A DNA stretch of 62,481 bases, counting the filler, from Anaerolineae bacterium (GTDB taxonomy: Bacteria; Chloroflexota; Anaerolineae; Epilineales; Epilineaceae), in NCBI GenBank assembly GCA_029262755.1. It is 6 parts of 6 records of this genome, joined end to end, with 100 filler letters (N's around TTAATTAATTAA, not from the genome) between each part and the next. Parts side by side here need not be neighbours in the genome. Positions count along the whole stretch, not along the records: positions 28,940 to 33,572 come from JAJCYU010000086.1; 5 more parts are not named here. One strand, 5' to 3'. The notes beneath the pieces are model-generated. The model did not search any database, was not told where the DNA came from, and was given only the letters and a program-made list of their open reading frames with translations. Positions 1 through 62,481 of the stretch are shown piece after piece. Within the stretch, counting starts at the first letter, position 1; every line of letters starts with the position of its first letter. A program made the translations under genes and the position numbers.

Positions 1-68
1 CTGCGACGGCGGCTGCGGCTGCGACGGCGGCTGCGGCTGCGACGGCTGCGGCTACCGTCACACCCTAA
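1..68 (+). CDS. Probable 3' end of an upstream gene (Ala/Thr-rich tail ...ATAAAAATAAAAATAAATVTP*), truncated by the window
   Basis: Frame 3 is open from the window edge to TAA at 66-68. The CTGCG(A/G)CGG repeats read as Ala/Thr codons and a hairpin follows the stop. Confidence 0.35.
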   Translation, partial: ATAAAAATAAAAATAAATVTP

Positions 69-143
69 GCTCGGAGCGACGCCTCCGAGCCAGCACCATC
101 GTTCCCCCGAAACAGGAGCGGGGAGGGCCGAAGCCCTCCCCGC
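69..143. other. Two GC-rich hairpins (possible terminator or structured RNA)
   Basis: GCTCGGAG/CTCCGAGC at 69-90. 11-bp stem GCGGGGAGGGC/GCCCTCCCCGC at 118-143, with a cUUCGg loop when read on the minus strand. No long U-tract. Confidence 0.45.
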
Positions 144-389
144 CACCGGGCGCTGCGGTCGCCGGCGCACCCGATGCCTGTTCTAACACGCCGGACCATG
201 GTGGCGGACAGGTCCTTGAGAAGTAGCGCGGCACGTCCGATTCACCACGCCGGGCCTCGCTCTGGCCGCGCGCGCCACGGTCCGATCTCGGTCACCCGTT
301 CGTGCGGCGCGCGCGCGTGTCGCGGATGTGTCCGCATCGTGTCGCTTGCTCCCTCCCCGCATGGCCCCATGGTCGCCTACGCTCCGCGC

Positions 390-3062
390 ATGCCCTCCGC
401 CAACGTGGTCACGCCCCTGGCGCGCGCGGCCATGGCGTGGCTCGCGGGAATGACCGTCGCGTCGTTGGTCGCGCCGTTTCCGGGCGATCCGCGGCCACGG
501 GCCCAGTGGATTGCGCTGGGCGCCGGTCTCGCTGCGCTCGCGGTCGCGGCGTACGGCTATGGGTCGCAGCGCGGCTCACGCAGCGCTGCTCGGTCGGCAC
601 TCTTACTCGGCATGGCCTTGCTCGGCGGCGGGCGTCATCTCGCGGCGTTGCTCGACATATCGGCCGATCCGCTGGTGGCGCGCGCGGACGCAGGCCCGAG
701 ACGGGTGCGGGGTGTGGTCAGCCTCGATCCGGACCGCAGGGACACCGGCGTCGCCTACCGCATCCGGGTCGAGGCGATTGCGGAGCTAGAGGACCGCGGT
801 GGGTCGAACGGCGGTGGGTCGAACGGCGATGGAAGCGACGGAGGCGACGGTCACGAAGCACCGAACCCGTGGCGGCCCGCAGACGGCCTGGTCCTGGTCC
901 ACGGTCCGCGCTTTCCCGTGTATGCCTACGGTGATCGTCTCGAGTTGGAGGGCATGCTCAAGCGGCCACCGCAGCTCGACGGCTTCGACTATCGTGCCTG
1001 GCTTGCGCGCAAGGGCATCTACGTCGAGATGCGCCGCGCGCACGTTCGGCGGTTGGAGAGCCGCGGCGGCTCCTGGTTCGGCAGAGTGCTCGTCGGCTTC
1101 CGCGGCCACGCGCGCTCGGCATTGCAGCGATCCGTGCCCGCGCCGGAGAGCGCGCTGGCTGTCGGAATTCTTCTCGGCGACGCACGCGGGATCCCGCGCG
1201 ACGTGGACGAAGCGTTTCGGATCACGAACACGACCCACGTCATCGCGATCTCCGGCAGCAACATCGCGCTGCTCGTCGTCGCCTTGCAGCTCGGGCTCGG
1301 GGGCGTCTTCGGGCGCAGGCGGGCGGCGCCGTTCGTGGTCGGCGGCGTGATCGCCTACACCGCGATGGTCGGCGCGGACGCCGCGGTGGTACGGGCCGCG
1401 ATCATGGGCACGTTGCTCGTCGTCGCGGACGTGGCCGGACGACCGGCGCACGCGATGACGGCGCTGCTCGCAGCCGCTCTGGGGATGACGGTCGTGCAAC
1501 CACTGTGGCTTGGCGATCTAGGCTTCCAGCTGTCGTTTGCGGCAACGGCGGGGCTGATCGTCCTGGCGGCGCCCATGGGTGAGGCGGGGCGGCAGTGGTT
1601 GGCCGACCGTTTAGGCTGGCGGCCGAAGCGTGCGGCCGCACGCTTCCTCGACGAGGCCCTATGGGTCACGTTGGCCGCACAGTTGGCCACGTGGCCCTTG
1701 ATCGCGTGGCACACCGGTCAGCTTTCGTTGGCCGGGCTCGCGGCCAACGCGCTGATCGTGCCCGTCCAGCCGGCCGTTATGGGCCTCGGCGCGCTCACGG
1801 CCTTCGGAGGCACGTTGTGGGCGCCGCTCGGGCGCGTGTTCGGCACGCTGGCCTGGCTGCCCTTGGCCTGGACGATCCGCAGCGTCGAGTGGGTGGCGAC
1901 GTGGCCGGGCGCCGCGGTCGCGTGGCAGCCGTCCGCGACGCTCGTCGTCGCCTGGTACGTTGCGCTGGCGGTCGGTGTCGCCCTGGCGACGGATTCGGGC
2001 CGCGCTACGGCGACGCGACTCTTCGACGCGGCGCGCACCGCAGCGCATGACATGCCACGCTGGGTTGCCCGGTTGCGCGCGTCCCGCAAGGCCCGCCGTC
2101 GGCCCTCCGCTGCGTTCCCGACGGCGCTGGGCACCCTGTGCGTGTTGGCGTGGAGCGGCGCGCGCCACCAACCGGACGGATTAATGCACTTGGACGTCCT
2201 CGACGTCGGTCAGGGTGATGCGCTCTGGGTGGAGACGCCCAACGGTCGACGGATGCTCGTCGACGGTGGGCCCTCACCGTCGGCCGTGCTCGCCGCGCTC
2301 GGGCGGCGGAAGGCGCCGTGGGACCGTCGCGTGGACGTCGTCGTGTTGACCCACCCGGACGCCGACCACGTGGCGGGCTTGCCCGCCGTGCTCGCCCGCT
2401 ACCGCGTCGGCCTCGTCGTGGGGCCGGGCGTGGCACACGACACACCGGACGGGCGGGCGTGGGAAGCGGCCGTGCGGACGGAGGGAGAGGAAGGGGCCGA
2501 GCGTATCCGTGCGCGCGCGGGTGACGTGATCGTGCTCGACGAAGCGGCCGGTGTCCGCGCGGTCGTGCTATGGCCGACGGCCGACGTTGCCATGCTGGGT
2601 GGCGCGAGCGCGACGTCCCGAGGCGGGGGCGCTGTGGGCAACGGCGCCGCGAACGCGATCGATGCATCGACCGCCTCGACGGCATCGCCGTGGAGCGTCA
2701 ACGATCGCTCGGTCGTGTTGCGGCTGGAGTACGGTCGTCGATCCGCGCTGCTGACCGGTGACATCAGCGAGGTGGTCGAGGAACGTCTGGTCGCGAGCGG
2801 GGCCGAATTGCGCTCTGACGTGCTCAAGGTGCCGCATCACGGCAGCGACAGCTCGTCGAGCCCCGCGTTTCTGGCCCGGATCCGACCCCGGGTGGCGCTG
2901 ATCGGGGTCGGTGCGGACAACCGCTTCGATCACCCGCGTCCGATCGTGCTCGAACGCCTTGCGTCGCTAGCGGACGGTCCCGCGTCGGTCCGACGCACCG
3001 ACCAAGACGGCGAGCTGCGGATGACGACGGATGGCCGCGATTGGTGGCTACGTGACCGGTGA
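390..3062 (+). CDS. comEC: DNA internalization competence protein ComEC/Rec2
   Basis: OB-like region (GFDYRAWL), competence TM domain (HVIAISGSN, RAAIMG, GFQLSF) and metallo-beta-lactamase domain (LDVGQGDA, THPDADH, KVPHHGS). Start moved from 174 to ATG 390, which lies 6 nt after a TACGCT -10-like box. Confidence 0.95.
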   Translation: MPSANVVTPLARAAMAWLAGMTVASLVAPFPGDPRPRAQWIALGAGLAALAVAAYGYGSQRGSRSAARSALLLGMALLGGGRHLAALLDISADPLVARADAGPRRVRGVVSLDPDRRDTGVAYRIRVEAIAELEDRGGSNGGGSNGDGSDGGDGHEAPNPWRPADGLVLVHGPRFPVYAYGDRLELEGMLKRPPQLDGFDYRAWLARKGIYVEMRRAHVRRLESRGGSWFGRVLVGFRGHARSALQRSVPAPESALAVGILLGDARGIPRDVDEAFRITNTTHVIAISGSNIALLVVALQLGLGGVFGRRRAAPFVVGGVIAYTAMVGADAAVVRAAIMGTLLVVADVAGRPAHAMTALLAAALGMTVVQPLWLGDLGFQLSFAATAGLIVLAAPMGEAGRQWLADRLGWRPKRAAARFLDEALWVTLAAQLATWPLIAWHTGQLSLAGLAANALIVPVQPAVMGLGALTAFGGTLWAPLGRVFGTLAWLPLAWTIRSVEWVATWPGAAVAWQPSATLVVAWYVALAVGVALATDSGRATATRLFDAARTAAHDMPRWVARLRASRKARRRPSAAFPTALGTLCVLAWSGARHQPDGLMHLDVLDVGQGDALWVETPNGRRMLVDGGPSPSAVLAALGRRKAPWDRRVDVVVLTHPDADHVAGLPAVLARYRVGLVVGPGVAHDTPDGRAWEAAVRTEGEEGAERIRARAGDVIVLDEAAGVRAVVLWPTADVAMLGGASATSRGGGAVGNGAANAIDASTASTASPWSVNDRSVVLRLEYGRRSALLTGDISEVVEERLVASGAELRSDVLKVPHHGSDSSSSPAFLARIRPRVALIGVGADNRFDHPRPIVLERLASLADGPASVRRTDQDGELRMTTDGRDWWLRDR

Positions 3063-3157
3063 CCCGGTGGAGCAGACCGACTTGACGCACACCAAACGGG
3101 CGAGGTGTTGCAAGCTAGGCTGAGCGCTGTGCCCTGAGCCCTGTGCCCTGTGTGCCC

Positions 3158-4657
3158 TCAGTCTCCGGAAGGCAACGACAGACAGACGCAGGTGCCGCCC
3201 ATGGGCGACGGCTCGATCCAGCAGCGGCCGCCGAGGCGCCAAGCGATGTTGGCCACCAAGCTCAAGCCGACACCGGCGCCGGGCACTTCGCCCGCGCCGA
3301 CGCGGTCGATTTGGTACATCGGCTGCCACACGCGCTCCTGGAGCTCCTCCGGAATGCCGGGCCCGTCGTCCATGACGCATAGGTGCACCCGTTCGTCCTC
3401 GGCCGAGTCGAGCTGAACGGTGACATTGGGGGCGCGCCGCGGATGGAATTTGATCGCATTGCCCAACAACTGCAACAGCACCAACTGCAGCGCGTCCGCA
3501 CCGATGCGCGGAGCAAGGTCCGTATTCCACTTCGTGCGGATCGCAAGGGGAGACATGCCCAGGTCGGAGGCCACCTCACGGGTCACGCGCTCCATGACCA
3601 TCATGGAACTGACCTGTGCCCCGGCAGTGCTCAGGGGTCGGTCCATCAACTCCGCCAGCTGCAGAAGTTGGTCCGTATCGCGCTGTAGGCGGGCTAGGGC
3701 CCCGTCCAGCTGCTCGCGAAATCGCGGCCAGTCGGGATCGTCGGTCGTCATATAGCCCTGCGTCAATAGCTCGATAGGCGTGCGTACCATCGCTAGCGGC
3801 GTGCGCAGTTTGTGGTTCATCAACCCGAGGAGCGTCACGGCCTGACCCATCGTGTTCTGTAGTGCGGTGACATTCTCCAAGCGCGCCATCCATCGAACCG
3901 GATCGCCGGGCGCCTCCGGCATGGGCGACAAGTTCAGCCGCAGCCAGAGCGCCGAGATCGCGGTCTGTTCCGGTCGTACGAGCGTCAGCTCGTGGCCCTC
4001 ACGCGTCGCTGCCAGGTCGGACCAATTCACGCGGGGTCGCACCCGAAAGGTCTTGTCGATCAATTCGGAAAGCAAGGGTCCCGGCTGCTCATCACCCGGC
4101 GGGCCGAGCCAGCTAACCCCGACCCGATTGGCGCCGAGGACGCGTAGATCGCGATCGAGCCAGACGTAGCCGTCCTTGCTGTTCTCTACGGTCCACGCGA
4201 AGCGTTCCCTTGCCTGGATCTGACGACGCATGCGCCCAAGGCGAATGGTCGTCCGGACGCGGGCGCGCAACTCTTCCAAATCGACGGGCTTGGTGAGGAA
4301 ATCGTCCGCTCCGGCCTCCAGGCCGCGCAGACGCGAGCTGCGATCGTCCAACGACGTCACGAGCAACACGGGCAGGTCGCGCCATTGCGGATCGGCGCGC
4401 AGCCGTTCCAACACGGCGAAGCCATCCATGTCGGGCATCATCACATCGAGCAGGAGCATGTCGGGCCGAATCTCGTCCAGCATCGCGAGGGCCGCAGCAC
4501 CGTGCTCCGCGTCGAAGATCTTGTAGCCGAGAGGCTCAAGAAGGCCGCGCAACGTCACTCGGACCATGGGCTGGTCGTCGACGATCAGGACACGCCCTTC
4601 AACCTTCACCATAGGGTGACCGTTGACGATGCTCGACGTGTCGGACTCGGTGGGCAC
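3158..4657 (-). CDS. Cytoplasmic hybrid signalling protein: receiver, PAS-like region and histidine kinase
   Basis: Receiver motifs LIVDD, LLDVMMP and DFLTKP. H-box NHKLRTPL, N-box LGNAIKF, and G-boxes DDGPGI and GAGVGLS. Confidence 0.9.
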   Translation of the reverse strand: MPTESDTSSIVNGHPMVKVEGRVLIVDDQPMVRVTLRGLLEPLGYKIFDAEHGAAALAMLDEIRPDMLLLDVMMPDMDGFAVLERLRADPQWRDLPVLLVTSLDDRSSRLRGLEAGADDFLTKPVDLEELRARVRTTIRLGRMRRQIQARERFAWTVENSKDGYVWLDRDLRVLGANRVGVSWLGPPGDEQPGPLLSELIDKTFRVRPRVNWSDLAATREGHELTLVRPEQTAISALWLRLNLSPMPEAPGDPVRWMARLENVTALQNTMGQAVTLLGLMNHKLRTPLAMVRTPIELLTQGYMTTDDPDWPRFREQLDGALARLQRDTDQLLQLAELMDRPLSTAGAQVSSMMVMERVTREVASDLGMSPLAIRTKWNTDLAPRIGADALQLVLLQLLGNAIKFHPRRAPNVTVQLDSAEDERVHLCVMDDGPGIPEELQERVWQPMYQIDRVGAGEVPGAGVGLSLVANIAWRLGGRCWIEPSPMGGTCVCLSLPSGD

Positions 4658-4769
4658 AGCACACTCCGGTTAGGGTTCGCCCGGTGATAAGATCCGCAGA
4701 CCGAGGAAGCGCCCGAGGTAGGGACCCGCTGATACTAGGTGGCGCGACGCGCGCGCGCCTTGCAACGGG

Positions 4770-5954
4770 TTAGTATCGCGTCTCGACGGCGGCCGGGAGG
4801 AGCTGCTGCTCCAGGGCCGCGATCAAGGCATCGACATCCGCGTGATCGTTGTAGCCTTGCATGGACACGCGCAAAACAGTGCGCCCGTTCCACGCGTACA
4901 CCGGAACCTCGACGCGGTGTGACGCATAGAGCCGCGCTGCCAGATCAAACGGATCGTCCCACGCAACCGTGACCGCCTCCATCTGACGCGTCCACGCCGG
5001 ATCGTCGGGATGCAGGGCCTCGACGCCCGGCAAGGCGAGCAACCGTGCTCGTGCTTCGCGCAGCAGCCGCGCCGAACGCTCCCTCACCCGCGGCCAATCG
5101 TGCTCGCGTTGAAAGTCGATTGCAGCGGGTACGGCCAAGAAGGGCGCCAGATCGCGCGTGCCGGTGTGCTCCAGCTGGTCGATGAAGGGCGAAACCGAGG
5201 GCCGCCACGATTCCGGTTGCCAGCCCCATCCGATGATCAGGGGCTCCAACTGGTGCTGCACCTCGCGACGCGCGTAGAGGAAGCCGGCTCCCTTGGGGCC
5301 GCACATCCACTTGTGGCAGTTCCCGGCATAGAAATCCGCGCCGATGGCGCGCAGGTCGAGCGGCAGCTGTCCCGGACCATGGGCGCCGTCGACGAGCGTC
5401 AGCACGCCGGCCGCGCGAGCGCGGCGGCAGAGCCCCTCGATCGGCAGCACGAGGCCGGTGGGCGAGGTGATATGGCTGACCATCAAGAGGCGCGTGCGCG
5501 GTCCGACCGCCGACCAGACGGCGTCCTCGAAGGCCTCGGCCGTCGTGACGGGGGCGTCGATGGCCACGGTACGCAGGCTCGCGCCGCGCTTGGCGCACAA
5601 GAAGCGCAGCGCACGTTCACACGCGCCGTACTCGTGATCCGTGATCAGAACCTCATCACCAGGGCCGAGCGACACGCTGCGCGCAACCAGATTGACGCCG
5701 GTCGTGGCGTTCGATACGTAGACAAGGTCGTCCGTGTCACAGCCGACGTAGTCCGCCAACCGCGCTCGCGCCGCGGCCATCAGGTCGAAGTAGCGCCGCC
5801 CGAGGAAGGCGACCGGCTGACGCTCCAGCTCGCGCTGCCAAGCCTGGTAGACCTCGAAGACCGGTCGCGGGCAGGCACCGAAGGAACCATGGTTTAGAAA
5901 GACCACGTCCTCGTCGAGCAGAAAGAGCTCGCGCAGCGCGCGGGCGTCGCTCAC
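4770..5954 (-). CDS. Class-V PLP-dependent enzyme (isopenicillin N epimerase / L-cysteine desulfhydrase-like)
   Basis: FLNHGSFGACP, SHITSPTG, VDGAH and the PLP-lysine motif GNCHKWMCGPKG. Confidence 0.9.
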   Translation of the reverse strand: MSDARALRELFLLDEDVVFLNHGSFGACPRPVFEVYQAWQRELERQPVAFLGRRYFDLMAAARARLADYVGCDTDDLVYVSNATTGVNLVARSVSLGPGDEVLITDHEYGACERALRFLCAKRGASLRTVAIDAPVTTAEAFEDAVWSAVGPRTRLLMVSHITSPTGLVLPIEGLCRRARAAGVLTLVDGAHGPGQLPLDLRAIGADFYAGNCHKWMCGPKGAGFLYARREVQHQLEPLIIGWGWQPESWRPSVSPFIDQLEHTGTRDLAPFLAVPAAIDFQREHDWPRVRERSARLLREARARLLALPGVEALHPDDPAWTRQMEAVTVAWDDPFDLAARLYASHRVEVPVYAWNGRTVLRVSMQGYNDHADVDALIAALEQQLLPAAVETRY

Positions 5955-7177
5955 CCGTCCCCCTCGCCGCCACCACCAACGGTGCCGTCGAGCGCAAGGT
6001 CGGTCTCGACGGGCGCGTCGTAGTCCACGCCGTCGATGTCGAAGCCGAAGAGCTGGCGGAAGCCGCGCCGGTACTCGTCGTAGCCGGCGAGCGAATCGAG
6101 GGTGTCGGTTGCCAGGCGCGTCCAGCGCATACGGATCAACATCTGGATGTCGTCGCGCATCTCGAGGTCATCGAGGCGGATGCGGTTGTGGTCGTCGGTG
6201 GTCGGCTCCTTTTCGGGGCCGAGATGTTGCTTGAACAGCCGCACGATCTGGTGAATCGGATCTTCGTGGATTCGCTGTTCGCGCATGACCTTGTAGGCCG
6301 TGCTGATGTACAAGGGCACCGCCGGGATCGCCGCCGCCGCTTGCGTGACGACGGACTTGTTGACCGAGACCCAACAGCCACCGCCGATCTCATTCGACAA
6401 GCGATCGTTCAGCACTTGGCAGTGATGCTCGAGGTCTTCCTTCGCCTTGCCGATCGTGCCGTGGTGATAGATCGGCCACGTCAGATCGGGGCCGATGTAG
6501 GAGTAGGCCACCACGCGTGCACCGTGCGCAAGCAACCCTGCCTGCAGCAATGTGTCGACCCAGCGGGTCAGATCCTCGCCGCCCATAACCTTGACGGTTG
6601 CGGCGATCTCTTCGTCGGTCGCCGGATCGATCTCGACGTCAGAAACTTGGTCCGTCGCGAGGTCCATCGACTTGATCTTCAGCGGCTTGCCGATGGGCTT
6701 GAGCACCGACCGGTGGAGCTCGCCGCTGACCGGATCGAGGCGCGCGGGCGCCGCGATGCTGTAGACCACGGTATCCAACGGGCCCATCTCGTCGCGGATG
6801 AGCGCAATCGCCTCTTCGAGGACCTCTTTGGAAAACGCGTCACCGTTGATGTTGTGCGCCGCTAGCCCTTCAGCCTGCGCCGCCTCCGTGAAGGCAGCTG
6901 AGTTGTACCAGCCTGCCGACGCCGTTCGCTTGCCCTTCGGCGGGCGTTCGTAGAACACGCCGAGCGAGTCCTTGCCGTAGCCGAAGGCGCCGACGATGCG
7001 GGACGCAAGGCCGTAGCCGGTGGAGCTACCGAGCACGAGCATGCGTCCGCCGGGACGCGGCTCAGGGGCCTTGCGGGCCAACGCGATTTGGTCCGCGACC
7101 GACTTCCGGCAGCCTGCGGGATGTGCGGTGGTGCACAGGAAGCCGCGAATCCGTGGCTCAACGACCTGTTCGGGCAT
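5951..7177 (-). CDS. fabV: Enoyl-ACP / trans-2-enoyl-CoA reductase, FabV family
   Basis: HPAGC, GSSTGYGLASRI, INGDAFS, VMGGED, catalytic region YSYIGP...IYHHGTIGKAK and FGF..DGVDY. GGAGG SD precedes ATG 7177. Confidence 0.93.
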   Translation of the reverse strand: MPEQVVEPRIRGFLCTTAHPAGCRKSVADQIALARKAPEPRPGGRMLVLGSSTGYGLASRIVGAFGYGKDSLGVFYERPPKGKRTASAGWYNSAAFTEAAQAEGLAAHNINGDAFSKEVLEEAIALIRDEMGPLDTVVYSIAAPARLDPVSGELHRSVLKPIGKPLKIKSMDLATDQVSDVEIDPATDEEIAATVKVMGGEDLTRWVDTLLQAGLLAHGARVVAYSYIGPDLTWPIYHHGTIGKAKEDLEHHCQVLNDRLSNEIGGGCWVSVNKSVVTQAAAAIPAVPLYISTAYKVMREQRIHEDPIHQIVRLFKQHLGPEKEPTTDDHNRIRLDDLEMRDDIQMLIRMRWTRLATDTLDSLAGYDEYRRGFRQLFGFDIDGVDYDAPVETDLALDGTVGGGGEGDG

Positions 7178-7249
7178 GTCGGCCTCCACGCGTGGTGTTC
7201 GGGGCTCGGGCATGCGCCCCACGGGCTGGTTTCGGCCGCTAGCTTCGCC

Positions 7250-8395
7250 CTAGAGGCGGCCGTCGATCGCTCGCTGGAAGAGATCCTCGTACTGCTCGGC
7301 GGTCTTCCGCGGGTCGAAGGTCTGCATCGCGACGTCGTGAAAGCCGCGGTAGTGGTCGAGGTTTGTCGCGACTTGGATGATGCCCGCAGCCAGGGCGTCC
7401 GCGTCTCGTGCGGCAACGATCTCGCCCATGCCCGTGACCTTCACGATCTCACGGGCGCCGGGGATGTCCGCGGTCACGAGCGGTGTGCCGGCCCGCACCG
7501 ACTCGATCTGCGTCGAGGGGAAGCAGTCGGAGCGGCTCGGCAACGCGAAGAGATCGATCAGACCGTAGAAATCCGCCATGCGCTGATCGTCCGTGATCAG
7601 GCCGAGCATCGTGAAGTGGTCGGAGACCGCTTCGAGCTTCTCCCGGTGCGTGTCGTAGAAGCCCTCATAGGGAATCTGTTCTTCGCCCGCGAAGACGAAG
7701 TGCACGTCGGGCAGCTGCTCGATGATCGCTGGGGCCGCCTCGAGCAGGAAGTCGAAGCCTTTCTCTTCCACGAAGCGCCCGGCGAAGCCGACGAGCGTCT
7801 TGCCGTCCAAGCCGAGCTCGTGTCGCCAGGCCGCCACGCGTGTCGGATCGGGCGGCGGTTGGTCGACGGGCGCATAGATGAAGTGAAGCTTGTCCCACAG
7901 GGGCCGCAGCAAGGCGCTGCTGGCCGCGTAGTCGCGCGTCTGCGGGATCACACCGCTTGCGATGCGACCAGCCAGACCGGTCGAGGCGTAGTAGCCTGCC
8001 TCGAGGGGTCGCTTCGAGACCCCCTTCGGTAGCACGAGGTCGCCGTTGTGCGTCAGGAACACCTCGGCACCGCGCGCCCGCGCCAGGGCGGTCGCCGGCA
8101 ACACCTCGGGAAACGGGATGTGGATGCTCACCACGTCCGTCTCCGCGAGCAGCTCGCCCAGTCGCGGCAACAAGCGCGGCGCGATCGCCGAGCGGCTCAA
8201 CGAGTAGGGCGCGGGCACCCTGTGCACGAGCACGCCACGGTGCACCTCCTCGAGGGGCAACGATGGTTCGTGCTGCGTGGCCAAGGCGTGAACCGTATGC
8301 CCACGCCGCGCCAGCCCTTCCGCGATGCGGCGGGCGTAGGCGGTGAGACCGGTCCAATGAGGCCAGTAGTAGGTCTGCAGAAATAGAACACGCAT
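7250..8395 (-). CDS. Glycosyltransferase family 4
   Basis: GT-B signatures GFAGRFVEEKG, LPSRSDCFPSTQIES and PLVTADIPGAREIV. Confidence 0.9.
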   Translation of the reverse strand: MRVLFLQTYYWPHWTGLTAYARRIAEGLARRGHTVHALATQHEPSLPLEEVHRGVLVHRVPAPYSLSRSAIAPRLLPRLGELLAETDVVSIHIPFPEVLPATALARARGAEVFLTHNGDLVLPKGVSKRPLEAGYYASTGLAGRIASGVIPQTRDYAASSALLRPLWDKLHFIYAPVDQPPPDPTRVAAWRHELGLDGKTLVGFAGRFVEEKGFDFLLEAAPAIIEQLPDVHFVFAGEEQIPYEGFYDTHREKLEAVSDHFTMLGLITDDQRMADFYGLIDLFALPSRSDCFPSTQIESVRAGTPLVTADIPGAREIVKVTGMGEIVAARDADALAAGIIQVATNLDHYRGFHDVAMQTFDPRKTAEQYEDLFQRAIDGRL

Positions 8396-8407
8396 AGGCG
8401 GGCGATT

Positions 8408-10135
8408 CTAGCGGCAACCCACCGCGCCGGCCACCGATCGGTAAATCGCGACCAAATCGGCGGCGGTTCGGGCAACCCATAAACGCCCCGGCGGCTGCGC
8501 GACGGACTCGAGCAACGCGCGATCCGCATTGTCGCCGAGCGCCACGGCATGGAGGATGACACCCTGGGCTTTCGCCCGTGCCACCGCGGCATAGATCTCT
8601 GCGCGCGCCTCGCGTTGCTGCCCGTCGGTCAGCAACACGATCACCTTGCGGTTGTCGTCGCCCCGATCACCCGTGAGCGCATCGAGGCCGACACGCAATC
8701 CCGCGTCGATGCGCGTTCCGCTCCCGACCGTAATGCCACGCAGCGCACGCCGCAGCGCCGCCGCATCGCGCGTGAGCGGTTGCGCAAGTCGGGCCGAGGC
8801 GTCGTAGTTCACCACGGCCGCACGGTCCCCGCGCGGCGCGAGCTGCAGCAACTCGACGAAGGCTTCCGCACCCGCCACGGCCTGAGCCAGCTTGTCACCG
8901 GTCATGCTGTTCGAGGCGTCCAACACGAGGGCGACGTCGGCGTGGCGGGTCGCGGGGAAGCACCAGTTGTTCACCGTGAAGGGCAGGTGGATGTGTCGTA
9001 TCGTAGGCGCATACACTTCGACGATCGCCCGATCGACCCGTTGCCGACGGCGCGTCCCGTCCCCGTCGGCAAACTCGATCCACAGATCGGCCGACGGTGT
9101 GAGGCTTCCGGTGCGCGCGATGCGTACCTGGCGGGTCCACGTTACGGGCTCGGCCGCCAGGAAGGTGCGGCGTTGGGTCAGCAGCGCGCCGCGCGGAATG
9201 GGGTCGTTGGGCACTCCGGTGCCCGGCAGTTGCTCCACCCCGGGCGCGGGCAGCTCGATCAACTGCAGGTCGGTCACCTGCATCTCTCGGATAAGGCTGG
9301 CGATCTGCTCGTAGATCGCCGCCAGATCGTCCTTGGTCGGCGCGTCGTAGTAGCGTTCGGGATCGTCGGTCAGCCGGCGCAGTGATTCGCGCGCCGCATC
9401 GACGCCCAAGCCGATCGCAAACAGCACGATGCCCGCGGCGCGCGCGTCGGCCGCCGCCTGCAACATCGCGTCCTCGCTCGACTGGCGGCCGTCGGTCAGC
9501 AACACGACGACACCCACCGCCCCGCGCCGCCCGGTCTGGTCGATCTCGCGCTGCGCCATCCGGATCGCGGCGCCGATGTTCGTACCGCCCGACGGCTGGC
9601 CCGTTTCGCTCAACGCGGAGCTCAGCCGATCGGAACGGTCCGTGAGGGGCTGCGCCACCCACGGCGTGTCGCTGAAAGCGATCAGCCCAACCCGGTGCCG
9701 CGTGAAGTCGATCTCGACCAGGAACTGCTCGACCGCGGCACGCGCCGCTTCGTGCTTGCCGCCCTCGCCCATCGAGGAAGATCCGTCGATCAACAAGAAG
9801 ATGTCGGTGCGCGCCCGCGCCTCGGCCGGGCAATCCGCGGTCAGCGAAACGCTGAGGCGCAGCGGCTGCCAGCGCTCCACACGTTGCGGCGCGGCGGACT
9901 GCCGCCCTTGGATCGTGCACTGACCCTCACCGCTGGTGACGGTGGGCGTAGCGGTCGGCTCGGGCAGGTATGGCGTGGACGTCGCCGTGGGGCTCGGCGC
10001 CGGTTGGGCGGCAATCGGCGCGCCTTCGCGCGCGGTACGCAACACGAAGAGCCCGGCCGTCGCCGCGACGATAGCCAGGCCGAGCACAACACGCTTCCCG
10101 TTGAAGTGGGTTTCGTCGAACAGGGGCAGCTGCAT
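8408..10135 (-). CDS. Secreted or membrane-anchored protein with two VWA domains
   Basis: N-terminal hydrophobic segment, PT-rich linker, two MIDAS motifs (DGSSSM, DASNSM), each followed by T.I..A/G and LLTDG. Confidence 0.88.
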   Translation of the reverse strand: MQLPLFDETHFNGKRVVLGLAIVAATAGLFVLRTAREGAPIAAQPAPSPTATSTPYLPEPTATPTVTSGEGQCTIQGRQSAAPQRVERWQPLRLSVSLTADCPAEARARTDIFLLIDGSSSMGEGGKHEAARAAVEQFLVEIDFTRHRVGLIAFSDTPWVAQPLTDRSDRLSSALSETGQPSGGTNIGAAIRMAQREIDQTGRRGAVGVVVLLTDGRQSSEDAMLQAAADARAAGIVLFAIGLGVDAARESLRRLTDDPERYYDAPTKDDLAAIYEQIASLIREMQVTDLQLIELPAPGVEQLPGTGVPNDPIPRGALLTQRRTFLAAEPVTWTRQVRIARTGSLTPSADLWIEFADGDGTRRRQRVDRAIVEVYAPTIRHIHLPFTVNNWCFPATRHADVALVLDASNSMTGDKLAQAVAGAEAFVELLQLAPRGDRAAVVNYDASARLAQPLTRDAAALRRALRGITVGSGTRIDAGLRVGLDALTGDRGDDNRKVIVLLTDGQQREARAEIYAAVARAKAQGVILHAVALGDNADRALLESVAQPPGRLWVARTAADLVAIYRSVAGAVGCR

Positions 10136-10359
10136 GGGGTGAAGCGCCTCCGGGGGGGTAGAGGGTCGGCTTCGGTGCACGCGGACCGCTCACGCGGCCT
10201 CGCTTCATGGTAGACGTCGAACCCACCCCGGACGCTACGGCGGATCCGCGCCTTGCGCAGCAAACAGGGGGCGTGCGCAGCGAGCAAGGTGCTTGCGCCG
10301 GGCCTAGCCGCTATGCGCCGTCCGTACGATCGACCGAATTCGTTACCCTACCCAGCCGT

Positions 10360-14882
<4,523 letters not shown>

Positions 14883-14964
14883 GGGGGCAGTCTCCGCGAC
14901 AACGACCGTCCGGCCTTCGATACCGGGCGGCGAATCCGCGCAATGATACCTCAACGGCGAACGC

Positions 14965-15744
14965 TCACCCGCCATACCACCGTCGCGGTAGCCACGGCGC
15001 GCGAACTCCGTAGTCGGCGACGGTCACCGGCCACAAGAGCCACACGAGGCCGAGCAGGGGTTGGAAGAGCGGGAAGTAGCCGTAGTCCGCCCCAAAGTGA
15101 CGCCACACCGTGCTGCCGATCAACCCTGGTTCGAGCACGGAGATCGTTCCCACGACCAGCGTCAGCGCCGTCTCGACGCTGAGCAGTGCAACGCTCGTCC
15201 ACCACGCCCACGGCCGACGCACCGCGAAGCCGATCGTAGCGCCCAAGTACAGGAGTGAAGCGAGGAGAGAGAGCCCCGCCCCCGTCTGCCACACCACGCC
15301 GTCTTTCAAGAGCAGCCGGTAGAGCGCCCGGACGCCGGTGGAAAGCGCGAGGACGGGATAGCTCACGGCCAACACGTAGCGCGCCACGCTTGCCAAGTCC
15401 GACAGGATGCCCGCGGTCGGCGTATCATGGCCGTCGGCGGCAGTGACGGCGGGATCGTCCGGGCCACCAAGGTCAGTGGCTGCGACGGGGACGTCCGTCA
15501 CGTCGTGATCGCTCCGCGCGATCCGATCGGCCACGGGAACCGTATTGGCCACCGGAGCACGTTCGTCCGCCGAAGGATCGACGGCCCGGGAAGGGCCGTC
15601 CGTCGCGACCACGGCGCCCTCCCGTCTCGCAGCGGCCCGCGCCGTTCGATCGCCGGCCGGGTCAGCGGTGGCACCGCGACCCTCGCGCGCCTTGCTCGCA
15701 CCCTGCCCCTGCTTCTGCTCTTGCTTCCGCTTGGAATCGGCCAT
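14965..15744 (-). CDS. Hypothetical membrane protein (disordered N-terminus, about 4 C-terminal TM helices)
   Basis: Hydrophobic helices and a [19 protein letters not shown] segment. An extended -10 box TGGTATTAT lies 8 nt before ATG 15744. Confidence 0.7.
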
Positions 15745-15869
15745 GGCCCGCGATAATACCATCGGGGGGTCGCCAACATACGGCGCGAAATCGCACCTGC
15801 CGGTCCGATTTGCGTTCCGCCGGCGTGCGGACTGGCACGCCGGCGGCGTCGCCATCATCATTCCCTGCC

Positions 15870-16421
15870 ATGCTTCAAGAACTGCTAAAGAGCCTTCAAG
15901 AGTTTCTGTACCAGTTGGGCGATCGGCTGGCCGGCGGGCCGACGCTAACCCCGCAGGCTGCCAGCTTCATCGGCGTCGGCGCGCTCGTGCTTGCCGTATC
16001 GACCCTCGCCGTTGCGCTGATCGCGCTGCGGCGTGCAACCCGGATGCGCCGGCACTACGAGACGTTGATGACCGGCTCCGGCGGCTCGCGCTTGAGCGAC
16101 GCGCTCGAGCACGTGATCGGCCGGCTGGACGCCGTCGAGCAGCGCGCCTCCAAGGTCGGGCACCACGCACGCAGCATCGACGTCGGCCTCGAGTCCGCCG
16201 TCCAGCGCGTGCGCCTCGAACGGTATGACGCTTCGGGTGACGGCGCGCCGAACAGCTTCTCGCTAGCCCTGCTCGACGCCCACGACAACGGCATCGTCCT
16301 GACCGCCTTGGCGGGTAGGGACCGCACCCGTGTCTACGCCAAGCCTATACAGGCGGGTCAAAGCGAGCACGGTCTCTCGGAGGAGGAACAACGCGCCTTG
16401 CGCGGCGCGGACGCCTCCTAA
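15870..16421 (+). CDS. DUF4446-family membrane protein
   Basis: TM helix and coiled coil, then RYDA...[28 protein letters not shown]...LSEEE. Confidence 0.85.
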
Positions 16422-16541
16422 GGGCCGTTCGAGCGCCTGAAGCTCGGGTTCGCGTCCCGCTCGGCAGCGAGTAGGCTCGCTGCGTTCCGCATGTCCCGGC
16501 AAACAGCCCGTACTCTTAAACCCCGGTGGCCCGGTAACACC

Positions 16542-16576
16542 AGTGGCCCCGGCGAATTGAATTCGCCGGGGCCACT
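16542..16576. repeat. Perfect 35-bp palindrome with 17-bp arms
   Basis: AGTGGCCCCGGCGAATT-G-AATTCGCCGGGGCCACT, read directly. Confidence 0.95.
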
Positions 16577-16780
16577 CGGTCCCCCCACCGTACGGTGACG
16601 CTTGGCACGCGAGGTGCGGGCGCCGCCGGTAGACATCTATTGGTTGAACGCACGGCAACTTGGTGCGTTGAGCAACCGGTTCACCCGATCGCGAGAAGTT
16701 CTCACGGGACGCTCATCCCGTCGCTTCGCACCTACTAACGCAAGTTGCGCGACGGAAGATACGGCCCCCGGCACCGAGTG
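16573..16780. ncRNA. Putative structured ncRNA, ~208-nt rod (6S-like candidate; strand unresolved)
   Basis: Nested complementary pairs CACTCGGT/ACCGAGTG, CCGTA/TACGG, AGGTGCG/CGCACCT, GGTTG/CAACC and AACGCAC/GTGCGTT, plus a side hairpin ACGGGA/TCCCGT. Lies in a gap with no credible ORF. Confidence 0.5.
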
Positions 16781-16884
16781 ATCTCTATGTGTTCATCCAA
16801 CACCTCACCCAATGCGCGCCCGTCGCCCACCCGACGCTTACCCCACGCACCCTCGCCGACCGCGGAATTCTGCCTTCAGTGCGG

Positions 16885-16914
16885 TTGACCAGCCATTTCG
16901 CGGCGCCCTATACT
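16885..16914 (+). promoter_or_regulatory. Sigma70-type promoter of the M23-bactofilin operon
   Basis: TTGACC-N18-TATACT upstream of the AGGAG SD and GTG 17008. Confidence 0.7.
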
Positions 16915-17007
16915 GCCTTCGCCCCTTCTGATTCCATCGCACCCATTGGCGGCGTGTGTCCGCCGATCACCGCTACCGCCCCGCCGCTCCGGAGTAGGAG
17001 ACGCACC

Positions 17008-17997
17008 GTGGCGACGCGTTGGTCCAAACCGACCGACACTGCATGGACCATCCGCCTGCCGCGCGCCCTGGCGCTGCTGCTGGCGCTCGGCGCGTTGGCC
17101 GCTCTGGTCGGCGTCGGCGTGCTCTACGAGGAAAATCGCGCCCTGCGCGCGGATCTGGCCGAGTTGGCCGAAGAAACCGAGGTGCTGCGGGAACGAGAGC
17201 GCTTGCTGACCTCGACGATCGCGGAGCAACACGGCGAGATCCAGGGCCATCTGGACGACGCGGAGGCGCTCCGCTTCCGCCTCGAGACCGTGGAGCTCCA
17301 GCTCGACGGGGTCGAACGCATCGGCCGGGAGTTGCGCGTCGAGTTCGGGTTGGCCGATGCTCCGGCCAGCGGCGCCCCGCGCGGTGGCCCCTTCGATGGT
17401 GCTGTGTCGCTCACCGATCGCGGCGACTTGGCGCGCCGAAGGCTGGCCGTCGGTCTTTCCGAGCTGCTCGGCCTACGCGATATGATGCGCGCCCGCCATG
17501 CAGCGGAAGCCGCGGCCGCCGCACGCGACGCAGCCGGCGACCCCCCCGCAGCCGCCGTCATGCCTGTGCCCCACGTCGCCGAGATTCCCGCCGGCTGGCC
17601 GGTGCCCAACGTCACCCAATTGAGCTCGGGCTACGGCTGGCGCATCTTCCGCGGCCGACCGAACTTCCACACCGGGCTCGACATCCCGCTTCCTCACGGC
17701 ACACAAGTCCGCGCTACGGGGGCGGGCACGGTAGTCGGCGCCGGATGGCAACCCGGCTACGGCCATAGCGTGCTCTTGCAGCATGCAGACGGTTACAATA
17801 CGCTCTACGCGCACTTATCCGGGCCACTGGTCCGGGTGGGGGAAGAAGTGCGTAGCCAGGATCCGATCGGGCTCTCGGGAAGCTCGGGGAACTCGACCGG
17901 ACCTCACTTGCACTACGAAATCTGGCGGGACGGCACTTTGGTCGACCCGACGGACCTGACCGGCGCATCGAGCGCCGGCGGGAACGCTGGGCGCTAG
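17008..17997 (+). CDS. Membrane-anchored M23 family peptidoglycan endopeptidase
   Basis: Short N-tail, TM helix, coiled coil, and LytM motifs HTGLD, YAHLS and GSSGNSTGPHLHYE. Confidence 0.92.
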   Translation: MATRWSKPTDTAWTIRLPRALALLLALGALAALVGVGVLYEENRALRADLAELAEETEVLRERERLLTSTIAEQHGEIQGHLDDAEALRFRLETVELQLDGVERIGRELRVEFGLADAPASGAPRGGPFDGAVSLTDRGDLARRRLAVGLSELLGLRDMMRARHAAEAAAAARDAAGDPPAAAVMPVPHVAEIPAGWPVPNVTQLSSGYGWRIFRGRPNFHTGLDIPLPHGTQVRATGAGTVVGAGWQPGYGHSVLLQHADGYNTLYAHLSGPLVRVGEEVRSQDPIGLSGSSGNSTGPHLHYEIWRDGTLVDPTDLTGASSAGGNAGR

Positions 17998-18026
17998 CGC
18001 GCCGCCGGTCAAGGAGAAGACAGTTT

Positions 18027-19370
18027 ATGGGCCTCTTCGGTCTTACACGTCGCGAGACGCCGACGGATAGCCTCGAAAACGTCATCGGACGCTCCACCTC
18101 GCTCCACGGCATCATCAAGAGTGACGGCGGAGCACGCATCGAAGGTCGCTTCGAGGGTCGCATCGAGGTCGCCGGCAACGTGGTCGTCGGCGAGGAAGGC
18201 ATCGTGGTGGGCGATATCTTCGCCCGCGACGTGACCATCGGCGGCACCGTCGAGGGCAACATCGAGGGCGCGGGCCGGCTCGAGATCCTCACTTCGGGCA
18301 AGGTTTTCGGCGACGTAACGGCCGCAGCGATCATGATCGACGAGGGCGGTCTCTTCGAGGGCATCAGCCGCATGCGCGGCGCCGCACGCAAGGCGCTCCC
18401 GGCTCCCATGGCTCCGGCACCGGTCGTCGACGACGTCGTGATCGACCTTAAGCGTCGCTCCGACGGCGTCAAGCGCACCGATGGCACAAAGAACGGCAAG
18501 GCGAACGGCAAGGCTGCACACCAACCGGACGTCGAGACAGGCGACGTCATCCTCGACCTCGGCGCCACGGTGGCCTCCCCGACGAAACCGACGACATCCA
18601 CGACATCCACGACATCGACGGACAGATCGGCGGCAGACACACCGACCACCGTCGCCAAGGCTGCCCCGACCGCGGCACCGGCGTCCTCGTCCTCCTCCTC
18701 CTCCTCCTCGTCCTCGTTACCGGCTTCGCCGGAGCCGTCGCCGTCCGCGGCAGACCGCTCAGACCACGGACTAGCGTCCAACATCGACGCAGCCACTGAG
18801 TCTGTTGCATCAACCGTGCCGGTTTCTCCAACGGCAACCACGAACACGTCAACCGATGCCGCCGCCGCGCAGCCGGCTGCCGGCAAGGCATCCACCAAAG
18901 CGGCCGCGCCTCGAATTTCACGCGCGGCCGCGCAACTGTGTGAGCAACAGGACCTCGACCCCCACGCCATCACCGGCACGGGCAGCGGCGGCCTGATCAC
19001 GAAGCTCGACGTACGACGCGCCATCGCCGCGCGCAAGAACGGCGCGCGCAAGAACGGAACGGGCGCTTCGAGCAACGCGCCTTCCGTCGCGCGCACGACC
19101 GATGACCGCCCGGCGGACAAGGGCGGCAACGCGGATGACGAGATCCAGATCGATATTGCGCCGGACGCGGGGCGCGCGCCGAAGACGCTCGACTTCAGCG
19201 CGCTCAACATCGAAGCCGTGATCCCGGACACGAGCCAGACGGCGCGCACCGTGGATTCCGACGACGCGGACGCTTCAAAGGAAGCGTCGAAGGCGTCGTC
19301 CTCGAACGCGACCTCGTCGCGCGCCGCAAAGCGCTCCTCCAACGACGCCACCCGCCGCAAGCGTCGCTAG
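18027..19370 (+). CDS. Bactofilin with a long disordered C-terminus containing an E3-binding (PSBD) domain
   Basis: Beta-helical bactofilin domain in residues ~15-115 (NVIGRSTSLHGII..DGGARIEG...IDEGGLFEG). ISRAAAQLCEQQDLDPHAITGTGSGGLITKLDV starts at residue 297. AAGGAG SD. Confidence 0.88.
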   Translation: MGLFGLTRRETPTDSLENVIGRSTSLHGIIKSDGGARIEGRFEGRIEVAGNVVVGEEGIVVGDIFARDVTIGGTVEGNIEGAGRLEILTSGKVFGDVTAAAIMIDEGGLFEGISRMRGAARKALPAPMAPAPVVDDVVIDLKRRSDGVKRTDGTKNGKANGKAAHQPDVETGDVILDLGATVASPTKPTTSTTSTTSTDRSAADTPTTVAKAAPTAAPASSSSSSSSSSSLPASPEPSPSAADRSDHGLASNIDAATESVASTVPVSPTATTNTSTDAAAAQPAAGKASTKAAAPRISRAAAQLCEQQDLDPHAITGTGSGGLITKLDVRRAIAARKNGARKNGTGASSNAPSVARTTDDRPADKGGNADDEIQIDIAPDAGRAPKTLDFSALNIEAVIPDTSQTARTVDSDDADASKEASKASSSNATSSRAAKRSSNDATRRKRR

Positions 19371-19380
19371 CGCCGCACCG

Positions 19381-19950
19381 ATGAACGATCGTCCAACACC
19401 GGACCGCGCCGCAGCCTGGGATCTCGTCACCTCCTACACCGAGAGCGACTCGCTGCGCCGGCACATGCTCGCCGTCGAGGCCGCGATGCGCGCCTACGCG
19501 AGCCACTGGGACGAGGACGTCGAGACCTGGGGCAACGTCGGCCTGCTGCACGACTTCGACTACGAGCGCTTCCCCGAAGAGCACCCGGAGTCCGGGCAGC
19601 CGATCCTCGCCGAGCACGGTTGGCCCGCCGAGGTCTGCCGCGCAGTCCTGTCCCACGCCCAACGCGAGGACACCCCGCGCCTCAGCCGCATGGAAAAGGC
19701 GCTCCACGCCTGCGACGACGTCACGGGCCTGATCATCGCCTGCGCGTTGGTCCGCCCGGATAAGGATCTACGCTCCGTAAAGCCCAAGAGCGTGCGCAAG
19801 AAGTGGAAGATCCGCGCCTTCGCCGCCGGCGTGGACCGCGACGAGGTCGACCGCGCCTGCGCCGACCTGGGCGTGGACCGCGACGAGCACCTGGAAACGG
19901 TGCTGGCCGCGATGCAGGGCGCGGCCGAGGAACTGGGGCTGGCGGGCTAG
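19381..19950 (+). CDS. HD-superfamily (HDIG-type) phosphohydrolase
   Basis: LRRHMLAVEAAM, GLLHDFDYE, AVLSHA and FAAGVDR. Confidence 0.88.
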   Translation: MNDRPTPDRAAAWDLVTSYTESDSLRRHMLAVEAAMRAYASHWDEDVETWGNVGLLHDFDYERFPEEHPESGQPILAEHGWPAEVCRAVLSHAQREDTPRLSRMEKALHACDDVTGLIIACALVRPDKDLRSVKPKSVRKKWKIRAFAAGVDRDEVDRACADLGVDRDEHLETVLAAMQGAAEELGLAG

Positions 19951-20043
19951 GGCTGGCAGCAGGCGGGAACTGCACGGTCGGCGCACGTATGGAAGACGTG
20001 CATCGGGGCACCGCACTTTTCGAATCTCGGCCGAGCTTTGATA

Positions 20044-20076
20044 GTATACGCTACGTTATAATAACGGAGCGTATAC
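20044..20076 (+). promoter_or_regulatory. AT-rich palindrome covering the TATAAT -10 box and the SD of the ATPase gene (operator candidate)
   Basis: GTATACGCT-A-CGTTAT-A-ATAACG-G-AGCGTATAC. TATAAT at 20057-20062 and GGAG at 20066-20069. Confidence 0.65.
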
Positions 20077-20079
20077 AAC

Positions 20080-21483
20080 GTGTTTGTTGATCGACGACGT
20101 GAGTTGAAGCGTCTGGACGAGGCCTGGGCCTCGGATCAGGCCGAACTGTGGGTGGTGTACGGTAGGCGGCGTGTAGGAAAAACCGCCCTGCTGCGCCACA
20201 TGTTGGCCGACCGCCCTCACGTGTATTGGGTCGCAACACTTAGCTCCGACGACATGCTGCGTCGCGACTTCGCGGATGCGCTGGCTCGGAAGCCGGACGG
20301 CGACGGCACGCCGGTCGGCGTCCACTTCGACTCGTGGGAGGCCGGTTTCCTTGCCGCCGGCAGGATGGCGCAGGAGCGCCGGGTGGCGTTGGTGATCGAC
20401 GAGTATCCCTACCTCGTCGATAGCGCGGCCGGTGTGTCATCGGTGCTTCAGAAAGTATGGGACGAGCATTTGATGCACGGTAGGCTCATGCTGATACTCT
20501 GCGGTTCCTCGATGGGGATGATGGAGCGGGAAACCCTCGACTATGGCGCGCCACTCTACGGTCGTCGGACGGGCCATCTCAAGCTCGGCCCTCTACCCGC
20601 CGGGGCAGTGAAAGCGTTTGCTCCGCGCTGGAATCCTGGGGAGCATGTCACTGCCTTTGCCACGTTGGGCGGGATTCCCGCCTACTTGCGCCTATTGAAC
20701 GATGGCGAGTCTCTAATCAACAATTTGGACCGGCACGTCTTGGATCCGGATGGGTTGTTGCATCGGGAGCCGGAATTCTTGCTGCGACAAGAACTTCAAG
20801 ATCCGCGCAACTATTTCGCGGTGCTGCAGGCTGTAGCCGGCGGTCGCACGCGCCTCAACGACATCGCCCAAGCTGTGGGCATGCCGGGCACGTCAGCCAA
20901 TCGCTATCTTACGACCCTACGCGAGCTGGGTTTGGTCGAACGAAGCGTCCCGGTCACGGAGACCCGTCCCGCCAAGAGTCGTCGCGGCATCTATCGGGTA
21001 TCGGACCCCTTCCTCCGGTTCTGGTTTCGTTTCGTCGGCCCTCGGCGGACCCTCCTCGAGGCGGGCCGAACCGCCGCGGTGCGTCGCGAGGTGGAAGAGG
21101 GCTTGCCGCAATTCGTCGGTCCGACGTTTGAGCAGCTATGCAGGGACTGGCTCGCCGCGGCCCAAGACGTCGGTGGAGAGGTGGGGCCGCTTGAGCGAAT
21201 CGGTTCCTGGTGGCAACGCGACCACGAGATCGACGTGGTCGGCGTGGGTCGAGAGAGCCTCGTTGTCGGCGAATGCAAGTGGAGCGTCCGGCCGATCGGC
21301 GTGTCCGTGCTCGCCGATTTGGAGAGGGCCTCCGAGCCTTTGACGGCAAAGGAACAACCGATGCGGGTACGCCAACTGCTCTTCTCTCGCTCGGGCTTCA
21401 CCCCGGCGCTGACGCGCCTCGCTGCATCGCGCGACGACCTTCGGCTTGTGGACTTGGACGAGGTTCTCGATGGACTCGCATGA
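20080..21483 (+). CDS. Archaeal-type AAA ATPase with wHTH and C-terminal DUF234 (PD-(D/E)XK-like) domain
   Basis: FVDRRREL, Walker A YGRRRVGKT, Walker B VIDEYPYL, LCGSS, DPFLRFWFRFV, GPTFEQ and EIDVV...GECKW. Confidence 0.9.
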   Translation: MFVDRRRELKRLDEAWASDQAELWVVYGRRRVGKTALLRHMLADRPHVYWVATLSSDDMLRRDFADALARKPDGDGTPVGVHFDSWEAGFLAAGRMAQERRVALVIDEYPYLVDSAAGVSSVLQKVWDEHLMHGRLMLILCGSSMGMMERETLDYGAPLYGRRTGHLKLGPLPAGAVKAFAPRWNPGEHVTAFATLGGIPAYLRLLNDGESLINNLDRHVLDPDGLLHREPEFLLRQELQDPRNYFAVLQAVAGGRTRLNDIAQAVGMPGTSANRYLTTLRELGLVERSVPVTETRPAKSRRGIYRVSDPFLRFWFRFVGPRRTLLEAGRTAAVRREVEEGLPQFVGPTFEQLCRDWLAAAQDVGGEVGPLERIGSWWQRDHEIDVVGVGRESLVVGECKWSVRPIGVSVLADLERASEPLTAKEQPMRVRQLLFSRSGFTPALTRLAASRDDLRLVDLDEVLDGLA

Positions 21484-21633
21484 GACACGTGCACGGGTCG
21501 TGGATTCGATCACGGAGGTACGAGAGCGAGTATTGCGCCCCGAAAACACGACGCCTTCGACGACTTCGCAGACCGGCGGCAGCAGCCCTAAGTCCGCCCC
21601 GCTGTGGCGGTGGCCGAAGATGGAGGACCGCAC

Positions 21634-22917
21634 ATGAACGCATCCGCTTTCCCCCGCCTCCTCCTCGGCACCACCGAGGGCCTGCTCGCCCTCCACCTCG
21701 ATCCGGCCGCCGAGCCCGCCGCCGCCGGCTGGACCACCGCGGCCGTGCTGTGGCGCGGCCACGATGTGCGCGCCGTGGTCGTCGATCCGGACGAGCCCCG
21801 CCGCGTGCACGCCGCGGCCGCCGGCGACGGCGTGTACCGCAGCGAGGACGGCGGAAGCACGTGGGAGCGCTACCTGCACGCCGAGCCCCACGTCCTCGTC
21901 GTGCGCTACGATCGGCCGGAACTGCTCTACCTGGGCGCCGAGCCGGCCGCCGTGTATCGCTCGACCGATTACGGCGACCATTGGACGGCCCTGCGACTCG
22001 ATTCGCTCGGCATCGTCCCCGCGTCGAGAGCCGCGCTCTTGCCCGAAGGGACGCAATCCGCGGTGGCTGACGCCGCAACGTCGGACGCGGCGCCGCCGCC
22101 CCTGTCGCCCGCGCCGTCGTCGTCCGCGAGGAAGCCCTCGCGCGCATCGAAATCGCCGTCGGCCCCTGAGTCAGCCACGTCCACCCCCATACCCTCGGCC
22201 CCCACTAGGCGACCATCCGAACGCTTGCCGGTACCATCGCCGGCCGAAGCCGTCGATAATCGCGACGACGCCGTACGCATCCTGTGTATCGAGCCCTCGA
22301 ACGGCGCCGTGATCTACGCCGGCCATGCGGCGGGCGGCATCGAGGCGACCTTCGATGGCGGTCGGACGTGGACGGCGATGGCTACGGAGGGCCTGCCGGC
22401 GCCCATCCGGTGCATGCTCGCCGGCGTCGGTGAAACGGAAGCGCTGCTCGCCGGCACGGAGCGCGGCCTCGTGCGCTCCGACGATCATGGCTTTCGCTGG
22501 CAGCCCGATGGCTACGGTATCGAGGGCGACGTCGTGACCGCGCTCGCGCGCGTCGGCGACACCTTGCTCGCCGCGGCCGTTGTGCGAGCTGCGACGGAGG
22601 AATCGACGTCGAGTCCATCCCACTCGCACCCGCACCCGCACCCGCTCCCGCCCCCGCGCACGCGCTTCTATCACCGTCCGATCGGGGCGCCGCGTTGGTG
22701 GCCCGGCACGGAGCCCGAGCTCGGCACGGTGCCGGACATCGTGGTCGCGCCCGCGGGGGCGCCCGGCTCGCTGTCGGGTGCGGTCTTCGCCGCCACATCG
22801 ACCGGAACATTGCTGCGCAGCGTGGACGCCGGGCGGTCGTGGACCGCGATCGCCCGCGCCTTGCCGTCCGTAACCAGCTTGGCCTGGCAGCCTGCGCCGT
22901 GGTCGGACCCGTCCTGA
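21634..22917 (+). CDS. BNR/Asp-box beta-propeller (sialidase/VPS10-like) protein
   Basis: Repeated Asp-boxes SEDGGSTW, STDYGDHW, TFDGGRTW, SDDHGFRW and SVDAGRSW. GGAGG SD. Confidence 0.85.
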   Translation: MNASAFPRLLLGTTEGLLALHLDPAAEPAAAGWTTAAVLWRGHDVRAVVVDPDEPRRVHAAAAGDGVYRSEDGGSTWERYLHAEPHVLVVRYDRPELLYLGAEPAAVYRSTDYGDHWTALRLDSLGIVPASRAALLPEGTQSAVADAATSDAAPPPLSPAPSSSARKPSRASKSPSAPESATSTPIPSAPTRRPSERLPVPSPAEAVDNRDDAVRILCIEPSNGAVIYAGHAAGGIEATFDGGRTWTAMATEGLPAPIRCMLAGVGETEALLAGTERGLVRSDDHGFRWQPDGYGIEGDVVTALARVGDTLLAAAVVRAATEESTSSPSHSHPHPHPLPPPRTRFYHRPIGAPRWWPGTEPELGTVPDIVVAPAGAPGSLSGAVFAATSTGTLLRSVDAGRSWTAIARALPSVTSLAWQPAPWSDPS

Positions 22918-23075
22918 CTTCGATCTCACCACGTCAGGCCATACCCTCTTCGGCCGTTCGTGCGTCCTGACGAGCGATCACGCGCAGCACTGCGCCTTCG
23001 CCACCCCAGCGCGCGTATCCCAACGCCCACGACCTACTTGCGACCCCTCGCGCCCCCCACAGCTTGGAGTCCGTG

Positions 23076-25856
23076 ATGCCCGATTTCGCACCTGCCCGAG
23101 CCACTCGTTCTCGCCGCGTTTCAGCGCCCGCGTCGGCGCCGCTGGACGAGACCCGGCGGTCCCTACGATCGACACGATCCTCTCGAGCCCCGCGACCGCA
23201 ACGGGCCCCGCGAACGATTGTGGCCGTTCGGATCCTACGCGCCGCAACGCTAGGCGCGCTCATCCTAACGTTCGCCGCGACTCGCGCCGACCACGCCCCG
23301 GTGACCATGCTGGCCCAGGACGCGCCGCCGCTTGCGCCAAGCGCCGCGGAACGGGTGCTCTTCGTACCGGAGCCCGGGCTCTTGGACGCCGCGCGCGCCG
23401 TGGTGCGCGACGGCGTGGTCGGCGAGCCGGTCGTGCCGGGCGACATGCGCGCGTGGCTGGCCGATGCGACGGGCGTCACCGTGCAGAATCTGGGCAGCCG
23501 GCCGACACGCCCGCTCGCGATCTACCATCGCCCGGACGGCCCCGAGGGCGATGCTTGCGCGGGCTGCGCCTTTGCCGCTGCCTCGTGCAGCGCGCCGCTC
23601 GCACCCGGCGCCACGACGCACCTCGCGCCTTGGCAGGAGGATGAACGCGGCGCCGTGACGGGGCTGCTCGCCGCAGTGTACGCGGTCAACGATCATCCGG
23701 CCCGTGACTACGGCCCCGGCTGGACGCAACTCGTCGAGGCACAGGGACTACCAGAAGACACGACGGTGGCCGATATCGTCTGCGGCGTGCTCGACGACCG
23801 CATCGACCTCGGGTGGGGCGAGAGCTGCCCTTCCGATGCCTGGTTGGCGTCATTCACTGGGGGCGAGCCTCTGCCCTTCGCTCCCGACGCCGCGCCGAAC
23901 GCACTGCCCGGCGAGCCGATCGGAGCCGTCGTGGCACCGCTCGTAGCGGTGGGGATCGAGGCGAGCCCCGCGGCCACGATCGACCGCTACCGCGCACCGG
24001 GGCACGAGATCGCCGGGTCATCGAGCGGAGCCGAAGGCGAAGAGCGCTGGACCTACGATCTACCCGGCGCGGTGGGCGATAATCCGGAGGGCGTCTTCAG
24101 CGTGGCACGGCTACTCCACCCCGGCTACGGCGAAGGCTGCGCGACGGTGCGCCTCGAGGCCTACCGCACGCAGGGCGGCTTCCTGGGCGCCGCGACCGAG
24201 GAGCTGCCGCGCGGCGGCTGGCTGACGGTCGACATGCGCCGCCTCGAGTTCGGACTGACCGGTTCGGCGGCCCTACGCATCGTGAGCGATCGTCCGCTGG
24301 CGGCCGCCCTGACCACGCGCGGCTACGGCTTCAGCCTCTCCCGACCGGCCTCGATCGATACAGGTACGGCTCCCGTACTCCTCGCGCCGCTGGCCTACCA
24401 GGCCTTCCGCCCGTTCTTCGACCTGGCGGTGGCGGACGCGGCTGGCATGGCGGACGCGAGCGTCGTGGCGGTTGAGGCGAACGGGGGCGGCACGAATGGC
24501 CTCTATGTGGCCGACTTCTGGGCGCGGCCGCGGCCTACCGGCCGGACCGCAGCGTGGAATGGGCAGTCATGGAGCAGTACCCCTTTGCGCGCGACGCCGC
24601 CGCGGTTCGTGGATGCAGACGCGCGTGCCGCGGTTGATCGGGACCGTAGCGATGGGTTCGACGTCAACACCCCGCGCGCACAAGCTGCCGACGTCTTCCT
24701 CCGCACCGACGATGCGCGCGGGTGGGAGACGAACATGGCGGCGTTCAACCGTGCGGATGAGCGGGTGGACCTGGTGTTGCGCCTGCAGGGCTTGCGGCAG
24801 CCCGCGCGGGACTCCGGATTCCCGATGGAAGCGCATATGCAGCTGGTCTTTCAGCCGGGCTTTGGGCTCGGCAAGCCGGGCGGACCGGGCTGGGCGGAGA
24901 TCTCGGCGCGCATCGTGGACGGCAGCCGCGCGACGCCGCTTGCCGCCGCCGTCGATGCGCTACGCGGTGCGACCGACGTGCCGTTCACGGTCGAGGCATG
25001 GGGCGTGCCCGCATGGGTGCAGCGATCCAGCCCGACGACCCCGGGCGAGGTGCCGCCGCGGACCATCGGCCTGCCGTCGCTGGGCGGGCCGGCCATCGGC
25101 GATCCGGCGGGCGGGACGGCGGACCCACCCGCGATGTGGGCCGCGGCCGATGCGTACACGACCACGCTCGCGGCGCGCGTCGCGATCCAGAACCCGACCC
25201 GCACAACCGTGCGCGTGGCCATCGATACCTACGCGGCGTGCGGGCTCGCGGGCACGACGGAGCGCAGCATCGACCCGCGCCAGACCGCGCACATCGCCGT
25301 CCGCGACCTGGCCGGCATCGGCTTTGCGCCGGACGCGGCGGTGATCCGCGTGCTCGAAGGCGAGGTGGCGGCCGTGGTCGAGGTGCAGCGTGTGGCGCAG
25401 ACGGACTTCCCTTCGGCGGGTATCGACCTCGCCACCGCCTACCGCGGCGCTCCCGCGGAGGAAGCCTTCGCGCCGCCCGCACCGGGGCCGCTCGTCCTGA
25501 CCGCCACCCCGTCGAGGATCGACTTCGACCTAGGCGCGACGGAGCGGGAGACGACGATTGACATCGGCACCACAGCCGGAGGGTGCGTGCGCTGGACCGC
25601 GGACGCGGACGTCGCGTGGCTGACGGTGGCGCCGCGCGAAGGCGCGCTGCCCGGATCGCTGAACGTACGCCTCGATCAAGAAGCGTTGCCGCCGCCCACG
25701 CGCGGCGAGGACAGCGCGACGGGCATCGTGCGCGTGCGCCCCATCGGCGGCGCGGGCGGCGAGGTGCTGGAGATCCCGGTCACGGTCGTCGGGCTGGAAG
25801 GACGCGCGGAGACCGAGCCGACGATCTACTTGCCCTGGACGGTGCGCGAGCGCTAA
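23076..25856 (+). CDS. Large secreted hypothetical protein with a C-terminal BACON-like domain and 'IYLPWTVR' tail
   Basis: Signal-like segment, repeated beta-rich modules, WTADADVAWLTVAPREG and terminal IYLPWTVRER. Confidence 0.7.
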   Translation: MPDFAPARATRSRRVSAPASAPLDETRRSLRSTRSSRAPRPQRAPRTIVAVRILRAATLGALILTFAATRADHAPVTMLAQDAPPLAPSAAERVLFVPEPGLLDAARAVVRDGVVGEPVVPGDMRAWLADATGVTVQNLGSRPTRPLAIYHRPDGPEGDACAGCAFAAASCSAPLAPGATTHLAPWQEDERGAVTGLLAAVYAVNDHPARDYGPGWTQLVEAQGLPEDTTVADIVCGVLDDRIDLGWGESCPSDAWLASFTGGEPLPFAPDAAPNALPGEPIGAVVAPLVAVGIEASPAATIDRYRAPGHEIAGSSSGAEGEERWTYDLPGAVGDNPEGVFSVARLLHPGYGEGCATVRLEAYRTQGGFLGAATEELPRGGWLTVDMRRLEFGLTGSAALRIVSDRPLAAALTTRGYGFSLSRPASIDTGTAPVLLAPLAYQAFRPFFDLAVADAAGMADASVVAVEANGGGTNGLYVADFWARPRPTGRTAAWNGQSWSSTPLRATPPRFVDADARAAVDRDRSDGFDVNTPRAQAADVFLRTDDARGWETNMAAFNRADERVDLVLRLQGLRQPARDSGFPMEAHMQLVFQPGFGLGKPGGPGWAEISARIVDGSRATPLAAAVDALRGATDVPFTVEAWGVPAWVQRSSPTTPGEVPPRTIGLPSLGGPAIGDPAGGTADPPAMWAAADAYTTTLAARVAIQNPTRTTVRVAIDTYAACGLAGTTERSIDPRQTAHIAVRDLAGIGFAPDAAVIRVLEGEVAAVVEVQRVAQTDFPSAGIDLATAYRGAPAEEAFAPPAPGPLVLTATPSRIDFDLGATERETTIDIGTTAGGCVRWTADADVAWLTVAPREGALPGSLNVRLDQEALPPPTRGEDSATGIVRVRPIGGAGGEVLEIPVTVVGLEGRAETEPTIYLPWTVRER

Positions 25857-25920
25857 ATCGCGTGCCTCGCGGGCCCATGTGCTTCCCACCCGAAAGCTTC
25901 CAACGCGGTTGGGCGAAACC

Positions 25921-26988
25921 CTACAGCAGCGCGTCCACCAGCTGCGCCAGCGCGCCGAAGGCGACGCCGAGGAGTACGCCGAAGACCTCAAGCCAGGCGA
26001 GGTGTTCGCGGATGTTGTCGCTGAGGATGTCGCGGATCTGGGAGGCGTCGTAGGCGGACAAGCGCTCTACGACGAGGCGCTTGACGTCAAGTTCCTCGAA
26101 GACCAGCTGCGCGACGGACTCGTGGCGCCCGTAGTGGCGCACCACCAGCGGATTGTTCGGCTCGAGCAGGAAGGCCTCCAGCGAACCCAGCTTGTCGAAG
26201 GCCGTGGCGACCATGCCTTCCTCAATGCGGAAGGTGCGGATCTCCCCGCTGATGCGCCGCAGGAGCTTGGCCGCGACGTCATCGTACGAGACGATGCCGA
26301 CGGCGTTGGCCATACGGCCCCAAAAACCGCCCTGCTCTGCAATGGCGGTACGCACCTGGGCACGCCGCGCCGGGTTGTCGACGCCGGCGATGAGGTCGTC
26401 GCGCATCTCGTCGAGCACGGCGTTCGCGCCGCCTACGAAGCGCCCTTGAAACGCGCTGACGTCCAGATCGTCGAACCAAGCGGCGAGCAGATCGGGGTTG
26501 AGGATGTGGGCTTCCATCGTGTCGGCCAGTGAAAGGATGATCGCCTCGCGCTTGGCCAGCAACACGCCGGAGCCCGGCAAGTACCAGACTTTGTCGAAGA
26601 GCATCCGGATGGCGATCGTGTTCGTGAAGCCGCCCACGAAGCCCGTGAGCAACACGTCACGCACGATCCCTGACCACGGCGTCGCCACCCGGATGTGTAC
26701 CAGCTGCGCAGCTACGAGCAGCAACCCGACCACGATGACCGCCAGCTTGCCGACGCCGAAGCGCAGCACGGCGGCCTGCAGGGGCGCGAAGGGACCTTCG
26801 CCCGGTGCGGACGGCGGCGCGGCCCGCGCCGAAGCTCGTTCGCGCGAGGCCGAGTCTCTCGGTTCGCGGCCGGACGTGGTGACGGGCACGGCGCGGCCCG
26901 TCGCGGGTTGGTCCGCGGCGACGGGTTGCGCGCCTTCCTCATCCGGGCCGGTGCCTGTTGGTCGGGGGGGAGCCTGTGTATTGGTCAT
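25921..26988 (-). CDS. DUF445-family membrane protein
   Basis: GFVGGFTNTIAIRMLF...LPGSGVL..KRE and C-terminal EHLAWLEVFGVLLG. Confidence 0.85.
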   Translation of the reverse strand: MTNTQAPPRPTGTGPDEEGAQPVAADQPATGRAVPVTTSGREPRDSASRERASARAAPPSAPGEGPFAPLQAAVLRFGVGKLAVIVVGLLLVAAQLVHIRVATPWSGIVRDVLLTGFVGGFTNTIAIRMLFDKVWYLPGSGVLLAKREAIILSLADTMEAHILNPDLLAAWFDDLDVSAFQGRFVGGANAVLDEMRDDLIAGVDNPARRAQVRTAIAEQGGFWGRMANAVGIVSYDDVAAKLLRRISGEIRTFRIEEGMVATAFDKLGSLEAFLLEPNNPLVVRHYGRHESVAQLVFEELDVKRLVVERLSAYDASQIRDILSDNIREHLAWLEVFGVLLGVAFGALAQLVDALL

Positions 26989-27025
26989 GGTTGATCAATG
27001 GTACGCGTTGCACCGTCCCGAGGTG

Positions 27026-28111
27026 TCACGCGACGGTCACGGAGCGGGCAAGCGGTCGCGATCCGCGGCGACGCGTACCCGCCCCCTTTTCGCGCACCGC
27101 TGGGGCGGGCCCATCGTCCCCGCCACGCGCCCACAACGGGGCCAGCAGACCGTCGATGACAAGTTGGGCGAGGTGGTAGACCAACAGCGGCACCGCCAGT
27201 AGACCGGCCCGAGGGTGGCCCGCGAACAGTAGGGAGATCATCGGCAAACCGAGCACCACCGTCTTCTGCGTGCCGGTGATGGTGGCCGCGATCCGGTCGG
27301 CGCGGGAGAAGCCAAGCCCTGGCAACGCGCTGAGCGCCCAAGCGATCGCGAGCAACGCGACGCGCGCGGCTACAACGATCGCGAGGATAAGCGCGATGCT
27401 CGCACCGGAGACATCGAGAGGACGGCTGAAGGTGTCCAAGAACACGAGAAACAGGATCGCAAGCAACAACGCGTTGCTAGCCTGCTTGAGCGAAGCGGCG
27501 TGCAAGTCGATCCGGTCCGCGAACCGCACGCGAAGTACCTGCCCCACCAGCACCGGTAGCAGCACGGTCAGCAGCAGCTTGCCGACAATGCCGCCGGCGT
27601 CGACCACCGCCGTGCGCCCGAGCAGGAGGAGTAGGAGCTGCGGGGTGATGAGGATGCCGAGCAGGTTGCCCAACGTGGCGTTGAACAGCGCACCGGCCTC
27701 GTTGCCGCCGGCGAGACGCGTGTAGACCACGCAGCTCGTGACGGTCGTGGGCATGCAGGCCAAGATCAGCAGGCCATGGCGCAGGTCGGGCTCGAGCGCG
27801 GTACGTGCCAGCAGCGCGTCGAAGAGCAGGAACAGCAGCGGGATCAGGGCGAGGCTCATGCCCTGCGTGAACACGTGCAGGCGTACATGCGCCGCCGCGC
27901 GGCCAAGCTCCGCGGTACGCAGGGTGAGGCCGCCGATCGCAAAGATCAGGACCACGAACAGGGTGCGCAGCGCGCCCGCCTCCGGCGAGGCCGCTACGTC
28001 GCCCATGCCGAGGGCGGCGAGCGCGCGGGCGGCGACCACCGTGAGCACGAGAGCGAGCAGGAAGCCGGGCCGCCTGCGCGAGGCGAAGGCGCCGGAGAAG
28101 TTTCGCGGCAT
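27026..28111 (-). CDS. Bile acid:sodium symporter family (SBF-like) transporter
   Basis: LACMPTTVTSCVVYT...GGNEAGALFNATLGNLLG, TQKTVVLGLP and PLLVYHLAQL; multiple TM helices. Confidence 0.9.
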   Translation of the reverse strand: MPRNFSGAFASRRRPGFLLALVLTVVAARALAALGMGDVAASPEAGALRTLFVVLIFAIGGLTLRTAELGRAAAHVRLHVFTQGMSLALIPLLFLLFDALLARTALEPDLRHGLLILACMPTTVTSCVVYTRLAGGNEAGALFNATLGNLLGILITPQLLLLLLGRTAVVDAGGIVGKLLLTVLLPVLVGQVLRVRFADRIDLHAASLKQASNALLLAILFLVFLDTFSRPLDVSGASIALILAIVVAARVALLAIAWALSALPGLGFSRADRIAATITGTQKTVVLGLPMISLLFAGHPRAGLLAVPLLVYHLAQLVIDGLLAPLWARGGDDGPAPAVREKGAGTRRRGSRPLARSVTVA

Positions 28112-28277
28112 GACGGCGCATTGTACTGACCGGCGCGGCGAAGGTCGCGCGCGAGAACGCTATACTCCGAGATTCCTGGTACCTATGCTCCTCTAACAGC
28201 CTGCGAGTAGCATGGTCGGATCACGATCTCGCCGCCCCGATTCGCGTCACCGGCCCCGACACTCTGGAGAGTCTCTG

Positions 28278-28839
28278 ATGTTCAAGCGCATGCTACAAGC
28301 CGTCTCGGGTGACCCGGCCGAACGCGAGATCAAGCGAACTGCGCCCTACGTTCGCGAGGTCGCGGGCTTCGAGGAGGAGATGGCCTCGCTGACCGACGAG
28401 CAGCTCCGCGCCAAGACCGATGCCTTCAAGGAGCGTCTAGAAGCGGGCGAGGACCTGGAGGATCTACTACCCGAGGCCTTCGCCGTGGTGCGCGAAGCCG
28501 CCAAACGCACGATCGGCTTGCGGCACTACGACGAGCAGATCATCGGTGGCGTGATCCTGCACAAGGGCATCGTCGGCGAGATGAAGACCGGTGAGGGCAA
28601 GACCCTCGTCGCCACGCTGCCGCTCTACCTCAATGCCCTGACCGGCAAGGGCTGCCATCTGGTCACGCCGAACGACTATCTGTCCAAGGTCGGCGTGCAG
28701 TCGATGGGCCCTGTATACCACTTCCTCGGTCTCAACGTCGGCGTCATCCAAAACATGGGCAACAACCCGCAGATGGCGTCCTTCCTCTACGATCCGGACT
28801 TTCAGGCGGCGGACGACCGCTACCAGCACCTGCGCCCCG
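28278..28839 (+). CDS. secA: Preprotein translocase SecA, N-terminal fragment (contig end)
   Basis: [39 protein letters not shown] and VTPNDYL. Confidence 0.97.
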
Positions 28840-28939
28840 NNNNNNNNNNNNNNNNNNNNNNNNNNNNNNNNNNNNNNNNNNNNTTAATTAATTAANNNNN
28901 NNNNNNNNNNNNNNNNNNNNNNNNNNNNNNNNNNNNNNN
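28840..28939. other. Artificial contig spacer
   Basis: N44-TTAATTAATTAA-N44; the genes on both sides are truncated. Confidence 0.99.
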
Positions 28940-29253
28940 AGATCTGGTTTCTCTGCCGTCAGTACGACGCGGCGCAGGCCCTGGAGATGGGGCTCGTCAA
29001 CACCGTGGTGCCGCTGGACGAGCTGGAGGCCACAACCGTGGGTTGGTGCCGCGAGATGCTGGCGCTCTCCCCGCTCGCCCTGCGCTTCATCAAGATGGGC
29101 ATGAACGCGGAGCTGGACGGCCAAGCGGGCCTGCAGCAGTTCGCGGGCGACGCCACGTTGCTCTACTACATGACCGAAGAGGGTACGGAGGGCAAGAAGG
29201 CCTTCTTGGAGAAGCGCAAGCCCGACTTCGACCGGTTCCCACGCTTTCCGTAG
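28940..29253 (+). CDS. menB: 1,4-dihydroxy-2-naphthoyl-CoA synthase, C-terminal fragment
   Basis: [24 protein letters not shown]...[34 protein letters not shown]. Confidence 0.95.
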
Positions 29254-29402
29254 CCATACAGGGCGTTCGCTACGGAGCGGTCGTTAGTTGCAGTCCGCTG
29301 ACGCACGGTCGCAGTTCTCTGATCTCGCATCTCGCAGACCAAGGTTCGCAGCACCACCGCTCTGTCCGCGATACGACGATTCCGTTCGCGAATCCACACG
29401 CT

Positions 29403-29504
29403 CGACCGCCGTAGTTTCGTCCCGACCGCCACAGTCCGTCACGACCGAGCTGTTCCGTCCCGACCGCCAGAGTCCGTCACGACCGGATGGTTCCGTCCCG
29501 ACCG
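29403..29504 (+). repeat. Tandem array with 19-bp period, core TYCGTCMCGACCG (5 copies plus one partial)
   Basis: Cores start at 29416, 29435, 29454, 29473 and 29492, separated by variable 6-nt linkers. The alternating C/A gives a 38-bp superperiod. Confidence 0.9.
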
Positions 29505-29583
29505 TTGCCCTGGCGTCCATACCGACAGATTGCTTTGCTGAACAAGCAACCACCGTTCGTCACCGTCGCGCCAAGGACGTCCC

Positions 29584-30552
29584 ATGTTGCGAGCATGGTG
29601 GCTGGCCAGCCGCCCCAAAACCCTATCGGCATCCGCGGCGCCCGTCGCGGTGGGCGCGGCCCTCGCGGCCGCGGCTCAGGCCAACCTCGGTATCGAGGTC
29701 TTCGCGGGTGACGTCGCGCTGGCCGCGCTCCTCGGCGCGCTGCTGATCCAGATCGGCACGAACTTCGCCAACGATGTCCTCGACTTTCGCAAGGGCGCGG
29801 ACACGGCGGAGCGTCTCGGCCCGGTTCGTGTCACGCAAGCGGGCTTGCTCACGCCACGGGCTGTGACGATCGGCACGGCCGTCGCGTTTGCGCTGGCCTC
29901 CGTGGTCGGCATCTACATCGTGTTTCGCGCGGGCTGGCCAGGCGGAGCACCGATTCTGATCCTCGGTGTTGTTGCGATTCTCTCCGGCATCGCCTATACG
30001 GCCGGCCCCTACCCGTTGGCCTATGTGGGGTTAGGCGACTTGTTCGTGTTGATCTTCTTCGGCGTCGCGGCCGTGGCCGGCACGTACTACGCCCAAGTAG
30101 AAGCCCAGACCGTGGCCTTGGCCAGCACCATCGGTCTGAGCTGGATGCCACGGGCGATCGCACTCGGCATTTCCGTGGGCGCGTTGTCCATGGCCATCCT
30201 CAACGTCAACAACCTACGTGACCGCGTGGGCGACGCCGCCGTCGGCAAGCGCACGATGGCCGTCCGCCTAGGTGCGGACCGGACCCGCGTGTACTACGAA
30301 GCGCTGATCTTCCTGGCCTTCGCGATTCCCGTCGGCCTCGTCGCCTTCGGCTGGCTCGGGCCTGCCACGCTCATCGTGCTCGGCGCCGTACCGCTGGCCC
30401 TCGAACCGGCCCGCCACGTACGCACCGGACGGGAAGGCCGCGACCTGAACCCGGTTCTGGCCGCAACGGCCCGTCTTCAGATGGCCCACGCGGCATTGCT
30501 GGCCGTCGGGCTCCTGATCGACGCCTTCGCGATGTCGCGGATCGGTGGCTGA
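29584..30552 (+). CDS. menA: 1,4-dihydroxy-2-naphthoate polyprenyltransferase
   Basis: [46 protein letters not shown] and NNLRD...D...[10 protein letters not shown]. Confidence 0.96.
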
Positions 30553-31723
30553 GCCCGACCGCGTGCGCGGTCCCGAGCACTGGCCTCCGCGCGTGCGCGT
30601 CACGGCCTTCGACCTACCCTTCGCCCGCCCCTTCACCACCGCCTCCGGTGTGTACACCCGGCGGCGAGGCTGGCTTGTGCGTATCGGCGATGCATCCTCG
30701 CCCCCGGTCGGCTACGGGGAGGCGGCGCCGCTACCGGGCCACGGAGGCGAACCCCTTGCGGACGTGCGCCCTGCCATCGCCGCCCTGGCACGGATTCTCG
30801 CCGCCGCACCGCCTCCTGGCGATGACTCGCGCGAAGCACTCACATCCCTCGCGGCCGAGCTGAGCGCCGCCGTCCCCCACGCACCGTGTGCCGTCGCGGC
30901 CGTCGTCACCGCGCTCGCCGATCGCGCGGCGCGCCGGAGCGGGCTGCCCCTCGCGCGTTGGCTGGACGCATCGGCGACGGCCGGTGTCGACGTGAACGCG
31001 ACGATCGGCGCGGTGCCGCCGGCGGAGGCCGCTGAACGTGCCCGCGCCGCTGTCGCGGCGGGCTTCCGCACCCTCAAGCTCAAGATGGGCGACGGACCCG
31101 TAGACATCGCGCGAGCCCGCGCCGTTCGCGCTGCCGTGGGCCCCACGGTGCGCCTACGCGGTGACGCGAACGGCGGGTGGAGCGAGGACAGCGCGCGCTG
31201 CAAGCTCGCCGCCCTTGCGCCGCTCGACCTCGCCTTCGTCGAGCAACCGACCGCCGCCTCCGACGTCGCGGCGCTCGCACGCCTGCATGCATGGTCGCCG
31301 GTCCCGATCGCAGCGGACGAAGCTCTCCTGCCGCCGCTCGGCCCGGGCGCGGAAGCGCTGCTCCAGACGCAGGCCGCGAGCGTGTGGGTCCTGAAGCCGG
31401 CCCTGCTCGGCGGGCCGTTCGTCGCGATGGACCTGGCCCAACGTGCGGCGGCGGCCGGCATCGAGGTCGTGATCACGACGGCGCTCGACGCAGCGGTCGG
31501 ACGGCGCATGGCGATGCATGTCGCGTCCGCGATTACAGGTCGCCGCCACGCGGACGGACTGGCCACGGCCGGGTTCCTGGCCGAAGATGTGGGTCCGGAC
31601 ACGCCGATAGAAGCGGGGCGGGTGCACGTCTTCGACCTTGGCCTTGCCGACGATGCCGATGGCTGCTTCCACGGCCTCGGCTCCGTACCGGCCGTGGCGA
31701 TCGATCGGTGGGAGGCACCATGA
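30545..31723 (+). CDS. menC: o-succinylbenzoate synthase (enolase superfamily)
   Basis: GEAAPLPG, KLKMG, RGDANGGW, FVEQP, IAADEA and VLKP; located in the men cluster. Confidence 0.9.
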   Translation: MAEPDRVRGPEHWPPRVRVTAFDLPFARPFTTASGVYTRRRGWLVRIGDASSPPVGYGEAAPLPGHGGEPLADVRPAIAALARILAAAPPPGDDSREALTSLAAELSAAVPHAPCAVAAVVTALADRAARRSGLPLARWLDASATAGVDVNATIGAVPPAEAAERARAAVAAGFRTLKLKMGDGPVDIARARAVRAAVGPTVRLRGDANGGWSEDSARCKLAALAPLDLAFVEQPTAASDVAALARLHAWSPVPIAADEALLPPLGPGAEALLQTQAASVWVLKPALLGGPFVAMDLAQRAAAAGIEVVITTALDAAVGRRMAMHVASAITGRRHADGLATAGFLAEDVGPDTPIEAGRVHVFDLGLADDADGCFHGLGSVPAVAIDRWEAP

Positions 31724-32271
31724 GCAAGCGCGCGCCGCAGCGGGACGTCGACATCCTGGATGCCACGCTCGGACCGGAGCAGCTGCTCGTCCTCTACGAC
31801 GGTACCTGAGGCGTGTGCTCCGACTCGGCTCGTCGGATGGCACGTTGGGATCGACGTGCACGGATCTGTTGGCTTCCATCGAAGAAGCCGGGCCTTGCCG
31901 AGGCGGCCGGCCTGAGCCGCGCACAGCTCGACGCCGCCTTGTGGGCCGTCACACCGGCCGGCCGGCAGCTTCGCGGCGCGGGCGGTGTCCTGGCCGCATT
32001 CGATGCCGCCGCCCTCGGCGATCGCCGGATCGCGCGGACGGTCTACGCCATTCCGGGCCTCCGCAGCGCCTTCGACGCCGGCTATGCGCTCTTCGCGCGC
32101 CACCGCGGGCGCTTCGGCGGAACGGCCGCATGCAGCCTTCGATCGCCGGCCCCCTTGGACGATTCATCCGTTGCCGAGCTCGCACGGCGGCGGGCTGTGG
32201 CGCGCGGAGAGCTCCACGTAGGCGAAGGAATCAGCGACGCGGATTCCGCCGATCGAGCGGACCTCGCGTGA
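31720..32271 (+). CDS. DCC1-like (DUF393) thiol-disulfide oxidoreductase with in-frame TGA at codon 30; probable selenoprotein of 183 aa
   Basis: GGAGG SD and ATG overlapping the menC stop (ATGA). Reads LLVLYDGT[TGA 31807-31809]GVCSDSARRMARWDRRARI...GRQLRGAGGV...GYALFARHRGRFG, matching the family pattern YDGxCxxC...D...Y...ARxR. Confidence 0.82.
31815..31843 (+). promoter_or_regulatory. Candidate bacterial SECIS hairpin
   Basis: GTGC-TCCGAC-[TCGGCTC]-GTCGGA-TG-GCAC begins 6 nt after the UGA. The G-containing apical loop starts 16 nt downstream of the UGA. Confidence 0.55.
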
Positions 32272-32308
32272 TGCGCGCGCGGATCGAGGCGGCGCGTGGA
32301 GGCCCCCC

Positions 32309-33572
32309 GTGAGCGCGCACGAGCACGGTGCGCATGACCGGGCGGACCGACCGTCCGATTGGATCGCGTTGCCGCTACCGGCCCGCGCAGTACAAAACCC
32401 CGAAGGCATCGCGCTCGTCACCCACGACACGACGTGGACGTGGGCAGCGCTCTCAGCAAAGGCGCACGCGCTCGCTGCTCGATTCGCGGCGCTCGGCGCC
32501 GCTCCGGAATCGGCCGTCGCGGCGCTGTTGCCCAACGGCGCGGCCTTCGTTGCGCTGGTCCACGCCTGCGCTGCGCGCAACGCGGTCTTCGTCCCGCTCA
32601 ACACGCGCCTGACGCCGGCCGAGCTGAACGGCCCGCTGACGGACACGGCCCCGGGTATCCTCGTCGCCGATCGACAATACGCGGACGTCGTGGACCTGCT
32701 ATCGCTGCCGGCCGCGTGTCACGTCCTTTGGTCCGACGGCGCTGGGGTCGTGGAGCCGGCATCCCCTGCCGAACCGCGCGTGCCTCCCGCCAATTCCGCT
32801 ACGCTGCCTACCGGCCGCGAGTCGGTGCCGTCCGCCTCCGCACAGGTGATCATCCACACATCGGGCTCCACCGGCCGCCCCAAGGGAGCGATCCTGACGT
32901 GGGGCAACCAGGCGTGGAGCGCGGCCGGCTCCGCCATACGCCTTGGCACCCAGCCCGACGACCGATGGCTGGCCGTCATGCCGCTGTTTCACGTCGGCGG
33001 GCTGGCGATCCTACTACGCGCGGCTTGGTCGGGGGCCGCCGTCGTCGTCCATGACGGTTTCGACGCCCAGGCCGTGTGGCGCTCGCTGCAGCAGGACCGG
33101 ATCCGTCTCGTATCGCTCGTCCCCACGATGCTGGAGCGGTTGCTGGACGTCGCGGACGGGGCTCCGCCGCCGGATACCTTGCGGGCCGTGCTTCTCGGCG
33201 GCGGCCCCATGGCGATGCCGCTGCTTGCCAGGGCCGTCGCGGCCGGATGGCCGATCCATCCCACCTACGGCCTGACCGAGGCCTGCAGTCAGGTCGCTAC
33301 CGCCGCCCCTGGATGGCGGCCGTCGGACGGCCTTGCGGTCCCTCCCCTGCCGTTCACAGAGATCCGGATCGTCGACGAGCGCGGTGTGCCCGTGCCGACG
33401 GGGAGCGAGGGCGTTGTCGAGGTACGTGGCCCCACGGTATTCGCCGGCTACGTGGCCGGCGAAAGCGGGACGTCGATCAAAGGCCGTGATGAACGGCAGC
33501 CATGGCTGCACACGGGCGACCACGGTCAACTCGACGTGCGCGGCCGTCTATCCGTGATCGGGCGTCGCACCG
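32309..33572 (+). CDS. menE: o-succinylbenzoate-CoA ligase, C-terminally truncated
   Basis: AMP-binding motif HTSGSTGRPKG, MPLFHVGGL, SLVPTML, LLGGG, TYGLTEACSQ and WLHTGD.G. Confidence 0.93.
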
Positions 33573-33672
33573 NNNNNNNNNNNNNNNNNNNNNNNNNNNN
33601 NNNNNNNNNNNNNNNNTTAATTAATTAANNNNNNNNNNNNNNNNNNNNNNNNNNNNNNNNNNNNNNNNNNNN
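33573..33672. other. Artificial contig spacer
   Basis: N-run containing TTAATTAATTAA. Confidence 0.99.
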
Positions 33673-33698
33673 CTCCGCTCTGTAGATGGTGGTTTGGC

Positions 33699-33704
33699 AT
33701 TATA
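33699..33704 (-). promoter_or_regulatory. -10 box (TATAAT) for a gene beyond the contig edge, downstream of comF
   Basis: The minus strand reads GGGGTATAAT, followed by a GGAG SD at the contig end. Confidence 0.5.
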
Positions 33705-33751
33705 CCCCGGCCGCGTTCGGGCGCCACGTTGGCCGTCGCGCGGTGCGCGAA

Positions 33752-34498
33752 CTACCGATGATGGAGGTTGTTGGCGCGGCTGAGCACCACGAGCACCACT
33801 GCCCCGCATCCGCCGGACTGCAGGGTCCTCGCGCATGCATTGGCCGTCGCGCCCGTGGTCAAGACATCGTCCACGAGTAGGACGAGATGACCGGACGGCA
33901 GGCCTTGGGCCGCAAACGCGCCCGCGACGTTGGCAGCACGCGAGGCTCGGTCCAGGCCCACCTGGGTCGGTGTGTTGCGTACGCGCTGAAGCGCATCGGG
34001 AGCAAACTCCCATGTACCAAGCGGCGCAATCGAACGAGCTAAGAGGCGCGGCACGTCGACTCCGCGTCGGCGGACCCGGCGCGGGTGCGAAGGAACCGGG
34101 ACCACGATCACGTCTGATCGATCTGCCAAGGGCCGCACGGGATTGGCCATGAGCTCCGCCAGGCGGGGCGCCACGCACGTCCGACCCCGATACTTCAACG
34201 CGATGAGGGCATCTCGCAGCGGTCCGACATGTTTGCCTACCGCGTGCGCCTCGCGAATGGCCGGCCGCTCTACGCTACACCGAACGCACGGACCACCGCG
34301 CGTACGCGCTTCCAGGCACGTCGGGCAAGCCTGGTCGGGGGTGGGCGTCGCGAGTGCAATACACGCATCGCATAGCCACGTGCCCCCCTGATCGCAACCG
34401 CGCGCGAGACACCGCGGTGGCAGCAGCATATCCAACAGGCTGCGCGCACCCTGCGTGACGCGAACACCTCGACGACGTGCAGCCAACTCCGCCTCCAT
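33752..34498 (-). CDS. comF: ComF family protein (double zinc ribbon plus PRTase-like domain)
   Basis: LLPPRC...C, CDAC, CPTC, CVRC, VPVPSHP.R..RRG, R.ANVAGAF and LLVDDVLTTGAT. Confidence 0.92.
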   Translation of the reverse strand: MEAELAARRRGVRVTQGARSLLDMLLPPRCLARGCDQGGTWLCDACIALATPTPDQACPTCLEARTRGGPCVRCSVERPAIREAHAVGKHVGPLRDALIALKYRGRTCVAPRLAELMANPVRPLADRSDVIVVPVPSHPRRVRRRGVDVPRLLARSIAPLGTWEFAPDALQRVRNTPTQVGLDRASRAANVAGAFAAQGLPSGHLVLLVDDVLTTGATANACARTLQSGGCGAVVLVVLSRANNLHHR

Positions 34499-34625
34499 GG
34501 GCGGTCGGCGCCGTGCATCGGCAATGCGATGGGGGGAGTTGGGTCCGGCGGTTTCGTACTGAGTACTGTCGCTATGCGAGAGAGGCGTCGTCGAAACAAG
34601 CGACAACGCCGGACGAATCCGGACG

Positions 34626-35063
34626 CTAGCCGTCTACGGCTCGCTTATGCCCGTTGAGCGGTGCGCCACCGTCCATGCGCCTCAGATGTTGGATCATGTC
34701 CGCGAGGGCATCGAGGGCGCCGGCTCCAAGACCGCGGGCCTGTTGGGCGACCAGGCGCGCAGAGGGATCGCGCAGCAGCGCCGCGACCTCCGCCGAATCT
34801 CGTGCGCGCCGATCATCCTCGAGCTGCGGACCAAAGAAGTATGACGGCGGGACCCCGAAGAATTCAGACAGGGCCTCCAGCACGTCGAGGCTCGGGTTGG
34901 AGTTGCGACCGTGCCGCAGCTTCCAAACGTAGGACCGCGACACGCGGCCGCTCGTGCCTCGCTCGACGTCGTCGTACGTGTATTCCCGTCCGTCGGGCCG
35001 ACGGACGGTGCCAAACAGATGGTCGATCTTCGCAGAAACGGTTTCCCGCGCACGTGTGCTCAT
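34626..35063 (-). CDS. XRE-family HTH regulator, EspR-like
   Basis: KIDHLFGTVRRPDGREYT...VSRSYVWKLRHGRNSNPS...EALSEFFGVPPSYFF. Confidence 0.8.
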   Translation of the reverse strand: MSTRARETVSAKIDHLFGTVRRPDGREYTYDDVERGTSGRVSRSYVWKLRHGRNSNPSLDVLEALSEFFGVPPSYFFGPQLEDDRRARDSAEVAALLRDPSARLVAQQARGLGAGALDALADMIQHLRRMDGGAPLNGHKRAVDG

Positions 35064-35332
35064 CGCGATTCTCGTTCCTCTTTGGAGGCGTCTTCACCGT
35101 GCAATTGGAGAGCACCGCGTAGATACGCTCTGATCTTGTCTCATTCGTACCGTATCATGGAGGATGACGCTGAAGCACACCCCATGGTTTCAGTCCCGTT
35201 ACGGACACATCTTGCCGCCGGCTTTTCCGTTGCGCAACGGGCGCGGCCATGGGAGACGCCGTCTTGCCCGGCCGCACGCAGCCCTATAGAATGCCGCGCC
35301 CCATTCCTTAAGCATTCTCCGGACGCGTGTCG

Positions 35333-36037
35333 ATGTCCCGTTCCAAACTGTTGTTCGATGTCCAAGTTCTCGATTCGCGCCGCGACGCCGCCATGCAACG
35401 CCTGCGCGTTGTGGTCATGAGCCTACGGGCGGATGGGGCGGTACCTGCTGCGCGCGCTGCATTGGAATCCGAGTTGGCGGCGCTGGCCGACGTGGAAGCA
35501 AAAATGCGTCGCATCGCCGTCGTGCGGACCGAGCTCAAGGAACGGGTCGTTGCCGACGAGAAGCGCCTCTACGGTGGGGCTGTCCTGCATCCGAAGGAAA
35601 TCGAAGGCCAGCAACGCACCCTCGACGGCCATCGTAGGCAGCTCGGAGAAGAGGATGATCGCGCGCTCGAGTTGCTGATGGCGCGCGATGAAGCGCGCGA
35701 CGCCGTGCAGCGGGCCAAGGACGAGCTGGCTGCCGCGGAAGAACTCGAGGCCGCAGATCGGGACGCGTTGACCGCCGAGCAAGGGCAACTCGCCAGACAG
35801 ATCAGGGGTATGGCCCCGATCATCGCGGCGGCGCGGGCACGCGTGAGCGCCCAGGACTTGGCCCGTTACGATCGGCTGCGCGACTCGGCGGGAATGAAGG
35901 GCAAGGCAGTCGCAAGTCTGGAGGGTGACGCGTGCGGCGGTTGCGGCCGTGGGCTACCACGCTTGGAGGCCGCGCAAGCCCGAGGCCAGGACGAGCTGGC
36001 TACGTGCCCGGGCTGTGGCCGCCTGGTGCACGGCTAA
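35333..36037 (+). CDS. Coiled-coil protein with C4 zinc ribbon (DUF164)
   Basis: Long coiled coil, RLYGG, CGGC...CPGCGRLV. Confidence 0.88.
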   Translation: MSRSKLLFDVQVLDSRRDAAMQRLRVVVMSLRADGAVPAARAALESELAALADVEAKMRRIAVVRTELKERVVADEKRLYGGAVLHPKEIEGQQRTLDGHRRQLGEEDDRALELLMARDEARDAVQRAKDELAAAEELEAADRDALTAEQGQLARQIRGMAPIIAAARARVSAQDLARYDRLRDSAGMKGKAVASLEGDACGGCGRGLPRLEAAQARGQDELATCPGCGRLVHG

Positions 36038-36045
36038 CCGGCTCC

Positions 36046-36381
36046 GTGAGCGAATCCCCGCGGCCGACGTTGACCTGCGGTCCCCTCGAGCTCGATCGAG
36101 ACGGGCGCATGCTCCAGCGCGACGGACATGCCTACCACCTCACGCCGAAGGAATGTCGGCTCCTCCAGGCGTTCATCGAGTATCGCGGCCAGGTGCTGAC
36201 CCGGCAGTTTCTGATGAAGGAAGTGTGGCAAACCGACTTCGTCGCCGACACCCGCACGCTGGAAGTGCACGTGCATTGGTTGCGCAAGAAGTTGTCGCGA
36301 GAAGGCCCCGTGTTTATCCGCACGGTGCGCGGCGTCGGCTACGTCCTGCGGCTCGAAGGGCCCACCCCATCGACGGCCTAG
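36046..36381 (+). CDS. Stand-alone OmpR/PhoB-type winged-helix DNA-binding protein
   Basis: LTPKECRLL, LTRQFLMKEVW, DTRTLEVHVHWLRKKL and IRTVRGVGY. No receiver domain. Confidence 0.85.
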   Translation: MSESPRPTLTCGPLELDRDGRMLQRDGHAYHLTPKECRLLQAFIEYRGQVLTRQFLMKEVWQTDFVADTRTLEVHVHWLRKKLSREGPVFIRTVRGVGYVLRLEGPTPSTA

Positions 36382-36386
36382 TCCTA

Positions 36387-36656
36387 TTAGAAACCGTAGG
36401 GAAACAGGGCTTCGCGTAGGATCCGGTGCACGATATCGACAAGGAAGTACGCCGCGATCGGAGAGAAATCGATTCCCCCCATCGGTGGAATCACGCGTCG
36501 GAGGGGTTCCATGATGGGGTCGGTAGCCAACCAAAGCGCGCGCTTGAACGGATTGTCAGCGTATGGGTTTCGGTCGATCCACGAATAGATGACGCGACCC
36601 AGAATCAACAACTGGTAGATCTGGAATACTCCGTCGAACAGCGCAATCGCGCTCAT
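36387..36656 (-). CDS. yggT: YggT family membrane protein
   Basis: RVIYSW...TDPIMEPLRRVIPPMGGIDFSPI. Confidence 0.92.
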   Translation of the reverse strand: MSAIALFDGVFQIYQLLILGRVIYSWIDRNPYADNPFKRALWLATDPIMEPLRRVIPPMGGIDFSPIAAYFLVDIVHRILREALFPYGF

Positions 36657-36683
36657 GTAGCTCTCCCGTTGTGGAAACTCTCG

Positions 36684-37436
36684 CTATGCGCTGCGTACGC
36701 CGAACAAGGCGCTGCCGATTCGCACTTCCGTGGCGCCTTCTTCGATGGCCGCCTCGAAATCCCCGCTCATCCCCATGCTCAGCTCCCGCCATGAGACCGT
36801 CGGCAGTTGTTCGCGGAGCCCGTTCCGCAACTCTGCCAGCATGCGGAACGCACGGCGAACGTCCTCGCCGGCGGCATGGAGGGGACCGATCGTCATGAGC
36901 CCCTCGATCTGCAGCCCTGGTAGCCCCGCGATCGTGCGCGCGGATGCGACCAGCTCGGGTAGCAGAGGCGGGAACCCGTGTTTGCTTGTCTCGCCCGAGA
37001 CGTTCACTTCCAACAAAACAGGCAGCGTTCGCCCTTCTTCCGTCGCAAGGCGCGATACGAGGGTCGCCAACCGGAGACTATCAAGACTGTCCAATCGATC
37101 GAATGAGCGCACCACGTACGCGGCCTTGTTCCGCTGAAGATGGCCGATCATGTGCCACGTGGGATCGGACGTCTCCCTCGATCCGGCCTCCTCGAAGTTC
37201 GACCACGCGTCCTGATGCGCCAAGCCTTCTTGCACGCGGTTTTCACCGAAGTGGCTCACCCCTAGGGCGTTCGCGGCGCGGATCCACGAAGGGTGCACCC
37301 GCTTCGTCACGGCCACCAGCCGCACGTCCTCGGGTTCGCGTCGCGCGCGCAGGGCCGCTTGCGCCATGCGTTCGCGCACCGCCTTCAGTCGCTCGGCCAA
37401 CGCAGATTCGTCCACGTCGTGTTCGTGCCCGCTCAC
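36684..37436 (-). CDS. yggS: PLP homeostasis protein YggS
   Basis: LVAVTK, FGENRVQE, WHMIGHLQRNK and LSMGMSGDFEAAIEEGATEVRIGS. Confidence 0.97.
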   Translation of the reverse strand: MSGHEHDVDESALAERLKAVRERMAQAALRARREPEDVRLVAVTKRVHPSWIRAANALGVSHFGENRVQEGLAHQDAWSNFEEAGSRETSDPTWHMIGHLQRNKAAYVVRSFDRLDSLDSLRLATLVSRLATEEGRTLPVLLEVNVSGETSKHGFPPLLPELVASARTIAGLPGLQIEGLMTIGPLHAAGEDVRRAFRMLAELRNGLREQLPTVSWRELSMGMSGDFEAAIEEGATEVRIGSALFGVRSA

Positions 37437-38008
37437 AGTGTGGCGGCCGCCGGAGGCAGCGAGAGGCGAGACGGGCCGCCCGCGTAGGCGCCGAGCGCGC
37501 CGTTGACCATCCGGCGTGAGCTCTCTCCGCTAAACTCGCGCGCCATCTCCACCGCTTCGCTGATCGCAACACGCTCCGGCGTCGAGGCTGTCGCCATCTC
37601 CCACAACGCGATGCGCAGCACATTGCGATCGACAGGCGCCATCTGATCCACGGGCCATTCCGGGGCGATCACGCGAATCACGGCATCGATCGCCTCGCCA
37701 TGATCCCGGATGCCGCGCACGAGCAAAGCGCCATACGCGGCTTGCTCAATCAGGCCAGCCAGAGACTTCGCGTTCACGCCCAATGGAAGAAGAGCGGGCT
37801 CCGTCCTCCCGACGGACGCTGAGGGAGCAAGCTTGAACGCGAGGTCGCGCGCTTCCGACTCCGCGACGCCGCCGACATGTCTGGGCATCGTCTCTTCCAG
37901 GAAGTTTTCGACGCGCGCCAACAAAACCGCCTCGAGCCCGTGACGACCGTGATCCAGCTCATAGAGCGCCTGTAGGGCCAACCGTCTTGCCCTGCGCCTG
38001 CCCTTCAT
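37433..38008 (-). CDS. nusB: Transcription antitermination factor NusB with an internal insertion
   Basis: RRRARRLALQALYE, W...MAPVDRNVLRIA, VAISEAVEMAREF and MVNGAL. Confidence 0.92.
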   Translation of the reverse strand: MKGRRRARRLALQALYELDHGRHGLEAVLLARVENFLEETMPRHVGGVAESEARDLAFKLAPSASVGRTEPALLPLGVNAKSLAGLIEQAAYGALLVRGIRDHGEAIDAVIRVIAPEWPVDQMAPVDRNVLRIALWEMATASTPERVAISEAVEMAREFSGESSRRMVNGALGAYAGGPSRLSLPPAAATL

Positions 38009-38084
38009 CGTCCATCTCCCTGGCGAATCGAACGCAGTGCGTTGGCGGGGTGTCGCCCTAGGCAAGCGTAGGTTGCATTGTTCA

Positions 38085-38831
38085 TTAGTGTCCGAAGCCG
38101 CCATCCACGCGCAAGACCTGGCCCGTCATATACGAGGCGTCATCCGACGCGAGAAACGCGACGGCCGCCGCGATGTCCGCGGGCAAACCCAAACGCCCCA
38201 AGGGCGTCATGCCTCGCACCGAATCGAGCAATGCGTCCGAGATGTCGTTGATGAGGTCCGTCTCTACAAAGCCCGGCGCCACCGCGTTGACCGTGATGCC
38301 ACGTGAGCCGACCTCGCGCGCCAGACTGCGCGTAAACCCGATCATGCCGGCCTTGGCCGCCGCGTAGTTGGCCTGCCCGGCGTTGCCGTCGATACCCGAC
38401 ACGGATGAGATGTTGATGATCCGCCCACTCCGCTGCCGCATTAGGCCTTTGATCGCAGCCTGGCAGATGAGGAAGACGCTCTTCAGGTTGGTCTGCAGGA
38501 CCGCGTCCCAATCCGCCTCCGACATGCGCATCAGCAGCTGATCGCGCGTGATGCCCGCATTGTTGACCACGATGTCCAAGCCGCCCAGCTGTTCGCGCGT
38601 CTCGGATACCAGCCGCGCGGCAGCCTCCGCATCGGATACATCGGCGCCGATGGCCACGGCGGTGCCGCCCGCCCCCTCAATCGCCGCCACGACTTCCTCC
38701 GCGGCGTCGGAGCGCGCGTGATAGTTCACGGCCACGGCGGCGCCGTCTGCGGCAAGTCGCTCGACGATCGCGCGGCCAATTCCGCGTGAGCTCCCGGTAA
38801 CCAGGGCAACGCGTCCACGTAGATCCGCCAT
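38085..38831 (-). CDS. fabG: 3-oxoacyl-ACP reductase
   Basis: TGSSRGIG, NNAGITRD, GNAGQANYAAAKAG and NAVAPGF. Confidence 0.96.
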   Translation of the reverse strand: MADLRGRVALVTGSSRGIGRAIVERLAADGAAVAVNYHARSDAAEEVVAAIEGAGGTAVAIGADVSDAEAAARLVSETREQLGGLDIVVNNAGITRDQLLMRMSEADWDAVLQTNLKSVFLICQAAIKGLMRQRSGRIINISSVSGIDGNAGQANYAAAKAGMIGFTRSLAREVGSRGITVNAVAPGFVETDLINDISDALLDSVRGMTPLGRLGLPADIAAAVAFLASDDASYMTGQVLRVDGGFGH

Positions 38832-38891
38832 CAGTCTATCCTCGTGTGCCGGCCAGGGAGCCGTGGGAGCAGCGGGAGCGGCGGACCGCGA

Positions 38892-39812
38892 TCAGCCTGC
38901 GTCGCGTTCCGGCGTGGCCAGCGAGCGAATCCGAATCGTAGCGCCGTCGGCACGCGCAGTTCGTTTGATGAGTCCCGACAGCACGGAGCCCGGCCCCACC
39001 TCGACGAAAGTTTCCACGCCCTCGTGCAGCAGGCGCCGCATGCTGGCAGTCCACTGTACGCCGTGGGTAAGTTGCCGCCGCATCTCGTCCAGCACGGCCT
39101 CCACATCGCGCAGTGGCTGGGCCTCGACGTTGGAAAGGACGGGAATCCGCGGCGTGTGAACGACGACGCTTTCGATCGCCTGTTCAAACTGCGCAGCGGC
39201 AGGGGCCATGAGGGCCGAATGAGCCGCCACCGTGATGCGGACCGGAATTACGCGTCGCGCACCGGCCTCCGTCAGCGCAGCGGAAGCCGCCGTGACGCCG
39301 TCTTGCGTACCCGAGATGACGATCTGACCGGGCGCATTGTCGTTGGCCACCTGCACGGAATCGAAGCCGCGAACGACCTCTTCCACGTGCGAACGCTCGA
39401 GCCCGAGAATGGCGGCCATGCCGCCCGGCTGGGTGCGACCCGCATCAGCCATTAGGCGGGCGCGCTCCCGAACAAGCGAAAGCCCGTCCGCGAAGCTCAA
39501 GGCTCCTGCGGCGATCAGCGCCGCGAACTCACCTACGGAGTGTCCCGCCACATAATCGGCTGCTTCCAGCCGGCCATCTGCTTGGGCGGCGCGCGCAATC
39601 GCTACGCCGGCCACCACCAGCGCCGGCTGTTGATTGTAGGTATCGTGCAACTGCTCCTGCGGCCCGCCGGCGATCAGGTCGCTGATCGGGAAGCCGAGGA
39701 CTTCGTCCGCCTCGGCGAGAGTCTCGCCGACGATCGAAGAAGCGGCGGTCCATGCGTCGAGCATGCCCACCGAATGCGAACCCTGTCCGGGAAACAACCA
39801 CGCGACGCTCAT
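38892..39812 (-). CDS. fabD: Malonyl-CoA:ACP transacylase
   Basis: LFPGQGS, GHSVGE, NAPGQIVISG, AAHSALM and EVGPGSVL. Confidence 0.96.
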   Translation of the reverse strand: MSVAWLFPGQGSHSVGMLDAWTAASSIVGETLAEADEVLGFPISDLIAGGPQEQLHDTYNQQPALVVAGVAIARAAQADGRLEAADYVAGHSVGEFAALIAAGALSFADGLSLVRERARLMADAGRTQPGGMAAILGLERSHVEEVVRGFDSVQVANDNAPGQIVISGTQDGVTAASAALTEAGARRVIPVRITVAAHSALMAPAAAQFEQAIESVVVHTPRIPVLSNVEAQPLRDVEAVLDEMRRQLTHGVQWTASMRRLLHEGVETFVEVGPGSVLSGLIKRTARADGATIRIRSLATPERDAG

Positions 39813-39843
39813 CGTTCAGCGCCCGGTTGAGCGCCGCGCCAAC

Positions 39844-40035
39844 TCACGCCAAGTCGTCGTCGAGGTCGAACACTTGCACGCCGCGGAAGCTCCCGCAATG
39901 CGTGCACACGTGATGCGGGCGATGCCAACCATCGCACGTTGGGCAACGCACCAACTTCAACTTGTCGAGCTTGTAATGGGTCCTCTTCGCCCGACGACGG
40001 CGCGGGCTGATGCGGCTCTTGGGCAATGCGCCCAT
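39844..40035 (-). CDS. rpmF: 50S ribosomal protein L32 (Zn-binding type)
   Basis: MGALPK.RIS..RR..KR.H...CPTC...HHVC..CG; AAGGAG SD. Confidence 0.96.
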   Translation of the reverse strand: MGALPKSRISPRRRRAKRTHYKLDKLKLVRCPTCDGWHRPHHVCTHCGSFRGVQVFDLDDDLA

Positions 40036-40119
40036 GGGAATCTCCTTCGCAACGGGTCGGCTGTTTCCAACCCGTATTGCCTCTAATGCTCTCGAGTACG
40101 CATGTTGCGCGGCGGCCCA

Positions 40120-40665
40120 TCAGCCGGCGCTTCGTTCCGAATCATCGATCAAGACGCGCAATGCATCCCAGCGGGCATCCGTCGCCGGCTCACACGAGCA
40201 CGGTCCTTCGTTGAGCGCGGCGCCACACTGCGCACAAAGGCCTCGGCAATCGTCGCGGCACAATGGATTCAGCGGCACGCTGGTCAACAGTTGCTGTGCA
40301 ACGACCTCGCTCAGATCCAACTCGTGCCTCGAGTTGATGCGGGTTGCAGGGTCGTCCTCTTCCTCAGGATCCCTCAGGATCGGCGATCCTCCGGGTATGG
40401 CAACCGTTGGACGAAAATGCTCGGCGATCTCTACATCAACCATGTGCTCGCTCGGGACCAGACATCGCGCACACGGCAACTCGACGCGGGCCTTCAAAAC
40501 GCCCTCGACCAGAATTCCCGCATGATCGCGCACGAAACGGAGGTCCCCTTTCATGGCTTCCAGCAACGTCAATTCCGGATCGTCCAAGACGAGTCGGTCA
40601 TGGATCGCTACGACGCGCGACGTACCCGTGGGTGCTTTGATCAGGTCCGAGACGTTGATGATCAT
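40120..40665 (-). CDS. yceD: YceD/DUF177 family protein
   Basis: CARCL, PLCRDDCRGLCAQCG..LN..C.C and DARWDAL; immediately upstream of rpmF. Confidence 0.93.
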   Translation of the reverse strand: MIINVSDLIKAPTGTSRVVAIHDRLVLDDPELTLLEAMKGDLRFVRDHAGILVEGVLKARVELPCARCLVPSEHMVDVEIAEHFRPTVAIPGGSPILRDPEEEDDPATRINSRHELDLSEVVAQQLLTSVPLNPLCRDDCRGLCAQCGAALNEGPCSCEPATDARWDALRVLIDDSERSAG

Positions 40666-40705
40666 GTTAAATGCCTCCGCGCAAGGCTAGTCACGCCAGC
40701 GGCAA

Positions 40706-40734
40706 AGTGTAGGGAGAGGCTGATTTCTTGTCAA
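40706..40734 (-). promoter_or_regulatory. Sigma70 promoter of the yceD-rpmF-fab operon
   Basis: TTGACA-N17-TACACT on the minus strand. Confidence 0.85.
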
Positions 40735-40856
40735 TCCGCGGCGATCGGACTTCGTACGCGCACGTTCGTACTCCGTTCGGCCGAGTGCAGCCGTTCCATC
40801 ATCGGGCCCGGTGCGCAGGTTTCGCTGGTCTTGGATTGTCGTGGTAGCGGGCGGTC

Positions 40857-41420
40857 CTAGTTCCGCGGCGTCCTTTCGGAAGCGCTTTCGTCGACATGTG
40901 TGGCTGCGGCAACATCCTCCTCCGTGCGGTCCTCGTCCTCGACGCGTGCAGGGTCCCGAGCCGGCGCCTCGACCCGCTCGCCGGCATGGAGCAGCCGCAT
41001 CCCGTTGCGCACGGTATGGCCGAACGAATCCAGCTGGGCGCCGATGCGCTCGAGGACCTCGAGGGCATAGGCATCCGCGTCGCCCCGTACCGCATTTCCT
41101 TCTTCGTAGGCCCGCGCAAGCAACTCGTCTGCGCGCTCGCGCGCCTGCTCGAGCACGGACTGCTCGGACGTCAATGTCACGGCCTTCTCGCGAGCGGCCA
41201 CAATCATGGCTTCGGCCTGATCTTGGGCCGCAGCCAGCCGCGCCTCGCGTTCCATCTCGATCTGACGCGCGTTCTTGATTTCCTGCGGCACGCTGATGCG
41301 CATCTGATCGATCAGGCGCAGAAACTCGTCCTCGTTGATCACAACGCGGGACGAATACGGAAAGCGCATAGCGCGATCCAACAGCTCTTCCAGCCTATCG
41401 ATCAAGTAGTCGAGGTCGAT
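40857..41420 (-). CDS. Conserved coiled-coil protein downstream of coaD; likely ATC start codon
   Basis: IDLDYLIDRLEELL...LIDQMRISVPQEIK.A...ADAYA. AAGGAGG lies 7 nt upstream of ATC 41420. Confidence 0.8.
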   Translation of the reverse strand: MDLDYLIDRLEELLDRAMRFPYSSRVVINEDEFLRLIDQMRISVPQEIKNARQIEMEREARLAAAQDQAEAMIVAAREKAVTLTSEQSVLEQARERADELLARAYEEGNAVRGDADAYALEVLERIGAQLDSFGHTVRNGMRLLHAGERVEAPARDPARVEDEDRTEEDVAAATHVDESASERTPRN

Positions 41421-41462
41421 GATGCACCCTCCTTGGTCTCGCGGCGTCCCGCGGTTTCGGCT

Positions 41463-42047
41463 TCAATCGCGCGCATGAACCGCGCTCTGCGGGCGCGTTG
41501 TCGCCGCGCCGTGCTTGTCCGTTAGGGCCTTTGCAACCGCCGGCGGCACGAGGCGGCCGACGTCGCCGTCCATCATCGCCACCTCGCGCACGATGGAGGC
41601 GCTGACAAAGGCGTGCTCCGGGTTGGCGATCAGCAGCAAGGTCTCCACCTCCGGCGCAAGGTGCCGGTTCATCATCGCCATCTTGCGCTCGAACTCGAAA
41701 TCGTCGGCCACTCGCAATCCACGGACGATACACCGAGCCGCAACATCGCGCGCGAATCGGACGGCGAGCCCGGCAAAGGGGCGGACCACAACGTTGGACA
41801 AATGCGCCGTTGCCGTCTGCGCGAGCGCAACGCGCTCCTGCGTGGTGAACAACGGTCGCTTTGCCCCACTCGGGGGGTGATCGTATACCGCGAGGATCAA
41901 CTCATCGAACATTCGCCCTGCCCGCTCCGCGATATCGACGTGCCCGTTCGTGATGGGATCGAAGGTTGCCGGGAATACCGCTCGGCGGCTAGCGCGGTCA
42001 TCATCAACCACGAACTCCTCGTCGTCCGGCTTTTGCGTCGTGTTCAT
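41463..42047 (-). CDS. coaD: Phosphopantetheine adenylyltransferase
   Basis: FPATFDPITNGH.DI, IVRGLR...DFEFE and VSASIVREVA..GDV; ATGA overlap with recG. Confidence 0.96.
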   Translation of the reverse strand: MNTTQKPDDEEFVVDDDRASRRAVFPATFDPITNGHVDIAERAGRMFDELILAVYDHPPSGAKRPLFTTQERVALAQTATAHLSNVVVRPFAGLAVRFARDVAARCIVRGLRVADDFEFERKMAMMNRHLAPEVETLLLIANPEHAFVSASIVREVAMMDGDVGRLVPPAVAKALTDKHGAATTRPQSAVHARD

Positions 42048-44403
42048 TTTCTCGCCGCCCCTTCGTGATATGGCCGGGTGAGGCGGGCCAAGCCGCCATG
42101 ACGTGAATCCTTCAATTGTGGATCCTCGTCCAGGACCCTCTCCGCGACCCGGACGGCGGCTGCCAACGTCTTCGTATCGCTCAATCGTGCGAAACGGAAT
42201 GGATCGAGCACCCCGCTTTGGCGCGTGCCGAAATACTCCCCTGGGCCCCGCAACTCCAGGTCGCGTTCGGCGAGTTCCAACCCGTTGCGGAGCCGCGTGC
42301 CCCCCTCGACCGTGGCGTCCGGGATTCGTTCGGTCAAGGCGCGGATACGCGCGTGCGCAACCTTGCCGCCGCCGGAGGTGACCAGCAAGCACATGCTGGC
42401 CTTGCTCCCGCGGCCCACCCGTCCCCGCAACTGATGGAGTTGGGCCAGGCCGAAGCGCTCCGCTCCGTCGATGAGCATCACGGTCGCGTTCGGGACATCG
42501 ACGCCGACCTCGACAACCGTGGTCGAGACCAGGACTTGCGCATCGCCGGCATGAAACGCCGCCATCGCCGCCTCCTTCTCGGCCGGAGGCATGCGGCCGT
42601 GGACCAACGCAAGTCGAAGATCGGCGAAGGTATCGCTACGAAGCCGTTCGTATTCTTCGACCGCGGCGCGCGCCTCCACATGTTCGCTGGTCTCGACAAG
42701 CGGATAGATGATGTAGGCCTGATCGCCTTCCTCATCCACCCGTTTCCGAATGTAGGCATAGGCGCGCTCTCGCTGATCGGGTGCGAGCCACTCCGTCTCG
42801 ATCGGCCGCCGACCCCGCGGCATCTGCTCGATCACCGTGTGGTCGAGATCCGCGTTGAACACGTGTGCCAGCGTTCGGGGAATCGGGGTGGCCGTCATCA
42901 CCAGGCTGTGGACGGCCGGTCCCTCGCCTTGCTGGACGGGACTCCCGTCCGCCGCGCCGTCCAACGTCGCGCGCTGCATCACCCCGAAGCGATGCTGTTC
43001 GTCGACGATCGAGAGCGCTTGCTCGGGCAGCGCCACCGTTTCCTGGATTACGGCCTGCGTTCCGACCAGCACGCGCACCCCTCCGGCCGCCGCGGCCTCA
43101 CGCATCGCGATCTTGTCGGCATCGCGCATGCCGCCTACGAGCAGACCCATGACCCGCTCGTGCCCCGCGGCAAGGGCAAGCTCCTCCGCGCTACGCACCG
43201 TGCGCCACCCGGCTGGCTCCAACAACGCGCCCAGACTCTGTACATGCTGGCGCGCCAGGATCTCTGTGGGCGCCATCAAGGCCGCCTGCGCACCGGCGGC
43301 CGCGCACTGCACGAGCGCGGCGGCGGCCACCACCGTCTTGCCGCAACCAACGTCGCCTTGGAGCAAGCGGCTCATCGGCGTTGCAACCGATAGATCCGCC
43401 GCGATCTCCTCGATGGCTGCTCGTTGGTCTTCGGTCAAAGGCCAGGGCAAGGAATGCAGGAAGAGGTCCATCGCGCCCCGCCCTGCATCCAGAGCCTGTG
43501 TACGCCGCTCGCGCCGCGCCCGCCGCTTTTGGCGAAACCACAATTGGAGTCCGAGCAACTCTTCGAACGCGAGACGTCGAAACCCACGGTCGCGCTCTGC
43601 CGCGTCCTGGGGCGTGTGGATGGCACGGTAGGCATCCGGGCGCGTGCACAACGATTCCTCTTCGCGCAGCCATACGGGAAGAGGATCACCCAGCAAGTCG
43701 GCGAACTGCGATACCGCGGACTGAACGTGACGCAACACGAATCGCTGCGTGACGCCTTCGGTCAAGGGGTAGATCGGCACGATGCGCCCGGATGTGGAGC
43801 CGTCGGCATTGAGCTTCTCCCATTCCGGGCCGTTCATCACCGCGCGGCCGCCCCACTGCTCGACCTTGCCGCTTGCGGCGATCCGACTACCGGGTCGGAA
43901 GGACTTGGCCAGATAGGGCTGGTTGAAAAAAGACAAGCGCAAGCGCCCGGTGGCGTCTTCCAAGAGCACCCACACGACCTGCTTGCCGGCCTTGCCCCGC
44001 GCGGAACGCACGTCGACGACTCGACCCGTGACGGTCAGATCGCGACCCGTCTCGATGTCCGCGATCGCCACGGTCTCACTGTAGTCGCGGTAGCGATGCG
44101 GGACATGGTTTAAGAGATCGTCCACGGTATGCAGACCGAGCCGCGCGAGCCGCGCTGCTGCTTTTTCGCCCACGCCGCGTACGGCCGTGACCGACGCGCC
44201 GAGGCCGGGGTCATCAGCGAGCAGAGGAGCGAGGCGAGGGGCCGCCGGTTTCCGCCGCGTCTCGGTCCGCGTCGGGTTGGTCCGCGTCTTCGGGCTCGCC
44301 GCGGTACCTGGTTGCGCCACCGAATGCGTCGTCGGCGGCGCTTCGGGGCGCGCCCGCGCGGGCGGTGCGGGCGGCGCGGGCGGCGCATCGCCGCGACCGA
44401 CCG
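42044..44403 (-). CDS. recG: ATP-dependent DNA helicase RecG; the frame stays open to the contig edge
   Basis: RLLQGDVGCGKT, MAPTEILARQH, DEQHRFGV.QR, MTATPIPRTL, ERFGLAQLHQLRGRVGRG and DLELRGPGE. Confidence 0.98.
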
Positions 44404-44503
44404 NNNNNNNNNNNNNNNNNNNNNNNNNNNNNNNNNNNNNNNNNNNNTTAATTAATTAANNNNNNNNNNNNNNNNNNNNNNNNNNNNNNNNNNNNNNNNN
44501 NNN
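44404..44503. other. Artificial contig spacer
   Basis: N-run containing TTAATTAATTAA. Confidence 0.99.
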
Positions 44504-44580
44504 ACCTCTCCGAAGCCGACGCCGCTGCCGTCGCCGCGCACCTCGCGGACATGACACCGGAGGGGGAGGCCGGTGTGTGA
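44504..44580 (+). CDS. C-terminus of the gene upstream of terL (possibly terminase small subunit)
   Basis: ...LSEADAAAVAAHLADMTPEGEAGV*; the stop overlaps the terL start (GTGA). Identity inferred from position only. Confidence 0.4.
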
Positions 44581-46109
44581 TCTACACCGAAGCCCAGATA
44601 GCGCTTGCAGCCGAGCGGGCCGGGCTCTCGGGTGTCGATCCGTCCGTCATCCGCGAGCGGCTTGTGCAGCGGGCACGGGAGCCGTTCACCAAGTGGCGAC
44701 CGCTGCCGACCGGGGAACAGGGCAAGTTCGTCCGTCACGCCATCGCAGAGGCCGCTACGGGCGTCATCGTCCTGCGTGGGGGCAACCGATCGGGCAAGAC
44801 CGACAGCGGGGCGTACGTCACCGCACACCGGGCGCGGGTGACGCTGGACACGATCGCACGGGCACGCAAGGCCGAGGGCAAGCCCACGGTCATCTGGTGC
44901 GTGGGGACGACCTACGAGCACTGCGGCAACACGATGTGGAAAGACAAGCTGCGGCACCTGATCCCGGACGCGGTGATCGACGGGGTGACGTGGCTGAACC
45001 GGCAGGCGGGGCACCCCAAGATCGTGCGGCTAACGAGCGGTATCGAGCTTGTGTTCAAATCGGCGGACCAGGGCCGCGAATCCATGCAGGCGGCGGACCT
45101 GTTCGGCATCTGGATCGACGAACAGATCGACCCCAACCTGTTCAGCGAGCTCGCCATGCGGTGCATCGACCACGACTCACCGATCTGGTGGACGTTCACG
45201 CCGCTGAACCCGGACCCGAATCTCGAGCAGGCCATCTCCGATCCGCCGGACGGGTGGGCCTTCTATCAGATCGACATGGAGGACAACCGGGTCAGCCGGG
45301 GCGGGTATCTGCCGGACGAGAAGGTCGATCTGGCGCTTGCACAACTCAAGGCACAGAACCCGGACGAGTTCGAGACCCGCAAGAGCGGTGCCCTCATGGC
45401 GTCCGAGGGGCTGATTTTCAAGAACTGGAACCGGCGTATCCACGTGCGCCCCGCGTCGGAGATCATGGATGCGGTCATGTCCGACCGCATCGTGTTCCGG
45501 GGCTGCGGGGTGGACTTTGGCCGCACCGTGCCGTCCGCTGTGATATGGGGGGCACGCGATGACGCGGGGCGATGGTACATCTACGCGGAGCACTACCGGG
45601 CAGAGTGGACGATCGAGCGGCACCACGAAGCCATCGTCACGATCAACGAGCAATGGGCACTGCAGCCCGAGTGGTACGCCTGCGATCCCGGCGACGGATC
45701 AAAGACGGCGCTTGGTGCGGAGGTCACGACAAGCGGACGGGCCTACCTGCGTCGGCAGGGGTGCAGCGTCATCAACGCCGACAAACGCTGGTCGGAGGGC
45801 GTGCGGACCCTGCAATCGCTTCTCGCCCCCGAGATGGTCGCCGGGTCGGATGGCCCGGTCGCGGGCGAGCCGATGCTGTACGTCTCCGAGGAATGCGAAA
45901 ACCTGTGCCGGGAGATCGGCCTGTACCGGCGGCTCGCGGGCACTGCGATCAGTGACCGGGACGGGCCTATCAAGAAAGACGATCACGCGGTGGATGCGTG
46001 GCGATACCTTGTGCGGACCTATGAATCCCGGTACGCGGGGAAGACTGCGGGCGTATCCGCAGCCGGGCCGGCGCGAATGGCAGGGAACCCGCTGGCGATG
46101 CTTGGGTGA
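44577..46109 (+). CDS. terL: Phage terminase large subunit
   Basis: Walker A GGNRSGKT, Walker B IWIDE, coupling motif TFTP, and nuclease motifs GVDFG and KDDHAVDAWRY. Confidence 0.93.
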   Translation: MIYTEAQIALAAERAGLSGVDPSVIRERLVQRAREPFTKWRPLPTGEQGKFVRHAIAEAATGVIVLRGGNRSGKTDSGAYVTAHRARVTLDTIARARKAEGKPTVIWCVGTTYEHCGNTMWKDKLRHLIPDAVIDGVTWLNRQAGHPKIVRLTSGIELVFKSADQGRESMQAADLFGIWIDEQIDPNLFSELAMRCIDHDSPIWWTFTPLNPDPNLEQAISDPPDGWAFYQIDMEDNRVSRGGYLPDEKVDLALAQLKAQNPDEFETRKSGALMASEGLIFKNWNRRIHVRPASEIMDAVMSDRIVFRGCGVDFGRTVPSAVIWGARDDAGRWYIYAEHYRAEWTIERHHEAIVTINEQWALQPEWYACDPGDGSKTALGAEVTTSGRAYLRRQGCSVINADKRWSEGVRTLQSLLAPEMVAGSDGPVAGEPMLYVSEECENLCREIGLYRRLAGTAISDRDGPIKKDDHAVDAWRYLVRTYESRYAGKTAGVSAAGPARMAGNPLAMLG

Positions 46110-46145
46110 TGAGAGCACCACGAACCACGACGAAATGAGCCAACC

Positions 46146-47561
46146 ATGACCGAATCCATCGCCAAAGCCCAGGTACGCCCCGTCTACCCGACCGACCTCG
46201 TTGCCAGTATCAGCACCGCACTGAGTCGCGTGCTCATGCGCGGCGACCGGGCGTGGCGGCAGAACCGCCAGCTCCAAGTGATGATGCGGCAAGACCCGGA
46301 TATCCAGCACGCAATCGAGGTGCGGGAGCAGGCGGGCGTGTCGATGAAATGGCGGATCAAGCCCGTTGACGAGGACGATCTGGCCCACAAAGCCAAGTGC
46401 ATGGCGACCGAGAAGGCCATCCGTGCGATCCCCGAGTTTGTGCAGATGCGGCGTCGGACCCAGCAGTGCATCTGGTACGGGGCAACGGCGACGGCGCTGA
46501 ACTGGGCGATGCTGCCGAGACCGATCGAAGCAACGGCGGAAAACGAGAACATCGGCGACGACGGCAAGGCCGAGAGCGAGACGGCATCAATCACCATCGC
46601 ACCCACGCGGGCGGACCCGGTGCCCCCGGACGGCATCCGGTGGACCGCAGACGGGCGGCTGGTAATCCTGTCCAACCCCCGCAGCGATCGCTTCAATGGA
46701 TACGAGCGGGTGTACACGGACGGCGGATCGGGCGTGGTCGTCCCCGATGACGAGCGGTCGGCGTGGTTGGTGGCGGTTTGGAACAAAGACGCCCCGAACG
46801 CGGCGGACCCGCACACGGCGGACCGTTCGTACGCGGGCCACGGGCTGCGGTCGATGCTGTGGGATGGGTGGGTGCGGAAGCAACAATTGCTCCAGGTCGG
46901 CGACAGCTACGCGGAGCGCCTGAGCCGGGGCACGATCATGGTGGGCCACGACGGCACATCACAGAGCGAGGCGGCGGCAAAGGCGGTTGTGGACGCACTG
47001 GGGCAGGCCCACGCGGTCACGATCAACACGAACGCTGCCGAGGCGGTCGGCGGACTCGACAAGATGATCCAGGTATTCGAGGCCAGCGGCACCGGCAACC
47101 AGATCTTCCGCGACATGGCGAGGGACGCGGGCGAGCAGTTGAAGCTCTGTATCCTCGGACAGACGCTCACCACCGACACCGCACCCACCGGGCTGGGTTC
47201 GGGCGTTGCCGAGGCCCACCAGGACACGTTCAGCAAGCAACTCGAGTATGACACCGCCGTCGTTGACGAGGCGATGACACGCGACCTTGTTGGGCCGATG
47301 TGGCGTGCGAACTTCCCCGATGACCCCCGAATCCCCGAGTTCCTGTCGCAGAACCGCGAAGACGAGGAAGACACCGACAAGCGGATCGAGACCGCTGAGC
47401 GCCTGCACGCGATGGGCGTGCCGCTGGCGTTGAAGGATCTGTATGCGGAGAGCGGGTTCCGCGAGCCGCAGGGCGATGAGGCCACGGTGGGGGGCGGCGG
47501 CGATCCGATGGGGGGCGTGGGTGATTTGCTGGGCTCGTTGCAGGATGAGGGGGTTGTGTGA
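46146..47561 (+). CDS. Phage portal protein, DUF935 / Mu gp29-like
   Basis: M.QDPDI..AI..R, GHGLRS and ILGQTLTT...GLGSGVAEAH; follows terL. Confidence 0.85.
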   Translation: MTESIAKAQVRPVYPTDLVASISTALSRVLMRGDRAWRQNRQLQVMMRQDPDIQHAIEVREQAGVSMKWRIKPVDEDDLAHKAKCMATEKAIRAIPEFVQMRRRTQQCIWYGATATALNWAMLPRPIEATAENENIGDDGKAESETASITIAPTRADPVPPDGIRWTADGRLVILSNPRSDRFNGYERVYTDGGSGVVVPDDERSAWLVAVWNKDAPNAADPHTADRSYAGHGLRSMLWDGWVRKQQLLQVGDSYAERLSRGTIMVGHDGTSQSEAAAKAVVDALGQAHAVTINTNAAEAVGGLDKMIQVFEASGTGNQIFRDMARDAGEQLKLCILGQTLTTDTAPTGLGSGVAEAHQDTFSKQLEYDTAVVDEAMTRDLVGPMWRANFPDDPRIPEFLSQNREDEEDTDKRIETAERLHAMGVPLALKDLYAESGFREPQGDEATVGGGGDPMGGVGDLLGSLQDEGVV

Positions 47562-48535
47562 CGGCACCCCGCCCCACACCCCGCAGAATCAACGCCGTAG
47601 CCGACACGCTCGCGTCACGGTTCGTCGTCAAGGCCATGCCGCTCTACCGGCAGGCCATCCGCGACTATCTCGACGGCGACACCGGCTCTGAGGCGTGGAA
47701 TGGGCTTGCGGACCTGTGGGGGCGGCAACTGCTGGCGTCGATGCTGCTGGGCCGGGCCGCGACCGATCGAGACCTGATCCGGCAGCGGTTGATCGAGGCC
47801 CCCACCCAGCCCCGCGTCGAATCGCTCGGGTTCGCCCAGTTCGATGACGACGACATCGCCAACCGGGCGATCAAGCAAACCGCCATCGACATCATCAATC
47901 GGTTCACGGCGGAAATCCCCGACCTCGCCACGATCGGGCCGCAGATGGCGGCGCAGGCCCAACGGCAGGCCCACAGCCTCATGATGGCGACCCACGACGA
48001 CGCACCACGGCTCATCGGCAAGATCATCGAACGCATCCCCGAAGCGGCGAGGATCGGACCGGACACCCTGCCCGATCCCGCGTCGATCGTCCGCAGGCTG
48101 CTCGACAACGACGACGGCGTGAAGCTGCTGAGCCGCACGCTCGACACCGAGGCCCGCACTTCGATGATGGGCGGGTTCAATCACGCGGGCCGCGCCGAAA
48201 TCGTGCGGCACCAGAACGTGATGCCGGTGACGATCCTGAGCGAGATTCAGGACCGCAGGACACGCGGAAACCCGAACGGACGGTATCCCGATGCCCCCCC
48301 ACATTACCAGATGGACGGGTTCGCAGCGGCGACCGATGACCCGATCTGGGAACGGATCACACCCCCCAACGGCTACAACTGCCGGGGCTCGATCCGGGGT
48401 GTTTCGACCGCAAAAGCCCTACAAAACAAGTGGTTACGCGACGACGGCACCGTTGACCGCGAAGCCATGCGGCGCAAGTTCGCACGCCAATGGCGGCTGA
48501 TCGAATCGGGCAAGTACCCCGACGAAGGCTTCTAG
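47558..48535 (+). CDS. Phage minor head morphogenesis protein (Mu gpF / SPP1 gp7 family)
   Basis: DRRTR...H..MDG...DDPIW..ITPPNGYNCR and C-terminal PDEGF. Confidence 0.88.
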   Translation: MTAPRPTPRRINAVADTLASRFVVKAMPLYRQAIRDYLDGDTGSEAWNGLADLWGRQLLASMLLGRAATDRDLIRQRLIEAPTQPRVESLGFAQFDDDDIANRAIKQTAIDIINRFTAEIPDLATIGPQMAAQAQRQAHSLMMATHDDAPRLIGKIIERIPEAARIGPDTLPDPASIVRRLLDNDDGVKLLSRTLDTEARTSMMGGFNHAGRAEIVRHQNVMPVTILSEIQDRRTRGNPNGRYPDAPPHYQMDGFAAATDDPIWERITPPNGYNCRGSIRGVSTAKALQNKWLRDDGTVDREAMRRKFARQWRLIESGKYPDEGF

Positions 48536-48590
48536 GGGGGCATCAAACCCCATCTTGTATCACCATTGCGGCCCGTGTTGTATGGGCTGA

Positions 48591-49811
48591 ATGGATGCCG
48601 TACTCGCACCAGAACCTACCGCCCCGACCGTGACCGGCTCACACGCCGTTGACATCGACGGGGATCGTTGCGTCATCCGCAACGTCGAATTGTTCAGCGA
48701 GAAGGCCAAAGACACCGCGCTGGGCAAGGTCGATCGGGCCATGCTCGACCGGATCACCGCCCACACGAACCGCATGGCCGCGAACGGGCGGCGCACGCAG
48801 ATCGTGTTGCGGCACGCATCGAAAGACGAGCCCGCCGATCAGCAGTCCTACGGCACCATCCGCAACCTGTGGGTGGGCGAGGCCAACGGCACCGTGTACA
48901 TCTACGGCGACCTGCACATGCGGCAGCATGAGCTGTACACGCTGGAGCGATACCCCCGTCGGTCAGCCGAGATTTACGGCATGGCGGACGGGCAGGTCGT
49001 CAGCCTCGCCGATGGCGATTGGGACGACCTGTGGCTGGGCAACCTGGCGTTGCTCGGGCGGGAGACCCCCGGCGCGGACATCCCCGATCTTTCAGTCTCA
49101 CTCAATGGCGGAACGGATCACCCGGCGGTGTTCCTGAGCGAAGTCCCCGCCGTCACATTCGGAACCACCCAGGAGCCCGACATGGATATCGACAAGAAGG
49201 CCGTGCAGAAGTTCATCGACGACATGGACGAGAAGGATCGCAAGGCGTTTCTCGCCGGATTCTCGGAAGACGAGAAGCCCGCTGAGGACGAGAAGAAGGA
49301 AAAGAAGCCCGACGAATCCAAGAGCAGCGCGGAGTCCGCACCGGCGGCTACGGCGGCTGCCGAGTCGGTTGATTTCGCGTCCGACCCGCGATTCGTCGCC
49401 ATGCAGGCGCAGATCGGCCAGTTGAAGCAGAGCGGGCGTGAGAACAGCACACGCGATGCCCTGCGATCGCTGGCCGACAAGGGCGTCGTGTTCAGCATGG
49501 ACGATGAACTCGCACGGTGTGCGGCCATCATCGACGACGAGGCCCGCGCCGCTGAGTTCTCCCGCATGGAGAAGAACTACGCCCGCACGCAGACCCCGCG
49601 ATCGCTCATGCACGCAAGCCAGGGCGCTGCCCAGTTCGCCGGTGCCGCGCAGCCCGCGACGGACCAGGCGTTGACGAGCGTGGAGCTCTCGCAGATCAGC
49701 ACCAAGGCGGCTGAGTTCGCATCGAACGACGGCCTGTCCACCGAGGAAGCGACCCACAAGGCCGCCGAATCGCTCGGTCTCTCTGACAAGTTGAAGGCGT
49801 ACGCGGGCTGA
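48591..49811 (+). CDS. Probable prohead protease / scaffold protein
   Basis: Lies between gpF and the capsid genes. N-domain has LRH, YPRRSAEI and LALLGRETP; the C-terminal half is charged and helical. Confidence 0.7.
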   Translation: MDAVLAPEPTAPTVTGSHAVDIDGDRCVIRNVELFSEKAKDTALGKVDRAMLDRITAHTNRMAANGRRTQIVLRHASKDEPADQQSYGTIRNLWVGEANGTVYIYGDLHMRQHELYTLERYPRRSAEIYGMADGQVVSLADGDWDDLWLGNLALLGRETPGADIPDLSVSLNGGTDHPAVFLSEVPAVTFGTTQEPDMDIDKKAVQKFIDDMDEKDRKAFLAGFSEDEKPAEDEKKEKKPDESKSSAESAPAATAAAESVDFASDPRFVAMQAQIGQLKQSGRENSTRDALRSLADKGVVFSMDDELARCAAIIDDEARAAEFSRMEKNYARTQTPRSLMHASQGAAQFAGAAQPATDQALTSVELSQISTKAAEFASNDGLSTEEATHKAAESLGLSDKLKAYAG

Positions 49812-49833
49812 GCCCGGAACAAAGGAGCCCACA

Positions 49834-50265
49834 ATGAACAGTTCAGCCACAGCACTCACCTACGCCGCAAGCGCGGCGGTCAACCCCAAGCGAATCGTCA
49901 AGGTCTCGGGGAACCGGACCGTTGCCCAGTGCAGCGCGGACACGGACGTGATCCTCGGTGTGTCCGGTCGTGACGAGAGCGCATACAACGAGACCACCCA
50001 CGCCGCAGCGGCTGGCGACCCCTGCGTCGTCTACGTCCCCGACGGTCGTGAAGTCATCATCACAGCGGGCGGCACCGTTTCGGCTGGCGGGTACGTCACC
50101 GCCGACTCGGACGGCAAAGCGATCGATGCCACCACCGACGACGTGACCGACTCGGAGACGGGCACCACCGCGTACGCGATCGGCCCCGTCATCCAGGGCG
50201 GCGCTTCCGGTGAAGACCTCGTGGTCATCAACAACGTCATCTCTGTCCGCAAGGTGTCCGCATAA
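49834..50265 (+). CDS. Capsid cement/decoration protein (DUF2190-like)
   Basis: Small Ala/Gly/Val-rich protein (AGGTVSAGGYVTADSDGKA) directly before the capsid gene. Confidence 0.75.
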   Translation: MNSSATALTYAASAAVNPKRIVKVSGNRTVAQCSADTDVILGVSGRDESAYNETTHAAAAGDPCVVYVPDGREVIITAGGTVSAGGYVTADSDGKAIDATTDDVTDSETGTTAYAIGPVIQGGASGEDLVVINNVISVRKVSA

Positions 50266-50299
50266 CCCGGGGTAACGCCCCACGAAAGGAGGCCCACAC

Positions 50300-51415
50300 A
50301 TGGCCTTTGTGAACCCCGGCGCTGGAAACGTTCTGCTTCCCGGCCCCACCACGAACGTCGGCGCGACCATCGCGCTGCAGACCGCATTTTCCAAGAACCC
50401 CAGCCGGTTCTCGTATCTGAACGCCGTGCGACGCATCCCGACCGCAAAGACGGTCGGCGTGTACGCGGAGACGAACGCCGACGACGTTGCCCGCATCGTT
50501 TCGGGGCAGGAAAAGCCCAACTGGCGTGACGGCGCGGCCCGGCCCGAGCCTGAGAACATCGACCACGAAATCCGCACGTTCCAGACGCAGCGGAACTCGG
50601 AAGTTGCCCAGCTCGGCAACCTGACGATCAGCAACGATCAGGTCGGCGTGGTCGCATCGCATTCGAGCGGCAAGGCCCATCTCGCCATGCTCAAGAAGAT
50701 GCTGGCGTTTGAGACGCTGGTAACCGATCCCGCGATCCTGACCCAGCACTACACCGCGACGGCACTGGGTGGCGGCAAGGTGGGTTCGGCGACATCGGCG
50801 AACAGCTACATCCAGAAGATGTTCAACGGGGCCAAGAAGGCCATTCAGCTCAACACGAACGGCGCGGTCGGCACCAGCGACATCATCGCCGTGATGGGCG
50901 TTGAGACCGCATCGACAATCGCAGAGTCGCCCGAAACAAAGGATTGGCTCCAGTCCAACCCGTGGGCGGTCAATGCGTTCCAGGGTGACGACATCTTTGA
51001 GACCTACGGGCTCCCGCCCAAGCTCCACGGCGTCCGCATCCTGGTTGCGAACGAATCGGTTGTGACCTCGGAGAAGGGTGCGGGAACCACCACCCGTCGC
51101 AGCCTGTTCGAAGGGCTGGGCACGGTCAGCGCCCAGACGGTCGGCACCCCGATCGTGTTCCTCACCCGCGAGGGTGGGGCACGCGGCAAGCTCCAGCCGT
51201 TCGCCGAACCGCTCGACGCGGGCGACCTCAACGGCATGTCCACGCCGGTCAACACGATCAGCAACGACACGGTTCTCGAGATCTTCCATGAAGACATGAC
51301 CTCTGAAACCGAGGTCGACAACTGGAACCGCGTTACCAAGATGGCCGTCACCGACAACTACGTCCACAAGATCGGCAGCGTCCGTGGCGCTGTCCTCGTC
51401 CGTGACGCGGTGTAA
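50300..51415 (+). CDS. Probable major capsid protein
   Basis: 371 aa, strong AAAGGAGG SD, position in the head module, YGLPPKLHGVRILV segment, followed by a terminator. Confidence 0.8.
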   Translation: MAFVNPGAGNVLLPGPTTNVGATIALQTAFSKNPSRFSYLNAVRRIPTAKTVGVYAETNADDVARIVSGQEKPNWRDGAARPEPENIDHEIRTFQTQRNSEVAQLGNLTISNDQVGVVASHSSGKAHLAMLKKMLAFETLVTDPAILTQHYTATALGGGKVGSATSANSYIQKMFNGAKKAIQLNTNGAVGTSDIIAVMGVETASTIAESPETKDWLQSNPWAVNAFQGDDIFETYGLPPKLHGVRILVANESVVTSEKGAGTTTRRSLFEGLGTVSAQTVGTPIVFLTREGGARGKLQPFAEPLDAGDLNGMSTPVNTISNDTVLEIFHEDMTSETEVDNWNRVTKMAVTDNYVHKIGSVRGAVLVRDAV

Positions 51416-51430
51416 CCAAACTCAGCGGCA

Positions 51431-51466
51431 CCGCCCGCGCCCGGGAAACCGGGCGTGCGGCGTTTT
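51431..51466 (+). terminator. Intrinsic terminator after the capsid gene
   Basis: Stem GCGCCCGG-GAAA-CCGGGCGT followed by TTTT. Confidence 0.7.
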
Positions 51467-51540
51467 CACCAGCGAACAGGAGGGCGGATCATGCCAGATT
51501 CATACGGACCGGGAGCCGCATCCAAACTCCGCAGGGCGAG

Positions 51541-51640
51541 NNNNNNNNNNNNNNNNNNNNNNNNNNNNNNNNNNNNNNNNNNNNTTAATTAATTAANNNN
51601 NNNNNNNNNNNNNNNNNNNNNNNNNNNNNNNNNNNNNNNN
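51541..51640. other. Artificial contig spacer
   Basis: N-run containing TTAATTAATTAA. Confidence 0.99.
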
Positions 51641-54638
51641 CCTCGATCTGGAGACGGTGGTCACCAACAACGTGCATTACGCCACGCCGGAGGGTTTCCG
51701 GCTGCAGCACGTCCTGGCCTGCATTCGCCGCCGCGAGAGCCTGGACGAGGCGGCGGCCCGCGGCGGGCTCTACGCCACGGCCCATCGCTACCTCAAGTCC
51801 GGCGCCCAGATGCGCGCCCTCTTCCCCGATCGTCCGGAGGCCGTCACCCGCAGTCTGCACATCGCCGAGCGCTGCGTCTTCGACCTCGACCTGCGCTATG
51901 CGCGCCTGCCCGCCTTTCCCGTACGCGAGGGCGAGACGGCCTTCGAGCGCCTGCTCGCGCTGTGCAACGCGGGGCTGCGGCGCAAGTTTCGCCCCGTCAC
52001 GCCCGCGGCGGCCGAGCAGCTGGCGCGCGAGCTGGGCATCATCGAGCGCCGCGGCCTGGCCGAGTACTTCCTCGTCGTGCACGACATCGTGGCCTTCGCG
52101 CGCGAGCAGGGCATCCCCTGTCAGGGGCGCGGCTCGGCGGCGGGCAGCGTCGTGGCCTACGTGCTGGACATCACGCCGGTCGATCCGCTGGCCCACGGGC
52201 TGCTCTTCGAGCGCTTCCTGTCCGAAGGCAGCCACGCCACGCCCGACATCGACGTCGACTTCGCCGCCGACCGGCGCGAAGAGGTGCTCCAATACGTCTA
52301 CCGCCGCTGGGGCAGCGAGCGCACCGCGATGGTGGCCAACGTCGTGACCTTCCGCGCCCGTTCGGCGGTCAACGATGTGGGCAAGGCCCTCGGGTTCCCC
52401 TCCGACCTGCTGCGCGAGATGCGCCGCCACCTCCACACCCGCGCCGCGGCCGACGTGGCCATCGACCTGGCCGAGGTTGAGCCCTTCGCCGACAAGCTGG
52501 CCCAGCTCCCCTGGCGGCAGCTGGTCGATCTGTGCACCGCCATCGACGGCTTCCCGCGCCACCTGTCCATCCATTCCGGCGGCATGATCGTCACCCGCGA
52601 GCCGCTGTGCGAGCTGGTCCCCCTGGAGCCGGCCACGATGCCCGGCCGGGTCGTCGTGCAGTGGGACAAGGACGATGTGGAGGATGCCGGGCTGATCAAG
52701 ATCGACCTGCTGTCGCTGCGCACCCTCGGGCTTGTGGGCGAGTGCTTCGACGCGATCCGGGAGGAGGGCGGCCCGGACCTGGCCTTCGACACCGTGCCCG
52801 AAGACGACGAGGACACGTGGGAGATGATCCGCGCAGCCGACACGATCGGCTGCTTCCAGATCGAGAGCCGCGCCCAGCTGGCCCTCCAGCCGCGCCTGCG
52901 CGCCAGCGAGATGGCCGACCTGGTCATCGCGGTGTCGCTGATCCGGCCGGGGCCCATCGAGGGCGGCATGGCCAAGGCCTACCTGCGCCGCCGCTTCGGC
53001 GAGGAACCGGTCAGCTACTGGCACCCGTTGCTCGAACCGGTGCTGGAGGAGACCCTCGGCATCCTGGTCTACCAGGAACAGGTGCTGCGGGTGTCCATGG
53101 TGCTGGCCGGCTTCGACGGCGCGCAGGCCGACGGCTTGCGCCGCTCGATGAGCCGCAAACGCGGCCGTGAGGAGATGGAGCGCTGGCGGGCCGACTTCGT
53201 GATCGGCGCCGCCGCGCGGGGCGTCAGCGAGGACGTCGCCCACCATGTCTTCGACAACCTGCGCGGCTTCGCCTCCTACGGGTTCTGCAAAAGCCACGCG
53301 GCCGCATTCGCCCGGCTGACCTGGGTGACCGCCTGGCAGAAGCGCAACTACCCACTGCCCTTCTACCGCGCCATGCTCAACGCCCAGCCGATGGGCTTCT
53401 ACACTGTCGAGGCCGTGGTCGAGGACGCCCGCCGCCACGGCATCGAGCTGCGCCCCGCCCACGTCAACCGCTCGGAGGCGCGCTGGACCATCGAGGACGG
53501 CCGCGCCCTGCGCGTGCCCCTCGCGCGCCTCAAGGGCCTGTCCGAGGAGGCCGCCGAGCCGATCGTCGCCGCGCGCGTAGCAGACGGCCCCTTCCGCTCG
53601 CTGTGGGACTTCGTCCAACGCGCCCGTCCGCCGCGCCGCCTCGCCGAGCGCCTGGTGCGCGCCGGCGCGTTGGACGGGCTGACCACGGGGGTCGAGGCAG
53701 GCACCTCCGGACGCCGCACGACCGCAGCGACCACCGCGACCGGCACGCGCGAGCGACCGGGCGGCGCAGGCCGCGCGGCCCGCCGCGGCCACCGGCCGGC
53801 CGCCCCGCGCCACGTACCCCGACGGGACCCACGCTCGAATCGCGCAGTCGCCGAGCGCGGCGGACGTGGGGGGAGCCCGGACCACGAGGAGCGCGTAGCG
53901 CCGTCCACGCATGGCGCACGTCCCGCGGCCGAGCACCACGCGGCTGGGCATCCCGGCGCCGACCGGCCCGATCACCCGCTCGATCGGGATCGCCGCACCG
54001 AGCCGAGCGGTACCGCGGGCGGGCCGGACCGCAGGCAGCTGTTGTGGGCGCTGGGGGCGATGCGCTGGCAGGAGGGTGAGCTCGTGCTGCGGCCCATCGT
54101 GCTGCACGCGCCGCTGCCGGCCATGGACGATGCCGAGACCGTGCTGGCCGACTACGGGCTGCTCGGCGTGGCCCAAGGGCAACATGTGCTCGCGCTGCTG
54201 CGTCCCGGATTGGCCGGCGAGGGCGCCACGACCTGCGAGGATGTCGCGGCCCTGCCCCACGATTGTCCGGTGCGCGTGGCCGGGCGGCTGGAGGTCCTGC
54301 AACGGCCGCAGACTGCCAAGGGCATCGTCTTCGCCACGTTGGAGGACGAGACGGGCATGGCCAACCTGGTGTGCTATCCCGACATCTTCGAGCAGTTCCG
54401 CCAGGTCGTCCGTGACCACGCGGTCCTGATCGCGGACGGACGCATCCAGCAGGAACACGGCGTCACGCACGTCATCGTGCGCCGCCTGCGCGGCGTACGC
54501 CTCGAGACCGAGGCCACCGGAGATGCCTCGAGCGGCACGGCGGGCGTCGGGCCCAAATGGGGCACACCGAGCGGCCCCGGCGCCGCGTCGGGCAACCAAC
54601 GCGGCGCGGTGGGCGACCCAGGCAAGGAGTTCGAGTGA
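51641..54638 (+). CDS. dnaE2: Error-prone DNA polymerase DnaE2, N-terminally truncated
   Basis: QGRGSAAGS, PDIDVDF, FPRHLSIHSGG, VVQWDKDD, GCFQIESRAQ, YGFCKSHAAAF, LNAQPMGFY and QRPQTAKG.VF.TLEDETG. Confidence 0.95.
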
Positions 54639-54897
54639 CGCGCCAAGGAGACCCTGCCGAGCGCGCCGACGCCTACGCGTACGAACCCAAACGCGCGCAG
54701 CAAGAAACGCCAATGTAGGAGAACAAGCCGGACCAATTGGGCGCGTCCAACCATCACCGAACCAAGTCGGGTACCACTGCATCCGCACCAGCATCTGAAC
54801 AGACTCCTGGAGCGCCACTTCGGCACCGTTGTACGATCATCTTATGGTTGGACGCGAGTCTAGAATGCGTTATCAAGCGCAAACAGGAGAGACGAAC

Positions 54898-55203
54898 ATG
54901 GCAGCCGACCCCGAATACCGAGACTATGTCCTTGAGCAGATGGCCCAGATCGACGGCGTCAGCAGCAAGTCGATGTTCGGCGGCTTCGGCCTATATCAGG
55001 CCGGGAAGATGTTCGCCATGATCACAAGCGACGACGAGCTGCACCTCAAGGTCGATGATCACAACCGCGACCGCTTCGTCGCCGCCGGCTGTACGCAGTT
55101 TCGGACGATGCCCTACTACAGCGTACCGCCCGAGGTGCTCGAAGACCCCGAAGCGCTGGCCGAATGGTCACAGCCATCCCTCGAAGCCGCCCACCGCGGT
55201 TGA
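54898..55203 (+). CDS. TfoX/Sxy N-terminal domain protein
   Basis: KSMFGGFGLY...MFA...LKVD...MPYYSVP.EVLED...W; AGGAG SD. Confidence 0.9.
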   Translation: MAADPEYRDYVLEQMAQIDGVSSKSMFGGFGLYQAGKMFAMITSDDELHLKVDDHNRDRFVAAGCTQFRTMPYYSVPPEVLEDPEALAEWSQPSLEAAHRG

Positions 55204-55330
55204 GATGCACAGCGCGGCCACATCGCGCATCGCGCTTCCCAAGCCGCATCGCGTAGCGGCCGACCAGAAACGACCTGCACCCGCAACCGGAACCACCCAT
55301 GGGCCGGACACCCAAACGGAGGAGCGCCCC

Positions 55331-55846
55331 GTGTTCACGACCGAACAAGCCGCCGATCGCCTCGTCGCCAACGCCGAGGCCGTGCGCGCGCTGGCCGCAC
55401 ACGTATCGCCGGAGCAGGCAACGTGGCGGCCGAGCGAAGACGCATGGACCATGCGCGAGACGCTGGCCCATCTGGCCGACGAGGAACGCGAGGATTTCCG
55501 CGTTCGCCTCATACACACGTTGGAACGCCCGGGCGAACCGTGGCCGCCGATCGACCCGGCCGGATGGGTGAACGAGCGCGCGTACAACGCAAAACCGCTC
55601 GACGACTCGCTGGCGAAGTTCCTCGCCGAACGGGCCCAGAGCGTAGCCTGGATACGGACGCTGGACGCACCCGACCTGGATACGGCCTACGCGCACCCAC
55701 AATGGGGACCGGTGCCCGCCGGCGACCTCCTCTCCGCGTGGCTCGCCCACGACCAACTCCACCTCCGCCAGCTGAGCGAACTGCACTACGCCTGGACCGG
55801 CCACATCAGCGCCCCCTACGGGACGCGCTACGCCGGGCCCTGGTAG
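55331..55846 (+). CDS. DinB-superfamily protein
   Basis: W...ETLAHL.DEE.EDF..R and W.AHD.LHL.Q (His triad); GGAGG SD. Confidence 0.88.
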   Translation: MFTTEQAADRLVANAEAVRALAAHVSPEQATWRPSEDAWTMRETLAHLADEEREDFRVRLIHTLERPGEPWPPIDPAGWVNERAYNAKPLDDSLAKFLAERAQSVAWIRTLDAPDLDTAYAHPQWGPVPAGDLLSAWLAHDQLHLRQLSELHYAWTGHISAPYGTRYAGPW

Positions 55847-55943
55847 ACCGGCTGGAGCGGGCACCGACGGCGGCTCAGCGACGGCGGACCACCGACGGCG
55901 GGCACCGACGGCCGCGGTAGGGCTGCGGCCACGCCCTGACTGC

Positions 55944-57068
55944 TCAAGGCGCCCCCGACGGACCCCGCGACGTTCGCGCGGCGGATTCCTGCTTTTCGAC
56001 AACAGGCAGATCCGACCACCGGGCGAACTCAGCGATCGTTGCCGTACGCAGTCCGCGTTCCGCCAACAGGGCAAGCACACCGGGCAGGGCTGCGCGGTCG
56101 GCCGCGGCCGAACAGTGCATGAGCACGATCTCGCCCGGCGCTGCGTGCTCCGCCACGATGGCCTCGACCTGTGCCGGAGTACGATCGGCACGCCACCCGC
56201 GCGGATCGATCGTCCAGTGCACGCTCTGGTAGCCCGCCGCCGCCACGAGCCCCAGCGTCCGCACGTCGCGCTCGCCGTACGGAAAGCGAAAGAACCGCAC
56301 CAGAGGCGGCACGATGCGCGCAGCGCGCTGCGCCGCGGTCCGGTACGTCTCGAACGCGGCCAGATCGTCCTCAATCTGCGTATCGCTCAGGGCAGGAAAC
56401 CCGTCGTGGCGGCTACCGTGGCTGGCCAACTGGTGGCCCGCGGTCACGACCCGATTCGCCGCCTCCGGCCACCACTCGGCCATGCGCGCCAGCAGAAAGA
56501 AGGTTGCGCGCGCATCGTAGGCGGCCAGCATGTCGAGCACCGCATGCAGATCTTCGCCCGTTCCTTCGCAGTCGAAGGTCAACGCGATCGCACCCGTACT
56601 CTCGTCTCCCCGCAAGATCTCCCGCGACGCAACGAAGGACACCACCGCAGGATCATGGGGCGGCGGCAGGCCCGCCGTCCGATCGGGCAGACGACCCCAG
56701 AGCGCGGCGCCCGCGTTGCGCGCGTCGGCACCGAAGGCAGCACGCATGCCGGCGTGCGCTTGCACCATCTCGGCCCATGGAACGCCACGCGAACTGCGCT
56801 GCCGATTCGTCGGATCCACCTGCCGAGCAGCCGGTGAGACAGCCACGTTGCCGCCAAGCGCCCTTCCGTCGCGCACGGCAAGAAGGAGCATCGCGGCGGA
56901 GACAAGGACACCTGTGGATGCGGCGAGCGCGAAGCGCCGTCTACGCTGCCGGCCGCGAAGTGCGCGACGGGCACGGTGGCCCGCGCGGCGTGGCTCCCAG
57001 CCGCTGCCTGCAAGCCAAGGTGCATACCACGGGGACTGTTCCAACTGAATCGCGCCGTCTGACATCAC
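55944..57068 (-). CDS. Membrane-anchored polysaccharide deacetylase (NodB/CE4)
   Basis: IALTFD, ATFF, SHGSRH, FRFPYG, WTIDP and IVLMH. Confidence 0.88.
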   Translation of the reverse strand: MMSDGAIQLEQSPWYAPWLAGSGWEPRRAGHRARRALRGRQRRRRFALAASTGVLVSAAMLLLAVRDGRALGGNVAVSPAARQVDPTNRQRSSRGVPWAEMVQAHAGMRAAFGADARNAGAALWGRLPDRTAGLPPPHDPAVVSFVASREILRGDESTGAIALTFDCEGTGEDLHAVLDMLAAYDARATFFLLARMAEWWPEAANRVVTAGHQLASHGSRHDGFPALSDTQIEDDLAAFETYRTAAQRAARIVPPLVRFFRFPYGERDVRTLGLVAAAGYQSVHWTIDPRGWRADRTPAQVEAIVAEHAAPGEIVLMHCSAAADRAALPGVLALLAERGLRTATIAEFARWSDLPVVEKQESAARTSRGPSGAP

Positions 57069-57261
57069 CGCACACCTCCAAGACTCCTGCCACCGTGCGG
57101 GGGGAGGTGCACGGGGGAGCCGTGGATGTCAGGCTAGGCGGTGATGGAGAGCGGAAAAGGCCGAACGCCCTTCAGGTGCCGTACGACTTGCGACCGTTCC
57201 CGATCCGCAATCCTGTCGGCAACGGCCGCGGCGACGGCGCACGCAACGCGCGCCGCGGATG

Positions 57262-57765
57262 CTACGGACGTGCTGCCAAGGTCTGCTCAATCTGCGTGAC
57301 GTGAACGTCGCCGTGTTGGGCGTAGTAGGACAGCAAGCTATCGAGCGAGACCTCGCCCAGCTCACCGTGGCGAGCCGCCCGCGACCATGCGTCTTCCGGC
57401 AGGGATTCCAACAGCGCATGCCATCGTGCGTGAACCGCACGAATCAGCGAGAGGGACCAGTCGATGGGCGCCTCCGAAGCATCAGGCGTGGCCGCCCACG
57501 CGTCTTGATCGTAGGGTTCAAGGTGGGGGCGGTCGGCGCAGACGGTCATCTTCATGCGGCTGAACGCGTTCAGGTGCGCGTCGGCGACGTGGTGGATGTT
57601 TTGGGCTACCGTCCACTCTCCAGCCTGCCAGGCCGTATGGAGCCCCTTGGCGTCGAGGCCCCGAACGGAGGCCTCGAGGCGCGTCGGAGCACCACGGAGT
57701 TGCTCCAGCAGGGTGGCGCGCTCTGCAGCGGGCAAGCGGTCTTCGTTGCTGTCGGACTCCTGCAT
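57262..57765 (-). CDS. YfiT/BstA-like DinB-family thiol S-transferase
   Basis: WTVAQNIHHVADAHLNAFSRMK, PYDQDAWA, VHARW and HG..H. Confidence 0.88.
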   Translation of the reverse strand: MQESDSNEDRLPAAERATLLEQLRGAPTRLEASVRGLDAKGLHTAWQAGEWTVAQNIHHVADAHLNAFSRMKMTVCADRPHLEPYDQDAWAATPDASEAPIDWSLSLIRAVHARWHALLESLPEDAWSRAARHGELGEVSLDSLLSYYAQHGDVHVTQIEQTLAARP

Positions 57766-58109
57766 ACATGACCCTCCTAGGCGAGGCGGCCATACCCCTG
57801 AGTTTGGAACGAGACCGCCGAACGTTGGCCAAGCGTAGCAACGAGCGTCGTCCGGTCCCCAATAATTGTTGCGCTTGCCATGAAGCACCCTAGCCAAACG
57901 GCACGCCGCGTGGTGGAGCAACCTCTGCCTAGGCTCCGTAACGGCGCGCGGCCCGTCGCGGACCATGGTCGTGCCTAGCGGACCCAAAGCAATGCCGAAC
58001 CAACCGCCTTCGCATGGCGTGCCATTACTCGGCGTGCCGCCGCAAAATCCGTACGGTGCGTATGGCGATGAGGCGCTCATGGCCTTTGTGCACCCCTGAG
58101 GAGTTCACT

Positions 58110-59339
58110 GTGGATGGCAAAGACAACCCGGCCGAAGGATCGGACTCTCCACCGGTGAGGGAGCCACAGATCACCGTCTATGGCGCGTACTGGTGCCCGG
58201 ACTGTCACCGCAGCAAACAGTTTCTTGGCGAGTTTCAGATCCCCTATCACTGGGTAGACATCGAGCAAGACCCCGAAGCCGAAGCCAAAGTAATCGAGAT
58301 CAACGACGGCAAGCGCTCGATCCCGACGATCGTGTTCGGGGACGGCAGCACGCTCACCGAGCCGAGCAACGCGGAGCTGGCCGCCAAGTTGGGTTTGAAG
58401 ACCCGCGCAGAACGCCACCACTACGATCTGATCATCGTGGGCGGTGGGCCAGCCGGCCTGAGCGCGGCGCTCTATACGGCGCGCGAGGGCATCGACACCC
58501 TCGTCATCGAGCGCGCCGCGATCGGCGGTCAGGCGGCGGCGACCCAGCACCTGGACAACGTGCCCGGCTTCCCGGACGGGCTCTCGGGACACGAGTTGGC
58601 CGACAGGCTACAACGACAGGTCGAGCGCTTCGAGGTCGAGCTCCTGCGGGCACAGGACGTCCACCACATCGGGAGCCACGACAACTACCTCACCGTCGAG
58701 ACCACCGACGGCAGCACGTACAGCGCACGGGCATTGCTGCTTGCGACGGGCAGCCGCTATCGGCGGCTCGGGGTACCGGGCGAGAACGACTATCTCGGCG
58801 CGGGCGTCCACTACTGCGCGACCTGCGACGGACCATTTTACAAGGGCCGAGACGTGGTTGTGATCGGAGGCGGGAACAGCGCCACGGAGGAGGGCTTGTT
58901 CCTCACCCGCTTCGCGGACTCCGTCACGCTGCTCGTGCGCGGCGAGGCGCTGAAAGCCACCCAGATCCTGGTCGACAATCTGGCTTCCAGCCCCGAGGTC
59001 GACTTACGATTCGGGACGGAGGTCACGCGCTTCAGCGGGGCGGACAGCAAGCTGAGCACGGTTCATGTGCGTGATCGGGCAACGGGCCAGGAATCGAGCA
59101 TCGACGTGCCCGGCGCGTTCGTCTTCATCGGCCTGGATCCCAACACGACCTTTCTGCGCGATAGCGCCGTCCGGCTCGACGAGACAGGCTTTGTGATCAC
59201 AGGACACGATCTGGTGCACGACGGTGATCGCCCCCACGGGTTCACGGACCGCGATCCGGCGACCTTGGAGACGAGCGTCCCCGGCATCTTCGCGGCCGGT
59301 GACCTGCGGGCCGGCAGCACGAAGCAGGTCGCGACGGCC
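58110..59339 (+). CDS. Glutaredoxin/NrdH-like domain fused to thioredoxin reductase, truncated at the contig end
   Basis: YGAYWCPDC...GKRSIPT...LTEPSN, then GGGPAGLSAA, HYCATCDG, IGGGNSA and GIFAAGD. Confidence 0.92.
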
Positions 59340-59439
59340 NNNNNNNNNNNNNNNNNNNNNNNNNNNNNNNNNNNNNNNNNNNNTTAATTAATTAANNNNN
59401 NNNNNNNNNNNNNNNNNNNNNNNNNNNNNNNNNNNNNNN
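59340..59439. other. Artificial contig spacer
   Basis: N-run containing TTAATTAATTAA. Confidence 0.99.
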
Positions 59440-60492
59440 GCACAGCGCCGTTTTCAGCCGATCGGCGAGCAAGGCCAAGCGCGCATCGCGGCAGCACGCG
59501 TGCTCGTAGTCGGAGTAGGTGCAACGGGCGGAATGGTCGCCGACCTCCTTGCACGCGCGGGCGTCGCGTCCTTGACTCTCGTCGATCGCGACTTCCCCGA
59601 GTGGTCCAACCTGCAGCGTCAGACGCTGCTCGATGCGGATGACGTGCGCGCCGGCCGCCCGAAGGCCGTGGCGGCGGCCCGCCGCATTGCCGACATCGAC
59701 CCCGACGTGGATGTCCAGGCGAAGGTCACCGATCTTCACGCGGGCAACGTGCTCTCGCTCGCACGGGGCCACGATCTCATCGTCGACGGCACAGACAACT
59801 TCGCAACCCGCTTTGTCGTCAACGACGCGGCGATCGAGCTCGGCCTGCCTTGGGTCTATGCCGGTGTCATCGGGGCGTCGGGTGTGGTGCTTCCGATTCC
59901 GGCCGGCGGACGACCTTGCCTTCGTTGTCTCTATCCCGAACCACCGGGAGCAGGCAGCGTTGAGACCTGTGACACGGTCGGAGTTCTCGGCCCGGCGGTC
60001 GCCGTCATCGCAGGAAGAGCGGCGCTCGCCGCGTTGCGCTTCCTCGTGGGCGATCCGCCCGATCCGCGCATGACGTGGCTCGACCTTTGGCAGGAAGAGA
60101 GCCGGGCGCTCGAGGTGCCCGCCGACCCGCTCTGCGCTTCGTGCGGCGTGCACACCTTGCCCGCCTTGCGCGGCGAGCCCGGTGGTGGCGATGCCGTCGC
60201 GGCCGCGCTGTGGGGCCGCGACGCCGTGCACGTCCGCCCGGCGCCCGTGCGCTTGGATCCGATCGCGCTTGCCGGTCGGCTCGGTGGGCTGGAGGAGGTC
60301 GAGCTCCTTCTCGCCAACGAGCACCTCCTGCGGGTACGGGTTCCGATGGGCGGCGAAGCGGCCGCCGAATCCACGCCCGGCCCAGGTCCGACGCTCACGA
60401 TGACGGTATTCGCGGACGGCCGCGCGATCGTGCAGGGGACGGAGGATCCAGCGCGAGCGCGCGCCGTCTATGCGCGCTGGCTCGGTGGCTGA
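59440..60492 (+). CDS. ThiF/MoeB family adenylyltransferase, N-terminally truncated
   Basis: IGEQGQARI, VGVGATG, VDRD...SNLQRQ, DGTDN, PCLRC, ETCDTVG, CASC and VFADGRAIV. Confidence 0.92.
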   Translation, partial: AQRRFQPIGEQGQARIAAARVLVVGVGATGGMVADLLARAGVASLTLVDRDFPEWSNLQRQTLLDADDVRAGRPKAVAAARRIADIDPDVDVQAKVTDLHAGNVLSLARGHDLIVDGTDNFATRFVVNDAAIELGLPWVYAGVIGASGVVLPIPAGGRPCLRCLYPEPPGAGSVETCDTVGVLGPAVAVIAGRAALAALRFLVGDPPDPRMTWLDLWQEESRALEVPADPLCASCGVHTLPALRGEPGGGDAVAAALWGRDAVHVRPAPVRLDPIALAGRLGGLEEVELLLANEHLLRVRVPMGGEAAAESTPGPGPTLTMTVFADGRAIVQGTEDPARARAVYARWLGG

Positions 60493-60603
60493 GGTTCGCG
60501 CAGACGACGGTAGAGGCGACGACGAAGGCGATGACCCGAGGGCGATTGTGTGCGCAGGTCGCGGATCGCAACGGGTCGGACTCGGTCGCCGTGCAGTTGC
60601 GGG

Positions 60604-62427
60604 CTATTCCTGCGGTGCCTCCGGACGCTTCTCGGTCCCGTCGGCGCTGTCATCGCCTTTCAGCGCGGAAGCTGCCGCAACCGCACCAATACCGGCCGCG
60701 AGCAACAGCGCCGCAAAGAGCAGCCGCGGAAAGGTGCTGCCCTCCGGCGCGCCATCCGAAGGACTGCCTTGTGCGTCGGAGCCGGAGGAATCAGCCCCTG
60801 GCTCACGGGTTGGCGCACCCGGCCCGGAATCTTCATCCCCAACGACCGCATCTTCGGCGGCCGCGGCCACGGCCGTCGCATCCGGGGTCGGTGGCACCGG
60901 CGGAACGGTGGGCAATGGGGTCGGTGTCGCCGCCAACAGCACTTCGCCGGCGATCGAGGGCAGCACGGGCAAGGGATTGCCGGCGCGGTCACGAATGTCC
61001 AACACATCGACGCGAACCGGAATACCGCCTTGCGCGGCCAGCGAAGCCCCGTAGGTTTCGAGCGCGTTCTTGAAACTACGGCTAAAGAGCGCGGCCGCGA
61101 CCACGACCTCGTCGTTGGCCGCGCCTTCCTGACTCGCGACCATTAGCGCGCCTTCGAGCGCATCGGCGAGCCCCGTGGCCTGGCCGTAGCGATCGAGCTC
61201 TTCGTATAGGCTGCCGGGAACGCCGCGGCCGTCGAAATAGGCCGCATGGGCGCTTGCCAGGAGCGCCGCGGCCTGCGGCAGATCACCGAGACGGGTATGC
61301 TCCACGGCACCGTCGATCGCCGCATCGAACACGGCCAATTCGTCAGCCGGCAGCAGCTCGCGCGGGTCGATGGCGTCCGGCAAGACCGTGAAGCGCAGCG
61401 AAGCGAGAATTACGTCGCCGCTGGGCCCTAGCGGTGCTTGCGGGAGCTCGAGCAACACCCGCCCCGCCGTGTCGTCTCGCTGGTGCTGGCCGGCGTCCAA
61501 CTCCCATCGAATATCTTGTAGGCGTAGGGCGCGTGGACTCCACGCTACGTTCAATCGCAGCGCGCCCAGCCCGATCTGCGGTACGTCCTCGGCCACGATC
61601 GGCAGCTCGATTTCCTCCCCAACGGCGCCCACCACCTGATAGCCACGCAAGCGCGTAGGCCCGCTAGCCGGCGGAACGGAGGTCGGCGGCGGCTCGGCAC
61701 CGCTGGCCACGAGCAATACCTGCAACGCACGATCGAAGGATCTGCCTGCGGCGAGCCCTTGGTCGACCGATTGGTCGAGCGCCGCGGCACGCAGACGAAG
61801 CGCGAACAAGCCGGCCTGCTCCACGGCCCGCGGCGCTGCCGGACTCAAGGCAGCGATGGCGGGGCCGCCGCGCTCGATGCCGTCGATCAGCGCGATGGCC
61901 TCGTTGCGCGCGTCCCGCCATCGCCCGGCTTGCAGCAACGCGACGGCGCGCTCCCGCCGTGCCTGCCAATCACGTAAGGCCGTGGCCTGCGGGGATACCG
62001 CGCTCTCGGCCGGTTCCACGGGCGCGAGATCGTCCAGCGCGTCGCGAATCTGGGCCACGACGACCTGCACGCCGATCGCGTCCGTGCCGTCGAGCGCAAG
62101 CTCCAGGGGGGCAAGGGCCGCTTCGACCGCCTGGAGCGCCGGACCCGCACCGCCGGCCGTCGCTTCGATCATGGGGCCTTGATGGACGTCGAGGGCGTCC
62201 AACGCACGGTTATAGGCTGCATCGACGGCCTGCCAGCCCGCGTCGTCGCTGGCCGAGCGCGCTGCTTGGGCGACGGCATCGAAGGCCGCCACAAGCACAC
62301 CAACCCGCTCGGCGATGGGTGGCCCCGGATCGGGCGGCGGCTCATCTTGGGCGAAGGCGAGGCCGGCGCCCGCGAGCGCGAGGAACAAGCCGAAGAACGC
62401 AGCCCGGAACAGACGGCGCGTATTCAC
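60604..62427 (-). CDS. Cell-surface protein with signal peptide, helical domains, a cohesin-like segment and a C-terminal TM anchor
   Basis: Signal peptide ending AFA-Q, VGEEIELPIVAEDVPQIGLGA...LASLRFTV, PT-rich linker and a hydrophobic C-terminal helix. Confidence 0.7.
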   Translation of the reverse strand: MNTRRLFRAAFFGLFLALAGAGLAFAQDEPPPDPGPPIAERVGVLVAAFDAVAQAARSASDDAGWQAVDAAYNRALDALDVHQGPMIEATAGGAGPALQAVEAALAPLELALDGTDAIGVQVVVAQIRDALDDLAPVEPAESAVSPQATALRDWQARRERAVALLQAGRWRDARNEAIALIDGIERGGPAIAALSPAAPRAVEQAGLFALRLRAAALDQSVDQGLAAGRSFDRALQVLLVASGAEPPPTSVPPASGPTRLRGYQVVGAVGEEIELPIVAEDVPQIGLGALRLNVAWSPRALRLQDIRWELDAGQHQRDDTAGRVLLELPQAPLGPSGDVILASLRFTVLPDAIDPRELLPADELAVFDAAIDGAVEHTRLGDLPQAAALLASAHAAYFDGRGVPGSLYEELDRYGQATGLADALEGALMVASQEGAANDEVVVAAALFSRSFKNALETYGASLAAQGGIPVRVDVLDIRDRAGNPLPVLPSIAGEVLLAATPTPLPTVPPVPPTPDATAVAAAAEDAVVGDEDSGPGAPTREPGADSSGSDAQGSPSDGAPEGSTFPRLLFAALLLAAGIGAVAAASALKGDDSADGTEKRPEAPQE

Positions 62428-62481
62428 CCCAGAAAGGCGGTGTCCTGCATGGCTCCTCGTGCGAAGCGCTCTTTCCGCGCA

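Follow-up and report, generated by a model that had tools for sequence, protein, structure and literature searches.

[quoted passage not shown] The window, by which we mean the whole stretch of DNA analysed, is 62,481 nucleotides long including filler; positions 1-28839 are a single contig (C84) from an assembly that is 84% complete and in 428 contigs, and the remainder is made up of further contigs with runs of N between them. The combination of the two domains had been proposed in an initial annotation made from the DNA alone, and it was borne out by a match to E3_binding both in Pfam and in a scan of the genome, and by a predicted PSBD fold. What is new, as judged from the sequences and the structural models, is that the scaffold of a known bactofilin/M23 module has acquired a folded docking domain. 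The initial annotation also knew of no described system with this architecture, and a full-text search for papers that pair bactofilin with 'peripheral subunit-binding domain' or with 'E3 binding' agreed with this, returning nothing (most subscription journals lie outside the scope of the search). Likewise, passages on bactofilins in PMC10945521 and PMC12448750 make no mention of the bactofilin-PSBD fusion.

The gene encodes 447 aa followed by a stop codon. Its ATG start lies 7 nt after a Shine-Dalgarno-like AAGGAGAAG (18011..18019, +), which was read off the sequence, and its N-terminus aligns with those of homologs from the first residue. An antisense ORF of 548 aa (17714-19360, −) has no Pfam match and is taken to be a high-GC shadow ORF. 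The N-terminus M-G-L-F-G...R-R is a candidate membrane-targeting sequence (MTS; 18027..18053, +), with M1 and F4 nearly invariant in 27 family members. It is conserved in the family, and is similar in character, but not identical, to the bactofilin MTS consensus given in PMC12448750, which consists of hydrophobic residues followed by basic residues.

The predicted beta-helical polymerisation domain occupies residues 19-112 (18081..18362, +) and matches the Pfam Bactofilin family (PF04519) with 80.5 bits against a cut-off of 27.9. AlphaFold2 (AF2) modelled residues 16-116 as all beta with a pLDDT of about 97, as expected of the right-handed beta-helix of a bactofilin core, and a sequence search with P0002, one of two orthologs described below, returned the solved bactofilins 2n3d_A and 6ria_A. 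This core is followed by a disordered linker (residues 126-294; 18402..18908, +) of about 170 residues with a pLDDT mostly below 50, which is rich in S, T, A and P as first annotated. It is made up in part of simple repeats, namely a poly-Ser array, (TCC)x10.7, and a 9-nt repeat present in 3.3 copies. The PSBD, or E3_binding-fold module, then covers residues 295-336 (18909..19034, +), as delimited by Pfam, AF2, Foldseek and conservation in the orthologs. The span first assigned to it, 18915 to about 19023, corresponds to I297-A332, and the residue string given was correct.

After the module there is a second disordered linker (residues 337-385; 19035..19181, +), with a perfect 15-nt tandem duplication at 19028-19057, and then a short C-terminal motif, L-D...L-N/D-I-E-P/A-V-I-P-D (residues 386-401; 19182..19229, +), that is common to the whole family. 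In the 27-sequence family alignment I395 of this motif never varies, and conservation is at least 90% at D389, I399 and P400; the motif has a pLDDT of about 68. The protein ends in a low-complexity tail (19230..19367, +) with a basic cluster, R-R-K-R-R, at its end, and basic ends recur in most family members. Neither a lipoyl domain nor a 2-oxoacid_dh catalytic domain was found in the 447-aa protein by Pfam at E up to 1; the protein is therefore not an E2, as the true E2s of this genome show both.

The evidence that the PSBD match is real comes from several sources. In Pfam, residues 300-330 match E3_binding (PF02817) with 23.9 bits against a cut-off of 23.7 (E 5e-5). When the model was run across the whole genome, the site in the bactofilin scored 27.5 bits, above the cut-off, and the only other matches above it were the three PSBDs of two genuine E2 genes. 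The score of the window's copy is marginal, but those of the two orthologs are clear: 32.0 bits for P0002 (351 aa) and 30.2 bits for P0003 (426 aa), both of which are metagenomic and score 85.7 and 84.5 bits, respectively, for Bactofilin. The domain is thus present in both known orthologs, a conservation on which the initial annotation had staked its reading.

A full-length AF2 model, for which the input was the 27-sequence family alignment without any E2 sequence, gave residues 291-340 a pLDDT of 89-96, with helices at 299-307 and 326-344; nearly all residues outside the PSBD and the beta-helix were below 50. A model of the domain alone had a mean pLDDT of 82.9, although its alignment took in the PSBDs of the genome's E2s and so was biased toward a PSBD-like outcome. 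Searching the PDB by Foldseek with this domain-only model returned PSBDs of E2 or E3BP as all of its best 32 matches, with a TM (target) of 0.8-0.9 and an rmsd of 0.6-1.8 A (for example 2eq7_C, TM 0.90 and rmsd 0.6 A). The E-values are weak (best 5e-3), because the domain has only about 40 residues. Both models thus predict the two-helix PSBD fold, in which a loop bearing a short helical turn links two parallel helices. PSBDs were also returned by a sequence search of the PDB with the window's domain, which is 30-40% identical to solved PSBDs; the best match, at E 5.6e-5, was to residues 35-75 of 7qjm_A, an alpha/beta-hydrolase with an N-terminal PSBD. Positions that determine the fold are kept in all three carriers (S298, A301, L304, L310, D311, I315, G317, T318, G319, G322, I324, D328 and V329). 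The marginal Pfam score is that of a real domain, as far as sequences and models can tell, since recurrence, conservation and two fold models agree. This is a useful caution, as a Pfam match only 0.2 bits above threshold proved real, and it was the orthologs and the fold prediction that decided the matter.

The distribution of the fusion is narrow. A profile built from the three carriers was searched against 1.84 billion cluster representatives and gave 12,180 matches at E up to 1e-3; among the best 150 of these, only the three carriers exceeded 500 bits and the next match had 212.7 bits. E3_binding was found by Pfam in none of 28 bactofilins, which comprised the next-best matches and all the long ones from those best 150. 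In the 27-sequence alignment the PSBD is an insertion unique to the three carriers and lies inside the hypervariable linker, whereas the M-G-L-F-type start, the core, the conserved C-terminal motif and the basic end are all common to the rest of the family. The bactofilin loci of 16 relatives were also searched, 12 from genomes in the same family, three in the same order and one in the same class; the 40 relatives covered include no other genome of the window's genus. No PSBD match was found in any of these 16 loci over their whole 5.3-9.5 kb at E up to 10, a search in which the window's own copy has 76 bits. Scans of genome contigs and of metagenome contigs yielded only distant bactofilins (one and three loci, respectively); protein searches restricted to the region found the query alone, or P0002 and P0003 with one E2 fragment; and the ESM Atlas gave no usable match. 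The known carriers are therefore three sequences, with DNA and gene context available for the window's copy only. On these searches and alignments, the PSBD is a rare, recent and lineage-specific addition to an older family, and not a general feature of bactofilins, although separate fusions may exist among the more distant bactofilins beyond the 28 scanned.

Such an insertion could be a neutral or decaying passenger that has no function and sits in a permissive tail. Hypervariability and a tendency to form repeats mark this tail, the window's copy barely reaches the Pfam threshold and has a long branch, and only three carriers are known, all of which would fit a passenger. However, with core identity among the orthologs down to about 80%, there would have been ample time for decay, yet the island has stayed much more conserved than its flanks. 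The bactofilin core is 79-93% identical, the PSBD island 52-73% and the short C-terminal motif 56-75%, against 18-39% for the two linkers that flank the island, which have many gaps (22-39% for the first linker). As all fold-determining residues are retained 3/3 and the fold is confidently predicted, we regard a passenger as improbable. Rather, a function is likely because the module appears to be a real, folded and maintained PSBD.

The genes around the bactofilin indicate the setting in which this function would be exercised. Immediately upstream lies a gene for an LmdC-like M23 (LytM) endopeptidase (16789..17997, +), which matches Peptidase_M23 with 108.7 bits over residues 293-387. In its translation and alignment, a brief cytoplasmic stretch leads into a TM helix, which is followed by a long coiled coil and then by the M23 domain; the H-x-x-x-D and H-x-H motifs are present in the translation, and there are partial matches to the MepM/ShyA/DipM-like models of NCBIfam. 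The true start of this gene probably lies downstream of 16789, as relatives align only from about residue 51; they also conserve the brief cytoplasmic stretch ahead of the TM helix. The M23 stop (17997) and the bactofilin start (18027) are separated by 29 nt, the adjacency known for bactofilin and LmdC. That a cell-wall remodelling enzyme is encoded next door had been suggested at the outset, and this was upheld in the relatives, in which an M23 gene is immediately upstream of the bactofilin in 15/16 loci overall and in 12/12 of those from the same family.

The other members of the cluster are a DUF4446 gene, which comes first (15810..16421, +; Pfam 121.6 bits) and is upstream of the M23 or bactofilin gene in 10 of the 16 relatives' loci, and a small HD/HDIG-domain gene (19381..19950, +), which begins 10 nt past the bactofilin stop. 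The HD protein has 30.1 bits for Pfam HD and 24.9 bits for TIGR00277 HDIG, under the cut-off of 27.6 for the latter; the gene is downstream of the bactofilin in 8/16 loci overall and 8/12 of the same family. The Atlas cluster nearest to the HD protein consists mostly of Chloroflexota, a weak pointer to the taxonomy of the genome. The cluster, DUF4446 - M23 - bactofilin - HD, adjoins carA and is strongly syntenic. A scan of 15500-20300 for promoters and terminators found nothing above shuffled sequences, and it is the 29-nt and 10-nt gaps that point to an operon. The M23 neighbour has the architecture of LmdC, so that apart from its PSBD, in which the novelty lies, the host protein would be a regular component of a known morphogenetic module. 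There are no 2-oxoacid dehydrogenase genes on contig C84, and nothing on it points to a client.

Candidate relatives of the domain are found elsewhere in the genome. An E1beta-E2-E3 operon on contig C52 encodes an E2 with one PSBD (the E2a class), with the E3 gene at C52:1957-3360, and a second, stand-alone E2 on contig C122 has two PSBDs and is conserved across both the family and the order. Apart from itself, the bactofilin PSBD finds its best match in the genome in the first PSBD of the C122 E2 (45% over 44 aa, E 1.3e-7), and the mean identity of the bactofilin PSBDs is 37-46% to this first-PSBD class versus 33-39% to the other two classes. A recent intragenomic duplication was ruled out, as DNA-level similarity to either E2 gene is absent by blastn. 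In a weakly resolved tree of 46 domains (43 from E2s and three from bactofilins; 41 columns), all three bactofilin PSBDs group together (99/95 support) on a long stem of 0.53, apart from the clade of the second PSBDs (96/94) and from that of E2a (96/93). The first-PSBD class is the unresolved backbone of this tree, and its position as the class nearest to the bactofilin PSBDs is one of identity only. The terminal branch of the window's copy is 0.58, compared with 0 and 0.29 for the other two; it is the most diverged and has an atypical composition. On the alignment and tree, the bactofilin PSBDs have a single origin.

The surface of the module differs from that of the E2 PSBDs at several positions. 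Position 299 is Pro in 42/43 E2 PSBDs and K or R in all three bactofilin PSBDs; position 305 is Ala in 41/43 E2 PSBDs and C, V or I in the bactofilins; position 323, after the G-x-G-x-x-G turn, is Arg (29/43) or Gln (14/43) in the E2 PSBDs and M or L in the bactofilins; and position 330, after D-V, is Glu in 28 and Arg in one of the 43 E2 PSBDs and Arg in the bactofilins. The helix-1 Arg303, found in 39/43 E2 PSBDs, is kept in P0002 and P0003 and is Gln in the window's copy. We take column 299 to be E. coli P330 and column 323 to be R354. In the 46-domain alignment, and with this assumed register to E. coli, the residues of the E. coli E2p PSBD that contact E1 and E3, given in PMC10849603 as H327, P330, R333, R337 and R354, are not conserved in the bactofilin PSBDs. 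These changes are shared and retained, as a shift in specificity would leave them, and this shared derived surface, together with the long stem, suggests that the specificity has moved. A docking module with a changed client or a changed mode of binding is accordingly a serious possibility on our assessment, if somewhat short of an even chance.

Whether the PSBD could still bind its ancestral clients, the E3 (dihydrolipoamide dehydrogenase) dimer or E1, and thereby tether components of 2-oxoacid dehydrogenases to the bactofilin/M23 scaffold, one of the options raised in the initial annotation, was weighed against the same residues. The only established activities of PSBDs in PMC10849603 are binding to E1 or E3 and, in E. 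coli, dimerisation; the genome encodes candidate partners in the C52 operon and the two-PSBD E2 of C122; and it is the first PSBD of that E2 which is both the best match in the genome and the class with the highest mean identity. In this class the residue past the Gly-rich turn is itself Gln rather than Arg in 14/14 sequences. Since the E2 class nearest to the module is itself without the canonical residue, loss of the Arg does not on its own exclude binding to E1 or E3. Two of the three carriers retain the helix-1 Arg. Against this, the nearly invariant Pro299 is replaced 3/3, position 323 is neither Arg nor Gln 3/3 and position 330 is charge-reversed from Glu to Arg. The window's copy has also lost Arg303, the stem branch of the clade is long and the neighbourhood holds no dehydrogenase gene. 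Retention of the ancestral clients thus appears possible, though on the unlikely side. A complex prediction of residues 287-348 with two copies of E3 scored 0.03 against a mark of 0.32, was made without control runs, and counts neither for nor against this reading. Net charge was also considered as an argument against E3 binding and set aside, as the module of the window carries +1 against 0 to +1 for the genome's E2 PSBDs; for P0002 and P0003 the charges are +5 and +4, respectively.

If the ancestral clients were kept, 2-oxoacid dehydrogenases would be linked to a scaffold of wall remodelling. In a fuller form of this reading, which we hold to be doubtful, dimers of E3 or E1 would be kept by the PSBD at the place on the membrane where M23 opens the wall, with a physical coupling of central carbon and redox metabolism to control of cell shape. 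A single domain-capture event would then have anchored a metabolic enzyme to a bacterial cytoskeleton. Pyruvate dehydrogenase E1alpha is reportedly able to influence the placement of the division ring in Bacillus subtilis, which would lend the case for E3 or E1 some interest. Were the client a changed one, the module would neatly illustrate how a PSBD can acquire a new partner in evolution.

The PSBD could also act on the filament itself, by self-association or by binding to either the C-terminal motif or the core of the bactofilin, and in this way cross-link or regulate filaments. The PSBD of E. coli E2p is described as a stable homodimer formed through hydrophobic residues of its helices (PMC10849603), and a dimerising module on a flexible tether would be expected to bundle polymers. 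However, PMC10849603 describes PSBD dimerisation for gammaproteobacterial E2p only, no dimer interface was seen in our results and the other family members do without the module, so that a role of this kind seems very unlikely. The readings set out here take up nearly all of the probability that we assigned, and a very small share is left for readings without a name.

Docking of a client, whichever client it may be, is the probable role of the module. We propose that the bactofilin is a membrane-associated and self-polymerising protein within an old syntenic DUF4446-M23-bactofilin-HD morphogenetic module, and that in a narrow, uncultured lineage, comprising this genome and the two metagenomic orthologs, an E2-type PSBD was inserted into its long disordered C-terminal tail, between the polymer core and the C-terminal motif. 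Polymerisation would then present many two-helix modules of about 40 residues at the membrane's cytoplasmic face, each on a tether about 170 residues long. Such an array may form a multivalent docking site by which a soluble client is brought to the site of wall remodelling by M23. We infer polymerisation, membrane binding and recruitment of M23 from family membership and synteny, and docking is likewise proposed from the sequence. A docking site for a soluble client is the simplest reading because it would account for a small binding domain, a long tether and many copies on a membrane polymer. It is consistent with the recurrence of the M23 gene immediately upstream in the relatives, and PSBDs do occur outside classical E2s, for example in 7qjm_A; there is also a precedent for docking in a long bactofilin tail, that of PadC to BacP in Myxococcus xanthus (PMC12448750). 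On the other side, the module is carried by three sequences only, and the window's copy is the most diverged and has a Pfam score at the threshold, which could equally mean relaxed constraint.

Importantly, client recruitment by bactofilins is still poorly understood, and the tails of these proteins are described in PMC12448750 as usually short, poorly conserved and often dispensable. The gene described here may offer a natural case in which a bactofilin tail received, and went on to retain, a well-characterised docking domain of 40 residues.

Several known systems resemble this one in part. As in BacA-LmdC of Hyphomonas neptunium and Rhodospirillum rubrum, and CcmA with Csd1/Csd2 of Helicobacter pylori, the bactofilin gene adjoins a gene for a bitopic M23 protein. 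In PMC10945521 the adjacency of bactofilin and M23 (LmdC) is reported as a conserved module in 226 species, and the cytoplasmic tail of LmdC is reported to bind BacA. The bactofilins of those systems have short unstructured tails, whereas the tail here is about 330 residues long, with a predicted folded PSBD and a conserved C-terminal motif; the cluster here also includes the DUF4446 and HD genes, and binding to the M23 protein is presumed rather than demonstrated as for BacA-LmdC. BacP of M. xanthus is alike in that its C-terminal tail is exceptionally long and disordered and binds a soluble client, PadC (PMC12448750). BacP does so, however, through a short linear motif rich in lysine and valine and for a client in chromosome segregation, while the present tail has a folded domain; the two tails have no sequence relationship.

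The PSBDs of E2 acyltransferases and E3BP share with this module a score above the Pfam cut-off, the two-helix fold and flexible Ala/Pro-rich linkers on both sides. Here, though, there is no lipoyl or catalytic domain, surface positions nearly invariant in the E2 PSBDs of this lineage are replaced, and the host is a cytoskeletal polymer. A further PSBD that lies outside the classical lipoyl-PSBD-catalytic E2 is that of PDB entry 7qjm, titled 'alpha/beta-hydrolase (202)' and cited by PMC9772341. Like the PSBD of the window, it has a hydrophobic residue rather than Arg past the Gly turn; it differs in that 7qjm is an enzyme with an N-terminal PSBD, whereas the host of the present domain is a scaffold protein.

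The 447-aa bactofilin (18027-19370, + strand) ends in a short C-terminal motif of acidic and hydrophobic residues, L-D…L-D/N-I-E-P-V/I-I-P-D (19182-19229, residues 386-401), which is followed by a basic tail. [quoted passage not shown] In the family alignment I395 never varies, and each of D389, I399 and P400 is conserved in at least 90% of the sequences. The AF2 pLDDT over residues 386-401 is ~68, and this stretch looks like a candidate short linear interaction motif.

Elsewhere in the tail two repeats were identified: a perfect 15-nt tandem duplication directly after the PSBD (19028-19057), which encodes a repeated five-residue unit, and a (TCC)x10.7 poly-Ser array within linker 1 (18684-18715). 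Replication slippage is a mode of evolution of the bactofilin tail. The entire gene is also spanned by a 548-aa antisense ORF (17714-19360, − strand), which would be the choice of a naive longest-ORF caller. Its GC3 is 0.76, compared to 0.81 for the bactofilin sense frame, and no match was found to it in a Pfam scan; it is a shadow ORF.

Downstream of the HD gene, Pfam domains ATPase_2, HTH and DUF234 were assigned to a single gene (20080-21483, + strand), where G+C content dips to 0.61 against 0.68-0.72 in the surroundings. A counterpart was absent from all 16 of the relatives' loci compared, two of which (L068 and L070) have a BNR-repeat gene directly after the HD gene. The ATPase_2 gene was probably inserted here in this genome. 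The window is made up of several joined contigs, with paired runs of 44 N at the junctions from 28840 onwards; arguments from gene neighbourhood are valid within positions 1-28839 only.

In the rest of the genome, a second, weak bactofilin-like match was detected on contig C251 (31398-31688, − strand; E 3.1e-4, 34% identity, query residues 29-129). It lies inside a 683-aa open frame, which may encode another long bactofilin-domain protein. On contig C122, a 447-aa open frame at 351-1694 (locus L034) contains an AhpC/TSA (peroxiredoxin) domain and both Fe/Mn superoxide dismutase domains, and is either a peroxiredoxin-superoxide dismutase fusion or two genes joined by ORF calling.

The same locus encodes an E2 acyltransferase (C122:1780-3336) in which two PSBDs lie in tandem, an arrangement kept across the family and order (orthologs L077-L090). 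The position after the Gly-rich turn is Gln in the first PSBD of all 14 sequences (14/14) and always Arg in the second, as it is in other PSBDs. This constant difference suggests that labour is divided between the two domains, with, for example, one serving E1 and the other E3.

Follow-up and report, generated by a model that had tools for sequence, protein, structure and literature searches.

What is a gene for a DCC1-like (DUF393) redox protein, read through an in-frame UGA codon, doing between menC and menE in an operon for menaquinone biosynthesis? The window, the whole stretch of 62,481 nucleotides that was analyzed, is composed of several contigs joined by five N...TTAATTAATTAA...N spacers, and positions 28940-33572 are exactly one of these contigs (G000:C86, 4633 bp). 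The genes on its plus strand are found in the order menB, menA, menC, DCC, and menE. Both outer genes are cut by the contig ends, menB at the start and menE at the end. The features are listed below.

28942..29253, plus strand: 3′ fragment of menB (1,4-dihydroxy-2-naphthoyl-CoA synthase); NF005637, E = 5.8e-51, 173.5 bits
29584..30552, plus strand: menA (DHNA polyprenyltransferase); NF004751, 289.3 bits (cut-off 264)
30545..31723, plus strand: probable menC (o-succinylbenzoate synthase); MR_MLE_C, 123.3 bits
31720..32271, plus strand: DCC1-like (DUF393) gene, 183 codons, UxxC; PF04134 (53.1 bits), read-through translation, and orthologs
31807..31809, plus strand: in-frame UGA as predicted selenocysteine, at the first Cys of DxxCxxC; alignment of TGA/Cys orthologs and selenocysteine machinery
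31820..31836, plus strand: candidate SECIS hairpin CCGAC-UCGGCUC-GUCGG (5-bp stem, 7-nt loop); consensus fold of five UxxC orthologs
32298..32302, plus strand: menE ribosome-binding site GGAGG, 6 nt before the GTG; read from the sequence
32309..33572, plus strand: menE (o-succinylbenzoate-CoA ligase) from its GTG, cut by the contig end; TIGR01923, 235 bits

The menB fragment covers the last 103 positions (171-273 of 273) of the NF005637 profile, and MenA was also matched by TIGR00751 (193 bits; cut-off 102) and by the UbiA Pfam. The probable MenC is an enolase-superfamily protein whose best NCBIfam names are those of o-succinylbenzoate synthases, all with scores below the cut-offs (NF002782, 123 versus 288; TIGR01927, 118 versus 130.6), and its position is kept in the men operons of relatives. 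Truncation leaves MenE below the TIGR01923 cut-off of 330.15; its complete ortholog in G003, a genome of the same family, reaches 357.4 bits. These profile matches bear out the gene order given in a preliminary description of this DNA, with menB and menE present as genes cut by the contig ends. The start of menC overlaps the end of menA by 8 nt. Direct reading of the sequence confirmed the spacing that had been described for the DCC gene: its ATG (31720-31722), which is preceded by GGGAGG at a distance of 4 nt, overlaps the TGA of menC (31721-31723) as ATGA, and its own stop codon (TGA, 32269-32271) is separated from the GTG of menE by 37 nt. The contig carries a classical menaquinone operon with a DCC gene between menC and menE.

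The DCC protein was matched by PF04134 over residues 24-134 (profile positions 1-112 of 113) with 53.1 bits against a cut-off of 27.8, and by no model in a search of the NCBIfam profiles. The redox motif of the family, DxxCxxC, is located near the N-terminus and reads D-G-T-U-G-V-C (context YDGT-U-GV-C); the D, the G, and both redox positions are invariant across 21 relatives. In the predicted structure of the G003 ortholog (pLDDT 85.6), the N-terminal half looks thioredoxin-like. The best fold matches of this model are thioredoxin or GST N-domains, which are weak (Z 4-5.4, residues 8-106), and a Foldseek search with it returned nothing at E ≤ 0.001. To our knowledge, the DCC/DUF393 family is widespread and is without an established bacterial function; YuxK of B. 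subtilis, a name also present in the source annotations, is presumably a member.

The codon aligned with the first redox position is TGA in 5 of the 7 family orthologs and TGT or TGC in the other 2, with flanks that are conserved on both sides, and so the in-frame TGA is not a chance occurrence. Besides the query genome, UxxC is found in G001, G002, G010, and G011, and CxxC in G003 and G012. The genome encodes tRNA-Sec (70.3 bits; cut-off 47) together with selA, selB, and selD (507.7, 344.5, and 368.1 bits, respectively), all above their cut-offs. The selD gene carries an in-frame TGA of its own. The candidate SECIS hairpin begins 10 nt 3′ of the UGA; across the five UxxC orthologs 88% of the cells are paired, versus 8-44% when the partners are slid, and compensatory changes are found at 3 of the 5 pairs, in five sequences of a coding region. 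Its score was reached by 36 of 500 shuffles, and an Rfam search gave no match. Support for a SECIS-like element after the UGA is modest. Selenocysteine is supported by the machinery, by the alternation of TGA and Cys codons among the orthologs, and by a hairpin with compensatory changes. The opposing view takes the TGA as a genuine stop or an error, and the shorter ORF that starts at GTG 31813, the one annotated by gene callers, as the real gene. It agrees with the public protein sets, where only short forms are present (144 aa here, 119 and 130 aa in relatives). However, the short form would lose DxxCxxC, the defining motif of the family, the sequence 5′ of the TGA (LLVLYDGT) is conserved, orthologs have Cys at this position while four other genomes have TGA there, and the selenocysteine machinery is encoded; we regard a true stop as extremely improbable. 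The PF04134 match and the in-frame TGA therefore uphold the earlier claim that a redox gene of the DCC/DUF393 family with a selenocysteine codon is packed into the men operon. UxxU forms are present in relatives of the same order, and the class includes CxxU and CxxC forms as well.

The proposed linkage between DCC and men genes stood in part. The DCC gene precedes menE in every family genome that has it, directly in 6 of 7 and, in the seventh, with the pair split across contig ends. Two operon layouts were found, menC-DCC-menE (G000 and G010) and DAHP synthase-DCC-menE (G001, G003, and G011). The DCC gene of G010 is coupled by a GTGA/TGATG overlap, the DCC stop in G003 overlaps the menE start (GTGA), and across the orthologs the gap between DCC and menE ranges from -4 to about 269 nt. 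However, no DCC gene was found in 10 of the 17 family genomes or in any of the six family genomes of at least 90% completeness. In genus g8 (four genomes) menA-menC-menE is intact and menC adjoins menE, with no space for DCC. Since several relatives do without it, the DCC gene is dispensable.

Outside the family, related DCC genes were located in or near other menaquinone gene sets. In G290, from another family, a fragment of mqnE (TIGR03700) is followed by DCC (CxxU), by a PF02621 gene (212.6 bits), and by mqnC (TIGR03699, 434.6; cut-off 428.1), an operon of the futalosine pathway with the order mqnE-DCC-mqnA/D-mqnC in which the DCC stop overlaps the next ATG. The same order is found in a second genus (G082). 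In G388 a UxxC form lies tail-to-tail with menA (NF004750, 366.2; cut-off 346), and in all four genomes of one genus a UxxU form lies upstream of an SCO4490-type "menaquinone decarboxylase" (TIGR03701, 617-620 bits; cut-off 495.9); in these four genomes neither PF02621 nor menB was found above cut-off. In the f53 clade, each of the three genomes sampled has a menaquinone link, and the links are of two different arrangements. The three menaquinone-linked DCC clades are separate in the tree, with support of 98/97, 99/97, and 100/99, and elsewhere in the same order the genes beside DCC have no relation to menaquinone: they encode IlvE, a 2-hydroxyacid dehydrogenase, and an unknown protein of 290 aa.

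In the wider survey this linkage did not hold: across the remainder of the phylum and further phyla, some 135 DCC loci are without a menaquinone link. A search within 6 kb of 80 Cys-form loci in many phyla gave no convincing men, mqn, or UbiD gene. A sample of 60 loci was drawn from the 122 DCC-positive genomes of the phylum, and menaquinone genes are near only one of them, which is in the same class. For the closest relatives of the query in the class, about 14 lineage-level contexts were distinguished, and 4 of these have menaquinone neighbors. For this set alone, which was chosen by similarity to the query and not by context, the rough binomial P lies between about 6e-7 and 9e-6; it weakens to 0.008-0.07 when about 154 contexts are pooled, and the pooled value for location inside an operon (two cases) is 0.016-0.06. 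The link between DCC and menaquinone genes is real but limited to some lineages. DCC fusions are mostly to MBOAT_2 (36 of 50 long homologs) and not to quinone enzymes. An HTTM (vitamin-K carboxylase-like) protein adjoins DCC in 4 of the 80 loci and is fused to it in 3 of the 50 long homologs.

We propose, with a probability of roughly 0.47, that the DCC protein acts as an accessory selenol/thiol reductase on the naphthoquinone chemistry shared by the routes to menaquinone, a role that we infer from sequence and gene neighborhood. The protein would be made together with the men enzymes and, as an accessory factor, would provide two-electron selenol/thiol reduction during menaquinone synthesis. 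It would keep 1,4-dihydroxynaphthoate intermediates or demethylmenaquinol reduced, or it would undo the oxidation or arylation of thiols by quinones, and the replacement of Cys by selenocysteine would tune its reactivity. As far as we know, the classical and futalosine pathways have no common enzymes up to the dihydroxynaphthoate stage, and for this reason we expect the target to be the common chemistry rather than MenE itself. The related DCC genes beside other menaquinone sets fit a role with naphthoquinone/DHNA chemistry or with the quinone pool, and their presence inside an unrelated second pathway hints at an unrecognized redox helper for menaquinone synthesis. A broader version is doubtful, namely that the DCC family comprises soluble VKOR-like reductases of naphthoquinones (vitamin K / menaquinone), which some Chloroflexota would have recruited into classical and futalosine operons, as UxxC, CxxU, or UxxU forms, for a hitherto unrecognized redox-maintenance step of both pathways.

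The strongest competitor to an accessory reductase is the absence of any functional link: a general-purpose redox gene would have been inherited in the men operon of one family, and its other menaquinone neighbors would be coincidental. The varied gene contexts of DCC, its absence from 10 of 17 family genomes (some of which have menA-menC-menE), the counts of 0 of 80 and 1 of 60 beyond the close relatives, and a pooled P of only 0.008-0.07 are in its favor. However, the DCC-menE pair is kept whether menC or DAHP synthase precedes it, DCC is flanked, with overlapping stop and start codons, by genes of two menaquinone pathways that are not homologous, and the f53 genomes are linked in 3 of 3 cases by two arrangements. 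On balance, we consider coincidence somewhat unlikely.

Two narrower explanations are centered on menE. In one, the DCC protein is a redox partner of MenE, the o-succinylbenzoate-CoA ligase encoded just downstream, and would reduce or protect its cysteines. The ligase gene is the sole constant neighbor of DCC in the family, the two genes overlap in G003, and an alignment of MenE shows a second Cys that forms a Cys-Cys pair: of six DCC-bearing genomes with data, five have it, against none of six genomes without DCC. G005, which belongs to neither group, has the pair as well. Arabidopsis DCC1 is reported to reduce a specific client protein and to act on a subunit of complex I (PMC7598583). Against this, shared ancestry is a confounder of the Cys-Cys pattern, G002 is an exception to it, and MenE is absent from the futalosine-operon, menA, and decarboxylase contexts. 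A MenE-specific partner is improbable. In the other, the early UGA ties the expression of menE, and hence menaquinone synthesis, to selenium through premature termination and polarity. The UGA is codon 30 of 183, and so about 460 nt would be left untranslated upon failed insertion of selenocysteine; Rho is present (603.5 bits), which makes polarity possible in principle, and a scan that is weak for this organism detected no terminator-like or sigma-70-like site in the contig. However, menE has a GGAGG ribosome-binding site of its own, the gap between DCC and menE is variable, and G003 and G012 have the same layout with Cys codons even though selA is widespread (above cut-off in 15 of 17 family genomes). 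Selenium-dependent polarity on menE is a very unlikely speculation, and it is not a conserved design or regulatory switch.

What is new here is that a DCC selenoprotein, of a kind whose selenocysteine forms are shortened by gene callers, has a menaquinone gene context. A DCC member in two unrelated menaquinone pathways provides a concrete hypothesis for the family that can be assayed, namely a part in naphthoquinone redox chemistry, and it points to an accessory step that is missing from the textbook routes to menaquinone. The CxxC, UxxC, CxxU, and UxxU forms are a natural variant series of a single redox site and are useful for asking why cells pick selenium.

Thioredoxin-fold bacterial selenoproteins with UxxC, including thioredoxin, glutaredoxin, Prx-like, and other proteins, are described in two reviews of selenoproteomes, and the terms PF04134, DCC, and DUF393 are absent from the main text of both (PMC13188914, PMC9312934). 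As in those catalogued proteins, selenocysteine here replaces the N-terminal Cys of CxxC, and Cys homologs exist. The protein shares the Pfam match and the DxxCxxC site with the DCC1-like family (PF04134; Arabidopsis DCC1), and its N-terminal half may be thioredoxin-like, but here the first redox Cys is a predicted selenocysteine, the gene is in a menaquinone operon, and the C-terminal tail is clade-specific, whereas other DCC clades end in PYCxxHPxxC. Classical men operons are of the menFDHBCE type; the contig resembles these in having menB, menA, menC, and menE together on one strand, separated by short gaps or overlapping, and differs from these by an additional redox gene between menC and menE, which the g8 operon is without. 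VKOR and DsbB are membrane helix bundles with CxxC that exchange electrons with naphthoquinones, and VKOR reduces vitamin K. The likeness to these enzymes is one of proposed chemistry only, in which a dithiol (here a selenol-thiol pair) would reduce a naphthoquinone; there is no kinship in sequence or fold, and the DCC protein is predicted to be soluble. The pairing of DCC with HTTM proteins parallels that of VKOR with its carboxylase.

Five N...TTAATTAATTAA...N spacers divide the window into contigs of independent origin, and features are not readable across the joins. The N runs around TTAATTAATTAA are located at positions 28840-28939 and 33573-33673, and near 44448, 51585, and 59384. Positions 28940-33572 are exactly one contig of 4633 bp (G000:C86, where G000 is the query genome), and every gene on it is found on the + strand.

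28942-29253, + strand: 3' fragment of menB (NF005637, 173.5 bits, last 103 profile positions), followed by a 330-nt menB-menA spacer
29584-30552, + strand: menA (NF004751, 289.3 bits; cut-off 264)
30545-31723, + strand: probable menC, enolase superfamily (top names o-succinylbenzoate synthase, each below the cut-off)
31720-32271, + strand: DCC1-like gene (PF04134, 53.1 bits; cut-off 27.8)
32309 (GTG) to the contig end, + strand: menE, truncated (TIGR01923, 235 bits)

A selenocysteine (Sec)-containing DCC gene is packed into this men operon. The overlap of its ATG with the TGA of menC (ATGA) and the start of menE 37 nt past its stop codon (32269-32271), both noted in the preliminary description, are correct from the sequence. 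The motif GGGAGG is located 4 nt upstream of the DCC start, menE has its own GGAGG, and DCC is probably translated together with the men operon. At 29400-29510, the menB-menA spacer also contains about five tandem 19-nt units (GTyCCGTCmCGACCG...) without inverted repeats, possibly an array for protein binding or a small repeat element. An Rfam search of the contig (E <= 1) returned no match, and a promoter/terminator consensus scan, which is uninformative for a GC-rich host, found 0 sites of either kind.

When TGA is read as Sec (U), the DCC frame contains LLVLYDGT-U-GV-C, and the UGA therefore stands for the first Cys of DxxCxxC. The query protein belongs to the DCC family as a UxxC form. The genome encodes tRNA-Sec (70.3 bits), selA, selB, and selD, all above their cut-offs. 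The selD gene (G000:C109:4931-5866, locus L017) has one in-frame TGA of its own, which makes selenophosphate synthetase a probable selenoprotein in this genome. Orthologs of DCC were found in 7 of the 17 genomes of the query's family; the redox codon is TGA in G000, G001, G002, G010, and G011 and TGT/TGC in G003 and G012, with sequence kept on both sides of it. Since selA is present in 15 of the 17 genomes, the Cys form coexists with Sec machinery. A candidate 5-bp hairpin (31820-31836) begins 10 nt past the UGA and recurs in five UxxC orthologs. Its cells are paired in 88% of cases versus 8-44% in slid controls, with changes on both sides in three pairs, and its score was equalled by 36 of 500 shuffles (five sequences, coding region); this putative element lends modest backing to Sec insertion. 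Public protein sets hold solely truncated versions of the query DCC protein and of two closer relatives. We regard DCC as a real selenoprotein gene with high confidence, and it is most improbable that the UGA is a true stop codon.

The redox pair varies outside the family. Other families of the same order have UxxU forms, in which two UGAs are spaced 9 nt apart and precede a conserved 6-bp hairpin, and the wider class also contains CxxU and CxxC forms. A tree of 46 chosen rows groups the DCC sequences by organism family, with Sec/Cys switches within several clades. Across the phylum all four versions were observed (CxxC, UxxC, CxxU, and UxxU), again with switches inside single clades; examples are CxxU at loci L162, L163, L169, L180, and L218, UxxC at L164, L166, L182, and L230, and UxxU at L193, L208, L209, L213, and L234. 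Two reviews of selenoproteomes (PMC13188914 and PMC9312934) were consulted, and PF04134, DCC, and DUF393 were not found in their main text. Our literature search returned no paper on DCC as a selenoprotein or Sec-containing thiol-disulfide oxidoreductase and nothing under PF04134; the accessible portion of the DUF393 literature held nothing relevant to bacteria, and the YuxK literature, judged from its listing, included none on function.

Within the family, menE is the next gene after DCC in G000, G001, G002, G003, G010, and G011; in G012 the two genes are at the ends of different contigs. The gene upstream of DCC is menC in G000 and G010 and DAHP synthase in G001, G003, G011, and G012, and the full order in G010 is menD-menB-menA-menC-DCC-menE. 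Stop/start overlaps recur for menC/DCC in G010 and for DCC/menE (GTGA) in G003, and elsewhere the DCC-menE gap reaches about 269 nt. The preliminary description had further proposed that termination at the UGA might make menE expression dependent on selenium. The proposed polarity is not conserved, and as a designed control it is quite improbable. No DCC was found in 10 of the 17 genomes, among them every one of the 6 with a completeness of at least 90%, which argues against a required role; in genus g8, all four genomes have menE immediately after menC. Downstream of menE in G003, an ORF (L043:6198-6857) matches only the C-terminal part of the iodothyronine deiodinase family (profile positions 131-233). 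Directly upstream of it is a short ORF, and the two together may represent a further selenoprotein gene that is interrupted by an in-frame TGA.

It could be proposed that DCC is a redox partner specific for MenE. In the C-terminal domain of MenE (alignment A4, columns 546-547) a Cys-Cys pair is found in 5 of the 6 DCC-bearing family genomes with data and in 0 of the 6 without DCC, all of which have Ser/Ala-Cys. However, this pattern is confounded by ancestry and may be a clade marker only, and we consider a MenE-specific partnership improbable. The DCC protein and MenE of G003 were also modeled as a complex (alignments A5 and A4); the score was 0.00 in a run without controls, which is evidence neither way.

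The DCC protein was used to search 401 genomes of the class, 32 of which gave a match at E <= 1e-10, and the surroundings of the DCC loci of the order and of 20 further class loci were inspected. Three more menaquinone contexts were found beyond the family. In all 4 genomes of genus g16 (family f5), a UxxU DCC is just upstream of a UbiD-family gene that passes the NCBIfam equivalog "menaquinone biosynthesis decarboxylase" (617-620 bits; cut-off 495.9); neither PF02621 nor menB was detected above cut-off in these 4 genomes. In G388, a UxxC DCC and a menA gene are arranged tail-to-tail, and the menA scores 366.2 against its model (cut-off 346). In G290, one strand carries an mqnE fragment, a CxxU DCC whose stop overlaps the next ATG, an MqnA/D-family gene (PF02621, 212.6 bits), and mqnC (434.6; cut-off 428.1); beyond mqnC come a gene of a deaminase family, an MtnA-like gene, and DAHP synthase. 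The same mqnE-DCC-mqnA/D-mqnC order was found in G082, from a second genus of the same family. The DCC genes of the query clade recur with menaquinone genes of two pathways, and the DCC clades in these contexts are separate on the tree. Beside DCC in two other class lineages, on the opposite strand, are quinone-handling neighbors: a multihaem cytochrome of the NapC/NirT type and a NuoB-like subunit (L159:4477-5271 and L160:2903-3796).

Among the query's closest class relatives, a menaquinone gene is the direct neighbor of DCC in 4 of about 14 lineage-level contexts, for which P is about 6e-7 to 9e-6 if a rough 0.5-1% per context is assumed. Elsewhere in the order, the neighbors of DCC have no relation to quinones; they include IlvE, a 2-hydroxyacid dehydrogenase, and a 290-aa protein that is invariably the upstream partner in family f5. 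At 80 Cys-form DCC loci from many phyla, nothing convincingly matched men, mqn, UbiD, or DAHP synthase. A phylum sample of 60 loci, one or two per genus, was drawn from 122 DCC-positive among 401 phylum genomes (a count that includes one unpublished genome, left out of use), and its only positive was G082, from the same class as the query. The interpretation in the preliminary description is partly supported: the linkage to menaquinone stands for several lineages, and it does not extend to the 80 Cys-form loci or to 59 of the 60 phylum loci. Pooled over about 154 contexts, P is roughly 0.008-0.07; all of these P values are crude estimates. The contexts are partly dependent on one another, and tblastn, with queries taken from the query's class, served for detection. 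DCC as a neutral passenger gene is somewhat unlikely, and for any involvement of the DCC protein in menaquinone synthesis or with the quinone we put the odds at about 0.5.

Two other apparent links were dropped. Enolase-superfamily genes upstream of DCC at six loci titled Dehalococcoidia or Tepidiformaceae were considered as menC; the three that were scanned (L097, L100, and L120) are best described as acid-sugar dehydratases rather than OSBS, so this link was rejected. Class IV aminotransferases beside UxxU DCC genes were weighed as possible aminodeoxychorismate lyases, and this reading was rejected because the one scanned passes a branched-chain aminotransferase model. In both f5 genera, a conserved protein of about 280-300 aa is encoded directly upstream of the UxxU DCC, whatever the downstream gene (L050:7180-8076 and L053:7185-8021; homologs in L030-L038, L049, L051, L052, L059, and L060). 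The 290-aa f5 protein has no Pfam or NCBIfam match, and an atlas search gave only hypothetical Chloroflexota clusters; it is a candidate for the true DCC partner in f5.

The G003 ortholog is modeled with confidence (pLDDT 85.6), and its first 100 residues are weakly similar to thioredoxin/GST N-domains (Z at most 5.4); a profile search against solved-structure sequences (E <= 1) gave 0 matches. Fusions were found among 50 longer DCC-containing proteins, with MBOAT_2 in 36, DUF2071 in 4, HTTM in 3, and other domains or none in 7. A protein with HTTM, the domain of vitamin-K-dependent carboxylase, adjoins DCC at 4 of the 80 loci, and HTTM-DCC proteins or loci include L068:681-1694, L089, L090, L139, P0042, P0046, and P0047. 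The accessible text of a preprint likens the predicted complex of an HTTM-DCC protein to the human carboxylase. Arabidopsis DCC1 reduces a complex I subunit, according to a passage in a review (PMC7598583), and a DUF393 protein is among the plastoglobule proteins listed in the available part of a plastoglobule study.

What is new, and open to test, is the placement of DCC inside menaquinone operons of both pathways. The classical and futalosine pathways have no common enzymes before the dihydroxynaphthoate stage. The DCC protein would serve as an accessory selenol/thiol reductant acting on what both pathways have in common, namely a 1,4-dihydroxynaphthoate or naphthoquinol head group that oxidizes easily, or thiols that this group has damaged. 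This specific chemistry is a tentative proposal, with odds well below even. In this reading the DCC protein would be a soluble counterpart to VKOR, which reduces vitamin K.

Follow-up and report, generated by a model that had tools for sequence, protein, structure and literature searches.

Does a redox gene whose only internal stop codon falls on its catalytic motif encode a dead or shortened protein, or does it encode a selenoprotein? This question is raised by a DCC1-like gene in the genome assembly assigned to an Anaerolineae bacterium (GCA_029262755.1), of which we analysed a stretch of 62,481 nucleotides (hereafter, the window), made up of six contigs joined by N44-TTAATTAATTAA-N44 spacers. 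A frame of 183 codons runs from the ATG at 31720, and its sole internal stop, the TGA at 31807-31809, stands where a DCC1-like protein carries the first Cys of the DxxCxxC motif. The original prediction placed the start of this gene at that ATG behind a GGAGG Shine-Dalgarno sequence, read the frame as LLVLYDGT-TGA-GVC followed by 153 codons without a lesion, and noted that the ORF track splits the gene. All of this agrees with the sequence: the ATG is preceded by GGGAGG, the 153 codons after the TGA are free of stops and end in the TGA at 32269-32271, and the ORF list divides the frame by giving 31813..32271 as a separate ORF. The features of the gene are as follows.

31720..32271, plus strand: DCC1-like thiol/selenol-disulfide oxidoreductase gene (dcc), 183 codons plus stop, with predicted selenocysteine (Sec) at codon 30
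31807..31809, plus strand: TGA predicted to be read as selenocysteine (U30), first position of the U-G-V-C redox motif
31816..31818, plus strand: TGC encoding C33, second residue of the UxxC motif (from the sequence)
31710..31715, plus strand: Shine-Dalgarno-like GGGAGG, 4 nt ahead of the ATG (from the sequence)

The sequence evidence set out below makes it very probable that the gene encodes one DCC1-like redox protein of 183 residues, with the UGA at codon 30 decoded as selenocysteine. The read-through protein (P0001, 183 aa, with U entered as C) matches the DCC1-like family PF04134 with 53.2 bits (cut-off 27.8 bits; E 8.7e-14), residues 24-134 aligning with profile positions 1-112 of 113. 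Its redox motif is D27-G-T-U30-G-V-C33, where U replaces the first Cys of DxxCxxC. In an AlphaFold2 model (pLDDT 90.2, pTM 0.83), U30 lies between a strand at residues 22-26 and a helix at 31-43, with the motif at 30-33 and a further strand at 49-53. A sequence search of the PDB found no solved relative of P0001. The top structural matches were nearly all thioredoxin-fold domains and were weak, both with Foldseek (best E 0.12) and with VIA (best Z 4.7, rmsd 2.6 over 73 residues). Cys-type DCC1-like/DUF393 proteins (PF04134) have the same end-to-end domain, motif place, size and predicted beta-alpha-beta core. However, the window gene differs from them in having TGA for the first motif Cys and a candidate hairpin after the TGA, and TGA replaces both motif Cys codons in one Actinomycetota class.

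The surroundings of the gene resemble a menaquinone operon.

28940..33572, no strand: contig piece holding the dcc gene (4.6 kb), delimited by N runs and spacer sequence; a longest contig of 4633 bp is recorded for P0002, the truncated database form of the window protein
28987..29253, plus strand: menB-like enoyl-CoA hydratase/isomerase gene, 3' end, truncated where the contig stops (Pfam ECH_1, E 3.2e-15, matching positions 167-249 of a 251-position profile)
29584..30552, plus strand: menA-like UbiA prenyltransferase gene (Pfam UbiA, E 2.5e-30)
30545..31723, plus strand: menC-like gene, o-succinylbenzoate synthase type, enolase superfamily (Pfam MR_MLE_C, E 1.5e-35)
32309..33572, plus strand: menE-like AMP-binding gene, o-succinylbenzoate-CoA ligase type, running off the contig end (Pfam AMP-binding, E 2.9e-70)

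The order, all on the plus strand, is ECH (menB-like)-UbiA (menA-like)-MR_MLE (menC-like)-dcc-AMP-binding (menE-like), the men names having been assigned from Pfam families and gene order. The TGA stop of the menC-like gene overlaps the start codon of dcc as ATGA. At the window's G+C content of 67%, a scan for further frames broken by TGA gave too much noise to be of use.

A metagenome orthologue, L001, with 67% identity, carries TGA at the same codon (LLVIYDGT-TGA-GVCSD) and likewise has a menC-like gene directly upstream with an ATGA overlap. Comparison of the window with L001 (Nei-Gojobori) gave a dN/dS of 0.27 (dS 0.76) upstream of the TGA (29 codons, with an in-frame indel of two codons) and 0.30 (dS 0.95) downstream of it (127 codons). 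Both values come from one orthologue, the DNA compared for this clade being that of the window and of L001. Purifying selection acts on both sides of the TGA. The alternative that a Cys codon (TGC or TGT) has mutated or been misread to TGA, leaving a pseudogene or an assembly error and a dead gene, would need only a single-base change, in a short contig of low coverage (word depth ~6.7) from an organism whose Sec machinery was not seen. However, L001 keeps the TGA at a dS of ~0.8-0.9 and with those low ratios, there is no other lesion in 183 codons, and the TGA recurs at the exact position in the genomes of 25 relatives. Furthermore, a second assembly, a Logan contig from run X1 (3048 nt, window positions 29776-32823), shows no difference around the TGA, but it probably derives from the sample that also gave the window. 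L001 largely refutes this explanation, which we regard as highly improbable. The one internal stop among 183 codons falls on the first motif Cys and is kept as TGA in a diverged orthologue, which is more than chance would produce. The original prediction had preferred Sec recoding to decay and had proposed dN/dS on both sides of the TGA, and a TGA private to the strain, as tests. Its preference is supported by the kept TGA, the low dN/dS and the Cys of homologues, and the TGA is not private, being shared with L001 and 25 Actinomycetota genomes. A 378-nt contig from run X2 (another study, marine) spans 31591-31943 with six differences and has no bearing on the TGA. None of the sequencing runs listed as carrying this sequence is an RNA run.

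Among genomes, the search for close relatives of the window's clade found none, either in 1,349 genomes examined with the clade profile A2 or in 301 examined with PF04134. The samples for profile A2 came from the phyla of one Actinomycetota (351), one Gemmatimonadota (201) and one Myxococcota genome (241), from those of three other genomes (35, 99 and 121) and from two Actinomycetota classes (251 and 104), and the PF04134 sample came from the phylum of a Desulfobacterota genome (301). The highest score in the genome samples was 89.5 bits, whereas the metagenome protein P0007 reaches 191 bits, and a scan of genome contigs with the clade alignment returned 94 pattern matches and no relatives. 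As separate observations, the menC-like protein showed identities of at most 41% across five genomes, and a CarB contig scan gave 80 loci of no more than 45-63% identity. A look-up in the Atlas returned nothing.

More distant homologues show what the family carries at this position. DGxCxxC is present in each of the 15 full-length homologues retrieved, its first Cys aligning with U30, and the 14 N-truncated ones retrieved begin 8-12 residues past the motif. By hand count, 22 cluster representatives among the best 150, one of them the protein of the window itself, begin at profile positions 37-43. These starts, just past the motif, look as if gene callers cut the proteins there. The corresponding motif codon is also TGA in 25 genomes of two Actinomycetota classes (11 UxxC and 14 UxxU), so that either TGA or Cys, the two states that the original prediction proposed to look for, is present in homologues. 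The first class accounts for 22 published genomes (8 UxxC and 14 UxxU) and the second for three. These counts are of translated loci only, flags for internal stops often being the gene's own terminal stop; 12 flagged TGA matches turned out on translation to be Cys forms. In the tree, all 27 verified Sec rows fall into one clade with 24 Cys rows (SH-aLRT 97). One further row, L102_FDAEULTC, is a false pattern match (branch length 3.89) and was disregarded.

If the UGA is decoded as Sec, a recoding signal may be expected close by, and the window holds one candidate.

31810..31846, plus strand: candidate SECIS hairpin of 13 bp, its lower stem (7 bp) and upper stem (6 bp) flanking a 2x2 internal loop, with UCGGCUC (31825-31831) as the apical loop

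At -19.0 kcal/mol (z -1.91), this hairpin beats shuffled sequence marginally, as 8 of 200 shuffles fold as well or better. The codons of its upper stem are identical in L001, which has a 7-bp stem at the same place with a z of 0.00. In a 60-nt energy test, the stability of eight Sec forms exceeded neither that of shuffled sequence nor that of 28 Cys forms (mean z -0.08 compared with 0.00; Mann-Whitney p 0.30). Rfam gave no relevant family match at gathering or E-value thresholds. Among the Actinomycetota relatives, a hairpin clearly distinguishes Sec forms from Cys forms. In the class examined, it starts ~15 nt past the first UGA and 169 of 176 cells (96%) are paired across 22 Sec forms, compared with 24 of 40 (60%) in five Cys forms of that class; the mean folding energies are -20.9 and -7.6 kcal/mol, respectively. 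The observed pairing or covariation score of these Sec forms was reached by none of 500 shuffles.

The hairpin also bears on where translation begins. Gene callers give the window protein (P0002) and 21 cluster representatives among the best 150 in exactly the form that would result if the real product were a 144-aa protein from ATG 31837, without the redox motif, and the upstream 29 codons were a leader peptide or non-coding. However, this ATG falls inside the hairpin, and it lacks the Shine-Dalgarno sequence and ATGA coupling that are present at 31720. Furthermore, the 29 upstream codons are under purifying selection, their indel is in-frame, and they encode the conserved beta-1 strand and DG motif of the family. 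A DCC1-like protein without CxxC would be missing the defining site of its family. We therefore think it very unlikely that the 144-aa protein is the real product, and the full-length selenoprotein remains our reading.

Could the UGA be read through by other means? A near-cognate or suppressor tRNA (e.g. Trp, Cys or Gly), or reassignment of TGA in the lineage, would fit an organism for which the Sec machinery was not observed and a clade whose hairpin energy signal is marginal. Against this, TGA terminates 15 of the 25 Pfam-supported genes of the window, including dcc itself and its two upstream neighbours, menA and menC. As an ordinary stop in these genes, it shows that the code has not been reassigned. 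The position is that of the redox Cys, a classic site of Sec/Cys exchange, and relatives with the same TGA have the full Sec machinery together with the Sec-form-specific hairpin. In Sec-form Actinomycetota genomes, tRNA-Sec scored at least 60 bits in all 11 tested, selA was over its cut-off in six of six, selB in five of five and selD in eight of nine distinct genomes (five of five, then four of five further, with one genome shared). Two genomes, G893 and G963, among the 22 Sec-form genomes of one class, gave no selA match; selD was present in G893 and absent from G963, and both are small, fragmented assemblies. Readthrough by other means is thus scarcely credible next to decoding as Sec. Within the window's 62 kb there is no selA, selB, selD or tRNA-Sec, so the Sec competence of this organism itself is something that we infer.

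Decoding as selenocysteine would then proceed as follows. Translation would start at ATG 31720, the ATGA overlap probably coupling it to termination of menC. At the UGA (31807), the hairpin at 31810-31846 would, by the established bacterial mechanism, recruit SelB with Sec-tRNA(Sec), and Sec would be inserted instead of termination. In the predicted product, the U30-G-V-C33 centre would lie where helix 1 of a thioredoxin-like beta-alpha-beta unit begins, and this centre may cycle between the selenol/thiol and selenenylsulfide states.

What such a protein acts on is suggested by its neighbours. VKOR and DsbB are quinone-coupled thiol oxidoreductase systems. In both known orthologues dcc lies between menC and menE, and the substrate or redox partner of its product may therefore be tied to menaquinone, a link that we put forward tentatively and at somewhat less than even confidence. 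Other DCC loci have heterogeneous and mostly unrelated neighbours, with few related to quinones (HTTM at L110 and L113, UbiA at L119, DoxX_3 at L093 and L094, and UbiD at L094), and we therefore claim no family-wide quinone link. A fusion of HTTM with a DCC1-like protein has been described (bioRxiv 10.64898/2026.08.19.745780). Like VKOR/DsbB and this fusion, the gene described here is a case of a CxxC-type redox protein genetically tied to vitamin K/menaquinone chemistry; unlike them, the window protein has no fused membrane domain. A bolder and rather unlikely proposal is that the Sec-type DCC is a dedicated selenoenzyme of menaquinone chemistry, a soluble quinone/quinone-epoxide/thiol oxidoreductase that would act for the men pathway and, among relatives, for membrane proteins of the HTTM type (vitamin-K-carboxylase-like). 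If this were true, part of bacterial vitamin K metabolism would be selenium-dependent and DCC1/DUF393 would gain its first defined substrate. The menC-dcc-menE arrangement is in any case a testable lead on DCC1/DUF393 function.

The Sec-type DCC very probably adds a family unlisted in published selenoprotein catalogues. As the original prediction suspected, DUF393 is not among the classic selenoprotein families: PF04134/DCC/DUF393 is absent from Table 1 of PMC13188914, which lists 119 prokaryotic selenoprotein families/subfamilies (2026). Similarly, NCBIfam, including its selenoprotein-specific models, returned nothing at E <= 0.01 when queried with P0001, P0007, P0012 and two Sec forms from Actinomycetota, and the BSepDB and deep-Sep supplement text contains no DCC, DUF393, PF04134 or YuxK. 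The UxxC thioredoxin-fold entries of that Table 1 are Sec-containing thioredoxin, glutaredoxin, DsbA-like, thiol:disulfide interchange protein and redoxin family proteins (PMC13188914). As predicted for dcc, these have Sec in place of the N-terminal attacking Cys of CxxC at the start of helix 1, coexist with Cys-type homologues and have a hairpin directly 3' of the UGA. However, DCC is a different Pfam family, and its structural matches to the thioredoxin fold are weak. The Prx-like thiol:disulfide oxidoreductase (PMC13188914) combines UxxC and UxxU in one family, as do the Actinomycetota DCC relatives, but it belongs to an unrelated family (PF00578), and the window gene is of the UxxC type only.

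These findings have consequences for both annotation and biochemistry. Because gene callers cut the DCC family at the UGA, databases hold headless proteins without an active site, among them the window's own protein and 21 other clusters among the best 150. As the family is missing from the selenoprotein catalogues consulted, selenoproteome counts are too low for Actinomycetota and for the uncultured lineage of the window. Finally, one small enzyme exists within one bacterial class in natural Cys, UxxC and UxxU versions, a convenient set for testing what selenium brings to a CxxC centre, and its UxxU forms allow us to ask how a single hairpin could serve two UGA codons 9 nt apart.

The dcc frame in the window sequence reads M-S-K-...-L-L-V-L-Y-D-G-T, then TGA, then G-V-C-S-D, with the following landmarks:

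31710-31715, + strand, Shine-Dalgarno-like GGGAGG (from the sequence)
31720, + strand, ATG start of dcc, which forms ATGA with the upstream gene's TGA stop
31807-31809, + strand, in-frame TGA at the first Cys of the DxxCxxC motif
32269-32271, + strand, terminal TGA of dcc, 153 codons past the internal TGA

Reading the sequence confirmed each element of the original prediction (Shine-Dalgarno sequence, ATG at 31720, LLVLYDGT-TGA-GVC and 153 further codons). Its assignment to a DCC1/DUF393 protein with TGA on the first motif Cys agrees with Pfam, where PF04134 (DCC1-like thiol-disulfide oxidoreductase; cut-off 27.8 bits) covers the read-through protein, P0001, end to end (53.2 bits, E 8.7e-14). 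TGA is the usual stop in 15 of the 25 Pfam-supported genes of the window, including menA, menC and dcc itself, and so TGA has not been reassigned here. The Logan assembly of sequencing run X1, probably from the same sample, includes a contig identical to the window over 29776-32823. In X2, a marine metagenome from a different study, a 378-nt contig over 31591-31943, which covers the TGA site, is approximately 98% identical (six differences, positions unplaced), and the strain therefore has close relatives in a second habitat. A third Cys, C138 (window 32131-32133), lies in a G-x-x-A-C-x-L/I-R motif near the C-terminus in most subfamily members (alignment A3); it may act as a resolving Cys or bind a metal.

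Six contigs are joined end to end in the window, and for genes on different pieces neither physical linkage nor even origin from a single organism is implied:

28840-28939, 33573-33672, 44404-44503, 51541-51640 and 59340-59439, spacers (N44-TTAATTAATTAA-N44)
28940-33572, contig piece bearing dcc (4633 bp)

On the latter piece, Pfam identifies co-directional genes for ECH (menB-like, cut by the contig end), UbiA (menA-like), MR_MLE (menC-like), dcc and an AMP-binding protein (menE-like); by Pfam family and gene order, this is a predicted classical menaquinone operon. Elsewhere, a phage portal gene of Mu type (46146-47561; Portal_Mu, E 5e-36) lies amid large Pfam-less ORFs on the piece at 44504-51540, which probably represents a Mu-like prophage or a piece of a phage. 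At 58014-59339, a gene running past the contig end fuses Grx (residues 53-110) to Pyr_redox_2 (residues 137-442), a pyridine nucleotide-disulfide oxidoreductase.

A word-indexed protein search returned three relatives in all, each without its N-terminus. A metagenome scan yielded a single locus, L001 (1702 bp, 67% identity). Its codon at this position is also TGA (LLVIYDGT-TGA-GVCSD), and it shares the ATGA overlap with an upstream MR_MLE gene; the TGA is thus shared rather than private to this strain. An open frame after a gap 3' of the L001 dcc stop was taken, from the frame alone, as a putative menE-like start. Between the window and L001, dN/dS was 0.27 upstream of the TGA (29 codons; dS 0.76; an indel of two codons keeps the frame) and 0.30 downstream (127 codons; dS 0.95), the comparison on both sides that the original prediction had proposed.

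Homologues with either TGA or Cys at the motif, for which the original prediction had suggested looking, were both found. A HMMER search over 1.84 billion cluster representatives (E <= 1e-3) gave 902 matches, the closest clusters coming from metagenome assemblies only. Among 29 homologues fetched from the best 150 of these, all 15 full-length proteins show DGxCxxC, whose first Cys falls opposite U30, the residue encoded by the TGA, and the remaining 14 begin 8-12 residues past the motif. By hand count, 22 of the best 150 of the 902, the window's own protein included, have N-truncated starts, that is, they reach profile positions 37-43, just past the motif, within their first five residues.

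Sec forms carrying TGA were found in sequenced Actinomycetota. Starting genomes came from a CarB scan, and group samples were searched with a clade profile, with stops read through; as stop flags also count terminal stops, only translated matches were counted as Sec. The profile matched 39 of 351 genomes sampled from the phylum of an Actinomycetota handle. All 104 genomes were searched in the class of G521, where 33 match at E <= 1e-8 and 27 of 35 matches are TGA-flagged. Translation of the flagged matches from published genomes gave 8 UxxC forms, with TGA in place of the first motif Cys, and 14 UxxU forms, with TGA in place of both (22/22 in all), a count that leaves out five flagged unpublished genomes; six genomes of the class have Cys (CxxC) forms. 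The UxxU loci (L109, L110, L119, L138, L142 and L145-L153) have two TGA codons 9 nt apart, followed by one long hairpin. In a second Actinomycetota class, 12 genomes match in a sample of 251, three of them UxxC. Twelve TGA-flagged matches were rejected as ordinary Cys forms on translation, including 7/7 checked in a Gemmatimonadota-handle sample. No Sec form occurred in a Desulfobacterota-handle sample (family present in 23/301 genomes), nor in samples of a Myxococcota handle and three further phyla. The window's own clade was absent from all genomes sampled, the best match scoring 89.5 bits (41% identity) against 191 bits for P0007, a metagenome Cys form.

In a 121-row tree, one row of which is a false regex row, 27/27 verified Sec rows fall in one 65-row clade with 24 Cys rows (SH-aLRT 97). 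The closest tree neighbours of the window are L001 and the truncated metagenome homologue P0004, followed by P0007; the starred branches require no fewer than 3-4 Sec/Cys switches.

The search for Sec machinery, run on these relatives, was likewise positive. Above cut-off were selA in 6/6 and selB in 5/5 Sec-form genomes tested; tRNA-Sec scored at least 60 bits in 11/11, usually adjoining selA, and selD was present in 5/5 and then 4/5 further genomes (8/9 distinct, one being in both sets). Across the class of G521, 91/104 genomes have selA at E <= 1e-30, a commonness that is consistent with the Sec claim and does not discriminate. A selA match occurs in 20 of its 22 Sec-form genomes; in G893 (1.3 Mb) selA was not found and selD was present, and in G963 (2.4 Mb) neither was found. 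The selD matches in G521, G611, G386, G605, G462, G874, G893, G914 and G414 are each flagged with one TGA inside, a flag that could reflect either Sec within SelD or simply the stop that ends the gene.

Downstream of the UGA, we identified one candidate structure:

31810-31846, interrupted 13-bp hairpin, loop UCGGCUC, starting 1 nt past the UGA

It folds at -19.0 kcal/mol (z -1.91; 8/200 shuffles fold at least as well). In L001 the upper-stem codons are identical, the loop differs and z is 0.00. No Rfam family matched, and a 60-nt folding-energy test of 8 Sec vs 28 Cys forms was not significant. The hairpin evidence is far stronger in the Actinomycetota class than in the window and L001. There, with columns numbered from the first UGA, columns 16-25 and 39-47 form a consensus helix with 169/176 cells paired in 22 Sec forms vs 24/40 in five Cys forms, and mean energy in a 38-nt window is -20.9 vs -7.6 kcal/mol. 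In the Sec-form alignment 97.6% of cells pair, with 10 two-sided-change cells vs 2.9 in shuffles; 0/500 shuffles reach the observed helix values, and slid controls pair at 27-53%. A second, 5-bp helix (alignment A4 columns 52-56 with 62-66; approximately 51-66 nt past the first UGA), encoded by RRVTAV codons and showing compensatory changes in this class, is paired in 110/110 Sec vs 12/25 Cys cells and may contribute to a bipartite SECIS.

An AlphaFold2 model of P0001, built from a 31-sequence alignment (pLDDT 90.2, pTM 0.83), places U30 between a strand (22-26) and a helix (31-43), with the next strand at 49-53. Structural searches returned almost exclusively thioredoxin-fold domains, weakly (Foldseek best E 0.12; VIA best Z 4.7, rmsd 2.6 over 73 residues), and a sequence search for solved structures found no relative. 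Most likely, the gene makes a single predicted selenoprotein of 183 residues with a U-G-V-C centre. SelB at the candidate hairpin would insert Sec at the UGA, the ATGA overlap suggests that translation of dcc is coupled to that of menC, and the predicted function is thiol/selenol-disulfide exchange.

A menaquinone link of DCC is a lead only. Pointing to it, both clade members (the window and L001, the latter's menE-like gene judged from its open frame alone) lie between menC and menE, two Cys forms adjoin DoxX_3 and one adjoins UbiD, and a 2026 preprint describes an HTTM and DCC1-like fusion protein (bioRxiv 10.64898/2026.08.19.745780). Furthermore, two Actinomycetota Sec forms adjoin HTTM genes and one adjoins a UbiA gene:

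L110:110-1489, + strand, HTTM gene (vitamin K-dependent carboxylase-like), directly adjacent to a Sec-type DCC
L113:2-1303, - strand, HTTM gene (vitamin K-dependent carboxylase-like), directly adjacent to a Sec-type DCC
L119:1960-2916, UbiA prenyltransferase gene, next door to a Sec-type DCC

Against it, neighbours are unrelated at most of the approximately 70 DCC loci examined.

The original prediction's doubt that DUF393 is a classic selenoprotein family was well placed, as the family is in neither Table 1 of the 2026 review PMC13188914 (119 families) nor NCBIfam, which has no model for these DCC proteins. A full-text literature search found no paper linking DUF393 or 'DCC family' to selenoprotein, and none with COG3011 or PF04134; one paper that mentions DCC, thiol-disulfide oxidoreductase and selenocysteine concerns, judging by its listing, an unrelated subject. 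The supplements of BSepDB and deep-Sep, as far as searchable, do not mention DCC family terms. The Sec interpretation is supported by the conserved TGA, coding sequence on both sides, Cys homologues, and Sec forms and machinery in relatives. The DCC Sec form is of the same well-known kind as the UxxC redox selenoproteins and implies no new mechanism. In summary, the window gene most likely belongs to the DCC1-like family as a true Sec-type form, one that published catalogues and annotation have missed.
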